From a virus, in the IMG/VR virus record IMGVR_UViG_3300013114_000583, positions 75,835 to 139,834 of that record: 64,000 bases of DNA; one strand, 5' to 3'. A program made the position numbers and the translations under genes. The notes beneath the pieces were generated by a model. The model searched no databases, had not been told where the DNA came from, and was given only the letters and a program-made list of their open reading frames with translations. Below are positions 1-64,000 of this stretch, in pieces (positions within the stretch are counted from its first letter, which is position 1; each line of letters begins with the position of its first letter).

Positions 1-767
1 TTAAAAAAAACATCTCTACTATAATTCAACTCAAGTCTCTCATTCTTTATATATTCTACATAATTTTCCCACGAATTGCAAGAAAAATAATCATTCACCT
101 CTATTTTTTTATACTCGCGGGGACGCGGGATGTTCTTAAATTGTAGCCCAGGAGTTTTAAAATACTTATTATCTTTTTTTAAAGAAATAATTGTTTGTTT
201 TATATAATCCGACTTAAGACAAGCACCTAAATACAAATTATCAAATATGTCACCTTCACGATAGGTAATAAGGTAATTATCATCCTCTAGCAAATTCAAG
301 CGATGATATTTTATTGTTTCGATATCGTATAAACCATAGCAAAAAGAAATATAATATTTTTTAGGAACAAGCCATCTAGATAACTTATTGGAAAAATGAT
401 ACACAGCCAGGACGGTATTCATGAAATCCCACGCTACACCACTTCTTCTCAACTTATCTTTGGGGTGCACACAATAATAATATAAAGGTATCATGACCCT
501 ATTATCTCTTGGAAATTTTGTGTAATTAGATTTATTTAAATTCACGGGATCTCGAACAAAATCCCCCAACCTCTCTCTAACAAGAGGCTGCATCAATTCA
601 TCACAGCAAATCCAAATAGAGCTGCAGCCGGCGAATGCACACTCCAAGACAGAACCTTCAATAGAAGTTAAATTCTCGCTAATTCTTTGTAACGACGGAT
701 GCCACGGAAAATTATTTTCCAGATTATAGACCGAAGTAATAACAACACCAACAGGTTTACTCTTCAT
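1..767 (-). CDS. Hypothetical protein, degenerate nucleotidyltransferase (NTP-transferase)-like fold; runs off the window end
   Basis: Not in the ORF track because it has no stop in the window. Hand-translated from ATG at 767, which overlaps the stop of the upstream gene: MKSKPVGVVITSVYNLENNFPWHPSLQRISENLTSIEGSVLECAFAGCSSIWICCDELMQPLVRERLGD..., open for 255 codons. The N-terminal strand and 'LECAFAGCSSIWI' resemble the RmlA/GlmU N-terminus without the GGxGTR motif. Confidence 0.6.
   Translation of the reverse strand, partial: MKSKPVGVVITSVYNLENNFPWHPSLQRISENLTSIEGSVLECAFAGCSSIWICCDELMQPLVRERLGDFVRDPVNLNKSNYTKFPRDNRVMIPLYYYCVHPKDKLRRSGVAWDFMNTVLAVYHFSNKLSRWLVPKKYYISFCYGLYDIETIKYHRLNLLEDDNYLITYREGDIFDNLYLGACLKSDYIKQTIISLKKDNKYFKTPGLQFKNIPRPREYKKIEVNDYFSCNSWENYVEYIKNERLELNYSRDVFF
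53..81 (-). promoter_or_regulatory. sigma70-like promoter TTGCAA-N17-TAGAAT, for a gene beyond the window
   Basis: Minus strand reads ttgcaa ttcgtgggaaaattatg tagaat, with a 17-nt spacer; it lies inside the 3' end of the CDS. Confidence 0.45.
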
Positions 768-1458
768 CAAAGAACCTCACCTTTTCCGTATCCTCGTATA
801 ACGAAACCCCCCTTTTAAAGATATCTCTTCTATAACAATTCAAATCTAAATTTAAATGTATCTGATTTCCTGAATTATCAAATCCATTCTTGCGTCCTAG
901 GTGCCCCAAATCAACCAACCTATTTATGAGCTTAAATTTGGCATAAGTATCGGAATATTCTAAAGAATTGAGCTGCTCTTGTGTCAAAAAAGATTTAGAT
1001 ATGCAAACCTTATTAAGTCCTGGTACGTCAAACCAGATCTTCTTCATAAAAGGTTCATCAGCATTCATCTCCGCAGTTGGCAGAAAATCTATAGAATCTA
1101 GCGTAAACCAATCATAAACTAAAAAATTCTTTTTTTCACCAATATAAGAAGAACACTTAACCACCAGATTTTCTGTATCTGTCACCAAGCATTCTTCGAA
1201 GTGCACATCAAACACCTTGTTGTTTTTTAATAAAATTGCGGCATGGTCCTCGTTTAAAGTAATGCTCCTAACCTTATTAAAAAATAATGCTTTACCGCTA
1301 ATGTTAAGGTCAAAAACCAATTTATTAAATTCCTCATGCTCTTTTTCCATAAAAAAAGGAGATGCCACGACGGTAGATACAATAAAAGAATCATCTCTTT
1401 TATTGACCTCTCTCAGGGCTCTTATACTGAAGCCAATAAATAGTTGTTTTACAAACAA
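757..1458 (-). CDS. Hypothetical protein, possibly a degenerate Rossmann-fold protein
   Basis: 233-aa ORF overlapping both neighbours; N-terminal 'LFIGFSIRAL' only loosely resembles a dinucleotide-binding strand-loop-helix. Confidence 0.55.
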   Translation of the reverse strand: MFVKQLFIGFSIRALREVNKRDDSFIVSTVVASPFFMEKEHEEFNKLVFDLNISGKALFFNKVRSITLNEDHAAILLKNNKVFDVHFEECLVTDTENLVVKCSSYIGEKKNFLVYDWFTLDSIDFLPTAEMNADEPFMKKIWFDVPGLNKVCISKSFLTQEQLNSLEYSDTYAKFKLINRLVDLGHLGRKNGFDNSGNQIHLNLDLNCYRRDIFKRGVSLYEDTEKVRFFDEE

Positions 1459-3626
1459 ATACCAAGATTCCAGTCATATAGAATCTCGCGGCGTCGGACG
1501 AGGGCGTAACCGTGATAAGGCAATGAGGGAAAATGTATCATTGCGCCGGCATCATCCCCCTCTTCTTCTTCTTCTTCTTGGCGGTTGTTGATACAGGCAG
1601 CCTCTTCAATGGCTTCCGTAATTGTATCTGTGATCTGCTGAGCATGCTGAATGCCAAAACCAGCCAATCCGTCAGAGTGCACCGCGCCGAAATCGATGAG
1701 TGGTTGATAGCTCCAGCTATTTTGAGGATTACCAATTATAAATACCATTCCATTCGCATGAGCCATGGCGCTAGCTGCAGCATGATTGTTAAACTCGGCG
1801 CCTTGCGCTTGCTCATCCCCAATGACAATAACTATGCGATGAGTGTATTCGCGGAGATCGACCTCCCACGCATCTTCGATACCCTGAATTTGTGCCGCTG
1901 GGCGGTTAGTGCTCCATAGAATGTTATCGTCGATGCCATCGTGATCCCAGTCAATTCTATCATCGGTAAAGAATTTTCCAATTGCATCTAATGTGTTCTC
2001 GGTCGAGCCCCCCTGGTTGATTGTGCCTGCTCGCAGATTTAGTCTCAAAGTATTGACAGCATTAGCCATATCTTCAATGGGCACTACTGGTGGATCTTCT
2101 ACGCCGGGGACGCAAGTGTCCCCAGGGTAGAACAAGTAAGGATCTGGCATCTCATCGTTGCCAACCACGGCTAACATATAACACACATCCACTACACCAT
2201 CATTGAATAACCTTTGTACTGAATTTCGGGTAGCATCGAATGCGATACCTAGCTCTCCCTGGTCCATGGATCCAGAGACATCCACCACCATCATAACTGC
2301 TACGCTGCCCTGTAAGAAATCTTCGTCTGCTAGGCCATCACAATCATCATCTTCTTCATTGCATCTCTCTACACCGGGGCGAATTTCTTGCTGACAGTCA
2401 AAATACCCATACTGCATTACGCCTTGAGCATCGCGGCGGGATTCGCAAAATGCGGCACCAAGGCGGCATTCGCCAGCAACATATTGGGGGCCATCTTCGC
2501 GTTGTGCATATGTTAATACCTCGTTTGTAAGTAAATCTGTGGAGCATAACATTGACAACGGGCCGCCATCCGGGCCTTCATCAATGAAACCATCACAATC
2601 TTCATCCGCGCCGTTGCACCTCTCTGGCTGAGGGACGTAATCTGGATGATCACAAGCACAGACCTCGTCAGCGAAGTCTTCGTCTATATTTCCATCACAA
2701 TCGTTGTCCATGAAATCACACAATTCACGCGGGAGGGCTCCGCATTCGCCACAAGCATTCAGTAGTCCCTCATCAATCTCGCCGTCGCAATTGTTATCAA
2801 CCCCATCACACACTTCGATAGGATCTTCTCCGCATTCTCCACAAACATTCAACAACCCCTCGTCGATGTTGCCGTCGCAGTCTTCGTCAAAATGACCGCC
2901 ATCACAGACTTCGACCGGGTCCGGGCCGCACTCACTACAGACGTTTAAAACCCCTTCGTCAGTTTGGCCATCGCAGTCATTGTCCCGCCCATCACACTCC
3001 TCAGCTGAAGGCAATATTTGCTGCTCACACGAGCCGTATTCATAATAAGTTTCAAGCCCGGCGTCGGTGGTCACGGATACTTCTCGACATACTGATATCC
3101 CAGACATACAGGTTCCCTCTTTCGAAGACCCAGGAGGCCCGGTATAACAGCTCACAAATAATATGGGGTTTTGAGGCTCAGCGAAGTTATCTGCTAAATT
3201 TTGATGGGACTCATTTATTTGTCCGTCACAGTCGTTATCTAATTCATCGCAAACCTCGGTTCTAGGAAAGTTAACAGGGTTACACTGAGACCAACTCGTT
3301 ACAAAGCAGGTTTTTTCTCCAACAGCACAGGGACCCAAAAGGCCAGGGAGTTGACACTCTTCTCTCAGACCCAATCGTTCACAAATTTGTGGTGGGGAGG
3401 CATCGAGCTGAGCATCGGGTGGGGATGCGTCCCATTGATACACCACTCTAGAATCTTGCGAAATTGTGCCGGCGGTGGAATCATCAACAATGGAATCGCG
3501 AGTGGTGATGAGGCGGGGTGGTGCATCCTGTTGCGCATCAACTAACAGGGGCGAAGAGGTGTTGTCAGAGCACGCCGTGGTGAGGGCCCAAACAGCGCAT
3601 AAGGCTATTTTTATTTTATGTTTCAT
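1449..3626 (-). CDS. Lipoprotein with Cys/Asp-rich 'CDGxDNDCDGxxDE' repeats and a C-terminal vWA (MIDAS) domain
   Basis: Signal peptide with lipobox (..ALTTA-C19); about 7 repeats of ExCD/NxxDxDCDGxxDE; vWA MIDAS 'VVDVSGSM', 'GGSTENTLDAI' and 'IVIVIGDE'. Confidence 0.8.
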   Translation of the reverse strand: MKHKIKIALCAVWALTTACSDNTSSPLLVDAQQDAPPRLITTRDSIVDDSTAGTISQDSRVVYQWDASPPDAQLDASPPQICERLGLREECQLPGLLGPCAVGEKTCFVTSWSQCNPVNFPRTEVCDELDNDCDGQINESHQNLADNFAEPQNPILFVSCYTGPPGSSKEGTCMSGISVCREVSVTTDAGLETYYEYGSCEQQILPSAEECDGRDNDCDGQTDEGVLNVCSECGPDPVEVCDGGHFDEDCDGNIDEGLLNVCGECGEDPIEVCDGVDNNCDGEIDEGLLNACGECGALPRELCDFMDNDCDGNIDEDFADEVCACDHPDYVPQPERCNGADEDCDGFIDEGPDGGPLSMLCSTDLLTNEVLTYAQREDGPQYVAGECRLGAAFCESRRDAQGVMQYGYFDCQQEIRPGVERCNEEDDDCDGLADEDFLQGSVAVMMVVDVSGSMDQGELGIAFDATRNSVQRLFNDGVVDVCYMLAVVGNDEMPDPYLFYPGDTCVPGVEDPPVVPIEDMANAVNTLRLNLRAGTINQGGSTENTLDAIGKFFTDDRIDWDHDGIDDNILWSTNRPAAQIQGIEDAWEVDLREYTHRIVIVIGDEQAQGAEFNNHAAASAMAHANGMVFIIGNPQNSWSYQPLIDFGAVHSDGLAGFGIQHAQQITDTITEAIEEAACINNRQEEEEEEGDDAGAMIHFPSLPYHGYALVRRREILYDWNLGICL

Positions 3627-4320
3627 TTAAAACTCCTTTAATTTCTTTGTAGGCGCCAACAGAGACAGGAAAATATTCTTGTACAATGTCAAGGCACGCT
3701 TTAGCCACCTGTTGGATCTCCCATTGGGCACCGGGATGAAGTCTTAACATCACAAACTTCATAAGGTTATGAAGACTAACCGTGCCATAATACTGAGTGT
3801 ACATGTTTTGCGGAAGTACGCCCCTGGCTTGTTCTCGGCAGACACCATGACGCAGCAAACTATTATAAAGTGAGACACATTGTGTGTGATGTTGTTTGAC
3901 GGCATCACAAGCTTTATCGTAACCATTAATTAGTCCTGATAAAGTCGGGTTAACCAACTCTGGATTGCTAGCTTGTCTGTTAGAGAGGTGTTGGGTCCTA
4001 AAAAACTTTGGTTCATAAAACTGCAGATTTAGACTTGTATATCTTCTACTTATCTCATTATAAGCCCAAGTTCGGTGACGATGATGCTGGGATCTTACAT
4101 AAAGAGGTACCGTGAAGCGTAATGTAACAGAGCAGTGCTCAAAAGGACTTGTGTGATCGTTGGAAATCAAATATTTTATTAACTTAATATCGCTTTCATC
4201 TAGTTCTGTCTTTTCTACAGCGAAAGAAACACGAGCAGCGTTAACAACAGAGAGGTCGTCTCCCATGTGTGCAACATACTCAACTGCACCGATATTGTCT
4301 TCAAATAAATCAATCCTCAT
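3616..4320 (-). CDS. thyX: Flavin-dependent thymidylate synthase ThyX
   Basis: Motifs 'VVNAARVSF', 'HTSPFEH', 'RSQHHRHRTWAYNEISRRY', 'REQARGVLP', 'LRLHPGAQWEI'. Start placed at ATG 4320 (MRIDLF); the ORF track extends it to 4341. Confidence 0.93.
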   Translation of the reverse strand: MRIDLFEDNIGAVEYVAHMGDDLSVVNAARVSFAVEKTELDESDIKLIKYLISNDHTSPFEHCSVTLRFTVPLYVRSQHHRHRTWAYNEISRRYTSLNLQFYEPKFFRTQHLSNRQASNPELVNPTLSGLINGYDKACDAVKQHHTQCVSLYNSLLRHGVCREQARGVLPQNMYTQYYGTVSLHNLMKFVMLRLHPGAQWEIQQVAKACLDIVQEYFPVSVGAYKEIKGVLNET

Positions 4321-4633
4321 CCAACCCCCGTAAAATGCCAAGAATATAGTTTTCTAAAATTGCATGATATTTTTTATCACTTACTACAAATTCCTCAATC
4401 ATGTTTTTATCAACTACAATCATACCTCCATCGATCTGATATCCCGTACGTAATTTTTTAAGATCCGAAGCGCAATCTGAGGCAACATTCAGAACTGTAG
4501 CCGTGATGTATCTTTCTTCTTGAGGTTTATAATCCTCGGGAAGCAAGACCGCAGTGTCTGTCTTTGATGGATAATGGGGTATAATCGTCACATATCTGTT
4601 AACAGGTTTCAAATTTTTTGAAAATTTAAACAC
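4310..4633 (-). CDS. GroES/gp31-like co-chaperonin
   Basis: 107 aa; 'LKPVNRYVTI..AVLLPED..ATVLNV..ILENYILGIL' follows the GroES pattern (LKPLxDRVlv..GIILP..VVAVG..lrEsDILAv). Confidence 0.7.
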   Translation of the reverse strand: MFKFSKNLKPVNRYVTIIPHYPSKTDTAVLLPEDYKPQEERYITATVLNVASDCASDLKKLRTGYQIDGGMIVVDKNMIEEFVVSDKKYHAILENYILGILRGLDED

Positions 4634-4889
4634 CGGTCAAGCCCCCTTGCTTTTTTAAGTTGTTAAAGAAGTCAGTCAACTGATCCATATCAGTGTCCGA
4701 CTTCAGCAGCCGATAGGCCTTAACAGCCAGCCTCATCTCTTCTTTTGAAAGCCACCCATTTTCATGATAGCTTTCTCTCAAGTCTCTTTTCTGATCCTTG
4801 AAGGGCTCCATGGCTGTTTCAATCGCTGCGACAGACCTTATGTAGCCCCTAATTCTTTCCTCTGTGGTTATCTCTTTTTCTTCACTCAT
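4626..4889 (-). CDS. Small dsDNA-binding protein, GapR/T4 DsbA-like
   Basis: 87-aa helical protein; 'IRGYIRSVAAIE..KRDLRESYHENGW..MRLAVKAYRL' resembles the GapR/DsbA pattern; strong SD AAAGGAG. Confidence 0.55.
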   Translation of the reverse strand: MSEEKEITTEERIRGYIRSVAAIETAMEPFKDQKRDLRESYHENGWLSKEEMRLAVKAYRLLKSDTDMDQLTDFFNNLKKQGGLTGV

Positions 4890-4909
4890 ATTGAGCTCCT
4901 TTCTATTTT

Positions 4910-4938
4910 AGAATAACAAAAATTCTTCCAATTGTCAA
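4910..4938 (-). promoter_or_regulatory. Near-consensus sigma70 promoter TTGACA-N17-TATTCT with extended -10 TG
   Basis: Minus strand reads ttgaca attggaagaatttttgt tattct, about 20 nt upstream of the 87-aa gene start. Confidence 0.75.
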
Positions 4939-4943
4939 ATACT

Positions 4944-6806
4944 TTATACATGTTTTATTTCACATAAGCCGCCGCTACAAGCAATTTCACCGGATAAATC
5001 CGTGTTATCTTCATTTTCAATGATCTTCGTGAGATCAATTTCCTTTAGCAACTGCACGCCAACATCATAAGTTTCCTTTGAGCAAGTTTCAAACGGAGCT
5101 TGTGTATACGTTCCCCCGTCATAAGGAAGAACCGACAAGCCATTATAATAATTTCTATTATCCCACATCCACTCGCCGACGTCGGCCCACTCTGCATCCT
5201 TTATGGAAACAGTCGCAGACACATTGTGTGTATTTTGCCCCTTTTGAAACCCAGGCAGCACCCAGCCCTCAGTGACGGCCTTAACTCTCTTCAATAATTG
5301 CAAAGCAGACTCAGATCTCAAAGTAGCCCCAGAAGGAGCAGATTGAGGGACTGTGATAACTGATGTTGTGTGTGGACTAAAGTACTCATCCTCTATCAAC
5401 TCTGGGTGTTTAGCGTTTAAAAATTGATAAATTGTTTCGTTTTTATTAACGCGGAGGCGCCTAACATAATACTCATCATGCCAAGCATGAATCCCTGAAG
5501 ACGTCCCCAGAACCAAAGAAGTGGTGCCGGCAGGCTTTACGCACGTTGTTCGAGCGGCAAAGCGAATACCAATCTGGCTAGCAACTCTCCTATTTTCTTT
5601 TTTGACTTCCAAAGCTGCAGAAACGAGGTCGAGATCCAGAACCTTACCGGAAGCAATACCAGTCATAGACACACCTATGAGGGCGTCTTTCTCTGTTGTA
5701 GTTTTCCAAATGTCTCTCAAATAGTGAAAGTCAGTATAACTAGCCTGTAAGGTTCCTATAAATGCGGCTGCGCGGCAACGGTCTTCAAGATCTTCCTGGC
5801 TTTCTATGTTTGATACATTAACCTCTGTAAGATTACAAAATTGATTTGGCCTTAAACCAATTTCACAACATGGGTTTGTGCCCCAATCTTTATCATTCGA
5901 AAAATAAAACCCCGGTTCGCCAGCGCCGGAGGCGCGTACCCTATCCCACAGCGACATGAAATACTCTTTATCTATTTTATGCCTCAACAAAACTACAGAG
6001 TTGTTGGCTCGGCCTCGCTGAGGGTTGGTTTCCCACCAATTGCCGGTTTTGGCCGAAATCATTTCTTGATCATCCGCAGAGAACAAAGATATCAATGCCG
6101 CGCGGCGAATTCCGCCCGCTAGAACAGCATCCGCGACATGACACATCATATCATGAACCTCTATTGGCTGCAACTTATCTCCGTTTTCCTTTTCAGAAAG
6201 AATTCCTTCTAATTTTACCAAACATTCTCGCAACGGCTGAGGGCCGGGGGCCTTGCCGCCAGAAGTTACTAGGCGGGCGCCTTTTGGGCGAACATCAGAG
6301 TAATCAAATCGCAGCCTTGGTCCTCCGGTAAAGTAACTTCTAACTAAAGCTTTAACCGCGTCGGACCAGCCTTCTATAGAGTCGCCAACCAAGAATCTGC
6401 GTGTTCTTTTAGAGCTTGGAGAGTGTATTTCTGGCAACTTGTTTGTGTGGTGGGCCTGGACGCTATAACCCACCCCTGTTCCACCCAATAACAAAAACAT
6501 TGCTTCACCAAAAGCACGCCAATCATCCACAGGCATATAGGCGCAATTAAAAATCCTGTTTGGCGCAACTTCTATAGGCTTTCCGCCGAATTGCATAGAC
6601 CTCATGGAAGGCAAAACTTTCTTTTCGTAAACAAGCTTATAAGCCTTATGTATCTGTAACTCAAGTTGAGGAAATTTCTTAAGGTGCATATTAAGGTTCC
6701 TGGTTACAAGCTCCTGCCATGTTTCCCTTCTATTCTTCTCTTCTAAAAATCTAGCATACTTCATATAAACTGTTATATCAGACAATATCTTGTTTTCTAC
6801 ATTCAT
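4944..6806 (-). CDS. nrdJ: Class II (adenosylcobalamin-dependent) ribonucleotide reductase, monomeric type
   Basis: Motifs 'PSMRS..FNC', 'GTGVG', 'GGIRRAALI', catalytic 'TNPCCEI', 'QFCNLTE', 'TTCVKPAGT' and C-terminal 'ACSGGLCEI'; no small subunit nearby. Confidence 0.9.
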   Translation of the reverse strand: MNVENKILSDITVYMKYARFLEEKNRRETWQELVTRNLNMHLKKFPQLELQIHKAYKLVYEKKVLPSMRSMQFGGKPIEVAPNRIFNCAYMPVDDWRAFGEAMFLLLGGTGVGYSVQAHHTNKLPEIHSPSSKRTRRFLVGDSIEGWSDAVKALVRSYFTGGPRLRFDYSDVRPKGARLVTSGGKAPGPQPLRECLVKLEGILSEKENGDKLQPIEVHDMMCHVADAVLAGGIRRAALISLFSADDQEMISAKTGNWWETNPQRGRANNSVVLLRHKIDKEYFMSLWDRVRASGAGEPGFYFSNDKDWGTNPCCEIGLRPNQFCNLTEVNVSNIESQEDLEDRCRAAAFIGTLQASYTDFHYLRDIWKTTTEKDALIGVSMTGIASGKVLDLDLVSAALEVKKENRRVASQIGIRFAARTTCVKPAGTTSLVLGTSSGIHAWHDEYYVRRLRVNKNETIYQFLNAKHPELIEDEYFSPHTTSVITVPQSAPSGATLRSESALQLLKRVKAVTEGWVLPGFQKGQNTHNVSATVSIKDAEWADVGEWMWDNRNYYNGLSVLPYDGGTYTQAPFETCSKETYDVGVQLLKEIDLTKIIENEDNTDLSGEIACSGGLCEIKHV

Positions 6807-8179
6807 CCCTTTGATTCCTCCTTGTGTTCTTTGTAAAGGTCTTTTATTCTTTTTATCTTATCTCGTGCGCGCTGTCTTATATCCTGCTCTTGCTCCTCGC
6901 CCGTAAAAGGCTGGAGGACTTTTATTTTAACATTGCTGGTATCCATAAACACAGGATACACCAGTCCATCGGGCCCGTTTCGATTTTTTGCAATGAACAA
7001 CCGGCCACCATTCGTACTTTTATCCTCTATTGTTCTAGACAAAGAAAATATGAAATCAGCAACAAAGCATTTGTTAAATGCTTCGGAGATGGATTCCATT
7101 GTAATGACTTCAGCATTCAAACCAGATCGGTTTGTTTGAGAGGCCGTCCAAACAGGACACTCATAAATTTGGGATATCCCACGGAGCTCTTCATAAATAG
7201 TTTCTAACTGATGTCTCTTTTCTTCTTTTTTATAAGAAACAGGTTTTATTAGGTCCCCATAATCTACTATTATGACACCTGGGGAAATGCCTCGATTTTT
7301 CAACTTCTCCAGGTGCGATTTTAATGTCTGTATTGTCGCTGATCTTGTGGGATACTCTTTAACTATTAGGCGTCCCGGGATTTCTTTTATTTCTTCGTAT
7401 ATCTTCTCCTTTAGGGGTATTAAATCTTTAAGGTGAACGCCCGTGATGCAGCTATCATACCTAGAGGCAACAACGGTATCAGACAACTCTAAAGTATAAT
7501 GCACAACAGTTTTTCCACTCAACAAAGCTTGAGCGCCTAGATGCGTTAAAACCATGGATTTGCCGGCGCCAGTTGGGGCAATGACAACACCTAATTCTCC
7601 TCTCCCTAGGCCCCCCTTAAGCAGAGGATCAATGCGCGCCCAACCCGTAGAAACGGGATTCCTTGAAACCAGCTGGAACCTGGCTTCAAAATCTGTTATA
7701 TAATCGTACCCAAAATCATTTGACGTGCCTAAGTTAATGGCATCATTGATAACAGAAGCCACTTCGTCGAAAGAGGAGTTCTTTATCAGGTCCACTGATT
7801 TTATTAAAGCTTCTTTTAGTTTTTGTTTTTTACAGAAATCTAGTGATGTTCGCTTAATATAATCAGAATCATTTATTTCCCCGGAAGCAAGAACGCCAGC
7901 ATAGTAATCTCTCAGTCTGATTTTAATGGACTCAGGCTCGGACTCTAGCTCTGTCCTCAAGACCGACTTCATGATTGAAGTAGACGGGTGGACCGAATAT
8001 CTTTCCCGATAGTTCAAGATCCTTCTTATAAATACCTGTAAATATCTTAATTCAAGAAAGTTTATATCCAGAACCTCAAAAATCTGATCGGCAAATGATC
8101 GATCGACTAATATTAGGTGACACAAATTTTCTTGAAAAGACTTCCCAAATTTAGAAAAATCAATATGACCTTCTGACAT
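6803..8179 (-). CDS. Replicative DnaB-family helicase (gp41-like)
   Basis: Walker A 'APTGAGKS', 'YTLEL', 'IIVDYGDL', 'WTASQTNR', 'IAKNRNG'. Confidence 0.92.
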   Translation of the reverse strand: MSEGHIDFSKFGKSFQENLCHLILVDRSFADQIFEVLDINFLELRYLQVFIRRILNYRERYSVHPSTSIMKSVLRTELESEPESIKIRLRDYYAGVLASGEINDSDYIKRTSLDFCKKQKLKEALIKSVDLIKNSSFDEVASVINDAINLGTSNDFGYDYITDFEARFQLVSRNPVSTGWARIDPLLKGGLGRGELGVVIAPTGAGKSMVLTHLGAQALLSGKTVVHYTLELSDTVVASRYDSCITGVHLKDLIPLKEKIYEEIKEIPGRLIVKEYPTRSATIQTLKSHLEKLKNRGISPGVIIVDYGDLIKPVSYKKEEKRHQLETIYEELRGISQIYECPVWTASQTNRSGLNAEVITMESISEAFNKCFVADFIFSLSRTIEDKSTNGGRLFIAKNRNGPDGLVYPVFMDTSNVKIKVLQPFTGEEQEQDIRQRARDKIKRIKDLYKEHKEESKG

Positions 8180-9157
8180 TTATGCTGTTTCTTTCTTTCT
8201 GCTCAGAGAAATAATATTATTACAACAAATAAACAAATCGTTTAAGCCAACCTCCCCAAACCCTTCTTCTATCATCAATTTTCTCAACTCAGTTTTGTTG
8301 AAGTGGGGGCGCCAATTCTCTACTGTCTCTTTTATTTCCTCTCTAACAATAGCAGAAATCAAAGGATTTATCAATTGCATAATTTTAAAATTCAATTGAA
8401 TTTTGTCCTTCGAGTCTAAAATCTTTTGATATGTGCTAGAGCTGCTAGAGTTTTCTTGACAGTGAGTTATCACATCCTCCAAAAGCAGGCCGCGGTCTTC
8501 TGCGAGGTGAGGAAACCTTTTGCTCACAGTGGTCAAACCAACCCCCCTAACTCCTTCTAGATTATCGCTTTTGTCCCCAACAATTGATCGCGCGATGCAA
8601 AAATTACTCGGATGAATCCCGTATTTTTCCACAACTCTTTTAACATTCAAAACTTCAGATTGGGTCGGCCGAAATAAGACGGTCTTTTCATCAAGGACTT
8701 GAATAAAATCTTTGTCACTAGAGACTATAACTTTTTGCCATTCCTCAAAATAAGACAGAGACTTAACATAAGAAATGATGTCATCAGCTTCAATAGCCTC
8801 TTTCATAAATTGGAAGACAGGCACCTGATTGAGCATCTCTATTAGTTTAGTTTGTTGCCAAATCCTATTTTCAAGCTCTTGTGCGGGACTCAGCTTTTCA
8901 GAAGTCCTGTTTAACCTTCTTGGGGGTTTTCTACCCGCCTTGTAATTCTTGTTGTAAGATTTTCTTTTTTGCGACCCGCCGACACCATCCCAAACAATGC
9001 AAACAGCATCCGGTTTGATCTCCCTTGTTAATTTATTAAGGATCTTTAGAAAACCTTTGCAGCCACCAATGTGATGACCATTAGAAGATAAACTTGGATC
9101 AACAATGTACGACCTTATAAATTGATTTTGTGCATCAATTATCATTAACCTCTTCAT
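8180..9157 (-). CDS. 5'-3' exonuclease / RNase H (PolI 5'-nuclease, flap endonuclease family)
   Basis: Motifs 'LMIIDAQN', 'VWDG', 'YKAGR', 'EADDII', 'IVSSDKDFIQ' and H3TH 'GDKSDNLEGVRGVG'. Confidence 0.9.
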   Translation of the reverse strand: MKRLMIIDAQNQFIRSYIVDPSLSSNGHHIGGCKGFLKILNKLTREIKPDAVCIVWDGVGGSQKRKSYNKNYKAGRKPPRRLNRTSEKLSPAQELENRIWQQTKLIEMLNQVPVFQFMKEAIEADDIISYVKSLSYFEEWQKVIVSSDKDFIQVLDEKTVLFRPTQSEVLNVKRVVEKYGIHPSNFCIARSIVGDKSDNLEGVRGVGLTTVSKRFPHLAEDRGLLLEDVITHCQENSSSSSTYQKILDSKDKIQLNFKIMQLINPLISAIVREEIKETVENWRPHFNKTELRKLMIEEGFGEVGLNDLFICCNNIISLSRKKETA

Positions 9158-10247
9158 AATAGTTTGAAGCCTTTCCCTCTCTGTTGCTGAATTTTTTAAT
9201 TACGTCTTCATCCATTATTTCCAATACACGGGCCTCAAAAGTCGGATCCTCCAAATTCTCCAGCCAATTTTTTCTTTGAAATTTCTTTTCTGTTTTATCA
9301 TTAAAAACCAAAGTAAACCACGCGCCAGATTGCTTAAGACTGCTTGACATCTGTATGGCATCAAACCAACTTTCCCGGTCTTGAATGCCGATTTCGTCAT
9401 CACCCCACAAAATCTTAAAATTACAAGCTCTCCCTTGAGTTCCAAATCTAGACTTTTCAAGTTTAACTTTTACCTCAGACCCAACCCTGAACCCATTCTT
9501 GTCAACAACATAAGAAGCCTTTGCTTTTCGGCCGGTGAGCCATATTCTCAAGGAATAAGCATAGTGCATAGCTTTGCCACCCGGTGTTATCCAAGGTGTC
9601 ACCATGGCTTCGGAGGGCATTCTTGTTATATTTGTTTTCAGCTGGTTCAAAACCAAAAAAGTTGCTTGTTTTAAAGCTATGGGCTGAGTTATTTTACTCA
9701 TGCCTTTGGATAATATTCGTGGTTTCATGGCCATTGACGACTGGGGGTTGAAATCTCCCTCTAAATCAGAAATAGATGGCGTTAGCGCCAGAGAGTCCCA
9801 AATGAATAACCACTTATTGTCTGTTGCTAATAAGTTCTCTATAGTTTCTAAAACAAATTCTACATTTTGGGCTGGTATATATATCAACCTGTCTAAGTCG
9901 CACCCAGCTCTCTCCATAAATCCCGGGTCCATTGCAGATTCAGAGTCAAAATATACAACATCAATGCCCATCTTCTGGGCATTCGCTGCAATCTGTGTGG
10001 CCATGTATGACTTGCCAGTAGACTCAAGGCCTGCAATTTCTGTAATTTTACCAACAGGGATTCCCGCAAGGGATCCTTTGCAGATAATAGAATCCAACCA
10101 ATGAGACCCAGTTGGGATCCACTCTTTCACCTCTGTCGGGTTTTCCTCTTTAAGGCTGTGGGCTATTGTACGGCCCGCCCCCTTATTGAGGGCGGCGCGC
10201 ACTTGATTTAAGTCTAGAGTACCCTCTGATAAGGATTTTCTAGACAT
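9135..10247 (-). CDS. recA: RecA/UvsX recombinase
   Basis: 'IPTGSHWLD', 'GIPVGKITEIAGLESTGKS', 'FDSE', 'IWDSL', 'NQLK', 'TPGGKA'. Confidence 0.92.
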   Translation of the reverse strand: MSRKSLSEGTLDLNQVRAALNKGAGRTIAHSLKEENPTEVKEWIPTGSHWLDSIICKGSLAGIPVGKITEIAGLESTGKSYMATQIAANAQKMGIDVVYFDSESAMDPGFMERAGCDLDRLIYIPAQNVEFVLETIENLLATDNKWLFIWDSLALTPSISDLEGDFNPQSSMAMKPRILSKGMSKITQPIALKQATFLVLNQLKTNITRMPSEAMVTPWITPGGKAMHYAYSLRIWLTGRKAKASYVVDKNGFRVGSEVKVKLEKSRFGTQGRACNFKILWGDDEIGIQDRESWFDAIQMSSSLKQSGAWFTLVFNDKTEKKFQRKNWLENLEDPTFEARVLEIMDEDVIKKFSNREGKASNYYEEVNDN

Positions 10248-10248
10248 G

Positions 10249-10995
10249 TCAGCTTCCTAAAAGTTCGTCGAAGGCAGCTTCAACAGAATTCTCTGTTGTC
10301 GGAGCATTATTGTACTTGTCCGTCTCTATCTTTCCTTCTCCTTCGTTTAAGAAAGTTTCTAAAATTGAAGAAACTTCTTCCGTAGTTTTTCGTTCAAACA
10401 ATTGTTCAAAATCGGGAACACTCTCCAGCAATTCGGCACATTTATCATCACCGCCAATGGCGTCATCACAAAGAACAGATTTGCGAGGACGGGGACGAAT
10501 ATCTGTCGTAGGGTAAGATGCACCAGAGTTCTTCTCATATAGTACCTTAAGGTCGTTTCCCTCATCAGCGTCAGTGATATCCCCGTAATCCGGATCCAAA
10601 ACAATATTTAAGAGTTTTTGATATGCCATTTTTCCATATCCCCAGACTTTAACACCCTCCGCTTCATTCCCTCTAACCAAAATCGGAGAGAAAAATCTCT
10701 GCTTCGCAAACAAAGACTTGGCCATGCGCCGACTATCTTCCGACGAGTCGGACCATAGCTTATTTGCGAAATCGCAAACGGGACATGAGTCTCCAAAATT
10801 CCTCTTTGGGCACAAAAACCCAGATGTCCCCACGTTATAGTGAAAAAACTTTTCTTTAAAAGGATCCCCATCTGAGGTTGGAATTATTCTTACGTTGTTT
10901 TCCCCTTCTTCAGGTCTCCAAAAGTCCTTGTTCTTTCTGTCAGCACCGTTTAACCGATCCAACTTTTGTTTCATTTTATCTAAATTTAAAGCCAT
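10249..10995 (-). CDS. Single-stranded DNA-binding protein, T4 gp32-like
   Basis: 'FWRP..NVRIIP', Zn-ligand 'H..CPKRNFGDSCPVC', 'YGDITD', acidic C-terminal tail. Confidence 0.85.
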   Translation of the reverse strand: MALNLDKMKQKLDRLNGADRKNKDFWRPEEGENNVRIIPTSDGDPFKEKFFHYNVGTSGFLCPKRNFGDSCPVCDFANKLWSDSSEDSRRMAKSLFAKQRFFSPILVRGNEAEGVKVWGYGKMAYQKLLNIVLDPDYGDITDADEGNDLKVLYEKNSGASYPTTDIRPRPRKSVLCDDAIGGDDKCAELLESVPDFEQLFERKTTEEVSSILETFLNEGEGKIETDKYNNAPTTENSVEAAFDELLGS

Positions 10996-11047
10996 TTTAT
11001 TACCTCCTAGTATGTGTTTGTTGCTTTAACTACCAAATCGCAAATTT

Positions 11048-11899
11048 TCAATTTGGCGATTCAAATTCCAACTCCTGTATGAGAGTTGAACTCTTTAATA
11101 CAATACCAAAATTTGTGTCGCCTGTCAACTCATAAATTGCACATTCAACACTTTCGGCATCGATTGATCTTATATGTTTCTTGACTGAGCCAAATAAATC
11201 GTGGTCCTCATCAAGTACTTTTTTTACTACACCATAATAGTACATTATTTTTCGCGGCATGTCAAGATCAAAAAACATTTTTTCTTTTTTTGTAGCCACA
11301 TCAAAAATTCCAAAGGCACTGATTTTGGCAGTAGGGGCAATTTTAGAAATATTCGTATAAACTGGTGTTGTATTCTGGTAATAGTTCAACATATGGAAGG
11401 TGTAGGATATGGTATCATATATGTGTTCGTAATACTTAGTCATCGGAGCTGGGTCTGTGACTTTCTCTAAATCAACAATTGAAGTTAGATATATCCTTTC
11501 AATTTTGTTGCTTCTAGCATATTGCTGTAAAACGCCACGAACCATTCTTTCATGTATCCTTGCTTTGTAACTAAGCATAGAAGAATCAGGCTTTATATAC
11601 AGAATGCTTATTTGGGTTTTTTCTTCAAGCTCTTGTAATAATCTCAATATACAAGACGTTATCATATCTTGCCCAGATAAAACCAAAATAGTATCTTCCT
11701 CTAGTTTAGAAAAATACCTCTTTAAACTTCTATAGTTCTCCTCGTATCCCTCGGGATTTTCCTGTGTTTCCACTTTCCTTGTTTTGTACTTTCCGAATTT
11801 TTCAACATCTATTAAAAATAATTTATAAACATCAGAGTTTCTTTCATAGATGTTGGCAGAAATAACACACCCCGTATACCCAAGTCCAATTATATTCAT
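11048..11899 (-). CDS. Divergent tubulin/FtsZ-superfamily protein
   Basis: N-terminal 'MNIIGLGYTGCVIS' (FtsZ/PhuZ T1 loop), 'LFLID' strand, 'ILYIKP'; the GGGTGxG signature is replaced by 'LSGQDMITS'. Confidence 0.6.
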   Translation of the reverse strand: MNIIGLGYTGCVISANIYERNSDVYKLFLIDVEKFGKYKTRKVETQENPEGYEENYRSLKRYFSKLEEDTILVLSGQDMITSCILRLLQELEEKTQISILYIKPDSSMLSYKARIHERMVRGVLQQYARSNKIERIYLTSIVDLEKVTDPAPMTKYYEHIYDTISYTFHMLNYYQNTTPVYTNISKIAPTAKISAFGIFDVATKKEKMFFDLDMPRKIMYYYGVVKKVLDEDHDLFGSVKKHIRSIDAESVECAIYELTGDTNFGIVLKSSTLIQELEFESPN

Positions 11900-13086
11900 G
11901 ATACATCCTTTAAATTTAATAGATTTTTGCCCAAATGAAAACTACACAGAAATTTACCATACCTAGTCTCTTCCAGAGCTGTTTTGAATTCTTCCAGCAA
12001 ACAAGCATCCTCTTTTTTACAGTCCAAAACTATAGAGTCGTGAATTGTAAATGCTAATCGGCCTTTTAGTTGTGGAATTTTACCCAAAGCATTAACGAGA
12101 GATTCTACTATCAAGTCATTTGTGGTCGACTGAATTAAGTGGTTCAAAGCCTTAAAGCCAGTTGATGGGATATGTCGGCCAAAGTCAGTAACCACCTCGG
12201 TGCCATTCCAATACTTTTCTATTATCTTTTCCCTATCAAAAATCATATCTAATTTTTTGTCTACTTTGGAATTATCATATAACCAGGAAAAAAATCTAAT
12301 TTTAGATTCGTCGCGGCTGACGCGATTTTCAAATATATGTCTTTTGTTCCATTCGTGCAAATCTTGATCCGGCTGTTCTAATCCAGATAACGATAAAAAT
12401 GTTCTCATCTCAGCTGCGTTGAAATCATAAACAACAAACAAGTCATTATTTGGAAAGATGCCCCTTCTGAGAGTTTTATCAAGAGTCAAGATAGGAAAAG
12501 ACCCCGACTTTGTTGTGAAGCGCCCCGTCTTGGTGCCAAAAATGTCGTATTTTATCGTTTCATAGTCAGTAAGACGCTTAAACCTCCTAACCTTTGAAGA
12601 ATGCAAATTTTTGCCAACCCATGTTGTGTCAAAATTTAAATTATAGTCTTCTATCATAAGAGAAAGAAGATGAGCCCCTTTATAAGTCTCGTACAATTTT
12701 GGACATATGTTGTAATTTTCCCAAACATAGCTTGTTATTTGATTTAAAACATCTAAGTAATCACTTAATAAAAATTCCGGAAGCAAATCATAAAAACTTA
12801 CCTCATTTAAGTCCATATTTACTTTTTTACAAGACAATACGTGCGCTTTATATAAATTGTACGTTTCTTCCCACTTCTGGTTCTGTGTCTCCTTTATCAA
12901 AGATTCTATACTCCTTCCGGACGCCCGTAGCCAAGAAAACTCTACATAAGAAGATGGTTGAAAATCCTTCCAAGTTATATATCTTTGATTTGGTTCGTAG
13001 GTTACAAAGCCCTTCTTAGAAAAAAGGTTTTTTTCTCCCCCCATTAAGTCTTGGACTCTCTGGGCAACAATTGGTTCTTTCATCAC
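11896..13086 (-). CDS. Compact family-A DNA polymerase (palm/fingers only, no recognisable 3'-5' exonuclease)
   Basis: 'TKTGRF', motif A 'YDFNAAEMR', motif B 'RDESKIRFFSWLY' (R-x3-K-x3-F-x3-Y), 'ALNHLIQST', motif C 'TIHDSIV'. Confidence 0.82.
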   Translation of the reverse strand: MMKEPIVAQRVQDLMGGEKNLFSKKGFVTYEPNQRYITWKDFQPSSYVEFSWLRASGRSIESLIKETQNQKWEETYNLYKAHVLSCKKVNMDLNEVSFYDLLPEFLLSDYLDVLNQITSYVWENYNICPKLYETYKGAHLLSLMIEDYNLNFDTTWVGKNLHSSKVRRFKRLTDYETIKYDIFGTKTGRFTTKSGSFPILTLDKTLRRGIFPNNDLFVVYDFNAAEMRTFLSLSGLEQPDQDLHEWNKRHIFENRVSRDESKIRFFSWLYDNSKVDKKLDMIFDREKIIEKYWNGTEVVTDFGRHIPSTGFKALNHLIQSTTNDLIVESLVNALGKIPQLKGRLAFTIHDSIVLDCKKEDACLLEEFKTALEETRYGKFLCSFHLGKNLLNLKDVS

Positions 13087-13091
13087 TTCCT

Positions 13092-14522
13092 TTATATTAT
13101 AACGTCATGAATATGCGGAGGGGCCCCAGCGTAACCGTAAATAGTTTCACAATGAGGGTAACACGAGCTTTGGGCTTCTTGAACCACAAAATTAACAATT
13201 TTGTGCCTATGCTTTATCTTTGCGTGATCCGGGTGTGATACCATTAATGCCCAGCCGTTACCATATTTATCCACCTCATATATATGATCATGGGTGCTAT
13301 TAACTGTAGTGGAGCCTCGATGTGCAGGGACCGGCTTAATTTTCTTAAAAAATCTAGGATCGTGGTTCTTGGCATCGTCATTGATAAATTTTAATACAGC
13401 GAAAGGAGATCGGTTGGCCAACAAATAGCGTCCTTTCCTTGCATTGTCCTCAACCTTCATATGTAGTTTTACCTTTTGCTCTTCACTTATATTAAGTTCT
13501 GATATTCTTGTCATGTGAACATACTTTAGCCACTCTTCGCTGGATATTCCACTGCTGGCCCGAGTGACCAACGACTCTCTAGCTTGGGTTACGGTCCTCA
13601 TTCTACCATTAGGCAATTCAATCGAATGCACAATCCGCGGATGGAGCCTCCAAAATAAGTTATAAGAGTTCATAATAAATCTCAAGACAGAATTCAAATC
13701 CTCTTTGTATGCTTCATAATAATATCTATTCAAAATGTTGAAACCTGACCCAATGGTGGCGGCGTCCCCGGAAACTTCTATTTCATTCATCTTAGCAGAT
13801 TTTACATCAACAATCAAGCGCCATGGGTTATTTTTATCGATAAAAAAACCCTTTTGGGCCGCAATGGTCTGCAATGCTTGAAAATCGCAATCCTCGAAAA
13901 AAGCCTCTTTTTTAAAATCTTCAGAGTTTTTAGAGTACTCAAGATTCACGATTAAGCCACTTACTTGTGGGGTCACATTAGGAAGTAATATAAAATTTGT
14001 TTTAGTGATCGGAAATTTCGTACCAAAATAATTTACAAACTTTTTATAATATTTAATCACATCTTTCAAATTCTTGATACACTTAGAATATTGCTTTAAA
14101 TAAACATTCACAAAATAATTGGTTAAATTTGCAAGATGATCTTCGTACAGCTCGTCAGAAGAAACATAGCTGCTGACAACTTGAAACTCTTCATACCCGG
14201 GCAATGGATTTATGGAACCACCCGAGTTGGCCAAAAGAAACCCATAATCTTGTTTTAATTCTTGCAAAGGCCTAGTAATGTAATACATGCATGGGACCAC
14301 ATTTTTATTATCTGGGATTGTCCGTAGTGTGCGAGACTGATTAACCATCGGATATATGGTGTCTAAATTGTCATTCACCTTGCCATATAGAGAGTCCTCG
14401 TACCAAAAGTCTAACATTCTTAAAGAGTCTTCAGGCACCGCATACCTCTTGTATGAATTACGACAATGGAACAGGTACTTCGAGGAAAGGTTATTTGTGG
14501 CTAAAAATTTAAATTCATGCAT
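13092..14522 (-). CDS. Hypothetical protein with a His/Cys-rich C-terminal putative metal-binding domain
   Basis: 476-aa ORF; the C-terminus carries HDH, HPDH, HRH, CYPHC and HIH motifs. Confidence 0.65.
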   Translation of the reverse strand: MHEFKFLATNNLSSKYLFHCRNSYKRYAVPEDSLRMLDFWYEDSLYGKVNDNLDTIYPMVNQSRTLRTIPDNKNVVPCMYYITRPLQELKQDYGFLLANSGGSINPLPGYEEFQVVSSYVSSDELYEDHLANLTNYFVNVYLKQYSKCIKNLKDVIKYYKKFVNYFGTKFPITKTNFILLPNVTPQVSGLIVNLEYSKNSEDFKKEAFFEDCDFQALQTIAAQKGFFIDKNNPWRLIVDVKSAKMNEIEVSGDAATIGSGFNILNRYYYEAYKEDLNSVLRFIMNSYNLFWRLHPRIVHSIELPNGRMRTVTQARESLVTRASSGISSEEWLKYVHMTRISELNISEEQKVKLHMKVEDNARKGRYLLANRSPFAVLKFINDDAKNHDPRFFKKIKPVPAHRGSTTVNSTHDHIYEVDKYGNGWALMVSHPDHAKIKHRHKIVNFVVQEAQSSCYPHCETIYGYAGAPPHIHDVII

Positions 14523-14528
14523 AATTCT

Positions 14529-17500
14529 CTATCCTCGGCGGCCAATGCTTTCCGTTCCTTCGAAAAACTTAAAAACCACCCACCGGCCGGTGGGTGACTT
14601 AACGCACTCGTAAACATAACTAGTTGGCCTTGAGGTTGAGCCGCGGCCAGTTTGATTCTCAGTTCTAGTTTCCCCCTCAATCCAGGTATCATGTCGTATA
14701 TCCTCCGAACTATAAACTAAATTAAAATAAATGCGTGCGCGGCATTGAATCTGTTCGCTCTTTGGCAAAACATGTGGTTCATCATAATATTTCAAAGCAA
14801 CCCGTGGATTTATTTCTTCATCCAAATAAGAAGAAGCTTTACCATTGAAAGACCTCCTAGAGCCTTCTATAAGTGAATTGTAGTCTCTTATAATTACCGG
14901 ACCATAATCAGGTTCTTCATTCAAATGTCTCAAGATCTCATTCGCAAATGCTGCGGCACCGTTGGGGGAACCCCTCCCATCATCCAAGTGAGAAGGATAA
15001 TCAGACACATCACCGTCGGCTAAATCTTCCATAAATTCATCGGAAGGAGTGCTCGGACCAAAAGCGATTTCATTCGTCGTACTAGTAGTTACTGAGGGGG
15101 ATCCGCTAAACATACCACTGCTTTCACCTAGGATAGAGTCCGCAATGGTTAAAGCCTCGTTTACCATGTGGCCTTCGCCACCTTCGCCACCAAGCGGTTT
15201 TTCATAATATCCCTTCTCGCCTTCGCCTTTCTCATCCGGATTGTCTCCTGGTTTTGGTTTGTCTTCATTCTTCTTAGACCCGTCTGGGTTTTCTGACGTT
15301 GGTGTTACCTTGGATACTGGCGGGTCGGCTGGATAAGTGATAGGGTTGTAGTCAGCAAAAACAGTCGTTGAAAATTCATTATTTTCTGTTATATTGTGAG
15401 TAACTCTTTGTACATAATAATAACCAGTAAGACCCAATTTTTGTCCATATGAACCCTTTGAGCGCGAATCACCAAGGGAAGCTATGCTGGGATTTATGTG
15501 AATATCTTGACCTGCTGACATGAACGGAAACCCATGAAGAGACATTTGCACACTATATCTGGCCTGCATGTAAGAGGCTACGGCTCCACCATCCCTCATC
15601 ATATTGGCCGTTTGGACCTCTTTTAACTGAATTTTGCTAAATTGCATCTGTTTCACCAGCCCCCTATCCTTGCCCAAAGAAAACCAAAATGTTCCGTTCT
15701 GCTCGTCCTGTTCTTTATCACCCGACTTGTTGTCAACTGGCAAATAACTGGCATATATTACCGGATAAGTGAATAACTTGTCGTGGCCTTTTTTTCCCAT
15801 ACGAGGGGCTGTCATGCGCCTTGTGGAAAATTTTCCTTGCATTTGTTTGATGTTTATTACATTAGGGCCCTTTGCGACGGAAGCAAATTTATCTTGGCCG
15901 GTACTATCATTATGTGTAATCATGGTCATATTCACAGACTTGTTTAGTTCCCCAAGAGCATCACCAATAATATCAGCGGCGCCTAAGCACTCTCCCCCAA
16001 GCGCAATGGGGATTAAATGATTCACCAAGCCTTGTTCCGAGTGTACTAGAAAATCCTTTAAAGTAACTCTAGACTTGTTTGCTTTAATAATCATCTCATT
16101 TAAAAATCTATAAAATTGCGATAAAGCAACCGGGATTTGACCTAAATTTAATGACACTTTCTGGCCCGACAACCTATCAATAAAAATCACTGGACCAATT
16201 AAAAACCGATATTTAAATATACTTGGTGGCAACTTTGATGGATCCGACTGAACAAGACTAACAGCAGCGGCAATAATGTCTCCCAAAAACAAAAACGGTA
16301 TCTCCTTAGCAGTCGAAGGCATGGATGGTTTCTTCGGGACTTTTTTGTCGGAATCGCCGGCTTTGGACTCAGATTTGGCGCGCTCATTCGCATACCCAGC
16401 TACAGTCGTAGATCCCTCGTCTACTACTTGGTGACCTATTGCATCAAGAACCTGTTCAGTACCCAAACCGCCAGTGTTGCCTCCTTTCTTCCACTGTTTC
16501 CAAAGATTCACATTTTTAAGTGTCAGGAAGTGCAATTTTGGTTCGAGAAGCGAGTAGAGAGCGACAATGTCTGAGCGCGCTACATTTCTTGCAGCCTCTG
16601 TAGCGTCACTGGATCTGGAGCCTCCTTTCTTCTCTTCAGTAGGAGAGTCTGATGGGGCGGGCGGTTTTGCTTTTTGTGAATTTGCAGAAACCACTCCCGG
16701 TATTGCACCGGGAGAAGAAACAACCTCTGATGGAACTGGCCGAAATAAGTCGGCCATAAAAGAGTCCATCATTCTTTCAAGAGATACATTATATTCAATA
16801 TCTAATTCTATTGTACCATCTTGCTTAAAAGACATTGTGTGATCCGTGAGTCCCATCTTGTAAACCATCTCACAATGTTTAAGAGCCTCCATGATTGGTT
16901 TTCGAATTAACTTTACTTTATCTTTCGGAACAGACCATCCAAAAACACCTTGTAATTCAAAATATGTCGGATCGTCTATTTGAGATGTGTGATCAGATTG
17001 ACCAGACGAAGGTTTTTCTACTTTTGTTTTCTTTGGGTTTATCGCGAGGTCGGCCGCGATGGCGGCATACTCGTCATAAGCAAGAAGTGTATAATACGGC
17101 GCCGAATCTTCAGGGTGGCCATTCAAGAACGCGTCAATACTGTCTGCAAAAATTTTCATCCTTATTTGATATAAGTTAAGGGTATCTTTCGTATTTCCTA
17201 TCTGAGTTATGTTGACCGACCTAATGCCGACTTCTCCAAGTCTTCCCTGGCCTGCGGCAAAAATACGACTTAAGTCCTCTTTATGTATATGGTCTTTAAA
17301 AAGGATAGGCTTCACTTCTGGTGCCTGAGATGCCTTCTTTTTATTGTATTCGTATTTCATTCTATATAACTGAATCCGCGGGACCAACAATGATAATTCG
17401 GCGGGAGATATGTCCATCAATTCCTTGATCATAGGGCCGTTTTCGCCCCACATCGAAGATACAACGCTATGAGTCGTACCGTTAACGTAAGTTACTGTGG

Positions 17501-17600
17501 CTCCTTTTATTTGATTTTTAAAATCAAACAACGGAGCAAGACGAGTTATAAGAGAAGACAATATACACTGGTCTTCATTATCTTTAGAAGTTATACTCAT
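14529..17600 (-). CDS. Putative baseplate hub (gp27/gp44-like) with acidic extension
   Basis: Follows the LysM baseplate gene; hub-type C-terminal pattern 'YSVQMSLHGFPFMSAGQDIHI..LTGYYYVQRVTHNIT..FSTTV'. Confidence 0.6.
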   Translation of the reverse strand: MSITSKDNEDQCILSSLITRLAPLFDFKNQIKGATVTYVNGTTHSVVSSMWGENGPMIKELMDISPAELSLLVPRIQLYRMKYEYNKKKASQAPEVKPILFKDHIHKEDLSRIFAAGQGRLGEVGIRSVNITQIGNTKDTLNLYQIRMKIFADSIDAFLNGHPEDSAPYYTLLAYDEYAAIAADLAINPKKTKVEKPSSGQSDHTSQIDDPTYFELQGVFGWSVPKDKVKLIRKPIMEALKHCEMVYKMGLTDHTMSFKQDGTIELDIEYNVSLERMMDSFMADLFRPVPSEVVSSPGAIPGVVSANSQKAKPPAPSDSPTEEKKGGSRSSDATEAARNVARSDIVALYSLLEPKLHFLTLKNVNLWKQWKKGGNTGGLGTEQVLDAIGHQVVDEGSTTVAGYANERAKSESKAGDSDKKVPKKPSMPSTAKEIPFLFLGDIIAAAVSLVQSDPSKLPPSIFKYRFLIGPVIFIDRLSGQKVSLNLGQIPVALSQFYRFLNEMIIKANKSRVTLKDFLVHSEQGLVNHLIPIALGGECLGAADIIGDALGELNKSVNMTMITHNDSTGQDKFASVAKGPNVINIKQMQGKFSTRRMTAPRMGKKGHDKLFTYPVIYASYLPVDNKSGDKEQDEQNGTFWFSLGKDRGLVKQMQFSKIQLKEVQTANMMRDGGAVASYMQARYSVQMSLHGFPFMSAGQDIHINPSIASLGDSRSKGSYGQKLGLTGYYYVQRVTHNITENNEFSTTVFADYNPITYPADPPVSKVTPTSENPDGSKKNEDKPKPGDNPDEKGEGEKGYYEKPLGGEGGEGHMVNEALTIADSILGESSGMFSGSPSVTTSTTNEIAFGPSTPSDEFMEDLADGDVSDYPSHLDDGRGSPNGAAAFANEILRHLNEEPDYGPVIIRDYNSLIEGSRRSFNGKASSYLDEEINPRVALKYYDEPHVLPKSEQIQCRARIYFNLVYSSEDIRHDTWIEGETRTENQTGRGSTSRPTSYVYECVKSPTGRWVVFKFFEGTESIGRRG

Positions 17601-17603
17601 TTA

Positions 17604-17948
17604 TTACCTCGTGTTATAATAGTAAAGCGCATCTTCGAGAGGAATAGGTATAAATACCGGGTCGCCAAGCTCAAGATGCGCATCAGTTGGTTTTTGGTTA
17701 AACCAGGCAATGAGCCACCACAAAGTATTATCATTGTAGTATGTATGGGCAAGCTTGTGAAGTCTATCTCCCAACTTCCAAATATGAGAAAGAGTCTTTA
17801 TTTTTGTATAGTCCTCTTGAGATAAATTTTTAATTTGCGGCGTTTGGTAATGGAATATAGCTTTCCTGTTTTTAGACCTTAATACATATTTATACTTTTC
17901 TTCTTCGTTGGAAAAAATCTTTGTGCCATCATATCTAGAAATTGACAT
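17604..17948 (-). CDS. LysM-domain baseplate protein (gp53/tail X-like)
   Basis: 'HIWKLGDRLHKLAHTYYNDNTLWWLIAWFNQ..GDPVFIP'. The likely start is ATG 17948 after GGAGGAGG (ORF track start 18023). Confidence 0.8.
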   Translation of the reverse strand: MSISRYDGTKIFSNEEEKYKYVLRSKNRKAIFHYQTPQIKNLSQEDYTKIKTLSHIWKLGDRLHKLAHTYYNDNTLWWLIAWFNQKPTDAHLELGDPVFIPIPLEDALYYYNTR

Positions 17949-17949
17949 A

Positions 17950-18876
17950 TTATTCCTCCTCCTCCTCTCCCTCGTCCTTCCAGCCTCTATTAACCGCGGA
18001 CGAATACCTATTAGTGTCGCCAATGTTTATATCTTCCACCTGGCCAGTGATGGCGGCGATACGGGCCTGTCGAATACCAGCAACAATTTTCGAATTTTGC
18101 AAATTTGGAACACCGGGGATTCGCTGTGCCAAGCCTCCGACACCATATGGCCATCGACCTGGACCTCTCCACTCGGACTTGCCACCTTCGGAACCAAATT
18201 GTATGGTGATTTCATTAGTCATTTCAGAATCCTGCCACCCCAGCGGCTTTGTGTGCAAGACTGTAAAATTGCACTTCATAGGGACATATCTCGGAAAAAT
18301 CGTGCCATGGCCCATGAACACTCCGTTTTTCAGATCTGGCTTATAAGAAAATCCGTCGACTGCGGCGAGAAGGCCGGTGGCTCCGATAAGCTTATTCAAC
18401 ACAGGGCGAACTACTTCCTTCTCCACTTCCTTGCCATCCACAAATGATTTTTCTTTCTGCCCCATAAAAAAACCATTTCCCGCTTCATCCTCGTCGTCTG
18501 TAAAATCAACATCAACGGCCATATTGGCAAACCTTACCTTAATTAAAGGGGAGGCCTCGATGGTTGGTGCCAACTCTGAACTATAATGAGGATAAAGCAT
18601 GGACATGAGAACTTCTATTTTTGCAAGATTAGCTATTGATTCCCCAAGGTCATTTGCTAAAATCCCCCAAGCCAAAGACATCTTCCTCTCTGTGTTCTTG
18701 TACGTCATGATCGGGTCAGATCGACCATAAACAGTTGTTGATGTCCAGTTTGCTTTATAATCATCCGAAAAATCTTCCAAGTAACCATCAAAAAGAACAA
18801 ACTTTCCGCTGGGCACATGCGTGAATTCTATAGCAAAGTTTCGCTGTATTGTTAATCCATGATCGACTTTCTTCAT
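17950..18876 (-). CDS. Tail-tube initiator/baseplate protein (gp48/gp54-like)
   Basis: 'FDGYLEDFSDDYKANW..VYGRSDPIMTYKNTERKMSLAW..PLIKVRF'; lies between tape measure and LysM genes. Confidence 0.7.
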   Translation of the reverse strand: MKKVDHGLTIQRNFAIEFTHVPSGKFVLFDGYLEDFSDDYKANWTSTTVYGRSDPIMTYKNTERKMSLAWGILANDLGESIANLAKIEVLMSMLYPHYSSELAPTIEASPLIKVRFANMAVDVDFTDDEDEAGNGFFMGQKEKSFVDGKEVEKEVVRPVLNKLIGATGLLAAVDGFSYKPDLKNGVFMGHGTIFPRYVPMKCNFTVLHTKPLGWQDSEMTNEITIQFGSEGGKSEWRGPGRWPYGVGGLAQRIPGVPNLQNSKIVAGIRQARIAAITGQVEDINIGDTNRYSSAVNRGWKDEGEEEEE

Positions 18877-21041
18877 CTTTTATTTACTCCGGTCGGAATG
18901 TCGCCGGACCAAACCCCGGCAACAGCGTCGGCGATTTGAACACCGTCTAGGTTAACTACAATAGGTCTGGCTTTTTTTATGGCTTCAACTAAATTATCAA
19001 TTTTTTTGGAGGCGCTCGACCATGTGGTTTTAGCGGCAGACCAAGCTGTTTCGCCGGCTGAAACCGCGCTTTTGCCAATGCGCTTACCCTGTTCAGTTGC
19101 GGTTTCGCGGCCTGTTTTCTCAACAGCGTCATTTCTTGCCTCCAGCTTGGCTTTGCTTGCCTTCAAGCCTTTAATCGTCGCCGCAGAAGGAGATAGGGAT
19201 TTTTCGCTTTTCAATTTTTCTGCTGATTTAATATATGCCTTAAGATCCAGGATCTGGCCAGCGATCTCTGTGCTCCTTGCTTTTAGCTTTACTATATCCG
19301 ACTGTTTCAAGTCTTTGGCTTTTAGTTTTTCAGCTATCTCTCTCTGTTCCTTGACTAGCCCGGAGGTCTCATCACCCAATTTTTCGCGGGCCTTTTTGGC
19401 CAAACCTTCTCCAAAATCACCTGCGCCTCCAGAAAGGGCTTCCACGGCACCCATTACAGTACCGACTTTACCACCTATGATTGCCTGCGCTCGTTGAAAT
19501 CTAATTACCGCTGTTTTAAAAACCCCTGTTAATTCTTTTCCTGCCCCAAACTCAGTAGAGATAGACCTCTTAAACTCTGCCACGAGCATCCTAGTTGCAG
19601 TTGCCTCCCTTTCTACCCTTTGAACTCCATATTCAAACAATCTTTTTTCAAAATCTTCTTTTGTTTCTGCGGCTGAGACGCCCTTTCCTTTGCCACGGGC
19701 AAGCCCCGCATCGAGGGCCGCTCGCTGTACTTGCGCCTTATAAGCAATTTCTGTCTCCGTTAGTTCCTGTTGTTTTAATATGTCAAGCTGAGTTTTGCCA
19801 TCTCTCAACAATTTAGCAGTAGCCGCCTTGCCGTCCATTTCTTCGCGCGCTATTGCTCTTGTTGCTTTCGTGGCGGCGGTCACGCCTTTTGCAACCTCTT
19901 TACTTTGATTTGCTATAGAGGCAAGAAATTTACGTGCTGCTACCTCACTACCCAGCAGGCCGGCGACTTGTCGTTGCAACAGTCGATTGTTTAAATCAAC
20001 ACCTGACTTCTTTAAAGAATTGGTTATGTATCTCTGTCTTTGTTCCGCAGTCATGCGAGTCATTGCTGCAGGGTTAAGCCGCAATCTGAAAGTGGCATTC
20101 AAAGTTGCAATTTTCGGAACCAAGTCAGTAAAAGCATCCATATTTTTACCAAATGATTCACCCAGGTGATCAATGGTAAGGCCTGTCTCCATAGATCTCA
20201 CAGACAATTCAGCAAGATTGTTTATAGCCTGTTTGTGAGTGTACCCCTGCTTCATTCTCAGATTATCATAATACTCCATCAATTTACTTACTGGTTGATT
20301 AGTTGCATTTGCAATTCTCTGAACTTGATCAAAATGTGCAGCAAATTTATCAGGACCATCACCAAGAATATTTAGATTTTGCATGTAGCGCGCACTATCT
20401 CTTGCTTTAATTTGATATCTTTCCAAAGCAGCACCAAGCTTAACATATTGCGCCTCTGTTTCTGGGCCCAGTAATTTTATCCTTTGAAAGTTTTCCTGGG
20501 TAGCATTATAAAAATCCATTAGATACTTTTTCATCTCGCTGGGATGCATTGTTTTTATCAAATCTTGAGCGACACGAGAGTGCATCGAAGCTATATCCTC
20601 CGACGCGGTTAAAGACATGCCCTTAAAGTCGTTAAACGTTTTAAAGGCTTTGTCCCCCGTCTTGGACATCATTATGTTTAATTGCGGTATTGCGTTTACA
20701 GTTTGATTAAGATTGTATTTTAATAAATTACTATAACTCCCGAATATGTTCCCGAGAGTCTCTACCGTCATATTTCCAGCATCAGAAATGGCTTTAGTGA
20801 CTGATTGGTAGGTGGTTCTTATGTTAACATTAACGTCTTTAACACGACCATGAACATCTGGGTCATGATCTTTTTTTCTATCTGTTTGGCCTGCCGAACG
20901 AATTTTCTCTGCATCGGATTCTACCTGAGAAAACATCTTCTCCAGATCAGATGCGGCGCCTTGAGTATCGCCACCTGCCTGGATCCTATCCAGTATTTCT
21001 TTTATCTTTAGTTCTCTGGTTAAATTTGGGCCGGCCATCAC
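18873..21041 (-). CDS. Tape measure protein
   Basis: 722-aa Ala/Lys-rich helical protein after the tail chaperones; C-terminal 'PIVVNLDGVQIA' is typical of tape measure proteins. Confidence 0.72.
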   Translation of the reverse strand: MMAGPNLTRELKIKEILDRIQAGGDTQGAASDLEKMFSQVESDAEKIRSAGQTDRKKDHDPDVHGRVKDVNVNIRTTYQSVTKAISDAGNMTVETLGNIFGSYSNLLKYNLNQTVNAIPQLNIMMSKTGDKAFKTFNDFKGMSLTASEDIASMHSRVAQDLIKTMHPSEMKKYLMDFYNATQENFQRIKLLGPETEAQYVKLGAALERYQIKARDSARYMQNLNILGDGPDKFAAHFDQVQRIANATNQPVSKLMEYYDNLRMKQGYTHKQAINNLAELSVRSMETGLTIDHLGESFGKNMDAFTDLVPKIATLNATFRLRLNPAAMTRMTAEQRQRYITNSLKKSGVDLNNRLLQRQVAGLLGSEVAARKFLASIANQSKEVAKGVTAATKATRAIAREEMDGKAATAKLLRDGKTQLDILKQQELTETEIAYKAQVQRAALDAGLARGKGKGVSAAETKEDFEKRLFEYGVQRVEREATATRMLVAEFKRSISTEFGAGKELTGVFKTAVIRFQRAQAIIGGKVGTVMGAVEALSGGAGDFGEGLAKKAREKLGDETSGLVKEQREIAEKLKAKDLKQSDIVKLKARSTEIAGQILDLKAYIKSAEKLKSEKSLSPSAATIKGLKASKAKLEARNDAVEKTGRETATEQGKRIGKSAVSAGETAWSAAKTTWSSASKKIDNLVEAIKKARPIVVNLDGVQIADAVAGVWSGDIPTGVNKR

Positions 21042-21058
21042 AAATACCCCTATATTTA

Positions 21059-21066
21059 ATAATTAG
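21059..21066 (-). promoter_or_regulatory. Putative late promoter motif CTAATTAT
   Basis: In the short gap upstream of the tape measure gene; the same motif occurs upstream of other structural genes. Confidence 0.55.
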
Positions 21067-21080
21067 TATTATAAGATCTT

Positions 21081-21302
21081 TTAATTTGATTTAGTATTTT
21101 GAGCTTCTTCGATCATATCATCGATGATTCTGTTGACGAACCATCTTCTCACAGCGATTGGTAGGTGGTAGGCTTCTTGGAAAGACCAATTATTGTGTTT
21201 TTTCAAGAAAAATATAGTATCATATACATCCTCTATGTAGCTAGAGGTCAGGCCAAAAAAAGCCCGCAGTAAAGGGCACCTCCAATCTGGACACTTCTTC
21301 AC
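21081..21302 (-). CDS. Tail assembly chaperone C-terminal part (gp51/gpT-like), probably expressed by frameshift from the upstream gene
   Basis: 'WSFQEAYHLPIAVRRWFVNRII' is the gp51/gpT-type pattern; no clear SD or start of its own; overlaps the upstream gene at a T7 run. Confidence 0.65.
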   Translation of the reverse strand: MKKCPDWRCPLLRAFFGLTSSYIEDVYDTIFFLKKHNNWSFQEAYHLPIAVRRWFVNRIIDDMIEEAQNTKSN

Positions 21303-22089
21303 ATTTCTTACAAGTTAGATCCACCTCTGTATCTATCCTCGGTGAAACTAGTCTATGGATTTTCTTAATGTGCCGAGCATCCAGAGCCGGCATTAAATCC
21401 ACCACATGGCTAATAACTGTTTTATCAGTGGTGCCATGTATGTTAACAATAATAGCTTTTAAAAAGTCAGTAGTAGGCGCCTCGGGAAGGCCTAGTTCAA
21501 CTTTATTTTGTGTTGTTTTATCTATCTTCGCTTGGTCTCCATAAGTTGCTATCCGAATAGAAACATCAACATCAAGCTTTTCAATATGAAAGGTGCAAAT
21601 ACCATCAACTATTGTAATACCATTTTCATCCAATTCCTGCTTAGTCACGCTTTCGTTTGAAAATTCAGTCAAATTAACACCAACTTCATTGCGAGAACCG
21701 CATTGTTCACAATGAAACAAGGTTTCATAATTTTCCCCATATCCCGTAATTCTAGAGGCTATTAACAAAGCATTCCTGTCACAAGCCAAAAGATCCTTGT
21801 GGTTAATGTTTTTATCAACAATGACATTTTCCAAAAGCCTATCCAAAGCGATGCCCTCCGTCAAGAAGGAAGGGGAAGCCAAAACGTCCTCTTCTTTGGC
21901 TGTCATAAATCTTATTTCAATATATTCTTTATCACGCAAAGGGTGATCCGATGGATAAAACTTACCCTTTGAAGGTATTGGAACTATTTCTGTAGGTATG
22001 GAAAAGCCCATCGGACCCCCTTGAGGGGGGGTCTCTGGGCCAGTGTTTTGCGAAACAGGTGTTTTCAACCTGTTCTTATTTCTAGACAT
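21241..22089 (-). CDS. Tail assembly chaperone / T4 gp26-like baseplate hub assembly protein
   Basis: 'PSKGKFYP', 'RFMTAKEEDVL', 'DRNALLIASRITGYG', two CxxC pairs, ends 'PFTAGFFWP'; lies between tube and tape measure. Confidence 0.8.
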   Translation of the reverse strand: MSRNKNRLKTPVSQNTGPETPPQGGPMGFSIPTEIVPIPSKGKFYPSDHPLRDKEYIEIRFMTAKEEDVLASPSFLTEGIALDRLLENVIVDKNINHKDLLACDRNALLIASRITGYGENYETLFHCEQCGSRNEVGVNLTEFSNESVTKQELDENGITIVDGICTFHIEKLDVDVSIRIATYGDQAKIDKTTQNKVELGLPEAPTTDFLKAIIVNIHGTTDKTVISHVVDLMPALDARHIKKIHRLVSPRIDTEVDLTCKKCEEVSRLEVPFTAGFFWPDL

Positions 22090-22143
22090 GCGACCTCTTT
22101 TTTATATAATATCATCAAAATACTAAAGTTTTAACTTTTTTTT

Positions 22144-22734
22144 TTATGTCTCTAACTCAGATGGTCTAACAAAAGTACTAGACGGCTCACCAGCGCCAGA
22201 AACAAGGTTATAAGAGGCATCAGTCGGGTTGAGGGTTGCCCAATCATAAGTCAAAGTCACTGTTATTTCCACAATTTCCTCTGATTTATAATCAAGTTTA
22301 CCAAACTTAACATCTTTTATCCATGCATTCTCCAGGCGCCAAACCTCTATAAATCCCTTTGTTCCATCAGCGTCAAGCTGCTTGATTAAAACCGATCCTA
22401 AAGCATCCACTGCCTTCTTTTTGGAGATTGTCAGCGGAGCTTGTTGTGCTTGGCCTGGCTCCCCAGGGTTCACATAGCCGCTTTCTTCCAAAATGGCCAT
22501 CATTGTACCTGTAGCATCAGGCTGAACAGGATCCACAAGCGCAAGGGTAATATCATTCCACTTTACTCGACCTGGAAATTTAAAATCATAGTTCAAGTAC
22601 GCGTGTTCGGACACCCCCAGCGTGTAACTCGGTTTATCAATCGATTTAACAAGCCAAGCATCAATCCCGTTAAGGGACATCAACCATCTATAAGCTCGCT
22701 TTGGCTCTGTAACTCTATTTGCCCAAAAAGCCAT
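22144..22734 (-). CDS. Tail tube protein (gp19-like)
   Basis: 'EPKRAYRW', 'PGRVKWNDITLALVDP', 'WRLENAWIKDVKFGKLDY..ITVTLTYDWA'; directly after the sheath gene. Confidence 0.88.
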   Translation of the reverse strand: MAFWANRVTEPKRAYRWLMSLNGIDAWLVKSIDKPSYTLGVSEHAYLNYDFKFPGRVKWNDITLALVDPVQPDATGTMMAILEESGYVNPGEPGQAQQAPLTISKKKAVDALGSVLIKQLDADGTKGFIEVWRLENAWIKDVKFGKLDYKSEEIVEITVTLTYDWATLNPTDASYNLVSGAGEPSSTFVRPSELET

Positions 22735-22766
22735 GTATCATTCCTCCATTATTAGTTTGACCTAAT

Positions 22767-22774
22767 ATAATTAG
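22767..22774 (-). promoter_or_regulatory. Putative late promoter motif CTAATTAT
   Basis: In the gap between the sheath and tube genes. Confidence 0.55.
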
Positions 22775-22789
22775 AATCAATTAATTTTT

Positions 22790-25700
22790 TTAATCCTCAA
22801 ATGCAGCACCAGTATTGGTAATGATGAAATCTATCGCGATAAATTCTATAGAGCGCGCTGGCTTGAGAAATATCTTGGCATACATTATGTTTCTATCAAC
22901 CAAATCAGGTGTCGTCGTAGTCTTATCTAGTATTACCTTAAAATCGGTAAGACCGTATCCTTGTTTCACTCGATCCAAGAACGGAGTAACTTGAGCTAAG
23001 AACCTATCCCAAGTTGACTGAACATTCTGATCAAACAAGATTCTATTTGCAATTCTAGACACCTCTTTCTTGACATAAATTAAAAGGCGCCTGACGTTTA
23101 TCCTGTCTAAAGCAGATCTCGTTGTCTGAAGTGTCTTTTGACCAAAAACCACAATCCCTTCCGATGGGAAAGTCGCAATGGGATTTATATTAGCCTCATA
23201 AAGATCATCTCTCTGTTTCGATGAGAGTCTTTCCGTTACGCTAATAACGGGGAGACCTGCGGAGCCCTCTGTGAGGCCGCCGCGATTGAATCCCGCAGGA
23301 GCGAACCAGAGAGCTGCTCTTCTTTCTGTATTAGCGAAAACCCCAAGAGCTATAACAGAGGGGGGCACCCATACTAGAGAGTCCGTAATCTCATCATAAA
23401 TCTTAAGCCACGGATAGTAAGTACACCCATAACTAGAGTTTATACCTCTTTGCGTAAATGTCTCCGCAACGCTCTTAACTCCCGAACCAATGCGATCCTT
23501 AAAATCGGCATGTTTGTGTTCCTGAGGTGGATCGAAAACATCAGGCAAGTCAATCACTGCTAAAGAATCAGCTCTTGCTTCACAATTCCTGATCAAACTA
23601 GTTGTTAAAGTCTCATCAGTCAAGCCTGGAATGGCCATCAAATTAGCTTCAACCACTTCTGCATCAGCCACTGAATCAATAGCGCGCTTTACCGAAGCAT
23701 ACTCGTAGCTTGCCCGGGCATCTCCGGCTGCAGCCTCAATTTCACGATTATTAAACGGCTCCGACTCGGTTATGTCAACCCCGTCATAGCCTCCATAAAG
23801 AGGAGATGTGAATTTATTTATCCCGAATTCATTTAGAAGTTTAATCTCTCCTTCTAACGCTGTGGCGGAGTTTCCAGCTTTATAGGACCCAGATTCATAA
23901 TAAGCTACATTCCCGTTTGAACCAGATGTAACAATATCATCCATTGTGAAAACCCAAGACCATTCAGTTCCGCCGCTATAGTCTGCGTCCCATTTATCCT
24001 TGCCAAAGTCAGCAGCGCGAGAGCGAACGAGATCCACATAACCATCATCATAACGCGTTGAAGAGGAGCCTCGAACAGTTTGGAGGCCAAAATAAGCCTT
24101 TGTGGGATCAATAATACCACCATCTGAAGCAGAGTGTCGAAGCATTGTATGCAGAACACCAACTTTCATCTTGGCTGCTGTGTTCTTTCGCCTAGTTGCA
24201 CCGATGCCGGATTCCTCATCTGCGGCGAAAGTCGGATTAGAAGCTGAGAGCCAATAATCGCCGTGTGCAGCATTTATATCTATATCACCAAGCCAGGCCG
24301 CACCTGGGTCTGGGTCTGCGGCGACGCCAAATGTGACATCTGCTCCTTCGAAGGTTTGCGACATCGTCTCCAACACTGGGGGGCCAAAAACCCCGAATGG
24401 TATGAGAGAGGCAGGATGAAAATTTTGATCAACAGTCGAGTTCATTTCAATCCTGATATATCTAGACATATTAGGGTAATTACCATAATGCTTATATCTA
24501 TTTTCAGACAAGCTCCATTCCTGTTTTATATCCCCAATCTTTCTGGCCACATAATCACCAGAATACGGATTCAAATTACAATTTGAAAATCGCTCGACTA
24601 TCTGAACAGCGTTATCAGAATCTTTGGCTCTTCGAAGTACAACACTGAAAGAACCATAAGGATTTGTACCCCCCTTTGGTGGTGGCCTAATATCTGTAAT
24701 AGAAACTTTAAAGTCCCTATTGTTTGACTCACCTTCGTTAAGAGATGCAAACCTAAACAACTTTTGTGCCAAGTTAGGATCAAATGAGCCAGTAGAGTCA
24801 GTCCATTGCGAAAAGAACCACCCAGTTTTTGCACCCTGTACAGGATATCTCCAGTCTCCCAGCGTCTTTGAACCATTTGACAAAGGAGCTACGAAGGCAA
24901 AAGCCTCATCGCCGGTGGTCGCGGCGCCAAAAACATCCCTTGTAAGGGCGTGTTCATAGGTTTCCCCAAGCCAGTAAACATCGCCATCCTCTGTAATACT
25001 CGTATTTGTCAGAACTGGATTTGTATTCAAAACTTTTCTAATAAACTTCTTGGATGTTGTGTCGAAAGAAATAGGCACCACTTTATTGTCTCCGTGAGAC
25101 TGGTTGATAACCAACTCAAACTCAGGATTTTTCAAAGAGCCGGCGGCTGATATTGCAAGATTGGCAGAAGATGTCAACACTGTGCCAGCGCCAACAGTTT
25201 CACCAAGGACAGTCCCTTGAAGTGTGAAGTCAACTGCGTTATCGGTACCTTCAGGATTTGTGTAAAGGGCTGCGGCCAGCGATGCGTTAAAATCAGGACC
25301 CGTACCACCTGAGAACTTAGTAGTTGCAGTGGTGGACCCAGAAGCGTACACTCGAACTGTTGGATGCACTGTCGTGCCATTCGAGGCGAAACACTCTACT
25401 GTCAAATCGTTACCTGCGTACCCACCAAGTGAAGAACTAAGCACAAAGCGCGAGCCGGCGGCTGCGGCGCCGTCTTTCTCTAGAGCCGAGGCGCCGAATC
25501 CAAGTGCAAGGCCGTTCTCGGCGTCGGCGGTGCCAGTATAGTTAAGCGCTTGCTCTACTCGCTCCATAATAGCTTCCTGATCGGCTGCGCCGTTAAGACC
25601 AATGATGTAAGGGTCCTGATTCGTTCCGGCTCCACACGCGCCGTCGGGGTTGCCGTTAACATTGAGCCCGCCGCGGCAATCGGCCTTCGGGGCGCCGACG

Positions 25701-26269
25701 TCAAATCGAAATTCAACCTTTGTTGAAGATTTTCCGCCCTCTATTCTTATCCACTCATCAGCAGCGAATCCACCAGCGGCTTCTTTATCTATAACAACGC
25801 TTGGCCGAACACTACCAGTGGGAGTTCTGTAGCCTACAAACAATCCCCAAGCTGTTTCTAGCGTGGTGCCGCCGGGGCCGTTATTTGAAGCAGCCCAGCC
25901 TGCGGCACCGCCAGGGCCCTCTGCGGACGAGGCCAAAGCATCATCATCCTCAACACCCAAAAGTCTAACAAAATTAACAGGAGAACTATTTCGCAAATAC
26001 GCCTGTACAGCATAGCCAGCATACGTCGGGGCAAGGTATCCATTTCCTTCGCGCCAGGTATCATCTCCTAAGCCACCTGCTAGTGGGGCTCCAAAAATCT
26101 CAATAAATTCTGAAAAAGACTCGACCCTAACTGGTTTTAAAGCCGGGCCTCGCTCTGATCTTCCTATTATTACTGGACCTACGTCATCTGACTGCTTTGG
26201 TAATTGTGAGTTATCTATTTCGTTTAAGAAAACTCCTGGTGAAACAAATTTAAACTTCTTTTCCGACAT
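22790..26269 (-). CDS. Tail sheath protein (gp18-like) with large insertions
   Basis: N-terminal 'FVSPGVFLNEIDNS', 'GP'; C-terminal 'WFAPAGFNRG', 'INPIATF', 'FGQKTL', 'LDRINVRRL', 'KPARSIEFIAIDF'. Confidence 0.95.
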   Translation of the reverse strand: MSEKKFKFVSPGVFLNEIDNSQLPKQSDDVGPVIIGRSERGPALKPVRVESFSEFIEIFGAPLAGGLGDDTWREGNGYLAPTYAGYAVQAYLRNSSPVNFVRLLGVEDDDALASSAEGPGGAAGWAASNNGPGGTTLETAWGLFVGYRTPTGSVRPSVVIDKEAAGGFAADEWIRIEGGKSSTKVEFRFDVGAPKADCRGGLNVNGNPDGACGAGTNQDPYIIGLNGAADQEAIMERVEQALNYTGTADAENGLALGFGASALEKDGAAAAGSRFVLSSSLGGYAGNDLTVECFASNGTTVHPTVRVYASGSTTATTKFSGGTGPDFNASLAAALYTNPEGTDNAVDFTLQGTVLGETVGAGTVLTSSANLAISAAGSLKNPEFELVINQSHGDNKVVPISFDTTSKKFIRKVLNTNPVLTNTSITEDGDVYWLGETYEHALTRDVFGAATTGDEAFAFVAPLSNGSKTLGDWRYPVQGAKTGWFFSQWTDSTGSFDPNLAQKLFRFASLNEGESNNRDFKVSITDIRPPPKGGTNPYGSFSVVLRRAKDSDNAVQIVERFSNCNLNPYSGDYVARKIGDIKQEWSLSENRYKHYGNYPNMSRYIRIEMNSTVDQNFHPASLIPFGVFGPPVLETMSQTFEGADVTFGVAADPDPGAAWLGDIDINAAHGDYWLSASNPTFAADEESGIGATRRKNTAAKMKVGVLHTMLRHSASDGGIIDPTKAYFGLQTVRGSSSTRYDDGYVDLVRSRAADFGKDKWDADYSGGTEWSWVFTMDDIVTSGSNGNVAYYESGSYKAGNSATALEGEIKLLNEFGINKFTSPLYGGYDGVDITESEPFNNREIEAAAGDARASYEYASVKRAIDSVADAEVVEANLMAIPGLTDETLTTSLIRNCEARADSLAVIDLPDVFDPPQEHKHADFKDRIGSGVKSVAETFTQRGINSSYGCTYYPWLKIYDEITDSLVWVPPSVIALGVFANTERRAALWFAPAGFNRGGLTEGSAGLPVISVTERLSSKQRDDLYEANINPIATFPSEGIVVFGQKTLQTTRSALDRINVRRLLIYVKKEVSRIANRILFDQNVQSTWDRFLAQVTPFLDRVKQGYGLTDFKVILDKTTTTPDLVDRNIMYAKIFLKPARSIEFIAIDFIITNTGAAFED

Positions 26270-26333
26270 TGTTATGGTTCTCCTCTTTAAATTAAAAATC
26301 TCTCGCGATTTAAAATTATAATTTAAGCTCTTA

Positions 26334-26341
26334 ATAATTAG
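26334..26341 (-). promoter_or_regulatory. Putative late promoter motif CTAATTAT
   Basis: Between the terminator and the sheath start. Confidence 0.55.
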
Positions 26342-26373
26342 TTGAAGTTATGTCGAAAAGTAAAAAGAATAAT

Positions 26374-26403
26374 AAAGAAAAGCCCGGGCAGAAGTGCCCG
26401 GGC
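26374..26403 (-). terminator. Rho-independent terminator after the fibre gene
   Basis: Stem gcccgggca/tgcccgggc with a 4-nt loop (26382-26403), followed by a T-rich tract on the minus strand. Confidence 0.85.
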
Positions 26404-26436
26404 CATAAGGTGAGTGTATATTAAGCTACATTTTGA

Positions 26437-29400
26437 TTAATTAGCTTTCATATATTTAATCATCAAGTAGTCATCGGAATCGACACCCTCTTCCAAAACA
26501 ACTGTCGCAGCACCAGCACTTGCGCTATGAGTATAGGTATAATCATAATCACTACTGTTGCTCTCAGTCGCTTCAATGAGCAGCTGACCATTCAAGAAAA
26601 CCATGACAGATCCGGCGCCGGATACGGCACCTGCAATAGTCGCAGTTTTGGAAGAGTTGGTTAGAGCTGCAGCATTTCCTGCGCTGGAGGCCATGAAGAC
26701 CTCTTGCGTTTCCTGGGTGCCAATAAAAGTTACCAACTGAGCAAGCGTCATTGTTTTGGCTGCACTACCATCACCACCATCCTGAACCAGTATGGTATCA
26801 GTGGCGATGGTGGCGGCAGCGGCGGTCAATGCGGCACCAGCGGTGGTTGTAAGCGCACCGCATGCAACAGTACCAAGGCCCGAAACGTTACCGCTGTCGT
26901 CAAAGGTATAGTTACCATCGGAAAAGGTGCCACTAATCGTCAAATTGCGGCCGCCGGTGATGTCACCATTGCTGTCCAAGACCATTGCCTTGCTAACTGC
27001 AGCAGTACCCGGAGTAACACCGTCAAGAACACCAATTTCTGCAGTAGTGATCGTGGTCGAATCAAGCGTCAAGCTAGTATCGCCTGTGATAGTGCCTGTC
27101 ACAGCCAAGTTACCTGACGAGGTGATAGCACCACAGCCAATTGTTCCGATTGTAGCAATATTCTTACTAGCGTCGAGAACGACAGCCTTGCTAGCTGCAG
27201 CAGTACCCGGAGTAACACTGTCAAGAACGCCGATCTCAGCAGTAGTGATCGTCGTTGTATCAAGCGTCAAGCTAGTATCGCCTGTGATAGTGCCTGTCAC
27301 AGCCAAGTTACCTGACGAGGTGATAGCACCGCAACCGACAGTGCCAAGGCCCGAAACGTTACCGCTGTCGTCAAAGGTATAGTTACCATCAGACAAAGTA
27401 CCAGAAATTGTCACGTTTCTCAAGCCAGAGGCGATGTCAGCGTTGCCGTCCAAGACGAGGGCCTTGTTGGCAGCACCAGCACCATTAGTAATGCCATCCA
27501 ATTTCTCAAGATCAGATTCGCTCATAGAAGCAGAGCCGATAATGAAAGAACCAACAGCAGTTATAGAACCAGCAGTGTTCAAGTCACCATCTGAATTCAA
27601 GCGCATTTTCTCTGTGGCTGCTTCAGATTTGCCGGTTGCAAAAACCAGATCAGTATCATTGGAAGAGGAGGAAAAAGCGCCATCTGCTTCTGCATAAATT
27701 GATGCAGCAACCAAAATAGCGTCAGTGCCCGCGGAATCCAACGGAGCTTGGAAATCAATCTGACCAAGCTTGTTCCCATCGACAACTGTTGTTTCAGCAG
27801 TTGATAGAAGAAGCTTTCCTGGTGTGGCTGCACCACCTCTGAGTTCTAACTCATCAGCGGACTGATCCCATTCAAGGTAAGCTCCTGATGTATCACCGAA
27901 CATTTTCACGTCAACACCTGTGTCGTTGGCACCGAAAGTTGCAGCTGCCGTAAATGTCTTCGCTCCCGTAAATGTCTGAGTCTCGCTCAAGTGAGCAGTA
28001 TCAGCATCCAAATAAGCCGAAGCAACCGCAGTGCCGTTCCAAACACCAGAGGCAATCGTACCAACGCTAGTCAGACTAGAACCGACAACACTGGAGCCAA
28101 GTGTAGTTGCACTAAGAACAGAAGCATTGTTGATCTTGTAGACCTTGGTGCTGGCAAGACTCATGTTCTCTGAAGAAGTCCAGTTGTCCCCAGTATTTGC
28201 CCATTGAAAAGTTTTATCACTGTCTGAAGATTTGAGGGTAATACCGCCACCATCAACAGAAGCATCATCGCCTTCAGAACCACTGGGAGAATGTGCAAGA
28301 TCGATGTTCTTGTCATCCAGCTGGATGGTGGTCGAGTTAACTGTTGTGGTTGTTCCACTAATTGTTAAATCACCTCCTATAGTAACTCCGCCGGCAAAAG
28401 TTGCCAACTTATCACTATCCAGCCTCAATACTTCAGATTGTGAAGCATTGCCGTCTGTTGTATACATAACTAATGCTGCACCGTTCTCGGTGCCCGACCA
28501 GGTGGCATCAGCGATAGCTTCAATTCTTGCACCTACTGTCATGGTACTCGAAGTGTCCTCTGCGGCAGCGAACTCAATTACACCTAGCCGATGATCGTCG
28601 GCTAAAGGCTGTCCATCATTAGATGCCAACCGTATGTATCCACCCTCTGTGGCACTACTTGAGGTTGAATCTGTGACTGTAATACCAGGGGTATCGATTG
28701 TCACTGCAGTCGAAGCATTGATATCAACAGTTGGAGCTGTCATATCAAGAGTGGTGCCTGAATTAATTTCCAAGTGACCGTTAGAGGAGGCAACAATGTT
28801 TTCTTCGCCTCCACCGTCGTGAAATGATAGCTTAGAAGTAAGACCAAGAATCAGCTCATCAGCGGACTCATCCCACATCATGAATTCACCGGTAGTATTA
28901 CCGAAGAATTTGACATCATACCCATCTGTGTCAGCGCCGACAGTAAGCGTTCCGTCCAAGTCTACGGCGCCATCAATATCAACAGCGTCAAGATTAGTTG
29001 TGCCATCAACATCAATATCGCCAGAGATATCCAGATTCGCAAAGACAGAAGTTCCGGTTGAGGTGATAGCACCACAGCCAATTGTTCCGATTGTAGCAAT
29101 ATTCTTGCTTCCGTCGAGAACGACAGCCTTGCTAGCTGCAGCAGCACCTGCAGTAACAGAATCAAGAACGCCGATTTCAGCAGTAGTGATCGTCGTTGTA
29201 TCAAGCGTCAAGCTAGTATCGCCTGTGATAGTGCCTGTCACAGCCAAGTTACCTGACGAGGTGATTGCACCACAACCAACAGTGCCGATAGACGCAATAT
29301 TACCACTACCGTCCAAGACAAGAGCCTTACTCGCAGCAGCGGTACCATTTGTGATGCCATCAAGCTTTTCCAAGTCAGCCTCGCTCATGGCAGCAGAGCC

Positions 29401-31533
29401 TATAGTAAGGCTGGTTGCACAAGTCACGGTACCGCTGACGGTTAAGTTGCCGCCAGAAGAAAGCGACATCGTTTCTGCTGCAGCCGCGCTAGAAGCAGTC
29501 TTAAAAGAAAGTTTCGTCGCGTTGCTGGACGATGAGAAGTCACCCTCTGAAACAGCCTCAATACCAGCTGCAACCAAGATTGCGTCCGTGCCGGCCTCTT
29601 CGGCTGGTGCCTGGAAGTTGATGACACCCAATTTATCATTGGCCGCAATATCGTCGTCTCCGGTCTGTAGGGTCATTGTGAAGTATTTGTCATCAGATGT
29701 CGAGTCGTGCAGGAAAGTAAGACCGCTATCTTCGACGTGAGTCACTTTAATCTCATTGTGGTCACCAAAACTCATGACCGCTCCGTCGGCCAGGAATAAA
29801 TCGCTAAATTGTAGCGAATTGGTTCCCAGAGCAGCCCCATCCTGGGCGTCAGGCACAAAAGCAGTGGTGGCTGTAATGGATGTGCCCTGAATTGTGCCTG
29901 CACTAACCATCGCCTCCACGCTAAGCGAGTTACCACTATATGTAAACCCGGAATCCGAGGTCAATCCAGAGGAACCATCATTAATTTGCACGTAACCAGT
30001 GCTTCCGTGTACAGAAAGACCTGCACCAACTAACTCCGAAACTGTAACTGTTCTCATTCTTGCATCAGTACCGCTGATGGCAACATCATATATTGCAACT
30101 AAATCAGCGGTTGCCGGGCCGCCACTCAGGGCATCAAATTTACTAATATCAACTGTAAGTTCTCCTGTAGAGCCAGTCACATTCAAGCCGCCCGCTGAGC
30201 CGGTGGCCAATTGTCTAGCACTAAATTTTGTTCTCGCCATTTCTTCATCCTCCTCTTCTAGGGTTGTACCAACTAAACTCCAACTGTACGTACTTGTTGC
30301 CGCAGTAGTAATAGCAGCACTAACTGGATCTGCCGTTGAGGGCCGATCATTTCCACCAGTAAATGGCGTAGCTCCACTAGCAGTTATTAACACTGGCTTA
30401 GTGGAAGTTTGATAATCACTTGCGGCGCCGGTCTCGACACCGCTCGCCAGAGTGACAACTATCGTACCATCTGTACTAATAGACCCCGCTCCGGATTTTG
30501 TAACACTAGTAAACTCACCTGTATCGTTGATAGCATCATAAATCTCATTAAAGACATCTCTCCAATCTGTTATGGAAAAACCGGTTAAATCAATTGTTGT
30601 GGTATCTTCGGTCCAAGTGTAACCAGAAGTAGGCGCAGAATAACCTGTCCCAGAAAGAACAAATCTTCTACCCCCACCAGCAGTTGGAAGCTGAATACCC
30701 CTGTACCCACTCGAAGAGTTAGTGTTACCAGCTGATGGCTGATAGTTACTCCACTCACTTGCATTGTATTCACTACTCCCTGCTGCAGTTGTCTTTACAC
30801 TACCTGAACTAAACGTTAACGTAATTACACCATTTGAAGCCGGCGCTGTATAATCAACCGTACCAGTGCCTGTTGCAGCCATCGAACCACTTGTAACAGT
30901 AGGGTGCTTTGCTAATTGATCACCATTATAAGTGTAGCTATAAACACCAGGATCTTTATTGCCGTTATATATCTTAAAATAATTAAGATACAATGTTTCA
31001 GCGCTTACAGTTTTAGTGGCAGCTAATGTTACAGAAGTGTTAGACCCAGCAGTAGCTGAATATTCAGTTGTACTAGTGCTTGTTCCAGAACCAGTTGGGT
31101 GCAAAGAATATTGAGCATAAATCTTAGCTGTTTCACTATTTGCAGCATCCGTAACTAGCGTAAAAGTAAATGCCGGTGATACTGTCGTTGTATCGCCACC
31201 CCCAGAAGGGTTGCCCGCATCCAAGTGAATGCCCCTATAGCCAACATCATAAACATAATTGCCGTTAGCTTCGAAAACATCACTAGGCTTCATGCCACTT
31301 GTAGAGGCATTTGACCTATCTGGGGCCCAGACACTAATAATAGCGCCACTTATCACAAAGTAAACATAATGATCTTCATCCATCGTAACGGATTGAAAAG
31401 TTGATGAAAGATCATTGCCGCTAAGCAGCGCTGTTAAATCACTAAAAGATGCATATGCCGATGTATACTTATAGGCTTTTACTGCAGCTGATTGGCCTGA
31501 CTTCAAACCTAAATAAAAAGTTCTATTTGCCAT
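26437..31533 (-). CDS. Giant modular tail fibre / virion fibre protein
   Basis: 1698 aa, rich in G/S/T/A, with repeated fibre modules ('EIGVLDSVTxGTAAASKAVVLD', 'LGxIxFQAP..GTDAILVAA'); C-terminal 'VMVFLNGQL..DY' domain; strong SD AAGGAGG. Confidence 0.75.
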   Translation of the reverse strand: MANRTFYLGLKSGQSAAVKAYKYTSAYASFSDLTALLSGNDLSSTFQSVTMDEDHYVYFVISGAIISVWAPDRSNASTSGMKPSDVFEANGNYVYDVGYRGIHLDAGNPSGGGDTTTVSPAFTFTLVTDAANSETAKIYAQYSLHPTGSGTSTSTTEYSATAGSNTSVTLAATKTVSAETLYLNYFKIYNGNKDPGVYSYTYNGDQLAKHPTVTSGSMAATGTGTVDYTAPASNGVITLTFSSGSVKTTAAGSSEYNASEWSNYQPSAGNTNSSSGYRGIQLPTAGGGRRFVLSGTGYSAPTSGYTWTEDTTTIDLTGFSITDWRDVFNEIYDAINDTGEFTSVTKSGAGSISTDGTIVVTLASGVETGAASDYQTSTKPVLITASGATPFTGGNDRPSTADPVSAAITTAATSTYSWSLVGTTLEEEDEEMARTKFSARQLATGSAGGLNVTGSTGELTVDISKFDALSGGPATADLVAIYDVAISGTDARMRTVTVSELVGAGLSVHGSTGYVQINDGSSGLTSDSGFTYSGNSLSVEAMVSAGTIQGTSITATTAFVPDAQDGAALGTNSLQFSDLFLADGAVMSFGDHNEIKVTHVEDSGLTFLHDSTSDDKYFTMTLQTGDDDIAANDKLGVINFQAPAEEAGTDAILVAAGIEAVSEGDFSSSSNATKLSFKTASSAAAAETMSLSSGGNLTVSGTVTCATSLTIGSAAMSEADLEKLDGITNGTAAASKALVLDGSGNIASIGTVGCGAITSSGNLAVTGTITGDTSLTLDTTTITTAEIGVLDSVTAGAAAASKAVVLDGSKNIATIGTIGCGAITSTGTSVFANLDISGDIDVDGTTNLDAVDIDGAVDLDGTLTVGADTDGYDVKFFGNTTGEFMMWDESADELILGLTSKLSFHDGGGEENIVASSNGHLEINSGTTLDMTAPTVDINASTAVTIDTPGITVTDSTSSSATEGGYIRLASNDGQPLADDHRLGVIEFAAAEDTSSTMTVGARIEAIADATWSGTENGAALVMYTTDGNASQSEVLRLDSDKLATFAGGVTIGGDLTISGTTTTVNSTTIQLDDKNIDLAHSPSGSEGDDASVDGGGITLKSSDSDKTFQWANTGDNWTSSENMSLASTKVYKINNASVLSATTLGSSVVGSSLTSVGTIASGVWNGTAVASAYLDADTAHLSETQTFTGAKTFTAAATFGANDTGVDVKMFGDTSGAYLEWDQSADELELRGGAATPGKLLLSTAETTVVDGNKLGQIDFQAPLDSAGTDAILVAASIYAEADGAFSSSSNDTDLVFATGKSEAATEKMRLNSDGDLNTAGSITAVGSFIIGSASMSESDLEKLDGITNGAGAANKALVLDGNADIASGLRNVTISGTLSDGNYTFDDSGNVSGLGTVGCGAITSSGNLAVTGTITGDTSLTLDTTTITTAEIGVLDSVTPGTAAASKAVVLDASKNIATIGTIGCGAITSSGNLAVTGTITGDTSLTLDSTTITTAEIGVLDGVTPGTAAVSKAMVLDSNGDITGGRNLTISGTFSDGNYTFDDSGNVSGLGTVACGALTTTAGAALTAAAATIATDTILVQDGGDGSAAKTMTLAQLVTFIGTQETQEVFMASSAGNAAALTNSSKTATIAGAVSGAGSVMVFLNGQLLIEATESNSSDYDYTYTHSASAGAATVVLEEGVDSDDYLMIKYMKAN
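27119..29271. repeat. Near-identical in-frame DNA repeats inside the fibre gene
   Basis: 27119-27330 matches 29060-29271 (offset 1941 nt); 27061-27132 is identical to 27259-27330 (offset 198); 26873-26919 is identical to 27344-27390 (offset 471). All offsets are multiples of 3. Confidence 0.85.
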
Positions 31534-31581
31534 GTGTTTTATCCTCCTTTAAAATCTTAAAGGACTAATAGTAACAAAATA

Positions 31582-31707
31582 AAATGAATTAAAGAGGAAT
31601 AAATGAATTAAAGAGGAATAAATGAATTAAAGAGGAATAAATGAATTAAAGAGGAATAAATGAACTAAAGAGGAATAAATGAATTAAAGAGGAATAAATG
31701 AATTAAA
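31582..31707. repeat. 19-nt tandem repeat AAATGAATTAAAGAGGAAT x6.6
   Basis: Units start at 31582, 31601, 31620, 31639, 31658 (one T>C), 31677, with a partial unit at 31696; intergenic, no spacers. Confidence 0.97.
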
Positions 31708-31714
31708 ATAAAAA

Positions 31715-32149
31715 CTATTCTTTAACAAAAACAATTTTTTCTCCCGGAAGTTCGGGAATCTTAATAATGTACCCAGACTCGGGTACGCCTTTTTCTATTC
31801 TTACAGAGTCTAACAAGCCAAAAAGCCTTTTTCTGTTTTCTTCAGATATTCTAATTAGAGCAGACTTTTGTGTTTCTGCCACAATAATAAAATCAGCCAA
31901 TTGTAATTTGGCGTTAAGGAAAGCCTCTCTTGCTGCTATGATGGCCACAGTTTCTTCATCCGTGCACTCAACATGCGAAGGAAAAATATCAGATCGAGCC
32001 TCTGCTTCTTCAACTTCTTCAGTTTCCTCAACTTCTTCAGTCTCTTCAACTTCAGACTCAGAAAGAAGTTTTTTTATAACTTCAGCATCAGGCTCTTCTC
32101 CTTCACCCATGTCATTTACTAAATTTTTTAATTTGTCTAATAAACTCAT
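31715..32149 (-). CDS. Acidic hypothetical protein
   Basis: 144-aa ORF with SD GGAG and internal EEVEET repeats. Confidence 0.7.
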   Translation of the reverse strand: MSLLDKLKNLVNDMGEGEEPDAEVIKKLLSESEVEETEEVEETEEVEEAEARSDIFPSHVECTDEETVAIIAAREAFLNAKLQLADFIIVAETQKSALIRISEENRKRLFGLLDSVRIEKGVPESGYIIKIPELPGEKIVFVKE

Positions 32150-32159
32150 TTTTTCTCTC

Positions 32160-32387
32160 CTATGAAAATAAAATCTTTTTTAAATTTCTAACATTATTGT
32201 CAAATTTGCAAAAATCGGAATCCAAAAATTCCAATGCTTCTGACTGGGCTGAGGACTCCGGATCTTTGAACTCAAAATAAAACTTTCCTGTCGGACCTCG
32301 ATTGCAAACCATTAATTTGTAACCCTTTAATTGTAAATAGGCAGCTATCCCTATATCACTTGTTGTAAACGTGGCGGGGGCCATCAA
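32160..32387 (-). CDS. Small DUF5659-like protein
   Basis: 'FTTSDIGIAAYLQLKGYKL..FYFEF' pattern; SD AAGGAG. Confidence 0.6.
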   Translation of the reverse strand: MMAPATFTTSDIGIAAYLQLKGYKLMVCNRGPTGKFYFEFKDPESSAQSEALEFLDSDFCKFDNNVRNLKKILFS

Positions 32388-32411
32388 ACTCTCTCCTTGT
32401 TCCTAAGTATA

Positions 32412-32419
32412 ATAACTAG
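32412..32419 (-). promoter_or_regulatory. Putative late promoter motif CTAGTTAT
   Basis: Intergenic, upstream of the 75-aa gene. Confidence 0.45.
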
Positions 32420-32463
32420 TTTAAATGTTTTGTTTTCAACGAACAGTAAGATATTTATCACCT

Positions 32464-33666
32464 TTACCCTACTATATACCGTATATATATTATGTCTCCA
32501 AGATCCAGACCGGGATCCTCAAAAGAAATAGTCCTGCTATTAACAACGGTGTAATCGTTGTCAACACCAGAAGTTTGTAGTTGACCATTAACAAATATTA
32601 GTTCACTATTCTCGAACATAGGTTTAGAAGTAGTAAAAATCTTTTGGCCCTGCTCAGCTGCTTGGGCTGTTAAATTTTCAAAGGCTAAAGCATTATCAAG
32701 ATCTTTAGATAAGGTGTCTGTAGTTACAGTGGTTGCCCCACTAGAAACGGCAAGGCCAGGGCCCGCAGCTGGAACATTAGTAAAAAAAGGAAACATGGGA
32801 TCTTGACCAGGGTCTTGCACAGTCGGGAGGCCTTCGAGGCCATAAAACGCACCGAATTCATGCTCTGGTATTTCAGACAGCATAACTCTTTCTCTTGGTA
32901 TTTTCACCTCCACAACATTTTCTCGGATAGCGTAAAAAGGCTTTTCTTGGTTTTTTCCATCGCCAATCAAATACCCTAGCACTTTAAACGTAACATCCGT
33001 TTCATATCTTTTTTCATCCTGAGAATAATCAGAAGAGTTGTTCCTTTGACTAAACCCCTGTTGCACAAAAGCTTCATACCTGTGGTTCTCATGTTTTAGC
33101 AATAAATAATTAATACCGCCAGGTCTTGTGATAAAAGGAGTTACCAAGTCATTCATCTGCTCCTGATATTCCGTTCTTATGGTTATTTTATAAGATACCT
33201 CTATATAAACGGGAATCGGAATAGAGTAAGTCTGAAAAACCACCTTTTTATTTCTTTTTGGATAGTTTATTTGAGAAAACTTTCTTTTCGCGTCGGCTGC
33301 GGCAAAATTATTTGATTTTACCTGATTAATAATGCGAGCAACCGGTATAGCCCCTCCTTTTTCATCCCTCTCTGGAGGAATATTAGCCCAAATTGTTCCC
33401 TTTTTGTTTGGATCTTTGGTAATTGCTACCCTCTCTACGCTTATAATGGGAAAGATGAGAGCCCCTTGCGTATCTCGTATCTCTGGGCCCATTTTACTTT
33501 GAAATGCCCTCTCGGGAGATGCCCAGACAACAGGCACCCTCTTGAATCCCTCGTTTGTCGACGTAAAAAGGTTTTGTTCTTTAATATAATTCATTACGGC
33601 GCCGTCTATAGTTTCTATAGTTGACGGCGCGAAAGGTATTTTTACTTCTCTGTTTCTATCTACCAT
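32464..33666 (-). CDS. Tail terminator / sheath stabiliser (gp15-like) with an appended C-terminal domain
   Basis: 'VPVVWASPER', 'FPIISVER', 'PVYIEVSYKITI', 'FKVLGYL'; follows gp13 and gp14. Start ATG 33666 after GAGG (ORF track 33687). Confidence 0.72.
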   Translation of the reverse strand: MVDRNREVKIPFAPSTIETIDGAVMNYIKEQNLFTSTNEGFKRVPVVWASPERAFQSKMGPEIRDTQGALIFPIISVERVAITKDPNKKGTIWANIPPERDEKGGAIPVARIINQVKSNNFAAADAKRKFSQINYPKRNKKVVFQTYSIPIPVYIEVSYKITIRTEYQEQMNDLVTPFITRPGGINYLLLKHENHRYEAFVQQGFSQRNNSSDYSQDEKRYETDVTFKVLGYLIGDGKNQEKPFYAIRENVVEVKIPRERVMLSEIPEHEFGAFYGLEGLPTVQDPGQDPMFPFFTNVPAAGPGLAVSSGATTVTTDTLSKDLDNALAFENLTAQAAEQGQKIFTTSKPMFENSELIFVNGQLQTSGVDNDYTVVNSRTISFEDPGLDLGDIIYIRYIVG

Positions 33667-34144
33667 CGAATAAACCTCTTCTCGCACGGATGCACTTGGC
33701 TAAAATTTCGAAACTAGCTTCAACTTGGCCATAAAGCCATTTTGGCTCTTCCAGGGTCATTATCTCATAATGGTTTTTGCCATATAATATAAAGTCGCCC
33801 TCTCTAACAAAAAGATCTTGATCTTCAGTGAGGCGCCTTTTATGAAATAAAACGGATATTCTTTCAATTCTGTCAACGCCTAAATTTGTAGTTTTGGTCT
33901 GTTGCGACTCAAATTTAACTAACGCGTGTACCCTTATTGGGTTTTGAAACGTTTTTTGTATCGCTTCGCCATATATTGGATTGAAGTCTGTATCATCTAT
34001 GCTTATAGGGTAATAAACTATAGTTTGTCCTATGACCCTCTCGATTACTTCATCATTTATTTGCTTTACTAAATTTTTCTCTTTTTGGCCAGTAAAAAGA
34101 GGCGGTGGAGGGTTACCAGGTTGTTCCCACTTATTGTCTGACAT
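33656..34144 (-). CDS. Neck protein gp14-like (head closure)
   Basis: 'GQTIVYYPI..PIYGE', 'REGDFILY..YEI'; synteny with gp13 and gp15. Confidence 0.72.
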   Translation of the reverse strand: MSDNKWEQPGNPPPPLFTGQKEKNLVKQINDEVIERVIGQTIVYYPISIDDTDFNPIYGEAIQKTFQNPIRVHALVKFESQQTKTTNLGVDRIERISVLFHKRRLTEDQDLFVREGDFILYGKNHYEIMTLEEPKWLYGQVEASFEILAKCIRARRGLFDGR

Positions 34145-34159
34145 TAAAAGTTACCTCCT

Positions 34160-35797
34160 TTAACCAACGTAGATAGAACCCATGTTAGGGATCTTTTGCA
34201 AAGCTTTGTCTGTATTCTCTGCCAGAGTGGCATCTTGCTCAGCCAATTTTCCATACGTCAACTCTTTGAGGGTATTTTGTAATTCTTCCTTTAACGATTT
34301 TATTTCGGCCTGGGCCTGTGTTATCAACTCAGTGCCATTTAGTTTTAAGTCTGACCCTGGAATGGGGACGGAACCAAATTTTGATCTCACCTGGCCCAAG
34401 GTCTCCTTGCACAATGCCAAGGCATATCTTCTTATCCACTGTTTTCCAATAGAATTTATATTCGCGAACGGAATGTTGCCAAAGGGCAATGTGTTCATAT
34501 TATTCACGCCCTCAGTAATAGGGTCAGAATCAGAATCATCGTCCACTATAGAAAACCTAACCCACATTTTAGATGGCGAAAAGTTTTGAGGAATAGGAAA
34601 TATCCTTATTTGACTATTATTCTTTATTTCATAAGAAAAATGAGACATTCTTGTATAAATCGCATCCTCAAAAGCCATGGCCTGGGCCTTATTCTCCCAA
34701 ACCGGAACCAGCTGAAATGTTGCATCATCTGTGAATTGACCATAATTATGCAGGTTGCCCACAACATTCAAACCTCCGTAATATCCATAAAATCTCCACA
34801 TTGCGTGTGGAGTTTTATAGAAAACTTGTTTAACAATAATCTTTTTACCATCTAACTTTCCAGCATACGGAAAGGTATCCTCGCCACCGGTAAAGTTAGT
34901 TATTGTTAGGTGATCTGAGCTTTGAGCAATCTCTTGGTTTCCTGCAGTCCCACCAGAATCTTGTGTTAATGCTACGGTACTTTCTGTGGCGCCGGCAGTC
35001 ACACCTAGTGTTGTCACGTTGTTGATAGCTGTTTCCATGCGCGCAGCAACTGCCTGAACTGTTGCATCATTTTCAATTCCAACTTCTCCATTGGTTGTAA
35101 CGTTCCCAACTGTTTTAAAGGTAAAAATTTGTGATTTTCCAGATGCATCAGTTAAGGTGAAAGTGCTATCATTGGCTGGAATCGTTGCAACTGTTAATTT
35201 TCCCTCTCCTGATGGGTTTGTGGAGGCCTCGAAAATTTCTTGTAAATCGTAATCCTGACGGCCGATAGCAACATCAAAAGACCCAGAATACTCAATAGAC
35301 CCCATCGTGCCGACTTCTGCAGAAACGCCCATCGCGATGCGACGAGTAAGATCATAAGAAAACTTTGGATATTTCAATGTTGTGCCGCGAGAAGCAGCAG
35401 TTTTATCTGAATCCGACCCCAATGAAGAAGATAAGGCAGTATCTATCATATTGCCCTTGCTGTCAAAGGAACCAGTTGGATTTCCCAAAGATCTAGCTAG
35501 CGTATTCGTTGCTTGATGTAAGTTTATTGTGTAAGAATATTCAAGGGTTGACTCTTCATACGCCGAGTATACACTTCCGGTTGTTAGTTCAATGTCCAGG
35601 ATGTCGCCGCCCAGCTTCTTATAAACATATGAAACTTGCTCGGAGGCGCCAGTAAGAAAGTTAACATCATACAAATCTGATTCAGGGTTCGAATATATTT
35701 TATATGGTACCTCTGCGTTAACAGAGGCAGAGTCTCCAGCAGATGGGAGCACAGCTGAACTTAAAACACTTTTTGGTGTCAAAATCGGAACAGACAT
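34160..35797 (-). CDS. Neck protein gp13-like (head-tail adaptor) with an inserted domain
   Basis: 'KKLGGDILDIELT', 'WIRRYALALCKETLGQVRSKF..PG..LNGTEL..A..EI..LKEEL'. Confidence 0.8.
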   Translation of the reverse strand: MSVPILTPKSVLSSAVLPSAGDSASVNAEVPYKIYSNPESDLYDVNFLTGASEQVSYVYKKLGGDILDIELTTGSVYSAYEESTLEYSYTINLHQATNTLARSLGNPTGSFDSKGNMIDTALSSSLGSDSDKTAASRGTTLKYPKFSYDLTRRIAMGVSAEVGTMGSIEYSGSFDVAIGRQDYDLQEIFEASTNPSGEGKLTVATIPANDSTFTLTDASGKSQIFTFKTVGNVTTNGEVGIENDATVQAVAARMETAINNVTTLGVTAGATESTVALTQDSGGTAGNQEIAQSSDHLTITNFTGGEDTFPYAGKLDGKKIIVKQVFYKTPHAMWRFYGYYGGLNVVGNLHNYGQFTDDATFQLVPVWENKAQAMAFEDAIYTRMSHFSYEIKNNSQIRIFPIPQNFSPSKMWVRFSIVDDDSDSDPITEGVNNMNTLPFGNIPFANINSIGKQWIRRYALALCKETLGQVRSKFGSVPIPGSDLKLNGTELITQAQAEIKSLKEELQNTLKELTYGKLAEQDATLAENTDKALQKIPNMGSIYVG

Positions 35798-35814
35798 TAA
35801 AAACCCTCCTGATA

Positions 35815-35822
35815 GTAATTAG
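35815..35822 (-). promoter_or_regulatory. Putative late promoter motif CTAATTAC
   Basis: Between the capsid-gene terminator and the gp13 SD. Confidence 0.5.
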
Positions 35823-35830
35823 GAGTTGGA

Positions 35831-35862
35831 AAAAGAAAACCCCGCCTGACATGCAGGCGGGG
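35831..35862 (-). terminator. Rho-independent terminator after the major capsid gene
   Basis: Stem ccccgcctg/caggcgggg (35840-35862) followed by ttttctttt on the minus strand. Confidence 0.88.
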
Positions 35863-35889
35863 CTTAAAACTATGGGTTATTTATCAATA

Positions 35890-37953
35890 TTAACCCAAGA
35901 GGTCCTGAACAACGACAATGCCGTACAAATCAGGACGAACCATCTTCTTCGCATAACGGGTCATGACACCTTTACGCGGCACGAAGTCTTCCGTGCCGAA
36001 GATAGTGGGAGTGGTCTGTAGTGGTACATATGGGGCGTACACAAAACCGCTCTCAAGGAAGGAACTTCCCTTGCGACCAATCAAAATCACATTACGCAAG
36101 AAGTAAGGATCGACGTAAACGTCAAATTTCTTGCTGAGCGATCCGACATTAACTGCACCGATCTGGCCCTTCTCCTGATCATGGGTTGCACGAGCGCGAA
36201 ATCCGCTTGTGAACTCAAGAATGTTTGCAATCTCGGGAGAGCAAACAACGAAGTTAGCGCCGCCTCGGAGTGTCTTTCTGTGGATCTGAGCACTCACGTC
36301 GTTGATCGTTTCAATGAGTGTCTCATACCACTCAGAAACGGTACCCGTGAAGTCAGGTCCAGCCGTCCCATTAACAGTAAGGTCTGTGCCCGCTACGCGG
36401 TCAAGGAACTTACCAGGGTGACGACTCCAATGCATCGTCTGGGCCGTCGCGCCTCTAACAAGGTCACCAAGGATCTCCTGGTCGATTTCGAGAGCAATCT
36501 GCTCCGAAAGGATTCCGGTGAGCTCAACCTCAGCATCCAAGTTGTGATAAGCATTGAGATCCTGAGCGAGCTCTGGAGTCCACTTAGCCTTCAGCTTCTT
36601 GGTCTGTGCGGTCACTGCGACACTGTCGACCTTAATGTCGATCTCGGGGATGACATTCTTGCCGGCCTCTCCTTGGCCACTTCCGCGCTTGCCGGTACCA
36701 GGTGATGGCTCTTCAAGGCCCCACTGGTCAACACCAACGAGAGAACCAAGTCCGACACCGTCCTTAAGGCTATCCTTAATGGGCGCAGCAAGCTCAAGAG
36801 AAACCTGCGAATCGTCCCTAAAGATGGCTTCCAGAAGAGCTTTCTTTTCTGCGGCAGTCATATCCCCCATAATCGGAGTACCAGCCTTCTCCAAGGCTTC
36901 GACTTCGCCCATGGTATCGGTCTTGAGGGTGGTCAGCGTCTTATCACCGGTGTTATTAACCGACTGTAAGGCAAAGACAAGTTGCGAAATACCGTTAACC
37001 TGTCTAAGGCCATTATCAGTTGTCAAGTCAAATCGAGTATGCCTTCTCACCAATCGCACGCGGACGACGAGATCGTCGTCGTTGTCGGACTGGTGGGCAT
37101 GCGCTGCAGCGGCGATGTCGTTTCCGCCGTTAAGGACAAGGACAAGATCTCCGTTTTTTGGATCATGATGTGTTCCCCAAGTGGAGGTGTCTTCGACACC
37201 CACGTTACCCGGGAATGCGCCATCGCCGTTGGCTTTGGCAATCTCGACAGCCTGGGGCATGCCTGCATCAATTTGGGAGACGATCGTTGCGATCTCGTCG
37301 GTACCAGCAGCTGTGCGTGCGGCAATGTTATCTGTTCCTGCAACGGTCACGACAAGGCAACCAACGCCCTTTAAATCCGCATCAAAGTCAAGAACTGCAG
37401 CTGCGCCGCCATCTCCGTAACCAGCGATAGAAACGCCGTCGGATCCGACGTCACAATTTTGGATGATGGAAGCTGTTGCTGCGGTATAACCAGTGGATAA
37501 GTTATAAAACCCACCCTGATCATCACGACCAGAGAGGCTAATACCACCAGTCAATTCGCTAGCAACGCGTCCACCGCCATACAGCGATTCGCCTGCGGCT
37601 CCTTGACGACCTCCATCGGCTTTTGTAAAGTCGAGGAAGAAAATGAGTCCCGATGGGAGGCTCATTGGTTGAACTGAAACAAGTTCATTTGCGATCAATC
37701 CGCCGAATACACGACGAACTATCGGGAAAGCAACTGCAGCGAAGCCTTCGACATCACCTGCAGCCATCGAGGAAGCTTCACGAAGAAGTTCCTTGGCCTG
37801 ATTCTCTAAGAGAACGGCCATATTCTGTCGGGTTCGATCATCGCCAATACCTTCAAGAAGTCCGGTCTTTTCCCACTTGGTAAGAATAGCCTGGCCTTCT
37901 CGGCCGACATCGCGATGAACGATACCTTCAGTAAGTTTTTCTAAAACTGACAT
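35890..37953 (-). CDS. Major capsid protein, T4 gp23-like, with a large central insertion
   Basis: 'LLENQ', 'PIVRR..LIANELVSVQPM..PSGLIF', 'TKKLKAKWTPELAQDL..H.LDAEVEL..EIDQEI', 'YAPYVPL', 'GVMTRY'. Confidence 0.96.
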   Translation of the reverse strand: MSVLEKLTEGIVHRDVGREGQAILTKWEKTGLLEGIGDDRTRQNMAVLLENQAKELLREASSMAAGDVEGFAAVAFPIVRRVFGGLIANELVSVQPMSLPSGLIFFLDFTKADGGRQGAAGESLYGGGRVASELTGGISLSGRDDQGGFYNLSTGYTAATASIIQNCDVGSDGVSIAGYGDGGAAAVLDFDADLKGVGCLVVTVAGTDNIAARTAAGTDEIATIVSQIDAGMPQAVEIAKANGDGAFPGNVGVEDTSTWGTHHDPKNGDLVLVLNGGNDIAAAAHAHQSDNDDDLVVRVRLVRRHTRFDLTTDNGLRQVNGISQLVFALQSVNNTGDKTLTTLKTDTMGEVEALEKAGTPIMGDMTAAEKKALLEAIFRDDSQVSLELAAPIKDSLKDGVGLGSLVGVDQWGLEEPSPGTGKRGSGQGEAGKNVIPEIDIKVDSVAVTAQTKKLKAKWTPELAQDLNAYHNLDAEVELTGILSEQIALEIDQEILGDLVRGATAQTMHWSRHPGKFLDRVAGTDLTVNGTAGPDFTGTVSEWYETLIETINDVSAQIHRKTLRGGANFVVCSPEIANILEFTSGFRARATHDQEKGQIGAVNVGSLSKKFDVYVDPYFLRNVILIGRKGSSFLESGFVYAPYVPLQTTPTIFGTEDFVPRKGVMTRYAKKMVRPDLYGIVVVQDLLG

Positions 37954-37968
37954 AATTTTGTATCTCCT

Positions 37969-39171
37969 TTAATTGTTAGTTTTTAATCCTGCTAATTTTT
38001 GCATTCTTTCGAAAAATGGACTTTGAGTCTCAATTTTTCTATTGTTTTGCCTTGCGGCTAGTAATAAGGAAGATCGATGTGTAACAGATTCACTCAATGA
38101 TTCCGGCATGCGTTCTTTTCGAATGCTTCCCACCGAGTTTCGAAGTGTTTCAAATATAACCTTCGCTTCTTTAACAGAATCAGCTCTTATAATCGCTTCG
38201 ACAATTTGTTTCTTTTGTCGCTCATTCAAGGAGACACTTTCTAGAGTCTGATTAATATACAGTAATTTCGCATTTGATATATTCACCTCTTCAAGCTTTT
38301 CATGAAGGGTATTTGCAATATCGCGTAATTTTCTATTCTCTTCTAAAACCTCTTTTGCATTGTCTTTCAACAATTTGTTTTCTTTTTGTAATTTCTTTTT
38401 TAATTTGGCAATTTTTTCAAGATCTTCTGCAATTTCAGTATCGTGCAAAAGAGCCAGCGCCATATCTTCGTAATCTTCTAACTGTGATTGTGGCGTATCT
38501 TCCCAGCCTGATTTAACTGGCCGGGCGTTTATCTTCACTGATTCAGCCATGCCGCCTTGTTCCATGCCAGCCAATTTCATTAATATTTGTGCCACTTCCT
38601 CATCAGAAGTATCATCGAGCGGCTTTTTTTCCGGCGGAATGTCAGTGTCCTGAATTCCTGTGCCACCAATATCTTTCGTGGTGGTGGGTGAAATATCAGC
38701 GGGGGCATCTACCGAATCTGTTTGCTGAGCCGGTGCTGATGCGGTCGGGACTGGGAGTTCTTCGGAATCCGCAGCCGGCACCACAACGTCTTCTTCCTCA
38801 GCAAATAAAGAGCTTATTTCTCTCATCAAATCTTCTTCTGTGTATTGAGCAGAAACATCAATATCCCCAGTTATTATTTTTTTATCTTCATGTAAAGAAA
38901 GAGCTTCGTTAATATGCGAATCTAATTCATCTAAGTCTATGATTATTGAATCATCTTCTGTGGATGAAAAAGCATCAGGAAGCCTCTTTGCCACTTTATG
39001 CAGCTCTTCCTCTTCCTCTTCGAGTGCAGGGTCTTCCTGTTCCAAAAGGGTACTCATGGTTGACTTGACTTCCTGGGAATATTTTTCTATTATTAAATTT
39101 TCGGCGTTTTTCAACGCAGCTTCTTTGAGCGCGGTGGCGTCAACAATAGCTTCTTCTAAAAGAGATGACAT
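37969..39171 (-). CDS. Prohead scaffold protein (gp22-like)
   Basis: Acidic/coiled-coil protein directly upstream of the capsid gene; 'EVNISNAKLLY', ends 'RMQKLAGL'. Confidence 0.75.
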   Translation of the reverse strand: MSSLLEEAIVDATALKEAALKNAENLIIEKYSQEVKSTMSTLLEQEDPALEEEEEELHKVAKRLPDAFSSTEDDSIIIDLDELDSHINEALSLHEDKKIITGDIDVSAQYTEEDLMREISSLFAEEEDVVVPAADSEELPVPTASAPAQQTDSVDAPADISPTTTKDIGGTGIQDTDIPPEKKPLDDTSDEEVAQILMKLAGMEQGGMAESVKINARPVKSGWEDTPQSQLEDYEDMALALLHDTEIAEDLEKIAKLKKKLQKENKLLKDNAKEVLEENRKLRDIANTLHEKLEEVNISNAKLLYINQTLESVSLNERQKKQIVEAIIRADSVKEAKVIFETLRNSVGSIRKERMPESLSESVTHRSSLLLAARQNNRKIETQSPFFERMQKLAGLKTNN

Positions 39172-39207
39172 TTAGATGCTCCTATACATACACATAAAGG
39201 TTCACTA

Positions 39208-39215
39208 ATAAATAG
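39208..39215 (-). promoter_or_regulatory. Putative late promoter motif CTATTTAT
   Basis: Intergenic, upstream of the scaffold-capsid genes. Confidence 0.55.
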
Positions 39216-39257
39216 TTACATTTTTCTAAAAAAGATTGGTTTTTAGTTTTACACATA

Positions 39258-39710
39258 CTAGGGAACCGGTGTTAGAGTCCCGTCACCCTTTAGTCGAGGA
39301 TATTTATCATAGGCTGGACCCTTAATACCCGTCAATGTGGCGATGATATTGCAAACAAGGCCGGCTTCGACCTGGACACGGATTCCTTTTGCTCTTACCG
39401 GCAAGGTCATTGTCATTCCAGGATAAACGTGAAAAGGATTTGTTTGTGCATCAGAATCAAAGCTAAAGATGCACTTATTTACTTCCGTACCGTCAGGGTC
39501 GGCCGCGGCGGTGCGCGCCCCATCAACATGATGAACTGCTATTGTTATGTCCCTACTCAATGAATCGAATGTTTTAAAAGCATCCGCCGCGGCACCAACG
39601 ATATTATAAACCTGGGGTATGCCTGATATAATATACATCCCTGTAGAATTGACACCAGGCGTATGTTGCCTCATGAAAGTCGTGCTACCTGTTAAAAATT
39701 GTCCTGCCAT
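39258..39710 (-). CDS. Hypothetical protein, possibly a virion beta-rich protein
   Basis: 150-aa ORF coupled to the bS21 stop (TGATG overlap). Confidence 0.6.
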   Translation of the reverse strand: MAGQFLTGSTTFMRQHTPGVNSTGMYIISGIPQVYNIVGAAADAFKTFDSLSRDITIAVHHVDGARTAAADPDGTEVNKCIFSFDSDAQTNPFHVYPGMTMTLPVRAKGIRVQVEAGLVCNIIATLTGIKGPAYDKYPRLKGDGTLTPVP

Positions 39711-39943
39711 CAGTTATACCTCTTTACTTTTTCTTTTAATTTGTTTGTGTGCTCGCGAGCTTTTCTCAGTTTTTCTTTCTTTTTCATGCGTTTCTTTACG
39801 CTCTTTTTAGTGAAGCGCTGTCTCTCTCTAACTAGTTCTAAAATGCCAGATTTCTTCACTTTCTTCTTGAATTTTCGAATCATGACCTCAGGTGGGCCAT
39901 CTCTCTGTGTCACTTCTACATTCACTGGTGTTCTTCTGCCCAT
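39710..39943 (-). CDS. rpsU: Phage-encoded ribosomal protein bS21
   Basis: 77-aa highly basic protein; 'VEV..PEVMIRKFKKKVKKSGILELVRERQRFTKKSVKKRMKK' aligns by eye with the bS21 consensus (ALRRFK..G.L.E.R.R.yeKPS.kRk.K). Confidence 0.75.
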   Translation of the reverse strand: MGRRTPVNVEVTQRDGPPEVMIRKFKKKVKKSGILELVRERQRFTKKSVKKRMKKKEKLRKAREHTNKLKEKVKRYN

Positions 39944-39952
39944 AATTCTCCT

Positions 39953-40369
39953 TTACATCAACCTCTTCCACACTTTGTCCACACCTGGAATCAATTTAGT
40001 TATGTCCACGCCTGAATCAGATGGGTCAACGCCTGCCAACGGAGAAGAAGGCACCTCAGGCGATCCCGGGGTGCCTGCAGACTTCAGTGGACGAGTACCT
40101 TCAAACAAATCCATCCCCCCATAGGCGTCCGACCCCACAGCATCAAGCATTCGACGTTTTGTTTCTTTTAACTTCCTGTTTTCAGCTGCGACCAGCTCTT
40201 CCGGATCCCGGGGCGGCCTAGAAGGGCCTGCGATAACCTGCTTGTCAGACAGGCCACCTACCACTTCTTTTATGATTTTTTTCAAGGCGCCTTCTTCGAA
40301 AATAACCTCTTTGACACACTCTTTAACAAGCGGCTTCAAGGCAGCCAGTAACTCTTTTTTATTCATCAT
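39953..40369 (-). CDS. Hypothetical head-associated protein
   Basis: 138-aa ORF; N-terminal 'LKPLVKECVKEVIFEE' motif; within the head gene cluster. Confidence 0.65.
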   Translation of the reverse strand: MMNKKELLAALKPLVKECVKEVIFEEGALKKIIKEVVGGLSDKQVIAGPSRPPRDPEELVAAENRKLKETKRRMLDAVGSDAYGGMDLFEGTRPLKSAGTPGSPEVPSSPLAGVDPSDSGVDITKLIPGVDKVWKRLM

Positions 40370-40961
40370 TTTCTCTTATTACTTCGTTTAAAGCTCGGTT
40401 TATTCGGTCTCTTCGACCGAGGGGATCGCGATCTTTAGCTTCAGACACCATAAAAGCATTTGGAGTTGAGGGCTCAGAAACCATGTCAAAACATATTAAC
40501 TGATAATCATCTTGGACATACTTTTTCCCAGCTTTTTCTTTCAAAGAGCCTAAACCACGAGAAGAAATTCCTAATTTAACGCCCGCTGAGATCAAATCTT
40601 TCAATATTCGGCCCGAGGGCGTGTCAAGTACCTCAATTTTGCCATATACCTTTTGTCCATCATTCCATATATCCACAACCAGGTGGGACGCGTTTTTCAA
40701 ATTAATAACCGAATCATCCGGGTGATCTAACTCACCCAGGGCACGTCGTTCCGTGACTGCTTTTTTGTAATTTTCAATCTCTTTCATCAAAACTTCAGGT
40801 GGGTAAACCCTCTGATTGCCATTTTCAACATTTGCCTCTTGCATAAGTCCAGAAAGATACACTGCCCCTTCTTCGCGGACCTTCCGCTTTTCCTCTTCAG
40901 TCAAGAGGTCTTGGCAAATGCCACCTTCACATAACTCATAAAATTCTCTCAATAATTTCAT
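40359..40961 (-). CDS. Prohead core protease (gp21-like)
   Basis: 'NGNQRVYP', 'GELDHP', 'NASH', 'TPSG', catalytic 'GISSRGLGS', 'FDMVSEPSTPNA'. Confidence 0.93.
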   Translation of the reverse strand: MKLLREFYELCEGGICQDLLTEEEKRKVREEGAVYLSGLMQEANVENGNQRVYPPEVLMKEIENYKKAVTERRALGELDHPDDSVINLKNASHLVVDIWNDGQKVYGKIEVLDTPSGRILKDLISAGVKLGISSRGLGSLKEKAGKKYVQDDYQLICFDMVSEPSTPNAFMVSEAKDRDPLGRRDRINRALNEVIRENDE

Positions 40962-40970
40962 TTTTATACC

Positions 40971-41051
40971 TCAAAGTGCGGCCGCTAGCCGCACGATACT
41001 GCAGCCTGATTTACAACGTCTCACAGGTCTGAGAAATCTTTTGCGCTTCAT
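40971..41051 (-). CDS. Small basic Cys-containing peptide (26 aa, MKRKRFLRPVRRCKSGCSIVRLAAAL)
   Basis: Below the ORF-track cut-off; strong SD AAAGGAG; its TGA stop overlaps the protease SD (TGAGGT). Confidence 0.45.
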   Translation of the reverse strand: MKRKRFLRPVRRCKSGCSIVRLAAAL

Positions 41052-41352
41052 CGTTATTACTCCTTTCTACCCTGATGCCATTATCATCTATTATTACACT
41101 AAAAACATAACTTATTCCAGATGCAGCCGAACCTAAAAACAGGCCTGTAAATAAAGAATAATCATAATTAAATAGTGTTGTCCAGGTGTTTGCCAACCAC
41201 AAAAGTATGCCCACCCAAAATCCAGTACACATGCTACAGGAGAACAAAGTACCAAACCAACCAGTTTTTGGTCTTATGTGATCAAAAATTTTACCATAAA
41301 CTATTATCTGTGTCATGCCGCAAGATACAAGCATAAAATACAATAATTCCAT
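41011..41352 (-). CDS. Small membrane protein with CxxC (DUF1360-like)
   Basis: Hydrophobic segments and 'LFSCSMCTGFWVG'. Confidence 0.65.
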   Translation of the reverse strand: MELLYFMLVSCGMTQIIVYGKIFDHIRPKTGWFGTLFSCSMCTGFWVGILLWLANTWTTLFNYDYSLFTGLFLGSAASGISYVFSVIIDDNGIRVERSNNDEAQKISQTCETL

Positions 41353-41354
41353 AA

Positions 41355-42008
41355 TTATCCGTCTTTTTCTTCTCTTATTATTGAATAATTGTATTGATAT
41401 CCAAAAGGGCGCACGCGAGTGTCAATTGAGCCTTTATTGTCGGAATGCGGAACATCACCGAGATCTGTCGAGAAATCATCAGACGGATTCAGCAGGTGGT
41501 CTTCGCGATCATCATGATATTGACCAGACAAGTCATAATATGGTTTTTCTTTTTCCAGATATCTATACAAAGAATATATACAAGCCTGAACATTATCGAT
41601 CCCAGGAACCTTGGATTCTAACATTACATACTCCATAGATCCATATACGTTCCCGCTTCGGATTGTATTCGGATCTATCACACCTTTCTTTACCAAAAAC
41701 TTTCCTAAACGATCTTGAGCACCATAAACATCTTCATGTATTATATCTTTTGGGAAAGCCAAAAATTTGTTTTTTGATGGCATCAGAACAATATCGATGG
41801 AGTGATGGTCCATTATTAATATATTTCCATCAAGCGTGCGCCTAGCAACAAGTTCAATTTGTATTGGTGGGCGTTTGTTTATTCCCACAGAAACATCGCC
41901 GGGCCGCTGTACATCGATTCCAATATTTTGACCAGGAGCTATGGCTACCCTGACATTGCCATCTATTTGGGCTGCAACTTCTGGTTCAATTGAAATCTTA
42001 ACTGGCAT
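41355..42008 (-). CDS. Hypothetical protein
   Basis: 217-aa ORF overlapping its neighbours in the head cluster. Confidence 0.65.
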   Translation of the reverse strand: MPVKISIEPEVAAQIDGNVRVAIAPGQNIGIDVQRPGDVSVGINKRPPIQIELVARRTLDGNILIMDHHSIDIVLMPSKNKFLAFPKDIIHEDVYGAQDRLGKFLVKKGVIDPNTIRSGNVYGSMEYVMLESKVPGIDNVQACIYSLYRYLEKEKPYYDLSGQYHDDREDHLLNPSDDFSTDLGDVPHSDNKGSIDTRVRPFGYQYNYSIIREEKDG

Positions 42009-42834
42009 TTTCTGTCATCTCTTCTACTAAGTTTTGTATTTTCAAGACCTTTCTAACAGAAGATTCTGAAACTTGCTCTTCCTTAAAGGAAGAAATTATA
42101 TCTTCAACTTTTTTCAGCTTTGTCTTAAAATCTTCGTCTTCTTTGATAATATCACTATTATAACTATTTTTAATATCTTTTTTAAGCTTATCTAATTCTT
42201 CATTTATAAAAATTTTCAGCTCCAAGCCATTGTCGTTAAACGAAGAAATATACTTATTCAAAAGCATTCTTTGGCTTTCTGTTATTTTAGTCGCATATTT
42301 GTTATTAAATTTAGCAACAAAAGAATTATAAACAATATCATCAATATGATCCAAATTCATGTCTTTTAGGTCTTCTTCCGAAATCAAGCTGTTTTCAATT
42401 TTTTCCTCTAAAATTACTTTATCTTTCGGAGATAAGTCTAAATTAAAAATAGAATGTACAGAAGCAATGCTTTTATAATTTGGAACAAAAGATTTGAACA
42501 CTGACGCGCCAAGTGTTTTGTTAATAATTTTTATAAGAGCAGTCTGTTCATCAAATATTTTTCTTTTATCCAGCCTCTCATGAGCAATCTTTGACTCATA
42601 AATCAACTTACGAGCGTGTTCACGAGTTATAGAGCCGGATTCATATAACGGTTTATAAATACTAAGCTCTCTAAACAAAAAAGTATTTTTACTAAAGTGT
42701 TCTCTTATTATAGAGCCGACTTGTTTTATTTTAAATTTATTCTGTTTTATCAATGACTTTGTTAATTCTCGAACCAAAGCTTCATATAAAAATGCTGTAT
42801 TTCTTTTTTTATTGTGTCTAAGTCTCATCGTCAC
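41998..42834 (-). CDS. Hypothetical protein downstream of portal
   Basis: 278-aa ORF beginning 'MRLRHNKKRNTAFLYEAL'. Confidence 0.7.
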   Translation of the reverse strand: MTMRLRHNKKRNTAFLYEALVRELTKSLIKQNKFKIKQVGSIIREHFSKNTFLFRELSIYKPLYESGSITREHARKLIYESKIAHERLDKRKIFDEQTALIKIINKTLGASVFKSFVPNYKSIASVHSIFNLDLSPKDKVILEEKIENSLISEEDLKDMNLDHIDDIVYNSFVAKFNNKYATKITESQRMLLNKYISSFNDNGLELKIFINEELDKLKKDIKNSYNSDIIKEDEDFKTKLKKVEDIISSFKEEQVSESSVRKVLKIQNLVEEMTENAS

Positions 42835-44848
42835 CCCTCAAGTTTAAACTAGCTATTATTTGTTCTATCTCCTTTGACATACCAAGTATCTTTTTTTCTT
42901 CATTAAGAAAAGATTGTTCTTCCTCTACAACACCCCTTCCAAGTGATATGAGAGGACCTGCGCCTTTAAAGATGTTAGAAATATTCGATTTTGTTGTGGC
43001 TGAAGCGTAAGAGCCTTTTTTATTTTTGAGGCGGGGACCTGCGCCTTTTCTTTTATCATGTAAAACTGGTTCATACCACCCATGAGATTTACTAGTCGTC
43101 GTTTGTTTTTTACTCTTATGTCGGCGACTTGCTTTCCCCAGATCGTCTCTTTTACCAGGTTCAGCTAATAGATCACCCTCAGGAGGCGCTTCAGCTTCAG
43201 GCGCATCGACTTCTGTTTCAGGACCAGGTTCTCCAGCGGCATCTTCAGTTCCCGGAACAGTTTCTGCTCCGGTTGCACCCTCTGGGGATCCTTCTAGGTC
43301 GAAACCTGCGGCGCCTTCATCTGGCATGCCTAGATCGCCACCCATGTCGCCGCCCAAATCGCCGCCGGCGGCTGCTTGTTCTGATTCGGCGGCCTGTTCG
43401 AGCAGTGCATCGAATTTACGATCATAAAACATCTCTCTTTGATTTCTAACAATCTCTTCGTCCGTAAGCCCAAACATTCTCTTAGCAATCCACCTTTTGC
43501 TAAAGTATCCTTCGGTGGCGCCTCCGGCGACTTCAAATTTGCTTTTCCAGTGCTCAAGCTCTTGTAGTTCAGCCAATTTACTCGGATTATTAAGTGCCAC
43601 CTTAAAATTAACCAAGTCTTCATCACGAAAACCAAGAACATATAAATGCACAATCCCGACCTTTTCTAACTCTGTAATTACAGATCTTTGTAACCGCTGG
43701 ATGGTTCTTGCGAATCTAATATCCTTCTGTGCCAGTGTGGTTTTATCTTCACTCCCTTCTTCGGCTTGAGAGAGATAAGATTGCGGAACCTTAAGCGCAG
43801 AAAAAAGTTTATCTCTAAGATATTTAACGTCGTCGATATCGCCCGTATACTGGCCTCCGGCCAAAGTTTCTATTTTGGTATTGTTGGCGCCGCGGATTGG
43901 AACAAAATAGTCTTCATCGATCGACATAGGGTTATACCTAAGATCAACACGACCAGTGTCCGGATCTACAACTTGGTGTCTTTTCATTTGAGTCATGACC
44001 TTTTGCATATACTGCTCAATGTCTTGAGGTGGAATATTCCCAACATCAATATAAAAAACCCTTCTTTCAGGGGAACGAACAATCCTATATGCCATCATGG
44101 CATCTTCTAAAAGAGTTAATTGACGCCAAATTCTTCGGGCTGGTTCCAATATCGAGGTCCCATATGGGTGATATTTGTCATTCCCCAGGATCCTAAAGTG
44201 ACCAACCTGCCAATTTTCGAAAGTCATGCCTGCCGAATTCCACTGAAATTGTACATAGTTTGGATTTGTTTTGTCTTCTCCCTCCAGCCTCTCAAGCTCA
44301 GATGATGGCAAGCCAATTGCACTTTGGATGCCACGGGCCTCATCTATATCTAAATAAAGAAAAAAGTCTCCGTACTTACACATGGATCTGCACCAACCGA
44401 ACAAGTTATATTCAATATTCAATACGCTAAAATATAAGTTTTGTAAAATAGTCTTTATTTCTTCGTTCGAACATTCGACACTTAACAGGGGCTGCAGTCG
44501 AGAATGTGTGGTCATCTCGTCGGCGTAAATATCAAGAGAGGATGCAATTTCAGGAGTGTACTCCATTTGATCAAAATCGACGTATCTCTCCAAGCGCTGT
44601 TGGGACGCCATAACATTGGCTTGTAAATTAGAAAAAGGGTCATAAGCAGTTTTTTTAAACTGTTGGCCAGAGGCCGAAGTAAATCGGCTTGCAAATTTAT
44701 CTAAATCAACTCTTCTTATTCGTCGACCAGTTTGAGTCTTGTAATTTAACAGAGGCCCTGATAAAAGCCTAGTTAGCCTTTTAAATAAAAGGTTTTCTTG
44801 ATTTTTTGTATTATTGCCGCTATCGCTACTATTGTTTTGTTCTGCCAT
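42818..44848 (-). CDS. Portal protein (gp20-like)
   Basis: 'QLTLLEDAMMAYRIVRSPERRVFYIDVGNIP', 'EDYFVP', 'IETLAGG', 'DVKYL..KLFSALKVP', 'DIRFARTIQRLQ'. Confidence 0.95.
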   Translation of the reverse strand: MAEQNNSSDSGNNTKNQENLLFKRLTRLLSGPLLNYKTQTGRRIRRVDLDKFASRFTSASGQQFKKTAYDPFSNLQANVMASQQRLERYVDFDQMEYTPEIASSLDIYADEMTTHSRLQPLLSVECSNEEIKTILQNLYFSVLNIEYNLFGWCRSMCKYGDFFLYLDIDEARGIQSAIGLPSSELERLEGEDKTNPNYVQFQWNSAGMTFENWQVGHFRILGNDKYHPYGTSILEPARRIWRQLTLLEDAMMAYRIVRSPERRVFYIDVGNIPPQDIEQYMQKVMTQMKRHQVVDPDTGRVDLRYNPMSIDEDYFVPIRGANNTKIETLAGGQYTGDIDDVKYLRDKLFSALKVPQSYLSQAEEGSEDKTTLAQKDIRFARTIQRLQRSVITELEKVGIVHLYVLGFRDEDLVNFKVALNNPSKLAELQELEHWKSKFEVAGGATEGYFSKRWIAKRMFGLTDEEIVRNQREMFYDRKFDALLEQAAESEQAAAGGDLGGDMGGDLGMPDEGAAGFDLEGSPEGATGAETVPGTEDAAGEPGPETEVDAPEAEAPPEGDLLAEPGKRDDLGKASRRHKSKKQTTTSKSHGWYEPVLHDKRKGAGPRLKNKKGSYASATTKSNISNIFKGAGPLISLGRGVVEEEQSFLNEEKKILGMSKEIEQIIASLNLRGDDET

Positions 44849-44850
44849 TT

Positions 44851-46440
44851 CTAACCCTTAAATAACCAAGGAAACTGTTCTATGTTCCTCTTGTGAGCCT
44901 TCGCCGCGTCCGTGATTGAATCAGTGGTTTTATATCCCGACATTCCTTTTATAGAAGTGTTTAAAACGCTGGAGCTTTTTGTTATGCTTTCCAAGAAGGC
45001 TTTTCTATATTCTACACTCTTTTTGTTTTCTGTTAAAGCAGTATCTCTAACCCAACAACCAATCGCCAAAGCCATTATTAAATCATCATTGTATGATCTC
45101 ATCGCTTCTGGTCTTCCATGATTCCATATAAAAGTCTTCATCTCGGAATAAATTCTCCTAGAATACAACGTAATTAGTTTATTGCGAACGAATTCTTCTA
45201 ACTTCGATATTATTATTGGTCTCGTTTTTTGCGACATAGTAAAACCAGCAACCGCATTACTCTGCTGTTCACCAAGGTATTGCTCAACGTATTCATGTGT
45301 TGATTTTATTGAATAATATAAATTAGGGTATTCAAACTCCACCAATTTATCTAAAACTGCAAAACCGACAGAATTGTTCTCAACCACAAGCAGAGCTTCG
45401 TTATATTCTAAAGCAACATCATATAAAATTCTAGAAAAAATATCAGGTGTAATTTTTCCCCTATATTCCGACACCACTTCCATGGTAGATAATTTAAAAA
45501 CTAAAAATACCGAATAATCTTTTCCGTCGCCGCGGGCCACGTCTGCAGATATCAAATAATCTTCACCGGATATTGAAGGTTCCCATATCCAGTTATTTCT
45601 ATCAAAACCCGTTCTATACTTTGGATCTTTTAAGGTTTCATGTATGCTCTCTAAATCATCTGGGTGAAAGACTGTTTCTCCCGACATATTAAAGTTACAC
45701 TCAAGCTCTTGCGCGATCTCGCGGCGTGACATGTTTTTGGTTTCTTTCGCATACCACTCGTTATCGCGGTCGGGGTGTACGTCCCAAGTCAACCTCATGG
45801 GTCGAAAATCATTAGAGCCTTCGACAGACTCAACATAGTTTCTGTGAAACCAATTCCCAACACCATTAGGTGTGCTAAGAGCAATACATCGCCCACCCGT
45901 AGATAAAGTGGGATATAAGCCAACCCACAACTCATCCAAGCCTTCGACGTGTGCGGCCTCGTCTATAACTAACAAAGAAAGAGCTTCTGAACGACCAGCG
46001 TCACCAGAGGTTGATGAAGCCTTTATTTGAGACCCGTTCGAAAGTTCAAACGAAGCTCTGTTATCTATCTCCACTTTTGTTATATTTATCCATTCTGGTA
46101 GGTTTTTAATTATTGCCTTAACCTTTTTTACTAAATTTGCCGCGGTGGAAAATTTAGTTGCAATAACTAAAACATTTTTTTCCCTATGAAAGATCATAAG
46201 CCACGCTATGTAGGCCGCAGTTATAGTTGAAATACCAAGTTGGCGGGCCTTCAGAATTATATTAAACCTATTAGATTGAAAATAGTTTATCGCTTCTTCT
46301 TGAAAGTCATAAAGCTTAAAAGGTATGAGGCCGCGCTGGGGATGGGTTATTTTAGCGTAAGTGTTTATAAAATATGCCGGGTCCTTGCCGCATCGAAGCA
46401 GCTCCTTCATGACCTGCTTCCTGTCTAAGAGGGGATCCAT
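44851..46440 (-). CDS. Terminase large subunit (gp17-like)
   Basis: 'LKARQLGIST', Walker B 'LLVIDEAAH', 'STPNG', 'QELECNF', nuclease 'ADVARGDGKDYS' and 'NDDLIMA'. Confidence 0.95.
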   Translation of the reverse strand: MDPLLDRKQVMKELLRCGKDPAYFINTYAKITHPQRGLIPFKLYDFQEEAINYFQSNRFNIILKARQLGISTITAAYIAWLMIFHREKNVLVIATKFSTAANLVKKVKAIIKNLPEWINITKVEIDNRASFELSNGSQIKASSTSGDAGRSEALSLLVIDEAAHVEGLDELWVGLYPTLSTGGRCIALSTPNGVGNWFHRNYVESVEGSNDFRPMRLTWDVHPDRDNEWYAKETKNMSRREIAQELECNFNMSGETVFHPDDLESIHETLKDPKYRTGFDRNNWIWEPSISGEDYLISADVARGDGKDYSVFLVFKLSTMEVVSEYRGKITPDIFSRILYDVALEYNEALLVVENNSVGFAVLDKLVEFEYPNLYYSIKSTHEYVEQYLGEQQSNAVAGFTMSQKTRPIIISKLEEFVRNKLITLYSRRIYSEMKTFIWNHGRPEAMRSYNDDLIMALAIGCWVRDTALTENKKSVEYRKAFLESITKSSSVLNTSIKGMSGYKTTDSITDAAKAHKRNIEQFPWLFKG

Positions 46441-47033
46441 TATTTCCTTATGCCAAAACTCATCTTGTTGGGATTAAAGGGGTCAGACTTAACAGTGGGC
46501 GCGTCATCATTTTTCGCTTTTTTATCCGTCGCCAAAGAAAGAAAATCCTCCGTGGCTTTTATCAGAGGGTCTTTGCCGCGGCCAGTGTCAGGATCTTCCA
46601 CTTCCGATAAGGACCCCACAGTATAATGTTGTTTTGCCAAAATCTGAACTCGTATTCTAGAAATGGGATTAACCTCCACTAAGACCTCTCCCTGTTTTTT
46701 TAAAGAAAGAGACTTGCCCGTGTTCTTCCTAAACTGCTTTTCTATAAATGATTTAACTTCTGAGATTGTTTGTTCTATATCTGATTCAAAATTTTTATTA
46801 TGAACCGACTTCATAGACTGTTCTTCAATATGATAAGAAAGGCAGACTCTGTCTCCACCGTACATTTTTACATTAAATCCGTCTATTACTCTCGAATCTA
46901 AAATGTTGTGACCCTCTTCTCTTCTTAGGCCAATTTTGACTGGCTTTCCTTCTCGATCATAAGCCCCATCATAACACAACTCTCCCAACACTTGAGACAA
47001 CCCGTTTAGCACATTTAAAGTTTCTAATGACAT
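46440..47033 (-). CDS. Hypothetical protein
   Basis: 197-aa ORF coupled to the terminase start (TAATG overlap). Confidence 0.65.
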   Translation of the reverse strand: MSLETLNVLNGLSQVLGELCYDGAYDREGKPVKIGLRREEGHNILDSRVIDGFNVKMYGGDRVCLSYHIEEQSMKSVHNKNFESDIEQTISEVKSFIEKQFRKNTGKSLSLKKQGEVLVEVNPISRIRVQILAKQHYTVGSLSEVEDPDTGRGKDPLIKATEDFLSLATDKKAKNDDAPTVKSDPFNPNKMSFGIRK

Positions 47034-47035
47034 TT

Positions 47036-47410
47036 TTATTCCCCTTTTGGTCGCCAGCCATCTTGCCAGCGCTTTTCTCTAAATTCTACGAACTTTACGA
47101 AACATGTCTTGCAGCAATCAAATTTTATAAAATACATTTTATTAAAAATCTTCGGTTTGTAGAAACCACATACATTACAATATTTTTTTTTGTTCAAATT
47201 AATTAGTTTTTCTGAAACTAAAAAACCATTATGTTCTTTTCTTCTTCTTTCTTTGCTGACGGCCGAAGTGGAAAGAGCTTTCAAATCTTGCAAATATTTC
47301 TTTTCTTTTTCTGGGCACCACAGACCTTTAGGATTAACTATTGTTTTTTCACCATACTTTTCGGCTATTGCCCTCTCCAACTTAAAAGCGTAATCAGGAT
47401 CTTCATTCAT
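47036..47410 (-). CDS. Hypothetical protein with CxxC...CCxxC putative Zn finger
   Basis: 'YCNVCG..FDCCKTCFVKF'. Confidence 0.65.
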   Translation of the reverse strand: MNEDPDYAFKLERAIAEKYGEKTIVNPKGLWCPEKEKKYLQDLKALSTSAVSKERRRKEHNGFLVSEKLINLNKKKYCNVCGFYKPKIFNKMYFIKFDCCKTCFVKFVEFREKRWQDGWRPKGE

Positions 47411-47876
47411 GATTTATTGCCAACACTATTCCAGTAGTGAGCAAGACACCAGCAACAAAGCCTCCTGAAGCCCACCAAATCGTATAATCGTTTGGTCTCT
47501 TGAGGGCCGCGGCCGTGAGCTTTTTTATTTCTTCGTCTTTTATCAAAATAATTTTATTATATTGGGTTGTAAGTGTCTCAACTCTCAATTTTAAATTAGA
47601 AATTTGAAACTCACTCTTTATTTTTTGGCGCTCTGCTTCATATTTTAATTTAAGTTTACAAATGGCGCGTTGTCTTGCAGGAGCAGTAATTAAAACGGCA
47701 TTAGCCTCGGAGTCATAGCACCAAGCTCCGCCATGGATGCTGCGGTCTGGGATGCCTTCTTCAATATACGTAAAAGATCCAGGGTCTATTAAATAAGTCT
47801 CTGCGGGAAGTAACTGCGCATATGCAAAAAGTGGTATGATGCACAAAAAAGCACAAAGAAAAATCCTATTCCACAA
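47403..47876 (-). CDS. Exported coiled-coil protein with C-terminal TM helix (possible spanin/lysis accessory)
   Basis: Likely start TTG 47876 gives a signal peptide (WNRIFLCAFLCIIPLFAYA); coiled coil; C-terminal TM 'WWASGGFVAGVLLTTGIVLAI' (ORF track start 47945). Confidence 0.55.
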   Translation of the reverse strand: MWNRIFLCAFLCIIPLFAYAQLLPAETYLIDPGSFTYIEEGIPDRSIHGGAWCYDSEANAVLITAPARQRAICKLKLKYEAERQKIKSEFQISNLKLRVETLTTQYNKIILIKDEEIKKLTAAALKRPNDYTIWWASGGFVAGVLLTTGIVLAINHE

Positions 47877-48270
47877 ATTTAATACCAAATTCCTTTTCAA
47901 TTCTTTTCTTGATTTCATCCGGGTTTCCTTTCGAGGCTCGAACAACCTCCTTTATCTCATTCTTTTGCGATTCTGTAAGATTCTTTTTTTCTATTGCTAA
48001 CTTTTCTTCCACATTTTCTAATGTATCTTCATATTTCTTAACCAAATTGTCTCTCATCAGGAGCTCATCACTATGCGTACTTGTCAGGACCTCTAACTGC
48101 TCTTTATGAGACTGTCTTTTCGCCTCAATAACCTCAACTAATGCATCTGTGTTTCGACGAGTCAAAACCCAGATCAACACAGACCAGGCTACTAAAAACG
48201 GAATTTGCCAGTGTTCCCTCAACCAAAGCCAAGCGCGAGAACACCAATTCCTAAATAATATCCAACTCAT
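47866..48270 (-). CDS. Membrane-anchored coiled-coil protein (i-spanin-like)
   Basis: N-terminal TM 'WQIPFLVAWSVLIWVLT' followed by a coiled coil; start ATG 48270 after AAGGA (ORF track 48291). Confidence 0.5.
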   Translation of the reverse strand: MSWILFRNWCSRAWLWLREHWQIPFLVAWSVLIWVLTRRNTDALVEVIEAKRQSHKEQLEVLTSTHSDELLMRDNLVKKYEDTLENVEEKLAIEKKNLTESQKNEIKEVVRASKGNPDEIKKRIEKEFGIKFVE

Positions 48271-48478
48271 CTTTTTCCTTTGTGGGCCCATGCTTCCACT
48301 TAACTGCCATATCTACCAAGGCTTGAGTCCCAATATAAGCCAAAGTAATAGCAGTCCAGTTATCGCTGGTAACTGTCCCATAAGCGCAGAGAAATGTTGC
48401 CGTGAGCCAAGCTAAAAATTTTCTTGATATAAATTTCTCTGTATGTTTGTCGGCAAATGCCTTTATTCTTGCCACCAT
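48251..48478 (-). CDS. Putative holin
   Basis: 75 aa, 'ISRKFLAWLTAT' followed by two short TM segments and a charged C-terminus. Confidence 0.55.
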   Translation of the reverse strand: MVARIKAFADKHTEKFISRKFLAWLTATFLCAYGTVTSDNWTAITLAYIGTQALVDMAVKWKHGPTKEKDELDII

Positions 48479-48487
48479 GTATATCTC

Positions 48488-51400
48488 CTACATATTTACG
48501 TGCGCGAAGCCATCTTTTCTTTCAATATTTATCTGCATATCAACACAATCTTTTAAACTATCTAGATGTGAAATCAATAAAACTGTTTTAAAATAGCCCT
48601 TCACCATATCTAAAATACGCACAAACCCCTCCATATTTTCCTCGTCCAAGGATGTCCCGGGTTCGTCTAATATAAACAAGTCCGATTTAGGCAAAGAAGA
48701 GACAGTCAAAAATGCCAAACGAATGGCCATCGAAGCTATGGTCTTTTCGGCTCCAGAGCCCATTTCCAAAGGACGAGGACCATATTGAGGGTGTTTTATA
48801 AAAATATCCAGCTTATCTTCGTTGTTTGTTATAAAAACCTCGAATTCCACAATATTAGTAAGAATTTTTGCAATCTCCTCGTTTATAAGCGGCAGCCTTT
48901 CCTTGATTATTTCATACGAGACGCCGCTAGGATGACAACACGTCATCAGCAAGTGATATGCAGCAAAATCATCTTTAAGCCTCTCGTATTCTCTGTGTTG
49001 CTCTAAGATATGACTAAGCTTCTGCTCCAAAGATCCATGCTCTTTGTGGAGCAGCATTATTTTGTTTTCACAAGCTTCCAACTCTAGCCTCTTTGCAGAT
49101 GCTTCTTTTGCCAAATTGTCCCTCTTCGATAATAACCCTTTGAGATTTTCAATAGATTCCTTTTTGGTTTCATACTCTTTGCTCTTGCTTTGCAGGGTTT
49201 CCAGCTCAATCTGTTTTTTAAACAACAAACTATCAGACCTCTCGATATTAAGCTGGTTTGAAGCAATAGAGTTGGCTAAGATACTCTTTCTTTCAACAAG
49301 ATGAGTATATTTTTCTATATGAGTTTCCACTTTTTCAGGCTCTAGATCGTATATTAGACTTCCCAGCTCATTAGTTCTTTCTGTAATCCCGTACAACTTC
49401 TTTTCCGTAACTTGTATCAGATCAACAGCATTGTGTGCATCCTTAATAAACTTACAAGTAGGGAACTGAGAACCGCATGGCACCTCTGACAACAAATCTT
49501 GCTTTTTTCTGTTTTCTACAATAATGTCGCTACATCTCTTCGATTCCTGAAAAGCTTTTTGCAATTCTTCCCTGTGAGAATCTATTAATTCTTTTTTTTC
49601 TTTGTACGTTGCTACCTCAAAAGTTGATAAAAAATCTTCAATCTTTTTATATTTTTCCTCACTATCCTTCAATCTTTGCAAAGATTCTGTTTTTTGCGAA
49701 GTCAGAGATAGAATGGAGGCCTGTTTTTGTGCAATTTCTCGCAAGGTTAAGATAGGATCAATAATCTCAGCAGGGACAGAGTTTATCTTTTCTTGTGTAG
49801 TTGATGAAGAATTTAAAATTTTTGAAATTTCACCCTTCAGGGAAGAGCAGATGGCCTTTTTGTTCTCTATCGAAATTTCACTCTTAACTATTTCCTTCTT
49901 TATGTTCGCGATTTCTGCTTCAAAATCAATGTCTTCCAGCCGTTTTAAAGACATTTTGGTCAAAGTAGAATCATCTTTGGCCATTTTAAACTTTTTATCA
50001 AAAATCTCTAAATCTAAAAATTTAGCCAAAAACTCTTTTCTCTTTGTGGAGCCCTCATTAATAAAAGAAAGAGAGTCCAGTTGAGAAGACATAGATGTCA
50101 TTAAGAAATCCGAGTGAGTTCCAAAATACTTTCTAATGTTTTTATCAGTGTCCTGCCTGGAAGTGCCATTTAAACTTGTTTCATTGCCAATTTCATCTTC
50201 TGTAAAAAATTCTAAATCTGTACTGGCCTCTTGCGTTTCCACGCCCTTTAGTCTTTTGACATATTTTTCTGAGGTTCTTTCTATCACAAAATTTTTATCA
50301 TGGATCTTGATGTGGGCCCGGGCCTTACAATCTTTTTTATTTTGGTTTATAACATTCAAATTTTTTCTTATTGACTTCGACGTAGTGTTGTGCAAACAAT
50401 ATAGTAAACTATCGACAATAGAAGATTTCCCAGAGTAATTTTTTCCGAACACTCCTACTATGCCCTCCAGGTTCGCAAAATTAATCTTATTGTTTTCCCC
50501 ATAATTAAACAAGTTATCCCACTCTAGCGACTCTAAGGACCAGTGAACATTTCGTAAAACATCCTCACTTTCTTCAATTTGCGTGTTATATTTTTTGTTT
50601 AAATCATAAACCTTCTTCATAACTTCTTCGGAAACTTCAAACTCTTTCAAATATTCCGCTATTAATTCTTCCTGAGTTGGGAGACTGCGCAAGTCCTTTT
50701 TTTGAATTCCGTCGGGGGCCTGAACCTTTATTTTTTGACCAGCTGCCCTATTAAGGTAGGTGACCGATTCGGGGCTATATCTATATTTAACAATATCCAC
50801 TGCTTTGCGAACTTTGTCAAGAGTAACGTTTTCCTCTGATACAATTCTTAGGCGCGCCCCTGGTGGTGGTTTCAACCTGGGTAAATTCCCTTTCTTTGTT
50901 AAAGAAAGAGTTATGAAGGGCTTCGGGTTATTTAGGCCTATGTGCTGTGCAGTAAAAGTATCTTTATCTTGTATATCCCATAATAAATACCCCTTTACTA
51001 GGGACTCACCAAAATTCTGCTGAATGGTGGAACCCGCATACCAAATCCTACCTTCCGCGTCCAATTTTTGAGTTTTATGAATATCCCCTAAAAACGCAAA
51101 ATCGAAATCGTCAAAGATATCAATACTGTGATCTCCGCCAAGAGTCCAATTCGAATCGGTTTTTGACTTGTCGATCGCCCCATGATACAAAGCTATGTTT
51201 ATTGCATCCGCATTTGTTGGTTTTACCCAGTTTTCTTCATCGAAGACGGACAAGACATTGAGACAAAAATTATTAGTTAAATGTTTTTCACCAGCATTTT
51301 TAAGTAATACTAAATTAGGTGAATTAATCGCCCTTACTATCGGAGAAATGGCATCTTGACGACTTTCGTTGCGTAAATTGCCATCATGGTTACCTAAGAT

Positions 51401-51625
51401 GATATAAGTGGGGGCAATCTCTGAAAGGTTTTCAAAAAAATCTCTGCACAAATCTACAAATTCAGGCGAAATTTGAGTTTTAGTGTGGGCAATATCACCG
51501 CAATGGATAATATAATCAACTTTTTCTTTTTTTAAAGATTCATATAGTTGTTTAAACACTTCCCTATATTCAAAGTGATATTTTAAGTTACGAATGTGCG
51601 TATCCGCAATGTGTGCGAATTTCAT
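48488..51625 (-). CDS. Fused Mre11/SbcD nuclease - Rad50/SbcC ATPase (gp47-gp46 fusion)
   Basis: Phosphoesterase motifs 'ADTH', 'CGD', 'GNHD', 'YHG', 'GDIH'; Walker A 'GKNYSGKSS'; coiled coils with central 'CGSQFPTC'; 'GSGAEK'; Walker B 'FILDEP'; 'ISH'. Confidence 0.92.
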   Translation of the reverse strand: MKFAHIADTHIRNLKYHFEYREVFKQLYESLKKEKVDYIIHCGDIAHTKTQISPEFVDLCRDFFENLSEIAPTYIILGNHDGNLRNESRQDAISPIVRAINSPNLVLLKNAGEKHLTNNFCLNVLSVFDEENWVKPTNADAINIALYHGAIDKSKTDSNWTLGGDHSIDIFDDFDFAFLGDIHKTQKLDAEGRIWYAGSTIQQNFGESLVKGYLLWDIQDKDTFTAQHIGLNNPKPFITLSLTKKGNLPRLKPPPGARLRIVSEENVTLDKVRKAVDIVKYRYSPESVTYLNRAAGQKIKVQAPDGIQKKDLRSLPTQEELIAEYLKEFEVSEEVMKKVYDLNKKYNTQIEESEDVLRNVHWSLESLEWDNLFNYGENNKINFANLEGIVGVFGKNYSGKSSIVDSLLYCLHNTTSKSIRKNLNVINQNKKDCKARAHIKIHDKNFVIERTSEKYVKRLKGVETQEASTDLEFFTEDEIGNETSLNGTSRQDTDKNIRKYFGTHSDFLMTSMSSQLDSLSFINEGSTKRKEFLAKFLDLEIFDKKFKMAKDDSTLTKMSLKRLEDIDFEAEIANIKKEIVKSEISIENKKAICSSLKGEISKILNSSSTTQEKINSVPAEIIDPILTLREIAQKQASILSLTSQKTESLQRLKDSEEKYKKIEDFLSTFEVATYKEKKELIDSHREELQKAFQESKRCSDIIVENRKKQDLLSEVPCGSQFPTCKFIKDAHNAVDLIQVTEKKLYGITERTNELGSLIYDLEPEKVETHIEKYTHLVERKSILANSIASNQLNIERSDSLLFKKQIELETLQSKSKEYETKKESIENLKGLLSKRDNLAKEASAKRLELEACENKIMLLHKEHGSLEQKLSHILEQHREYERLKDDFAAYHLLMTCCHPSGVSYEIIKERLPLINEEIAKILTNIVEFEVFITNNEDKLDIFIKHPQYGPRPLEMGSGAEKTIASMAIRLAFLTVSSLPKSDLFILDEPGTSLDEENMEGFVRILDMVKGYFKTVLLISHLDSLKDCVDMQINIERKDGFAHVNM

Positions 51626-51650
51626 TAAGGCTCCAGTATTTTACAGTACC

Positions 51651-51679
51651 ATATTAGCATACAAACAAACAAAAATCAA
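51651..51679 (-). promoter_or_regulatory. sigma70-like promoter TTGATT-N17-TAATAT with extended -10 TG
   Basis: Intergenic, about 25 nt upstream of the Mre11-Rad50 start. Confidence 0.5.
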
Positions 51680-51867
51680 GTTTTATTTGTGGCGGCGATG
51701 TGGGCTTGGACAACAGCATGAATTTTTATCAGGTCTTCGGGGCTTAAGTGTTTAATCTTCTCAATGGCCTCGGCTGCACTTTCAGACAAGTTTTCCTGTT
51801 CATCCAAAGTAAAATTAATTATCTCTTCTTTTATTATTCGTTTCAATTTTGTCTTTGATATTTTCAT
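51676..51867 (-). CDS. Small hypothetical protein, possible internal head protein
   Basis: 'MKISKTKLKRIIKEEI'; SD GAGGAG; a late-type motif CTATTTAC lies at 51907-51914. Confidence 0.6.
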   Translation of the reverse strand: MKISKTKLKRIIKEEIINFTLDEQENLSESAAEAIEKIKHLSPEDLIKIHAVVQAHIAATNKT

Positions 51868-51880
51868 TTAATGAAACTCC

Positions 51881-52807
51881 TCATTTAATTTTGTTAATTT
51901 CATAAAGTAAATAGTTATCAGAATTTATATCTGTAACTGTATTCATAAGATTTTTTACTTCATTTCTTTTCATATCACCCAAATCTCTTTTGTCTCCCAT
52001 CTTTAAAAATTTAACATCTAAGTCTATCTCTGATAAAAGTTTATATATTTTAAGCGATTTGTCATAAGCATCTGCATCCAAAGCCAAAATAACTTTTGGG
52101 CGCTCCTTATTCAATGTATTAATTAGTCTACTGTTTTCTTTTAGTGTTGAACCTAAAATAGGAATTGAATTATGGGTTTTTATGGAGTCGAACACTCCCT
52201 CCACAAGAACCACTGGTTCTTTCCAGTTTATCATATATTCATTGAACACTATGTCTTTGTTACCGATCGGGTTTTTATATTTTGGCCAAAGTTTTTTAGT
52301 AATAGACCTAGCCACAAAATAATTCAACTCCCCCGTTCTATCAAAACTAGGGATAACAACCCGGCCTGAAAACTCGCCGGAGTTGCAATATCCTATCTTC
52401 CACCTAAGGGCGTCCAAAAAGCTAAGACCACGAGACCAGAGATATCTTAAAGGCTTTGAGCAGCTCTTATCTCTTTTTAAAATTTGATAGCTATCTGGTA
52501 ACTCTAGTTTGTTTTGTGCTGGCAAGACATCGTCGAACGCAGCGTGTATATCAAAAGAACTGGTCAGGTCGGGGCCATCGAAAACACCCCATTGTACTAA
52601 AAATTCAGGGTTCACTAATTTAACAAGCTTCGAAATATTCTTACCAGAATAATCACACACCCAGCATTTAAAAACATTCTTCTCAATGTTCACAGAAAGC
52701 TTCTTCTTGTGATGCTTACACTTTGGGCATTTATAAAGCGTTTCTTTGCCATTTTGCCAACCAGTGCCCAAAAGAGTTGTCAAAATACTATTTTTTTCTG
52801 TTTCCAA
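51881..52807 (-). CDS. DNA primase (Zn finger + TOPRIM)
   Basis: 'CPKCKH..FKCWVC', 'RVVIP', TOPRIM 'VLVEGVFD' and 'LALDADA', 'DLGDM'. Confidence 0.88.
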   Translation of the reverse strand: METEKNSILTTLLGTGWQNGKETLYKCPKCKHHKKKLSVNIEKNVFKCWVCDYSGKNISKLVKLVNPEFLVQWGVFDGPDLTSSFDIHAAFDDVLPAQNKLELPDSYQILKRDKSCSKPLRYLWSRGLSFLDALRWKIGYCNSGEFSGRVVIPSFDRTGELNYFVARSITKKLWPKYKNPIGNKDIVFNEYMINWKEPVVLVEGVFDSIKTHNSIPILGSTLKENSRLINTLNKERPKVILALDADAYDKSLKIYKLLSEIDLDVKFLKMGDKRDLGDMKRNEVKNLMNTVTDINSDNYLLYEINKIK

Positions 52808-53318
52808 CGTTAAACCCAGCCTTAGCTATTATATAGCTATCCGATTTGTCATACATGCCTGGTTTTGGATTTCCATGCTTAGTATATTCTACCAGAAACA
52901 AGGGCTCTTTGTCAACAACAAACTGAAAAACCTTTTCTTTTGCGTTCTCGCCGCGCTTTATAGTAACACCCGCAGTTTTTCGAGCTGATGATGCAGCTAT
53001 CATTTCAGGCTCTTCTCCAAAAAGATCATAACATAACCAAGAAACAATACCATTAAACCTAGATAATGTAGATAATGTTTTAGCTGATGAGAAACCACTT
53101 CTAAAACTCTGCAATGATTGTTCTATGAAGATTTCATCAATATAAAATTTATCATTTATATATACCAGCTCATCTTTTATAAATTGAGCCTTTTCATACA
53201 AAGACGAAAACTTGTTTTTGTTTCTAGTGTCCCAAAACTCGTTGTAAACCATGTTACCAAAGTCATCAACAACCGTTGCGCCAGTTATACTCGTAGAAAT
53301 GTCCAAGCCCAAGATCAT
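52788..53318 (-). CDS. RuvC-like Holliday junction resolvase
   Basis: 'ILGLDISTSITG', 'IFIEQ', 'KEKV', 'DKSDSYIIA'. Confidence 0.82.
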   Translation of the reverse strand: MILGLDISTSITGATVVDDFGNMVYNEFWDTRNKNKFSSLYEKAQFIKDELVYINDKFYIDEIFIEQSLQSFRSGFSSAKTLSTLSRFNGIVSWLCYDLFGEEPEMIAASSARKTAGVTIKRGENAKEKVFQFVVDKEPLFLVEYTKHGNPKPGMYDKSDSYIIAKAGFNVGNRKK

Positions 53319-54010
53319 GCTTTTGTCATTATTTCAAAAAATCTATACATCCACTCTTCTTTTTCTTTCTCTGTTTTAGCAGTATACCACTGCCAGGCAT
53401 AAGAAGCAACTATAAAAGATATTTTATCTTCTTCTTTATTAATCAGGTCCCCAACCAAATCTATGTCTTTCTGGCCTATGTTTTCTGGAAATACGTCCAT
53501 CTTTAATGCAATGCTAAGTAATGTTCCAAAATCGCCGGCGTTCATCGCGGATTGCAAGATTGTAAATAATCGAGTTTTTCTAGTGCGATCCTTCTCCTTT
53601 TCCCCTGTTAGCTTATCAGGATGTAGCATAATCGCTAGCTTTCTAAAAAGGTTTTTATATTTATCCTCTTTTTGGGGTGGAATGGACGAGGGTCGGGGCG
53701 ACTCTTCACTGTCTTCCGGTAAAGGAGGCAGAAGTTCGTCAGAAGGGGGTAGATTAGCCTCTGGAGGCGTTTGTTGGCTCTCCTCGGTGTGATGCTCAGG
53801 CATTTGATTAGAAGCGTTTGTGCGCCTTGCTTTAAGCTCTTGCTCTTCTACCTTTCCTTTGATCTCGGGACCCAGAACCTCTAGCAACTTTTCGAACTCT
53901 ACCTTGAAATCCCTTTTGGCGATCTCAAACATTTCTTCATGTATTTCTCTTTCAATTGAAGTTGACTGATATTTCAATACTAAAGATTCATATTTCTTGG
54001 AAAAGTTCAT
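53315..54010 (-). CDS. J-domain (DnaJ-like) protein
   Basis: 'KNLFRKLAIMLHPDKL' helix II plus HPD motif, preceded by a Pro/Glu linker. Confidence 0.75.
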   Translation of the reverse strand: MNFSKKYESLVLKYQSTSIEREIHEEMFEIAKRDFKVEFEKLLEVLGPEIKGKVEEQELKARRTNASNQMPEHHTEESQQTPPEANLPPSDELLPPLPEDSEESPRPSSIPPQKEDKYKNLFRKLAIMLHPDKLTGEKEKDRTRKTRLFTILQSAMNAGDFGTLLSIALKMDVFPENIGQKDIDLVGDLINKEEDKISFIVASYAWQWYTAKTEKEKEEWMYRFFEIMTKA

Positions 54011-54012
54011 TT

Positions 54013-55212
54013 CTAAATGTCCAGCTTTAATTTGAAAGTATAGTCTCGTCCTTTTATTTTTTTAACAGGTGTGGCCAAATTTGCTACTGCAAGAAGATTT
54101 CGATGCATATCATAAATTCCTATTTTAGATATGTACACTATATCATCAAAGTTTTCCTCATAGTTTTTATAATGCGACTTCACAGTATTTTTAATTTTAA
54201 CTGAGGGGTAAATAACACTATTGTTTACTATATCAACTCGCTTCCCGGTGGCGGCCTTTTCTACAAACGTCGGGTTTGACGATATATTGAACTCTGTTTT
54301 TTTAGCGTGGGCAAACATAGTTAATGTCGGTATCGGATTAACTCCTTTGAAATCAATAGAATAACTTGCCGAAGGTATATTCACGTTAGGTGTTTCACCA
54401 TCAGGATCTCGAAGACCAACAGCGAAGTTAACCCATTTTGGTGTAACAGCTGAAGCGTTTCCATCATATTCTTCTGTTTCGGCGTGCAAATCCCACGAAC
54501 CAGTAAGCATCACAAACCCGTGATCATATAAAACGACACCAGCAACTTGATTTATATTGGGGCCGGTGGTTTCAATCAGCTCGCCATCCCCTTTGGTATC
54601 ATTTAATTCAGCTACCAGTGTTCCACTAAGATAAAACCCCAGCTTAACAGATGTTTTTTTAATGGAGTTTCCAAAGAAAATTGATGGTATAGATATCAAA
54701 TTTAATTCTTGCGTTCCCTTGTGCCAAACATTATTATTAAAATTACAGTCATATAAGAAGTGTGGTGACATGCGAGAATAATATCCCAAAGTATTTCTTA
54801 AAGATGTAATATATTTTTTATTCTTGTTAACGGTGAGTTGAGAATCTGCATACAATTCTGTAAAAGTAAATTTACCAAATTCGGTGCCGGCCGGAATTTG
54901 AACCCGACTTATGCTGGCTGTCATGGGGTAGGAACCCTGTATGACATCCCCATAATTAAATTGGCTACTTGCCGCGAACGGGGAACTAGAAATAGTAGAA
55001 AATGCTCCACGGGTGCTAGCTTTTGTTATAAATGGGTATATTTTGTCAGAAGTTCTGTTAACGTTTAGTTCATATAAATCTACATGACCTTCCGGAGTAT
55101 CGTTCAAGCCAGTCTGGTTTCTGTAATAAACATTATTTTGATAAATTAGAAACTTTTGACTCGGATAAGCCTCAAGAACATTAAAAAGTATGTCCTTTTT
55201 TCTAAAAATCAT
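54013..55212 (-). CDS. Virion structural protein (baseplate/fibre-attachment family)
   Basis: C-terminal 'EFNISSNPTF..YISKIGIYD..NLLAVANLATPVKK..FKLKLDI'; paralogous to the next gene. Confidence 0.6.
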   Translation of the reverse strand: MIFRKKDILFNVLEAYPSQKFLIYQNNVYYRNQTGLNDTPEGHVDLYELNVNRTSDKIYPFITKASTRGAFSTISSSPFAASSQFNYGDVIQGSYPMTASISRVQIPAGTEFGKFTFTELYADSQLTVNKNKKYITSLRNTLGYYSRMSPHFLYDCNFNNNVWHKGTQELNLISIPSIFFGNSIKKTSVKLGFYLSGTLVAELNDTKGDGELIETTGPNINQVAGVVLYDHGFVMLTGSWDLHAETEEYDGNASAVTPKWVNFAVGLRDPDGETPNVNIPSASYSIDFKGVNPIPTLTMFAHAKKTEFNISSNPTFVEKAATGKRVDIVNNSVIYPSVKIKNTVKSHYKNYEENFDDIVYISKIGIYDMHRNLLAVANLATPVKKIKGRDYTFKLKLDI

Positions 55213-55215
55213 TTT

Positions 55216-56412
55216 TTAATAGTCCAGACGAACCCTTAATGTTACCTCATTAGTTGGGTCTTTTCTTATTGGCTCTGATAACTTAGCAACAGCCATTAGC
55301 TCGTTGTTAGCTGAATACAAACCAACAGTCGTGACATAGGACCTTGGTAAATCTTGAGCTGTATTCTTAACTCTTATTTTGCTTCCATTCAAATATGTTC
55401 GATTTGCAGAATAGTTAAATTCATTATGATTGGCGCGACAGAAGTAAACCATAGAATTTAATTCCGTTGTGTTGTTAAAGGTCAAATTTAGTATTCTGCT
55501 TCGCATAAAATTGGAAGCATGATCAATGGTGCTACCGGTCATTAAATCTTGAAAACTATGCAGATGCATTGCTGTCCCATCTCCAGTAGCATACATTCCG
55601 TACTTTGGTGAGTGATCCACGGCCGGGTCGGCATTCACCGTTCCGGTTAGGATACCGGGACCCCCATCTTCAAACAGGGTGCTGGCGTCTCTCAGCGCAA
55701 ATATTGAACTTGTCAATACAGCGACGCCGGCTTGATAATATAGGAGACCCACCCTAGTACTCAGGTCTGCGAGTCGGCTTCCTTCAGAGTCTGCCTTTCC
55801 GCCATATAAAACCGCATATTCGCCAGCCGTACTTGTGAAATAATCGTCAGAGGCACCCACATCTGTAATAGATAGAACATCAGTTGCGACATCATCCAAA
55901 GAGAGTGTAGTTTGAACATCTAGATCCAGCCTAAATGATCCTTTTTTGATTTCATCTTTTGTCAAAAGCCTGGTCAAAGATATAAAGATGCAATCCTCAA
56001 GCTTGATATCTCCTGCTTCATTCGTTATTCTCCCATCTTGATCAAACTTTGCAATATTGTTATCTTTATCGTAACCCTGTAAAACTTGAGCCATTTGAGC
56101 ATACATATTTAATTTCTTATCTTCCTGCTCATGAGCTACAATTGGAGCTGCGACATCAACAATTCTTGTGGTAAATCCAACAGAAATATCTAATATATGA
56201 TTGGCTGAGGAGCTCAGATAAGGATAATCATAAACACTCTGAAACATGCCATGAGAATACGTCTTAATATTGGTTTCGGATCCTGCGGCGACTGTGTTCC
56301 CACCATAAGTTCCTGATAAAATCGTTCCCGTTATTGGTATGTATTCGTGTAATAAGGTTCGGGTTGATGCCTTATCTGAATCTAGTAAAGTTTTATATAC
56401 TGATGTGGCCAT
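55216..56412 (-). CDS. Virion structural protein (baseplate/fibre-attachment family)
   Basis: C-terminal 'EFNYSANRTY..YVTTVGLYSANNELMAVAKLSEPIRKD..LRVRLDY'. Confidence 0.6.
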   Translation of the reverse strand: MATSVYKTLLDSDKASTRTLLHEYIPITGTILSGTYGGNTVAAGSETNIKTYSHGMFQSVYDYPYLSSSANHILDISVGFTTRIVDVAAPIVAHEQEDKKLNMYAQMAQVLQGYDKDNNIAKFDQDGRITNEAGDIKLEDCIFISLTRLLTKDEIKKGSFRLDLDVQTTLSLDDVATDVLSITDVGASDDYFTSTAGEYAVLYGGKADSEGSRLADLSTRVGLLYYQAGVAVLTSSIFALRDASTLFEDGGPGILTGTVNADPAVDHSPKYGMYATGDGTAMHLHSFQDLMTGSTIDHASNFMRSRILNLTFNNTTELNSMVYFCRANHNEFNYSANRTYLNGSKIRVKNTAQDLPRSYVTTVGLYSANNELMAVAKLSEPIRKDPTNEVTLRVRLDY

Positions 56413-56428
56413 TCTAAATCTCCATTAA

Positions 56429-57667
56429 TTAGGCTTTCTTAACAAATCTAACAGGAATGTCTACTGTGTATCCAGTGGTGATTCCTGTTACAGTCACCAC
56501 TGTGTCAATGTACTTAACTTCAATTTTTGCGATGTTCCCGGTGTCGTCTATAACAGGAGTGCCTATGCCATCGATCTGGGCCTTAAAATTATTCCGAGCC
56601 AAGAAGAGAGTATTGGTACCAAATAAATCGTTGCTTGCGCTCAGCGTATCCTGGACCTTGATGGTAAACATAAGGCGCGAGCCGACAGGACCATCTTGAA
56701 ATACTTGTCTATCATACCAATTACTAGTTGCTGTGGACAGGCCGGCAGTCAAATTTTCAGCGGTTGGGTTTTGATTGAAAGAATCCATTATATTTAGTTG
56801 AACCATGTCAGTATTTTGATTCGTGATATAGTAAGCAGCTATGTGATCATCATCGACAAAAGCATAAGACATAGGCGTTCTTACCCCAGTAATGCGGCCG
56901 TTCTCTTCTGCGCCGACGACATCGAGGTGGGTTATATCTGATAGGCCATTGTCAGCCCTGTGTCGCTTAATCGACGCCGGGTTAACCGCTATTTTACCAT
57001 ACCTGTGATCTATTCTAATTAAAAAAGCTGTTTCTCTGAGCTCTGGAGGGAAAGTGCTTAGCAAACTTAAACCTTCTTGTGTTCCGCCAATGCCCTGGTC
57101 AACACAAATAAATGTCCTATTTGTGTCTCTGTCCGAATCAAAACCCAGAATAAGCCCATCCGGATATGCCTTATGATCCCTTAGGAGCTCGATGCCATCC
57201 GCGGTATGGTGTCTAAACAAATCTTCAGTATCTGAATCACAAGTAACTAAAAAATAACCTTTGTGCTTCGAGTTCGGGCTCACAGCACTAGTAAATGAAC
57301 TTGAAAATCTGCGCGCAGCACTATTGGTATTTAGATTTGCCCCAACCTCATCTTCTGTGTCGCCCCATTTTTCGTTTAATTTAAAAGTAGGTAAATATAA
57401 AAAGTTATTATTACTTAGTGTCATCAGTTTAGATGACATCGTAGAAGTATTGTTAGTGAAGGCTTCTAAAATTGGTGTCTGCATTATTTGCAAATCATAA
57501 AAGGCCGAGCCACTAGGGTGGACATTATTAAAAAGCTCATAATTTATTTCTTCATCACTAAATGCATACTTAGCAATGTTGAATTTTCCTTCTGCCATCC
57601 TTTTGCGGCCTGCATCTGTTAAGACCGCATCTAATACTATATCACCTGAATTATCTAAAAACGCCAT
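56429..57667 (-). CDS. Virion structural protein
   Basis: N-terminal 'MAFLDNSGDIVLDAVLTDAGRKRMAEG..KYAFSDEEINY' resembles the LTxxGR fibre/baseplate attachment N-terminus. Confidence 0.6.
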   Translation of the reverse strand: MAFLDNSGDIVLDAVLTDAGRKRMAEGKFNIAKYAFSDEEINYELFNNVHPSGSAFYDLQIMQTPILEAFTNNTSTMSSKLMTLSNNNFLYLPTFKLNEKWGDTEDEVGANLNTNSAARRFSSSFTSAVSPNSKHKGYFLVTCDSDTEDLFRHHTADGIELLRDHKAYPDGLILGFDSDRDTNRTFICVDQGIGGTQEGLSLLSTFPPELRETAFLIRIDHRYGKIAVNPASIKRHRADNGLSDITHLDVVGAEENGRITGVRTPMSYAFVDDDHIAAYYITNQNTDMVQLNIMDSFNQNPTAENLTAGLSTATSNWYDRQVFQDGPVGSRLMFTIKVQDTLSASNDLFGTNTLFLARNNFKAQIDGIGTPVIDDTGNIAKIEVKYIDTVVTVTGITTGYTVDIPVRFVKKA

Positions 57668-57699
57668 ATTACATAATACTCCTTATATAATTATACACA

Positions 57700-57707
57700 A
57701 TAAATAG
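57700..57707 (-). promoter_or_regulatory. Putative late promoter motif CTATTTAT
   Basis: Intergenic, upstream of the 412-aa gene. Confidence 0.55.
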
Positions 57708-57755
57708 TTTGTTTTAAGCAAATCAGTACTTTAATGTAAAGATTTTCTAATGCCA

Positions 57756-60700
57756 CTATAATTCTTCGGGCCCGTCCCAACCGTTACCATATCCATTGCC
57801 GCCCTGGCCTTGAGGGCTGAACCCATTATTTCGTCGGGTTCCCTCCGGTGGTGCGAATTCCTCATCAGGTTCCGCTTCGCCTGGGCGTGTTACGGGTCGT
57901 TTTCCCGGGGTACGGGCCCCGAACTCCTCGGCTACTCTTTCTGCTTCTTCTAATTCCTCAGGAGAAGGAAGGTTCTCATCGGGTATCTCGTGGCGTCGGC
58001 GACGGGCAACCTCTTCAACCTCCGCGGTCACCACCGGAAGGGGAGCGGGGGCCGGAGGGTCATCCTCGACACACACACCACCTACACAACTGGCGATCGC
58101 AAGACAATCATTGTCCTCGATGCAGGTTCCTGGCGCTAGATTTATGATTGGCGGCTCCGCCTCGGGCGGTGGCGGTGGTGGAGGCTCCGGTTCACAGATC
58201 CCACCCTGGCCGCGGATTGGTCGGTCTGCAGGGCAAACACATTGGGCGCGCCCAGCGTCCCAAATCTCACCCAGGGCCGGCCGGCACGAAACCCGGCAGC
58301 CGCAGTCCTCAACATTTCGCTGATGGCCAACATCACAGTCTGCAATACAATCGCCCCTGCAAGGAGAATAGCCTTCTCTGCACTTACAATACAACACTAA
58401 TCTCAAATTAGATTGATTGGTGTGCCACCGCACTTGATCCAGGCCCCCTCCAAATCGACGATGAACATAATATCCAACAGCAAGTTCAGAATTCGCAGGA
58501 CAATTGTCCACAATGCAAGCGCCTTCGAGGCCGCCGCGGTTACTATATCGGTTATATAAGTCGCGTGCGTAATCGTACTGGGCAGTGCCCATGGTTCGCA
58601 GGGCCTTGCCGAGTGTGAGGTTTTGAGCGATATCACCCACAGGAAGAGCAGAGCGTACGCGTGACTTAGTTATAAATCTCTTAGCTGGCCAGACGACGTG
58701 ATGATTCCAAGGTACACTTTCTGGGCATTCGCACCGGCGTTGATCAACATTCAAAGTATCAGCCGCAACCACAGAAATTCGAGTGCCGGGGACCCCAAGT
58801 TGTGCAACAGAAGTATCCTCGTCATAGGGCATTCCATAAATCAAGTCCAACTCTTGTTGTTGACTTGGTGTAAGAAAAAATCCAGTTACACCATCCCCGT
58901 GATTACTATACCACTGACGAGTGCGTGCGGAACGTTCAGCATCAGTCATCGGTCGTTGGCCAAGGCCACTACTAGTGGTGCGAGCAATCAGCTCGTCGTA
59001 GTGCTTGAAAACAGCTAATTTATAAGAAGAGGCCTCATATGAACCACATAATCGCATGTTTATCTCGTCTACTGAGCCAGTCCCCATCTGTTCGGGGGTG
59101 GTGTAAAGAGGGTTATCGCGGCGGTCGACGGATGCGCCAAGCAGCACTTGATCAAAGCACAACTCCTCGGCAGCTTCGCGGGGATGATCATCCGGGAGAG
59201 GTGCCGGCGGTGGTGGCGGGAGAACAGTGACCTCGAAAGAGTAATCAACATCTATCTTTCTACCTGTTGAATTAGACTTCAAACTTAGGCGATATTCTTT
59301 ATCCCAGATGTTAGGAGTATCACCAGTCGATGTAATAAGGCTCTCTGGAGATAGGCCTGAAATCTGAGGGGCGGTAGGCTTTAAAGAAATGGCTCTCTTG
59401 AATGTTACTTCTTTCACTACTTCCTCTTCAGGAAATTTGTATTCTTCTAAAACAAAATAAACACCATCCTCATATTTAACCACCTGCATATAAAAAACTT
59501 CACTAGGAAGTGAGATACCTGCATCGTCGATGGCTCTAACACATATATAATATTCACAATTTGGCATAATTTCTATGTCCTTGTGAAGATTTCCCGACGT
59601 CTGTAATAAATCACCAAAGAGACGCCTGTTTGCAGAAGAGAACCTAAATATATCCCGTGGGGGTTCGTCCGGGTTTTCTAATATCAATAGTTCATATTCA
59701 GTTGGAATGCTGTCTCCCGAAAATTCTATGGGTGAATCCAAAGAAAGATCTTGCACTTCGTGCATTCTTCGAATCGTTCTTTGGTCTTCTCCAAACAAGG
59801 CCACGGGGAGTGCTTTTGTTTTTCCTCCAGTCGGTGTCACGTTAACCAAAACTCGGTTATACACATCTTTGTAGGGCACAATTTCTACCTGAGGTGGCAT
59901 AGGAGGCAAATCAGTAGCATATATTTCCTTTTTATAATAAGGGACTTCAATAAAAGCAATAGATGGTTTTGAACGAACCTTTGTCCTTAGCGCTTTATGC
60001 ATCCATCGTTTGCCGAGTTGAGCGGCTATTGCGTTATCTTGCAGGCCTTCTTTGATTTCTCCAACAAGTGCGTCGCCGATGGCGGCGGAAGCATCGGAGG
60101 CAGCCCTCTCTCTAGAGAATTCATCAATGAAATTAAAATTGTCGCCATCATCCAAAAAAGTATAATTAACAAAGTTTAACGCATTATTCGGATCTGATTC
60201 TGCCTGAACATGCTGTGACATCAAATTATAATAATATTCCGACCCAAATACACAATTTATGGCTTTTATAATATAAGTGTATCTTTTATTATACCTAAAC
60301 TGATTGTCCAAAAAATTTATCTCTGTCACGTCAGAAGAATCAAAAAAATAAAACTTTTGAACCAGCTTTTTAGATCCAAGATCATGTTCATATTTTTCAA
60401 TTACATAACCAATTGTTTCTGAATATGCCAGTTCTCCATTGACAATATCGGAATAAGTCCTCATATATCTTTTTTCTTTTCCTAGTACTCCAGAACCGTC
60501 CTCATATGAGTCGAAAGGAAGAGATGTAATCTTTGCATCGAATATGTCTCTATTAAATTTATTATATATCGTGGAAAATTCCGGGGGCGCGCCCTGGTCA
60601 AGTTCTAAAGTTCCTGTACCTAATGGGAACATAGATTCAGCGAACGGGCCATTATTAGCTCGAAGGTTTTCCATAAAATTTTTAAAAGTGCATATCCTCA

Positions 60701-62678
60701 TTTCAGTAGACGGATTAAACTTCACATTATCAATGGGCCCAGCAGAATTCCAAGGCTTTGTGGCTTGATTGTATCTCTGGCCCATATACCTTGCTTTCGT
60801 GCTATCCTCGTTGCCTAAGGTAGCGCTTTGATTTAAAAATTCAGAAAAAGTCTTTATACCAAAGCAACTATATCCTCCCAAATCCTGAGCCATTATTAAA
60901 GGATTAATATCTGCTTCTTCAAAATCGCTGCCATAACGAGTCAAAGCGGTTGTCATTCTATTTTCAGTTTGGTCGTCGATATCAGAATAATTCATGAATT
61001 TCTCTCTTTGATCCAGAAAAAACTTATCCATATTATACTGTTTAAAAAGGTCTGATACATTATTTAACTGTGTCGTTTGAAATCTAATCTGTGCAGTAAT
61101 AGGAAAGAGGTTTTTATATTCTTCTGTGACCTTGTTCATTTCTTTAATGTTATTCGCTGTAAATTTTAATATCTTATCTGTCGGTTTTTCTCCAATGCAA
61201 TTTGGGTCTGGCCTCTTGCGACTTCGATAAATTCTGTAACAGCTTGGAATCTTAAGCATTTTTTCAGTTGCAGTGCTGTATAACCTTGGGCCACCGCGCT
61301 GATATATTTGCGCAGAGGGTCGGCCAGATTCTTTAAACTCTTCCGAAAAATAATTTCGATGAACCTGAATGTCAGCCGTCAACGCTGAATTGAAATTCAT
61401 TTTTTTTAGCTCTTCTTCGAAAAACGGCATTTGAGTTTTGTGTGCATAATCAAAATATGTTTTAGGGTGTGTAATAAGGCCGTTACCATGAGGGTTAGGA
61501 ATTTCAATTGTTTGAGAGCCAAAAACACCGTCAAGAAAATATCTTGATTCAATAATATCCCTAACTTTTTCTGCATCAGTGGCCATGGCTTCAATCTCTG
61601 CCCTAGTGGCTGGGATTAATAAGCCTGTCTCATAAGTTTCATTCGGGTTTGAGGGGTGTGGCAAAACCTGTTTTGTGACAGAGTGGTCCTGCTTATCCGA
61701 ACCAAACAATAAAAGCTTTAGATACTTCTTTAGCGCTTCGTCGGCGGCGGCTCCATTGCTTTCTACGAATCTCTGACTCGAAACAGAAGATAAATAAGCT
61801 CCCCCCAAGTGCAGAAATATGTCTTCCTCTAGCCAACTAACGCCGCGGGATCGTACATTTTTTACTAAAGGTTCATTGGGAAGAGCTTGGTTGGCCTCCA
61901 TTCTTACAGAAAACCTATTTCCAAAATATGCGCTATGCTGAGCCATGGATTGAGTGCCTAATTTAAACACTTCTTTACACTCTTCGTTCGCAGCGGAGCA
62001 ATTGGGTTGCCGGTTAAGAATGGTGGAGCCCTCATGAAAATACCAGGCGCGACCGGTGGTGGCGCGTAGGGGATCAAAAAAATTTCTGTGCATAGAATTT
62101 CTAGGGTCTTGAAACATAGAAGAAACCCCAGGCAAACCAAGAAATGTGAAAAAGTTGGTATCATAATTGTCCCACCTGGCGGCGCGGGTGCGGTTCGCAT
62201 CTATAAACTCAGCGAACAATTCTTCTAATACACTGTCCCTAGTTTTGTTCCTAGTGAACTCATACATCCTTCTGTCATATATTTGATAAGCTATTCCAAG
62301 ATTTGTTACGATTTTTTCTCTCGATGCCTCCTTAATATTCTCGCCCATATATGAAATTTCTTGCACAGGAAAAGGAAGCTCGTCTTCTGAAACATCTTCA
62401 AATATTTCAGCTGCTTCGTCCGAAAATAGCGATCCATAAGCACTAGAATGATCCGCTGCGAATGCTAAATTAGCATTGGCTCCGCCTGCGCCGTCGCCGG
62501 CTGCACCAGGAGGATCGCCTTCTCCGCCAGCGTCAGCATCGCCAGGGCCCCCGTCAGGGCCGGCTTCACCATCAACACCTTCTTCTCCTTCCGCAGGGCC
62601 CTCTTCACCTTCTGGGTCGTCTGCATCAGGAGGGCGATAACATGGATGGCCTGGGCGATACTCAAATCGTGAAGTCAT
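57756..62678 (-). CDS. Very large putative structural protein with an FN3-like domain and Cys-rich EGF-like C-terminal modules
   Basis: Likely start ATG 62678 after GGAGAGGTGG (ORF track 62729); 'PPMPPQVEI..YYICVRAIDDAG.S.PS' is FN3-like; many CxC/CxxxC modules and poly-Pro near the C-terminus. Confidence 0.65.
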   Translation of the reverse strand: MTSRFEYRPGHPCYRPPDADDPEGEEGPAEGEEGVDGEAGPDGGPGDADAGGEGDPPGAAGDGAGGANANLAFAADHSSAYGSLFSDEAAEIFEDVSEDELPFPVQEISYMGENIKEASREKIVTNLGIAYQIYDRRMYEFTRNKTRDSVLEELFAEFIDANRTRAARWDNYDTNFFTFLGLPGVSSMFQDPRNSMHRNFFDPLRATTGRAWYFHEGSTILNRQPNCSAANEECKEVFKLGTQSMAQHSAYFGNRFSVRMEANQALPNEPLVKNVRSRGVSWLEEDIFLHLGGAYLSSVSSQRFVESNGAAADEALKKYLKLLLFGSDKQDHSVTKQVLPHPSNPNETYETGLLIPATRAEIEAMATDAEKVRDIIESRYFLDGVFGSQTIEIPNPHGNGLITHPKTYFDYAHKTQMPFFEEELKKMNFNSALTADIQVHRNYFSEEFKESGRPSAQIYQRGGPRLYSTATEKMLKIPSCYRIYRSRKRPDPNCIGEKPTDKILKFTANNIKEMNKVTEEYKNLFPITAQIRFQTTQLNNVSDLFKQYNMDKFFLDQREKFMNYSDIDDQTENRMTTALTRYGSDFEEADINPLIMAQDLGGYSCFGIKTFSEFLNQSATLGNEDSTKARYMGQRYNQATKPWNSAGPIDNVKFNPSTEMRICTFKNFMENLRANNGPFAESMFPLGTGTLELDQGAPPEFSTIYNKFNRDIFDAKITSLPFDSYEDGSGVLGKEKRYMRTYSDIVNGELAYSETIGYVIEKYEHDLGSKKLVQKFYFFDSSDVTEINFLDNQFRYNKRYTYIIKAINCVFGSEYYYNLMSQHVQAESDPNNALNFVNYTFLDDGDNFNFIDEFSRERAASDASAAIGDALVGEIKEGLQDNAIAAQLGKRWMHKALRTKVRSKPSIAFIEVPYYKKEIYATDLPPMPPQVEIVPYKDVYNRVLVNVTPTGGKTKALPVALFGEDQRTIRRMHEVQDLSLDSPIEFSGDSIPTEYELLILENPDEPPRDIFRFSSANRRLFGDLLQTSGNLHKDIEIMPNCEYYICVRAIDDAGISLPSEVFYMQVVKYEDGVYFVLEEYKFPEEEVVKEVTFKRAISLKPTAPQISGLSPESLITSTGDTPNIWDKEYRLSLKSNSTGRKIDVDYSFEVTVLPPPPPAPLPDDHPREAAEELCFDQVLLGASVDRRDNPLYTTPEQMGTGSVDEINMRLCGSYEASSYKLAVFKHYDELIARTTSSGLGQRPMTDAERSARTRQWYSNHGDGVTGFFLTPSQQQELDLIYGMPYDEDTSVAQLGVPGTRISVVAADTLNVDQRRCECPESVPWNHHVVWPAKRFITKSRVRSALPVGDIAQNLTLGKALRTMGTAQYDYARDLYNRYSNRGGLEGACIVDNCPANSELAVGYYVHRRFGGGLDQVRWHTNQSNLRLVLYCKCREGYSPCRGDCIADCDVGHQRNVEDCGCRVSCRPALGEIWDAGRAQCVCPADRPIRGQGGICEPEPPPPPPPEAEPPIINLAPGTCIEDNDCLAIASCVGGVCVEDDPPAPAPLPVVTAEVEEVARRRRHEIPDENLPSPEELEEAERVAEEFGARTPGKRPVTRPGEAEPDEEFAPPEGTRRNNGFSPQGQGGNGYGNGWDGPEEL

Positions 62679-64000
62679 AATCCACCTCTCCGGATGCTGT
62701 GTCGCCTGTAATAAGCAAAGCATTACCATATTGGTCTACGGCGCCGGCGACACTTTGCTTAGTTAAAACAGGCCTAGGTGATGCGCCTTGCCTGTCAGGC
62801 TCTCGACGATAATAAGTTACATGATTTACCGGGTCCACGCTTACTAGATTTGAATAGAATACTTTTTCTACTTCTATAGTCTCCACCTCCAGCGGATCTT
62901 CTTCTAGGTTTGACGTCCTATTTGTTAACCAACTTGTGCCAAACTCCATAAAGCTCTTTAACCTTCTGACTTCCTCTATAAACATACCTAGTGTCTTGGG
63001 ACCTGAAGTGGCGCTAACTCTAATGAAACCTTGAATATGTTCTTTCAATACCTCTTCCGGTTTTCGATCTGGATCCTCGATTAGGCCCGAAACACCATAA
63101 ATAATTATCATTAAATACAGATAATTATTTATACCAACGTTTATTGGCCCATCTACACGATTAATCCCTGAGTTAAAAGTAGAAGCGACGGAACTCCTCA
63201 CGAAATCCTCCGTATATAAATCCGTTTCTAAGTCCACAGAGCCAGGGTATTCTTGGTCCTCCTCTCTTATTCGATATTGCCCAAGGCCATATAAGCCAGC
63301 TGTCGTTTCTGTTTTCAGCCCGAAAGATGGGATAGTCGCAGTATTATAAAAATTTTCCAACTCTATCAGCATATCGTTTACTTTACCCAACATTTCTCGA
63401 AGTATTGGGCCAACAGGATCAAGGGCAGTAATTTTTGCAGAATAAAGAAAAGAACTATATGGGTTTTTCCTTACTGCGTCAAGAAGGTGGCCATCATTGA
63501 TTTCCACGTCTACACGAGCATGCTCAGAGACAAAAACAGCGAGGTCATCTTCTGTTTCCCATTGGAGGTCTTCTTTTTCTCCGGAACGCACAACCCTGTT
63601 ATTTTTATAATCTGGATCTAATTTTATGAAATCAACCCTTTCTTTAAAAACCCTAAGATCAATTATTTCCAAAGTAAGCATTTCTAAAAATTTACCATAT
63701 AATCCATTGCTGAGCCTCAGCGCATGGCTGGGCGTGAACAAGTCCTTGGCCAAATTATTTATAATTCTAAAGTATCTAGATTTAGCAAGAGCCAATTCTG
63801 GTCTTACCGTTAAGGTTAAATTTAAAGAATCGCCAACCTTCATCGTTAACGGGTGTTGACTCTCTAGTCTTCTTTGTAATTCATCGCGCGCGACAAGATG
63901 ACTAGTTGACAATAATTTACCGGCTGCCCAATCAGAATCTTGATTTCTCCTGGATTCTAAAACATTATCATCTAAGCCTTCAAAAACTGTATGAAAAAGG
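62662..64000 (-). CDS. Large hypothetical protein, 5' end outside the window
   Basis: The frame of the 416-aa ORF stays open from 63912 to the window edge (LFHTVFEGLDDNVLESRRNQDSDWAAGKL...). Confidence 0.65.
   Translation of the reverse strand, partial: LFHTVFEGLDDNVLESRRNQDSDWAAGKLLSTSHLVARDELQRRLESQHPLTMKVGDSLNLTLTVRPELALAKSRYFRIINNLAKDLFTPSHALRLSNGLYGKFLEMLTLEIIDLRVFKERVDFIKLDPDYKNNRVVRSGEKEDLQWETEDDLAVFVSEHARVDVEINDGHLLDAVRKNPYSSFLYSAKITALDPVGPILREMLGKVNDMLIELENFYNTATIPSFGLKTETTAGLYGLGQYRIREEDQEYPGSVDLETDLYTEDFVRSSVASTFNSGINRVDGPINVGINNYLYLMIIIYGVSGLIEDPDRKPEEVLKEHIQGFIRVSATSGPKTLGMFIEEVRRLKSFMEFGTSWLTNRTSNLEEDPLEVETIEVEKVFYSNLVSVDPVNHVTYYRREPDRQGASPRPVLTKQSVAGAVDQYGNALLITGDTASGEVDYDFTI

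Follow-up and report, generated by a model that had tools for sequence, protein, structure and literature searches.

A conserved, strain-variable 19-nt leader repeat ahead of a giant gene in an uncultured marine T4-like phage

The phage studied here carries a leader repeat that is real, conserved, and strain-variable. The repeat is a tandem array of a 19-nt unit that occupies positions 31582–31707 of the window, which is the whole stretch of 64,000 nt of DNA analyzed here (bases 75835–139834 of a record of 139,834 bp). As judged by comparison with related contigs, the array is a true within-species variable number tandem repeat (VNTR) that is lineage-specific and persists, with its unit under constraint, in two lineages. 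Our preferred explanation, held tentatively and short of even confidence, is that the array acts in cis as an mRNA leader element, in which it would provide a single-stranded platform or an alternative anti-Shine–Dalgarno (anti-SD) partner before a ribosome binding site (RBS) that is predicted to be sequestered.

RESULTS

Sequence and location of the array

The original prediction described an array of 6.6 copies of a 19-nt unit. Both the sequence and Tandem Repeats Finder confirm this description: the program reports a period of 19, 6.6 copies, and a score of 245 for the unit AAATGAATTAAAGAGGAAT. The head-to-tail, near-identical units (98% matches over 6.6 copies) are those of a minisatellite, or VNTR. 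No other array in the 64-kb window scores higher than 82, and the 19-nt array is the top-scoring tandem repeat of the entire record. A search of the 139.8-kb record yielded no further occurrence of the unit outside the array.

On the − strand, which corresponds to the mRNA, the unit reads AUUCAUUUAUUCCUCUUUA. This strand is 79% pyrimidine and is free of G except for one variant base. Several sequence features that had been noted earlier are indeed present. Each junction on the + strand reads AAAGAGG-AATAA-ATG-AAT-TAA, the sole substitution in the array is an AAT>AAC change in unit 5, and the − strand unit contains AUUCCUCUUUAA. The array is located in the leader of a giant gene (26437..31533, −), as was also proposed, with its 3′ end 30 nt upstream of UUAAAGGAGGAU, the RBS of this gene, and 48 nt upstream of the ATG at 31533.

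Gene context and the late operon

All large open reading frames (ORFs) of the window are on the − strand. A gp23-like capsid gene (35890–37953, −) is followed by a gp13-like neck gene, two unknown genes, and a gene for a 75-aa DUF5659 protein (32160..32387, −; PF18903, E 2.8e-06), a gene order that is shared in loci L008–L011 and L022. The next ORF encodes an acidic protein of 144 aa (31715..32149, −), and L008 carries a homolog at the same place (32% identity, E 9e-18). The stop codon of the 144-aa gene is 7 nt ahead of the array and 181 nt ahead of the ATG of the giant gene. Downstream of the giant gene are the sheath gene (22790–26269, −) and then tube and baseplate genes. Within the 144-aa gene, an 18-nt (9-nt) coding repeat at 32005–32053 specifies an (E-E-V/T)n acidic tract, which is also found in L022.

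The 10-nt motif CTAnTTAyTA occurs 13 times on the gene strand versus once on the other strand, and 10 of the 13 copies are 11–72 nt upstream of a start codon, with most copies at a distance of 23–72 nt. Copies on the − strand include those at 21057–21066, 26332–26341, 32410–32419, 35813–35822, 39206–39215, and 57698–57707. The motif is also present at homologous sites in L008, which has 50% protein identity. CTAnTTAyTA is probably the late promoter of this phage group, and the copy CTAGTTATTA upstream of the DUF5659 gene (32410..32419, −) is probably that of the operon, with the DUF5659 gene as its first gene. The candidate late promoter differs from that of T4, which is TATAAATA.

No copy of CTAnTTAyTA is present between 32410 and the ATG of the giant gene, and no terminator or promoter-like site was found on the − strand in the stretch that separates the 144-aa gene from the giant gene. 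A strong hairpin resembling an intrinsic terminator (10 pairs, 8 of them G–C, then a T run) lies 3′ of the giant gene at 26381..26404 (−). Because the motif lies upstream of the DUF5659 gene, no copy follows it, and the terminator-like hairpin is past the giant gene, the array probably belongs to the intercistronic RNA of a late operon that comprises the DUF5659 gene, the 144-aa gene, the array, the 1698-aa gene, and the terminator. Transcription through the array is inferred from this arrangement. We also considered the unit as a tandem late promoter and rejected this possibility, since the strand-specific motif of the genome is CTAnTTAyTA and the unit, TTCATTTATTCC, shares only its ATTTATT core.

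The phage encodes a bS21 gene (39710–39943, −; PF01165, E 4.6e-11), as reported earlier. A tmRNA gene with the tag ANDDVEIFEDFALAA is encoded outside the window (G000:C1:3496-3801), and five tRNA genes specify Met, Leu(UAA), Lys(UUU), Thr(UGU), and Arg(UCU). Together, the tmRNA, the five tRNAs, and bS21 constitute an unusually rich translation toolkit.

The 1698-aa protein

The giant gene is repeat-rich and of structural type. Residues 1–540 of its product are conserved (50% identity to P0002 over this region), and the C-terminus is variable. Searches of Pfam and PDB gave no match, none in the ESM Atlas was convincing, and the sole family match is to phrog_30158, a PHROG family of no assigned function. 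The original prediction named this gene a fiber gene. Its position, its conserved N-terminus and variable C-terminus, and its internal repeats suggest that the protein is fiber-like, an assignment that the searches above did not confirm.

The internal repeats of the giant gene are tandem 198-nt (66-aa) units at about 26990–27540 and 29060–29400 of the window and at 7204–7745 of L022. The L022 gene has one extra 198-nt unit and encodes 1764 rather than 1698 aa, and therefore the length of the giant protein also varies by slippage.

Copy number and conservation among relatives

Nine syntenic loci were obtained via protein look-ups and one metagenome scan. In other searches, blastn gave no similar sequence among GenBank phages, single-protein patterns and alignment in IMG/VR recovered nothing similar except the record that contains the window, repeat-pattern searches of IMG/VR and GTDB genomes had no matches, and a search with the 144-aa protein found no homolog. 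P0003 and P0004, which share only an internal domain with the giant protein and are not syntenic, were rejected.

The closest relative, L022, is 99.6% identical to the window over 7.5 kb at the nucleotide level, and the difference is exactly one 19-nt unit (5.6 versus 6.6). Unit 3 of the L022 array carries the same G variant as the window. A second lineage is formed by L014 and L017, which have about 70% nt identity to the window in the flanks, with values of 60%–73%. The L017 array consists of 4.6 units, begins at the stop codon of the upstream gene, and has an A>G change in two units; this contig has 74% protein identity to the window in the giant N-terminus. L014 (75% protein identity, giant N-terminus) has 3.6 units at the same site. 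The flanks of L014 and L017 are 96%–100% identical at the nucleotide level, yet their arrays differ by a unit. Thus, the predicted variability in copy number is borne out by four contigs with 6.6, 5.6, 4.6, and 3.6 units. These counts come from short-read assemblies and the exact copy numbers are uncertain. The array is present in four independent assemblies (window, L022, L014, and L017) and therefore is not an assembly artifact, which had been a concern.

The unit of L014 and L017, ATTCATTTATTCCTTTTTA, is identical to the window unit at 18 of 19 positions. Given the identity of the flanks, the probability of such a match is 0.001–0.02. Across the four contigs, three positions of the unit vary: one is synonymous, one lies in the spacer, and one flanks the SD. 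From these alignments, the unit is judged to be under stronger conservation than its flanks. It had been asked whether the minigene pattern of the + strand or the anti-SD is the conserved property. The minigene pattern is indeed kept in all units of the four contigs, but any constraint on the unit gives the same result.

At the syntenic site, the array is present in L022, L014, and L017 and absent from L015, L018, L019, L008, and L016. The latter loci (L018 at 58%, L019 at 61%, and L008 and L016 at 50% protein identity in the giant N-terminus) lack the array and have unique spacers of 121–141 nt. Only two independent lineages carry an array, and collapse to a single copy is seen in none of the four array contigs.

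When the leaders are aligned, the last array units fall opposite one similar stretch in the phages without an array. This suggests that a U-rich leader element, perhaps present as one copy in those relatives, was amplified in tandem. Because the stretch has low sequence complexity, we give such a proto-unit little weight. A 74-kb IMG/VR contig (L021) has a 27-nt exact match (3519–3545) to 1.4 units of the L014-type repeat. On its purine strand, this match supplies the SD and ATG of an Erv1/Alr gene, which is divergent from a thioredoxin gene. This contig has no tblastx matches to the window phage and is unrelated; the match was treated as a coincidence or an unrelated start region.

The main rival to a leader element with a single-stranded platform is near-neutral slippage. 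According to this explanation, one functional leader element has been amplified, and the extra copies are idle and remain alike through concerted evolution together with selection on the element. Differences in unit number between near-identical strains (6.6 versus 5.6, and 4.6 versus 3.6) are as expected for such a repeat, as is the one-unit change of the 198-nt repeat in the giant gene of the same phage (1698 versus 1764 aa). Relatives at 50%–61% protein identity do without the array, and none of the properties modeled below is dependent on copy number. However, both lineages have retained at least three units while diverging to about 70% nt identity, the consensus of the unit has remained 18/19 identical, above the flanks, and none of the four contigs has collapsed to one copy. 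We consider near-neutral slippage a serious rival, though somewhat less probable than the leader element.

The conservation of the unit could instead reflect a protein-binding site. In this case, the array might function at the DNA level as an iteron-like, transcription factor, or bending locus for a phage or host protein. The 19-bp direct repeats fall within the 17–22 bp of replication iterons, the unit is conserved beyond its flanks, and T/A tracts recur every 9–10 bp. On the other side, the cumulative GC skew is monotonic with no inflection at the array, and the neighboring genes are structural with no initiator-type gene nearby. The array also sits inside a late structural operon, is missing in relatives, and has a unit that does not match CTAnTTAyTA. 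Binding sites of this kind would be an improbable explanation for the array.

Predicted structure of the leader

The SD of the giant gene is predicted to be buried by a local hairpin, and the array itself is predicted to be unstructured. This hairpin is the one robust structure of the leader. The hairpin, UCCUUUAA-GAUU-UUAAAGGA (31545..31564, −), is present in minimum free energy (MFE) structures and is predicted to pair GGA, the first three bases of the GGAGG SD core (31543–31547). The predicted cost of freeing this SD is 7.7–8.4 kcal/mol. For the complete start region (−16 to +3), the predicted opening cost is 10.4 kcal/mol, which ranks 6 of 118 (mean 5.6, sd 3.1). The corresponding predicted values for the sheath and capsid genes are 2.3 and 4.4 kcal/mol, respectively. 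Folded by itself, the spacer is predicted to have an MFE of 0.0 kcal/mol, and the entire leader folds less well than its shuffles (z +1.16). An Rfam search of the leader region returned only one sub-threshold match (E 0.12), which is outside the array. A search for the RegA family had no match, and neither did its control search.

An anti-SD/SD hairpin is predicted in seven of seven homologous leaders, with opening costs of 4.2–9.7 kcal/mol. The spacers of these leaders are 109–181 nt in length, 53%–62% U, and 1%–12% G, and they have little or no predicted structure. Among 32 same-strand intergenic regions of the genome, none exceeds the window leader in U content or has less G. Because the spacer composition and the SD-burying hairpin recur in all seven leaders, a long, U-rich, G-poor, and apparently unstructured spacer ahead of an RBS that is predicted to be buried is the conserved, family-wide trait. 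The array is one lineage's way to build such a spacer.

This arrangement resembles ribosome standby sites such as those of the MS2 coat gene and tisB, in which a stable, RBS-burying hairpin has a single-stranded tract directly 5′ of it (Sterk, Romilly and Wagner 2018, PMC5934652). Both elements, an RBS in a stable structure and an adjacent single-stranded tract, are predicted here. G-free tracts of CA or AU repeats work as standby sites in experiments (PMC5934652), and the array is likewise G-free. However, standby tracts saturate at 16–18 nt and are 5′ tails, whereas the candidate standby tracts described here are 69–126 nt in length and intercistronic.

Two precedents from T4 are also similar in part. 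The late genes e, soc, 49, and I-TevI of T4 have their SD in a local helix (PMC3014915), as is predicted for the late gene of this T4-like phage. For e/soc-type genes, a T4 late promoter inside the helix yields transcripts without the 5′ arm (PMC3014915). In contrast, no CTAnTTAyTA is in or near the hairpin described here, and every transcript should therefore carry the 5′ arm. The leader of T4 gene 32 is unstructured and A+U-rich, with repeated UUAA(A) motifs up to the RBS, and serves as a lattice for cooperative protein binding (PMC3014915). The leader studied here differs in that no 5′ pseudoknot was found, the downstream gene does not encode a ssDNA-binding protein, and the 19-nt unit is exact. 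Elsewhere in the genome, the leader of the gp13-like gene (35798–35889, −) has a copy of the upstream motif, CTAATTACTA, that overlaps an anti-SD CUCCU by the last two bases of CUCCU. This CUCCU can pair with the SD AGGAGG that follows, an arrangement that recalls T4 e/soc and is conserved in L008.

The composition of the array also invites an explanation based on Rho or RNase E, which follows from the preferences of rut sites and of RNase E. Rho loading could cause polarity on the giant gene, or cleavage by RNase E could let the giant-gene segment decay independently of the upstream cistrons. The arrays are 69–126 nt of untranslated RNA with 0%–1% G, 17%–21% C, and no predicted structure, and UC and CC dinucleotides are regularly spaced in this naked, G-free tract. 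Moreover, the next start site is predicted to be strongly occluded, so the transcript would stay ribosome-free. However, the spacers of array-less relatives contain only 8%–13% C, which means that the family does not conserve a rut-like composition. We judge that entry of either factor has little chance of being the function of the array.

Pairing between the array and start regions

The original prediction held that the anti-SD sequence of the unit pairs with the RBSs of the sheath and fiber genes. The sequence UUAAAGAGGA is indeed present at 26281–26290, ahead of the sheath ATG. However, when the pairing of the unit with 187 start regions is ranked, the sheath region is only 32nd and that of the giant gene is 42nd–54th, which does not sustain a specific pairing with either RBS. 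In these models, the unit complements start regions in general. The start region of L014 falls among the top 5 of 187, with an 18-bp helix.

A trans-acting anti-SD sponge, which would block the sheath RBS or other start regions and thereby set virion stoichiometry, could exploit the ten contiguous bases that are complementary to the sheath RBS. The duplex that would form is AU-rich with a stability of only −13 kcal/mol, the sheath start region is only 32nd of the 187 in the ranking, and this region is predicted to be among the most open in the genome. Such a sponge is highly improbable.

Because the unit is complementary to start regions, control of translation in cis, by pairing of the icaR-like kind, is a reasonable possibility. 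In the predicted ensemble, the array units compete with the arm of the local hairpin for the SD. In the MFE structures of L014 and L017, one unit pairs with the SD and AUG in an 18-bp helix with a 3-nt bulge. These results are consistent with the proposed anti-SD translation control, albeit in a weak and nonspecific form only.

The proposal that occlusion of the RBS is tuned by copy number fared poorly. The local hairpin already buries the SD, and in a natural series of 5′ truncations from 0 to 6.6 units, the window array adds 0.7 kcal/mol to the predicted cost of freeing it. In L014 and L017, the array adds 2.3–2.8 kcal/mol, and the effect saturates after one or two units.

No compensatory change between the unit and the start region was seen across the lineages. 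A window-type unit pairs with the L014 start region better than the L014 unit itself does; therefore, pairing strength has not been optimized and there is no sign of co-evolution. Where the units differ between lineages, a C opposite G is kept or the position is otherwise accommodated via wobble pairs, a pattern that pairing would allow but that does not count as evidence for pairing.

The antisense strand

Lambda bar minigenes and the CreT RNA toxins soak up ribosomes or tRNA. The purine-rich strand of the array resembles both in its repeated SD, AUG, single codon, and stop. It was proposed that an antisense RNA from the + strand soaks up ribosomes or tRNA-Asn; such an RNA would carry seven SD-AUG-AAU-UAA minigenes. 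In every unit of the four contigs, the SD, spacer, ATG, AAY, and TAA are intact. The best point for this proposal is that the window has + strand signals on both sides of the array: a σ70-like site that faces the array (TTGCCA-17-TAAAAT, 31527..31555, +; 10/12 matches) and a terminator-like hairpin 61 nt past it, inside the 144-aa gene (31768..31787, +).

These signals do not withstand comparison. Both are confined to this species: counterparts are lacking in L014 and L017, even though the array is kept. The −35-like hexamer follows necessarily from the Met-Ala-Asn codons that the giant gene conserves. The CTAnTTAyTA motif favors the − strand 13:1, the array is antisense to the late operon with no conserved means to transcribe the + strand, and the phage has no tRNA-Asn gene. 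Furthermore, the complement of any anti-SD tract resembles an SD.

The adjoining + strand ORF (31767–32165) was rejected as a gene. Rich in Ser, Thr, and Phe, it is a shadow frame of the gene for the acidic 144-aa protein. Across relatives, sense versus antisense alignment scores for this ORF are 257 versus 211, 162 versus 32, and 143 versus 19, and substitution patterns do not favor the + strand frame. We conclude that antisense minigenes are very unlikely.

DISCUSSION

The explanation that we prefer for the array is a leader element acting in cis on the giant gene. The array is a minisatellite, probably within the transcribed intercistronic leader of a late operon, and its RNA would form a G-free, structure-free, and pyrimidine-rich tract that ends 30 nt ahead of a conserved hairpin predicted to bury the SD. 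This single-stranded tract may set how frequently the occluded RBS of the giant gene is used, by offering 30S subunits and protein S1 a platform on which to land or stand by. As a secondary effect, the units might pair with the SD in place of the arm of the local hairpin, and in the second lineage they might pair with the AUG too. The number of units would change via replication slippage, with 3.6–6.6 units tolerated, and we claim no tuning role for this number.

Established systems provide precedents for these steps. Single-stranded tails beside a structured RBS raise translation by ribosome standby, with full effect at 16–18 nt (PMC5934652). Saturation at this length leaves the 126 nt and the multiplicity of units in the window unexplained. 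T4 genes e, soc, 49, and I-TevI supply examples of SD-sequestering helices, and gene 32 supplies one of an unstructured leader with repeats (PMC3014915). Further points against the leader element are that the array is present in two lineages only and that its complementarity is generic, with 42–54 of 187 start regions pairing at least as well as that of the giant gene itself.

The array also resembles the intergenic VNTRs and contingency repeats of bacteria, in which perfect head-to-tail units vary in number between near-identical strains. It is distinct from these repeats in its 19-nt units, its location in the leader of a phage late operon, and its lack of G on the mRNA. Slippage could make the array a heritable dial for how much of the giant fiber-like protein is produced, with the number of G-free anti-start-region units setting ribosome loading at the otherwise buried RBS or the access of Rho or RNase to the leader. 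We consider such a dial unlikely. If it were true, the phage population would have standing variation in virion decoration, and the array would be a viral contingency locus that operates at the level of translation.

Should the array be neutral, it would still be a strain marker for uncultured marine T4-like phages that encode bS21 and tmRNA. If instead translation is affected by the array, the phage would provide a natural case of a copy-number-variable leader repeat before a sequestered RBS, and would illustrate how a virus can adjust the amount of a very large, low-copy virion protein while its promoters are unchanged. The contigs with 0, 3.6, 4.6, 5.6, and 6.6 units would then constitute a natural series for the effect of long single-stranded tracts on initiation at structured sites.
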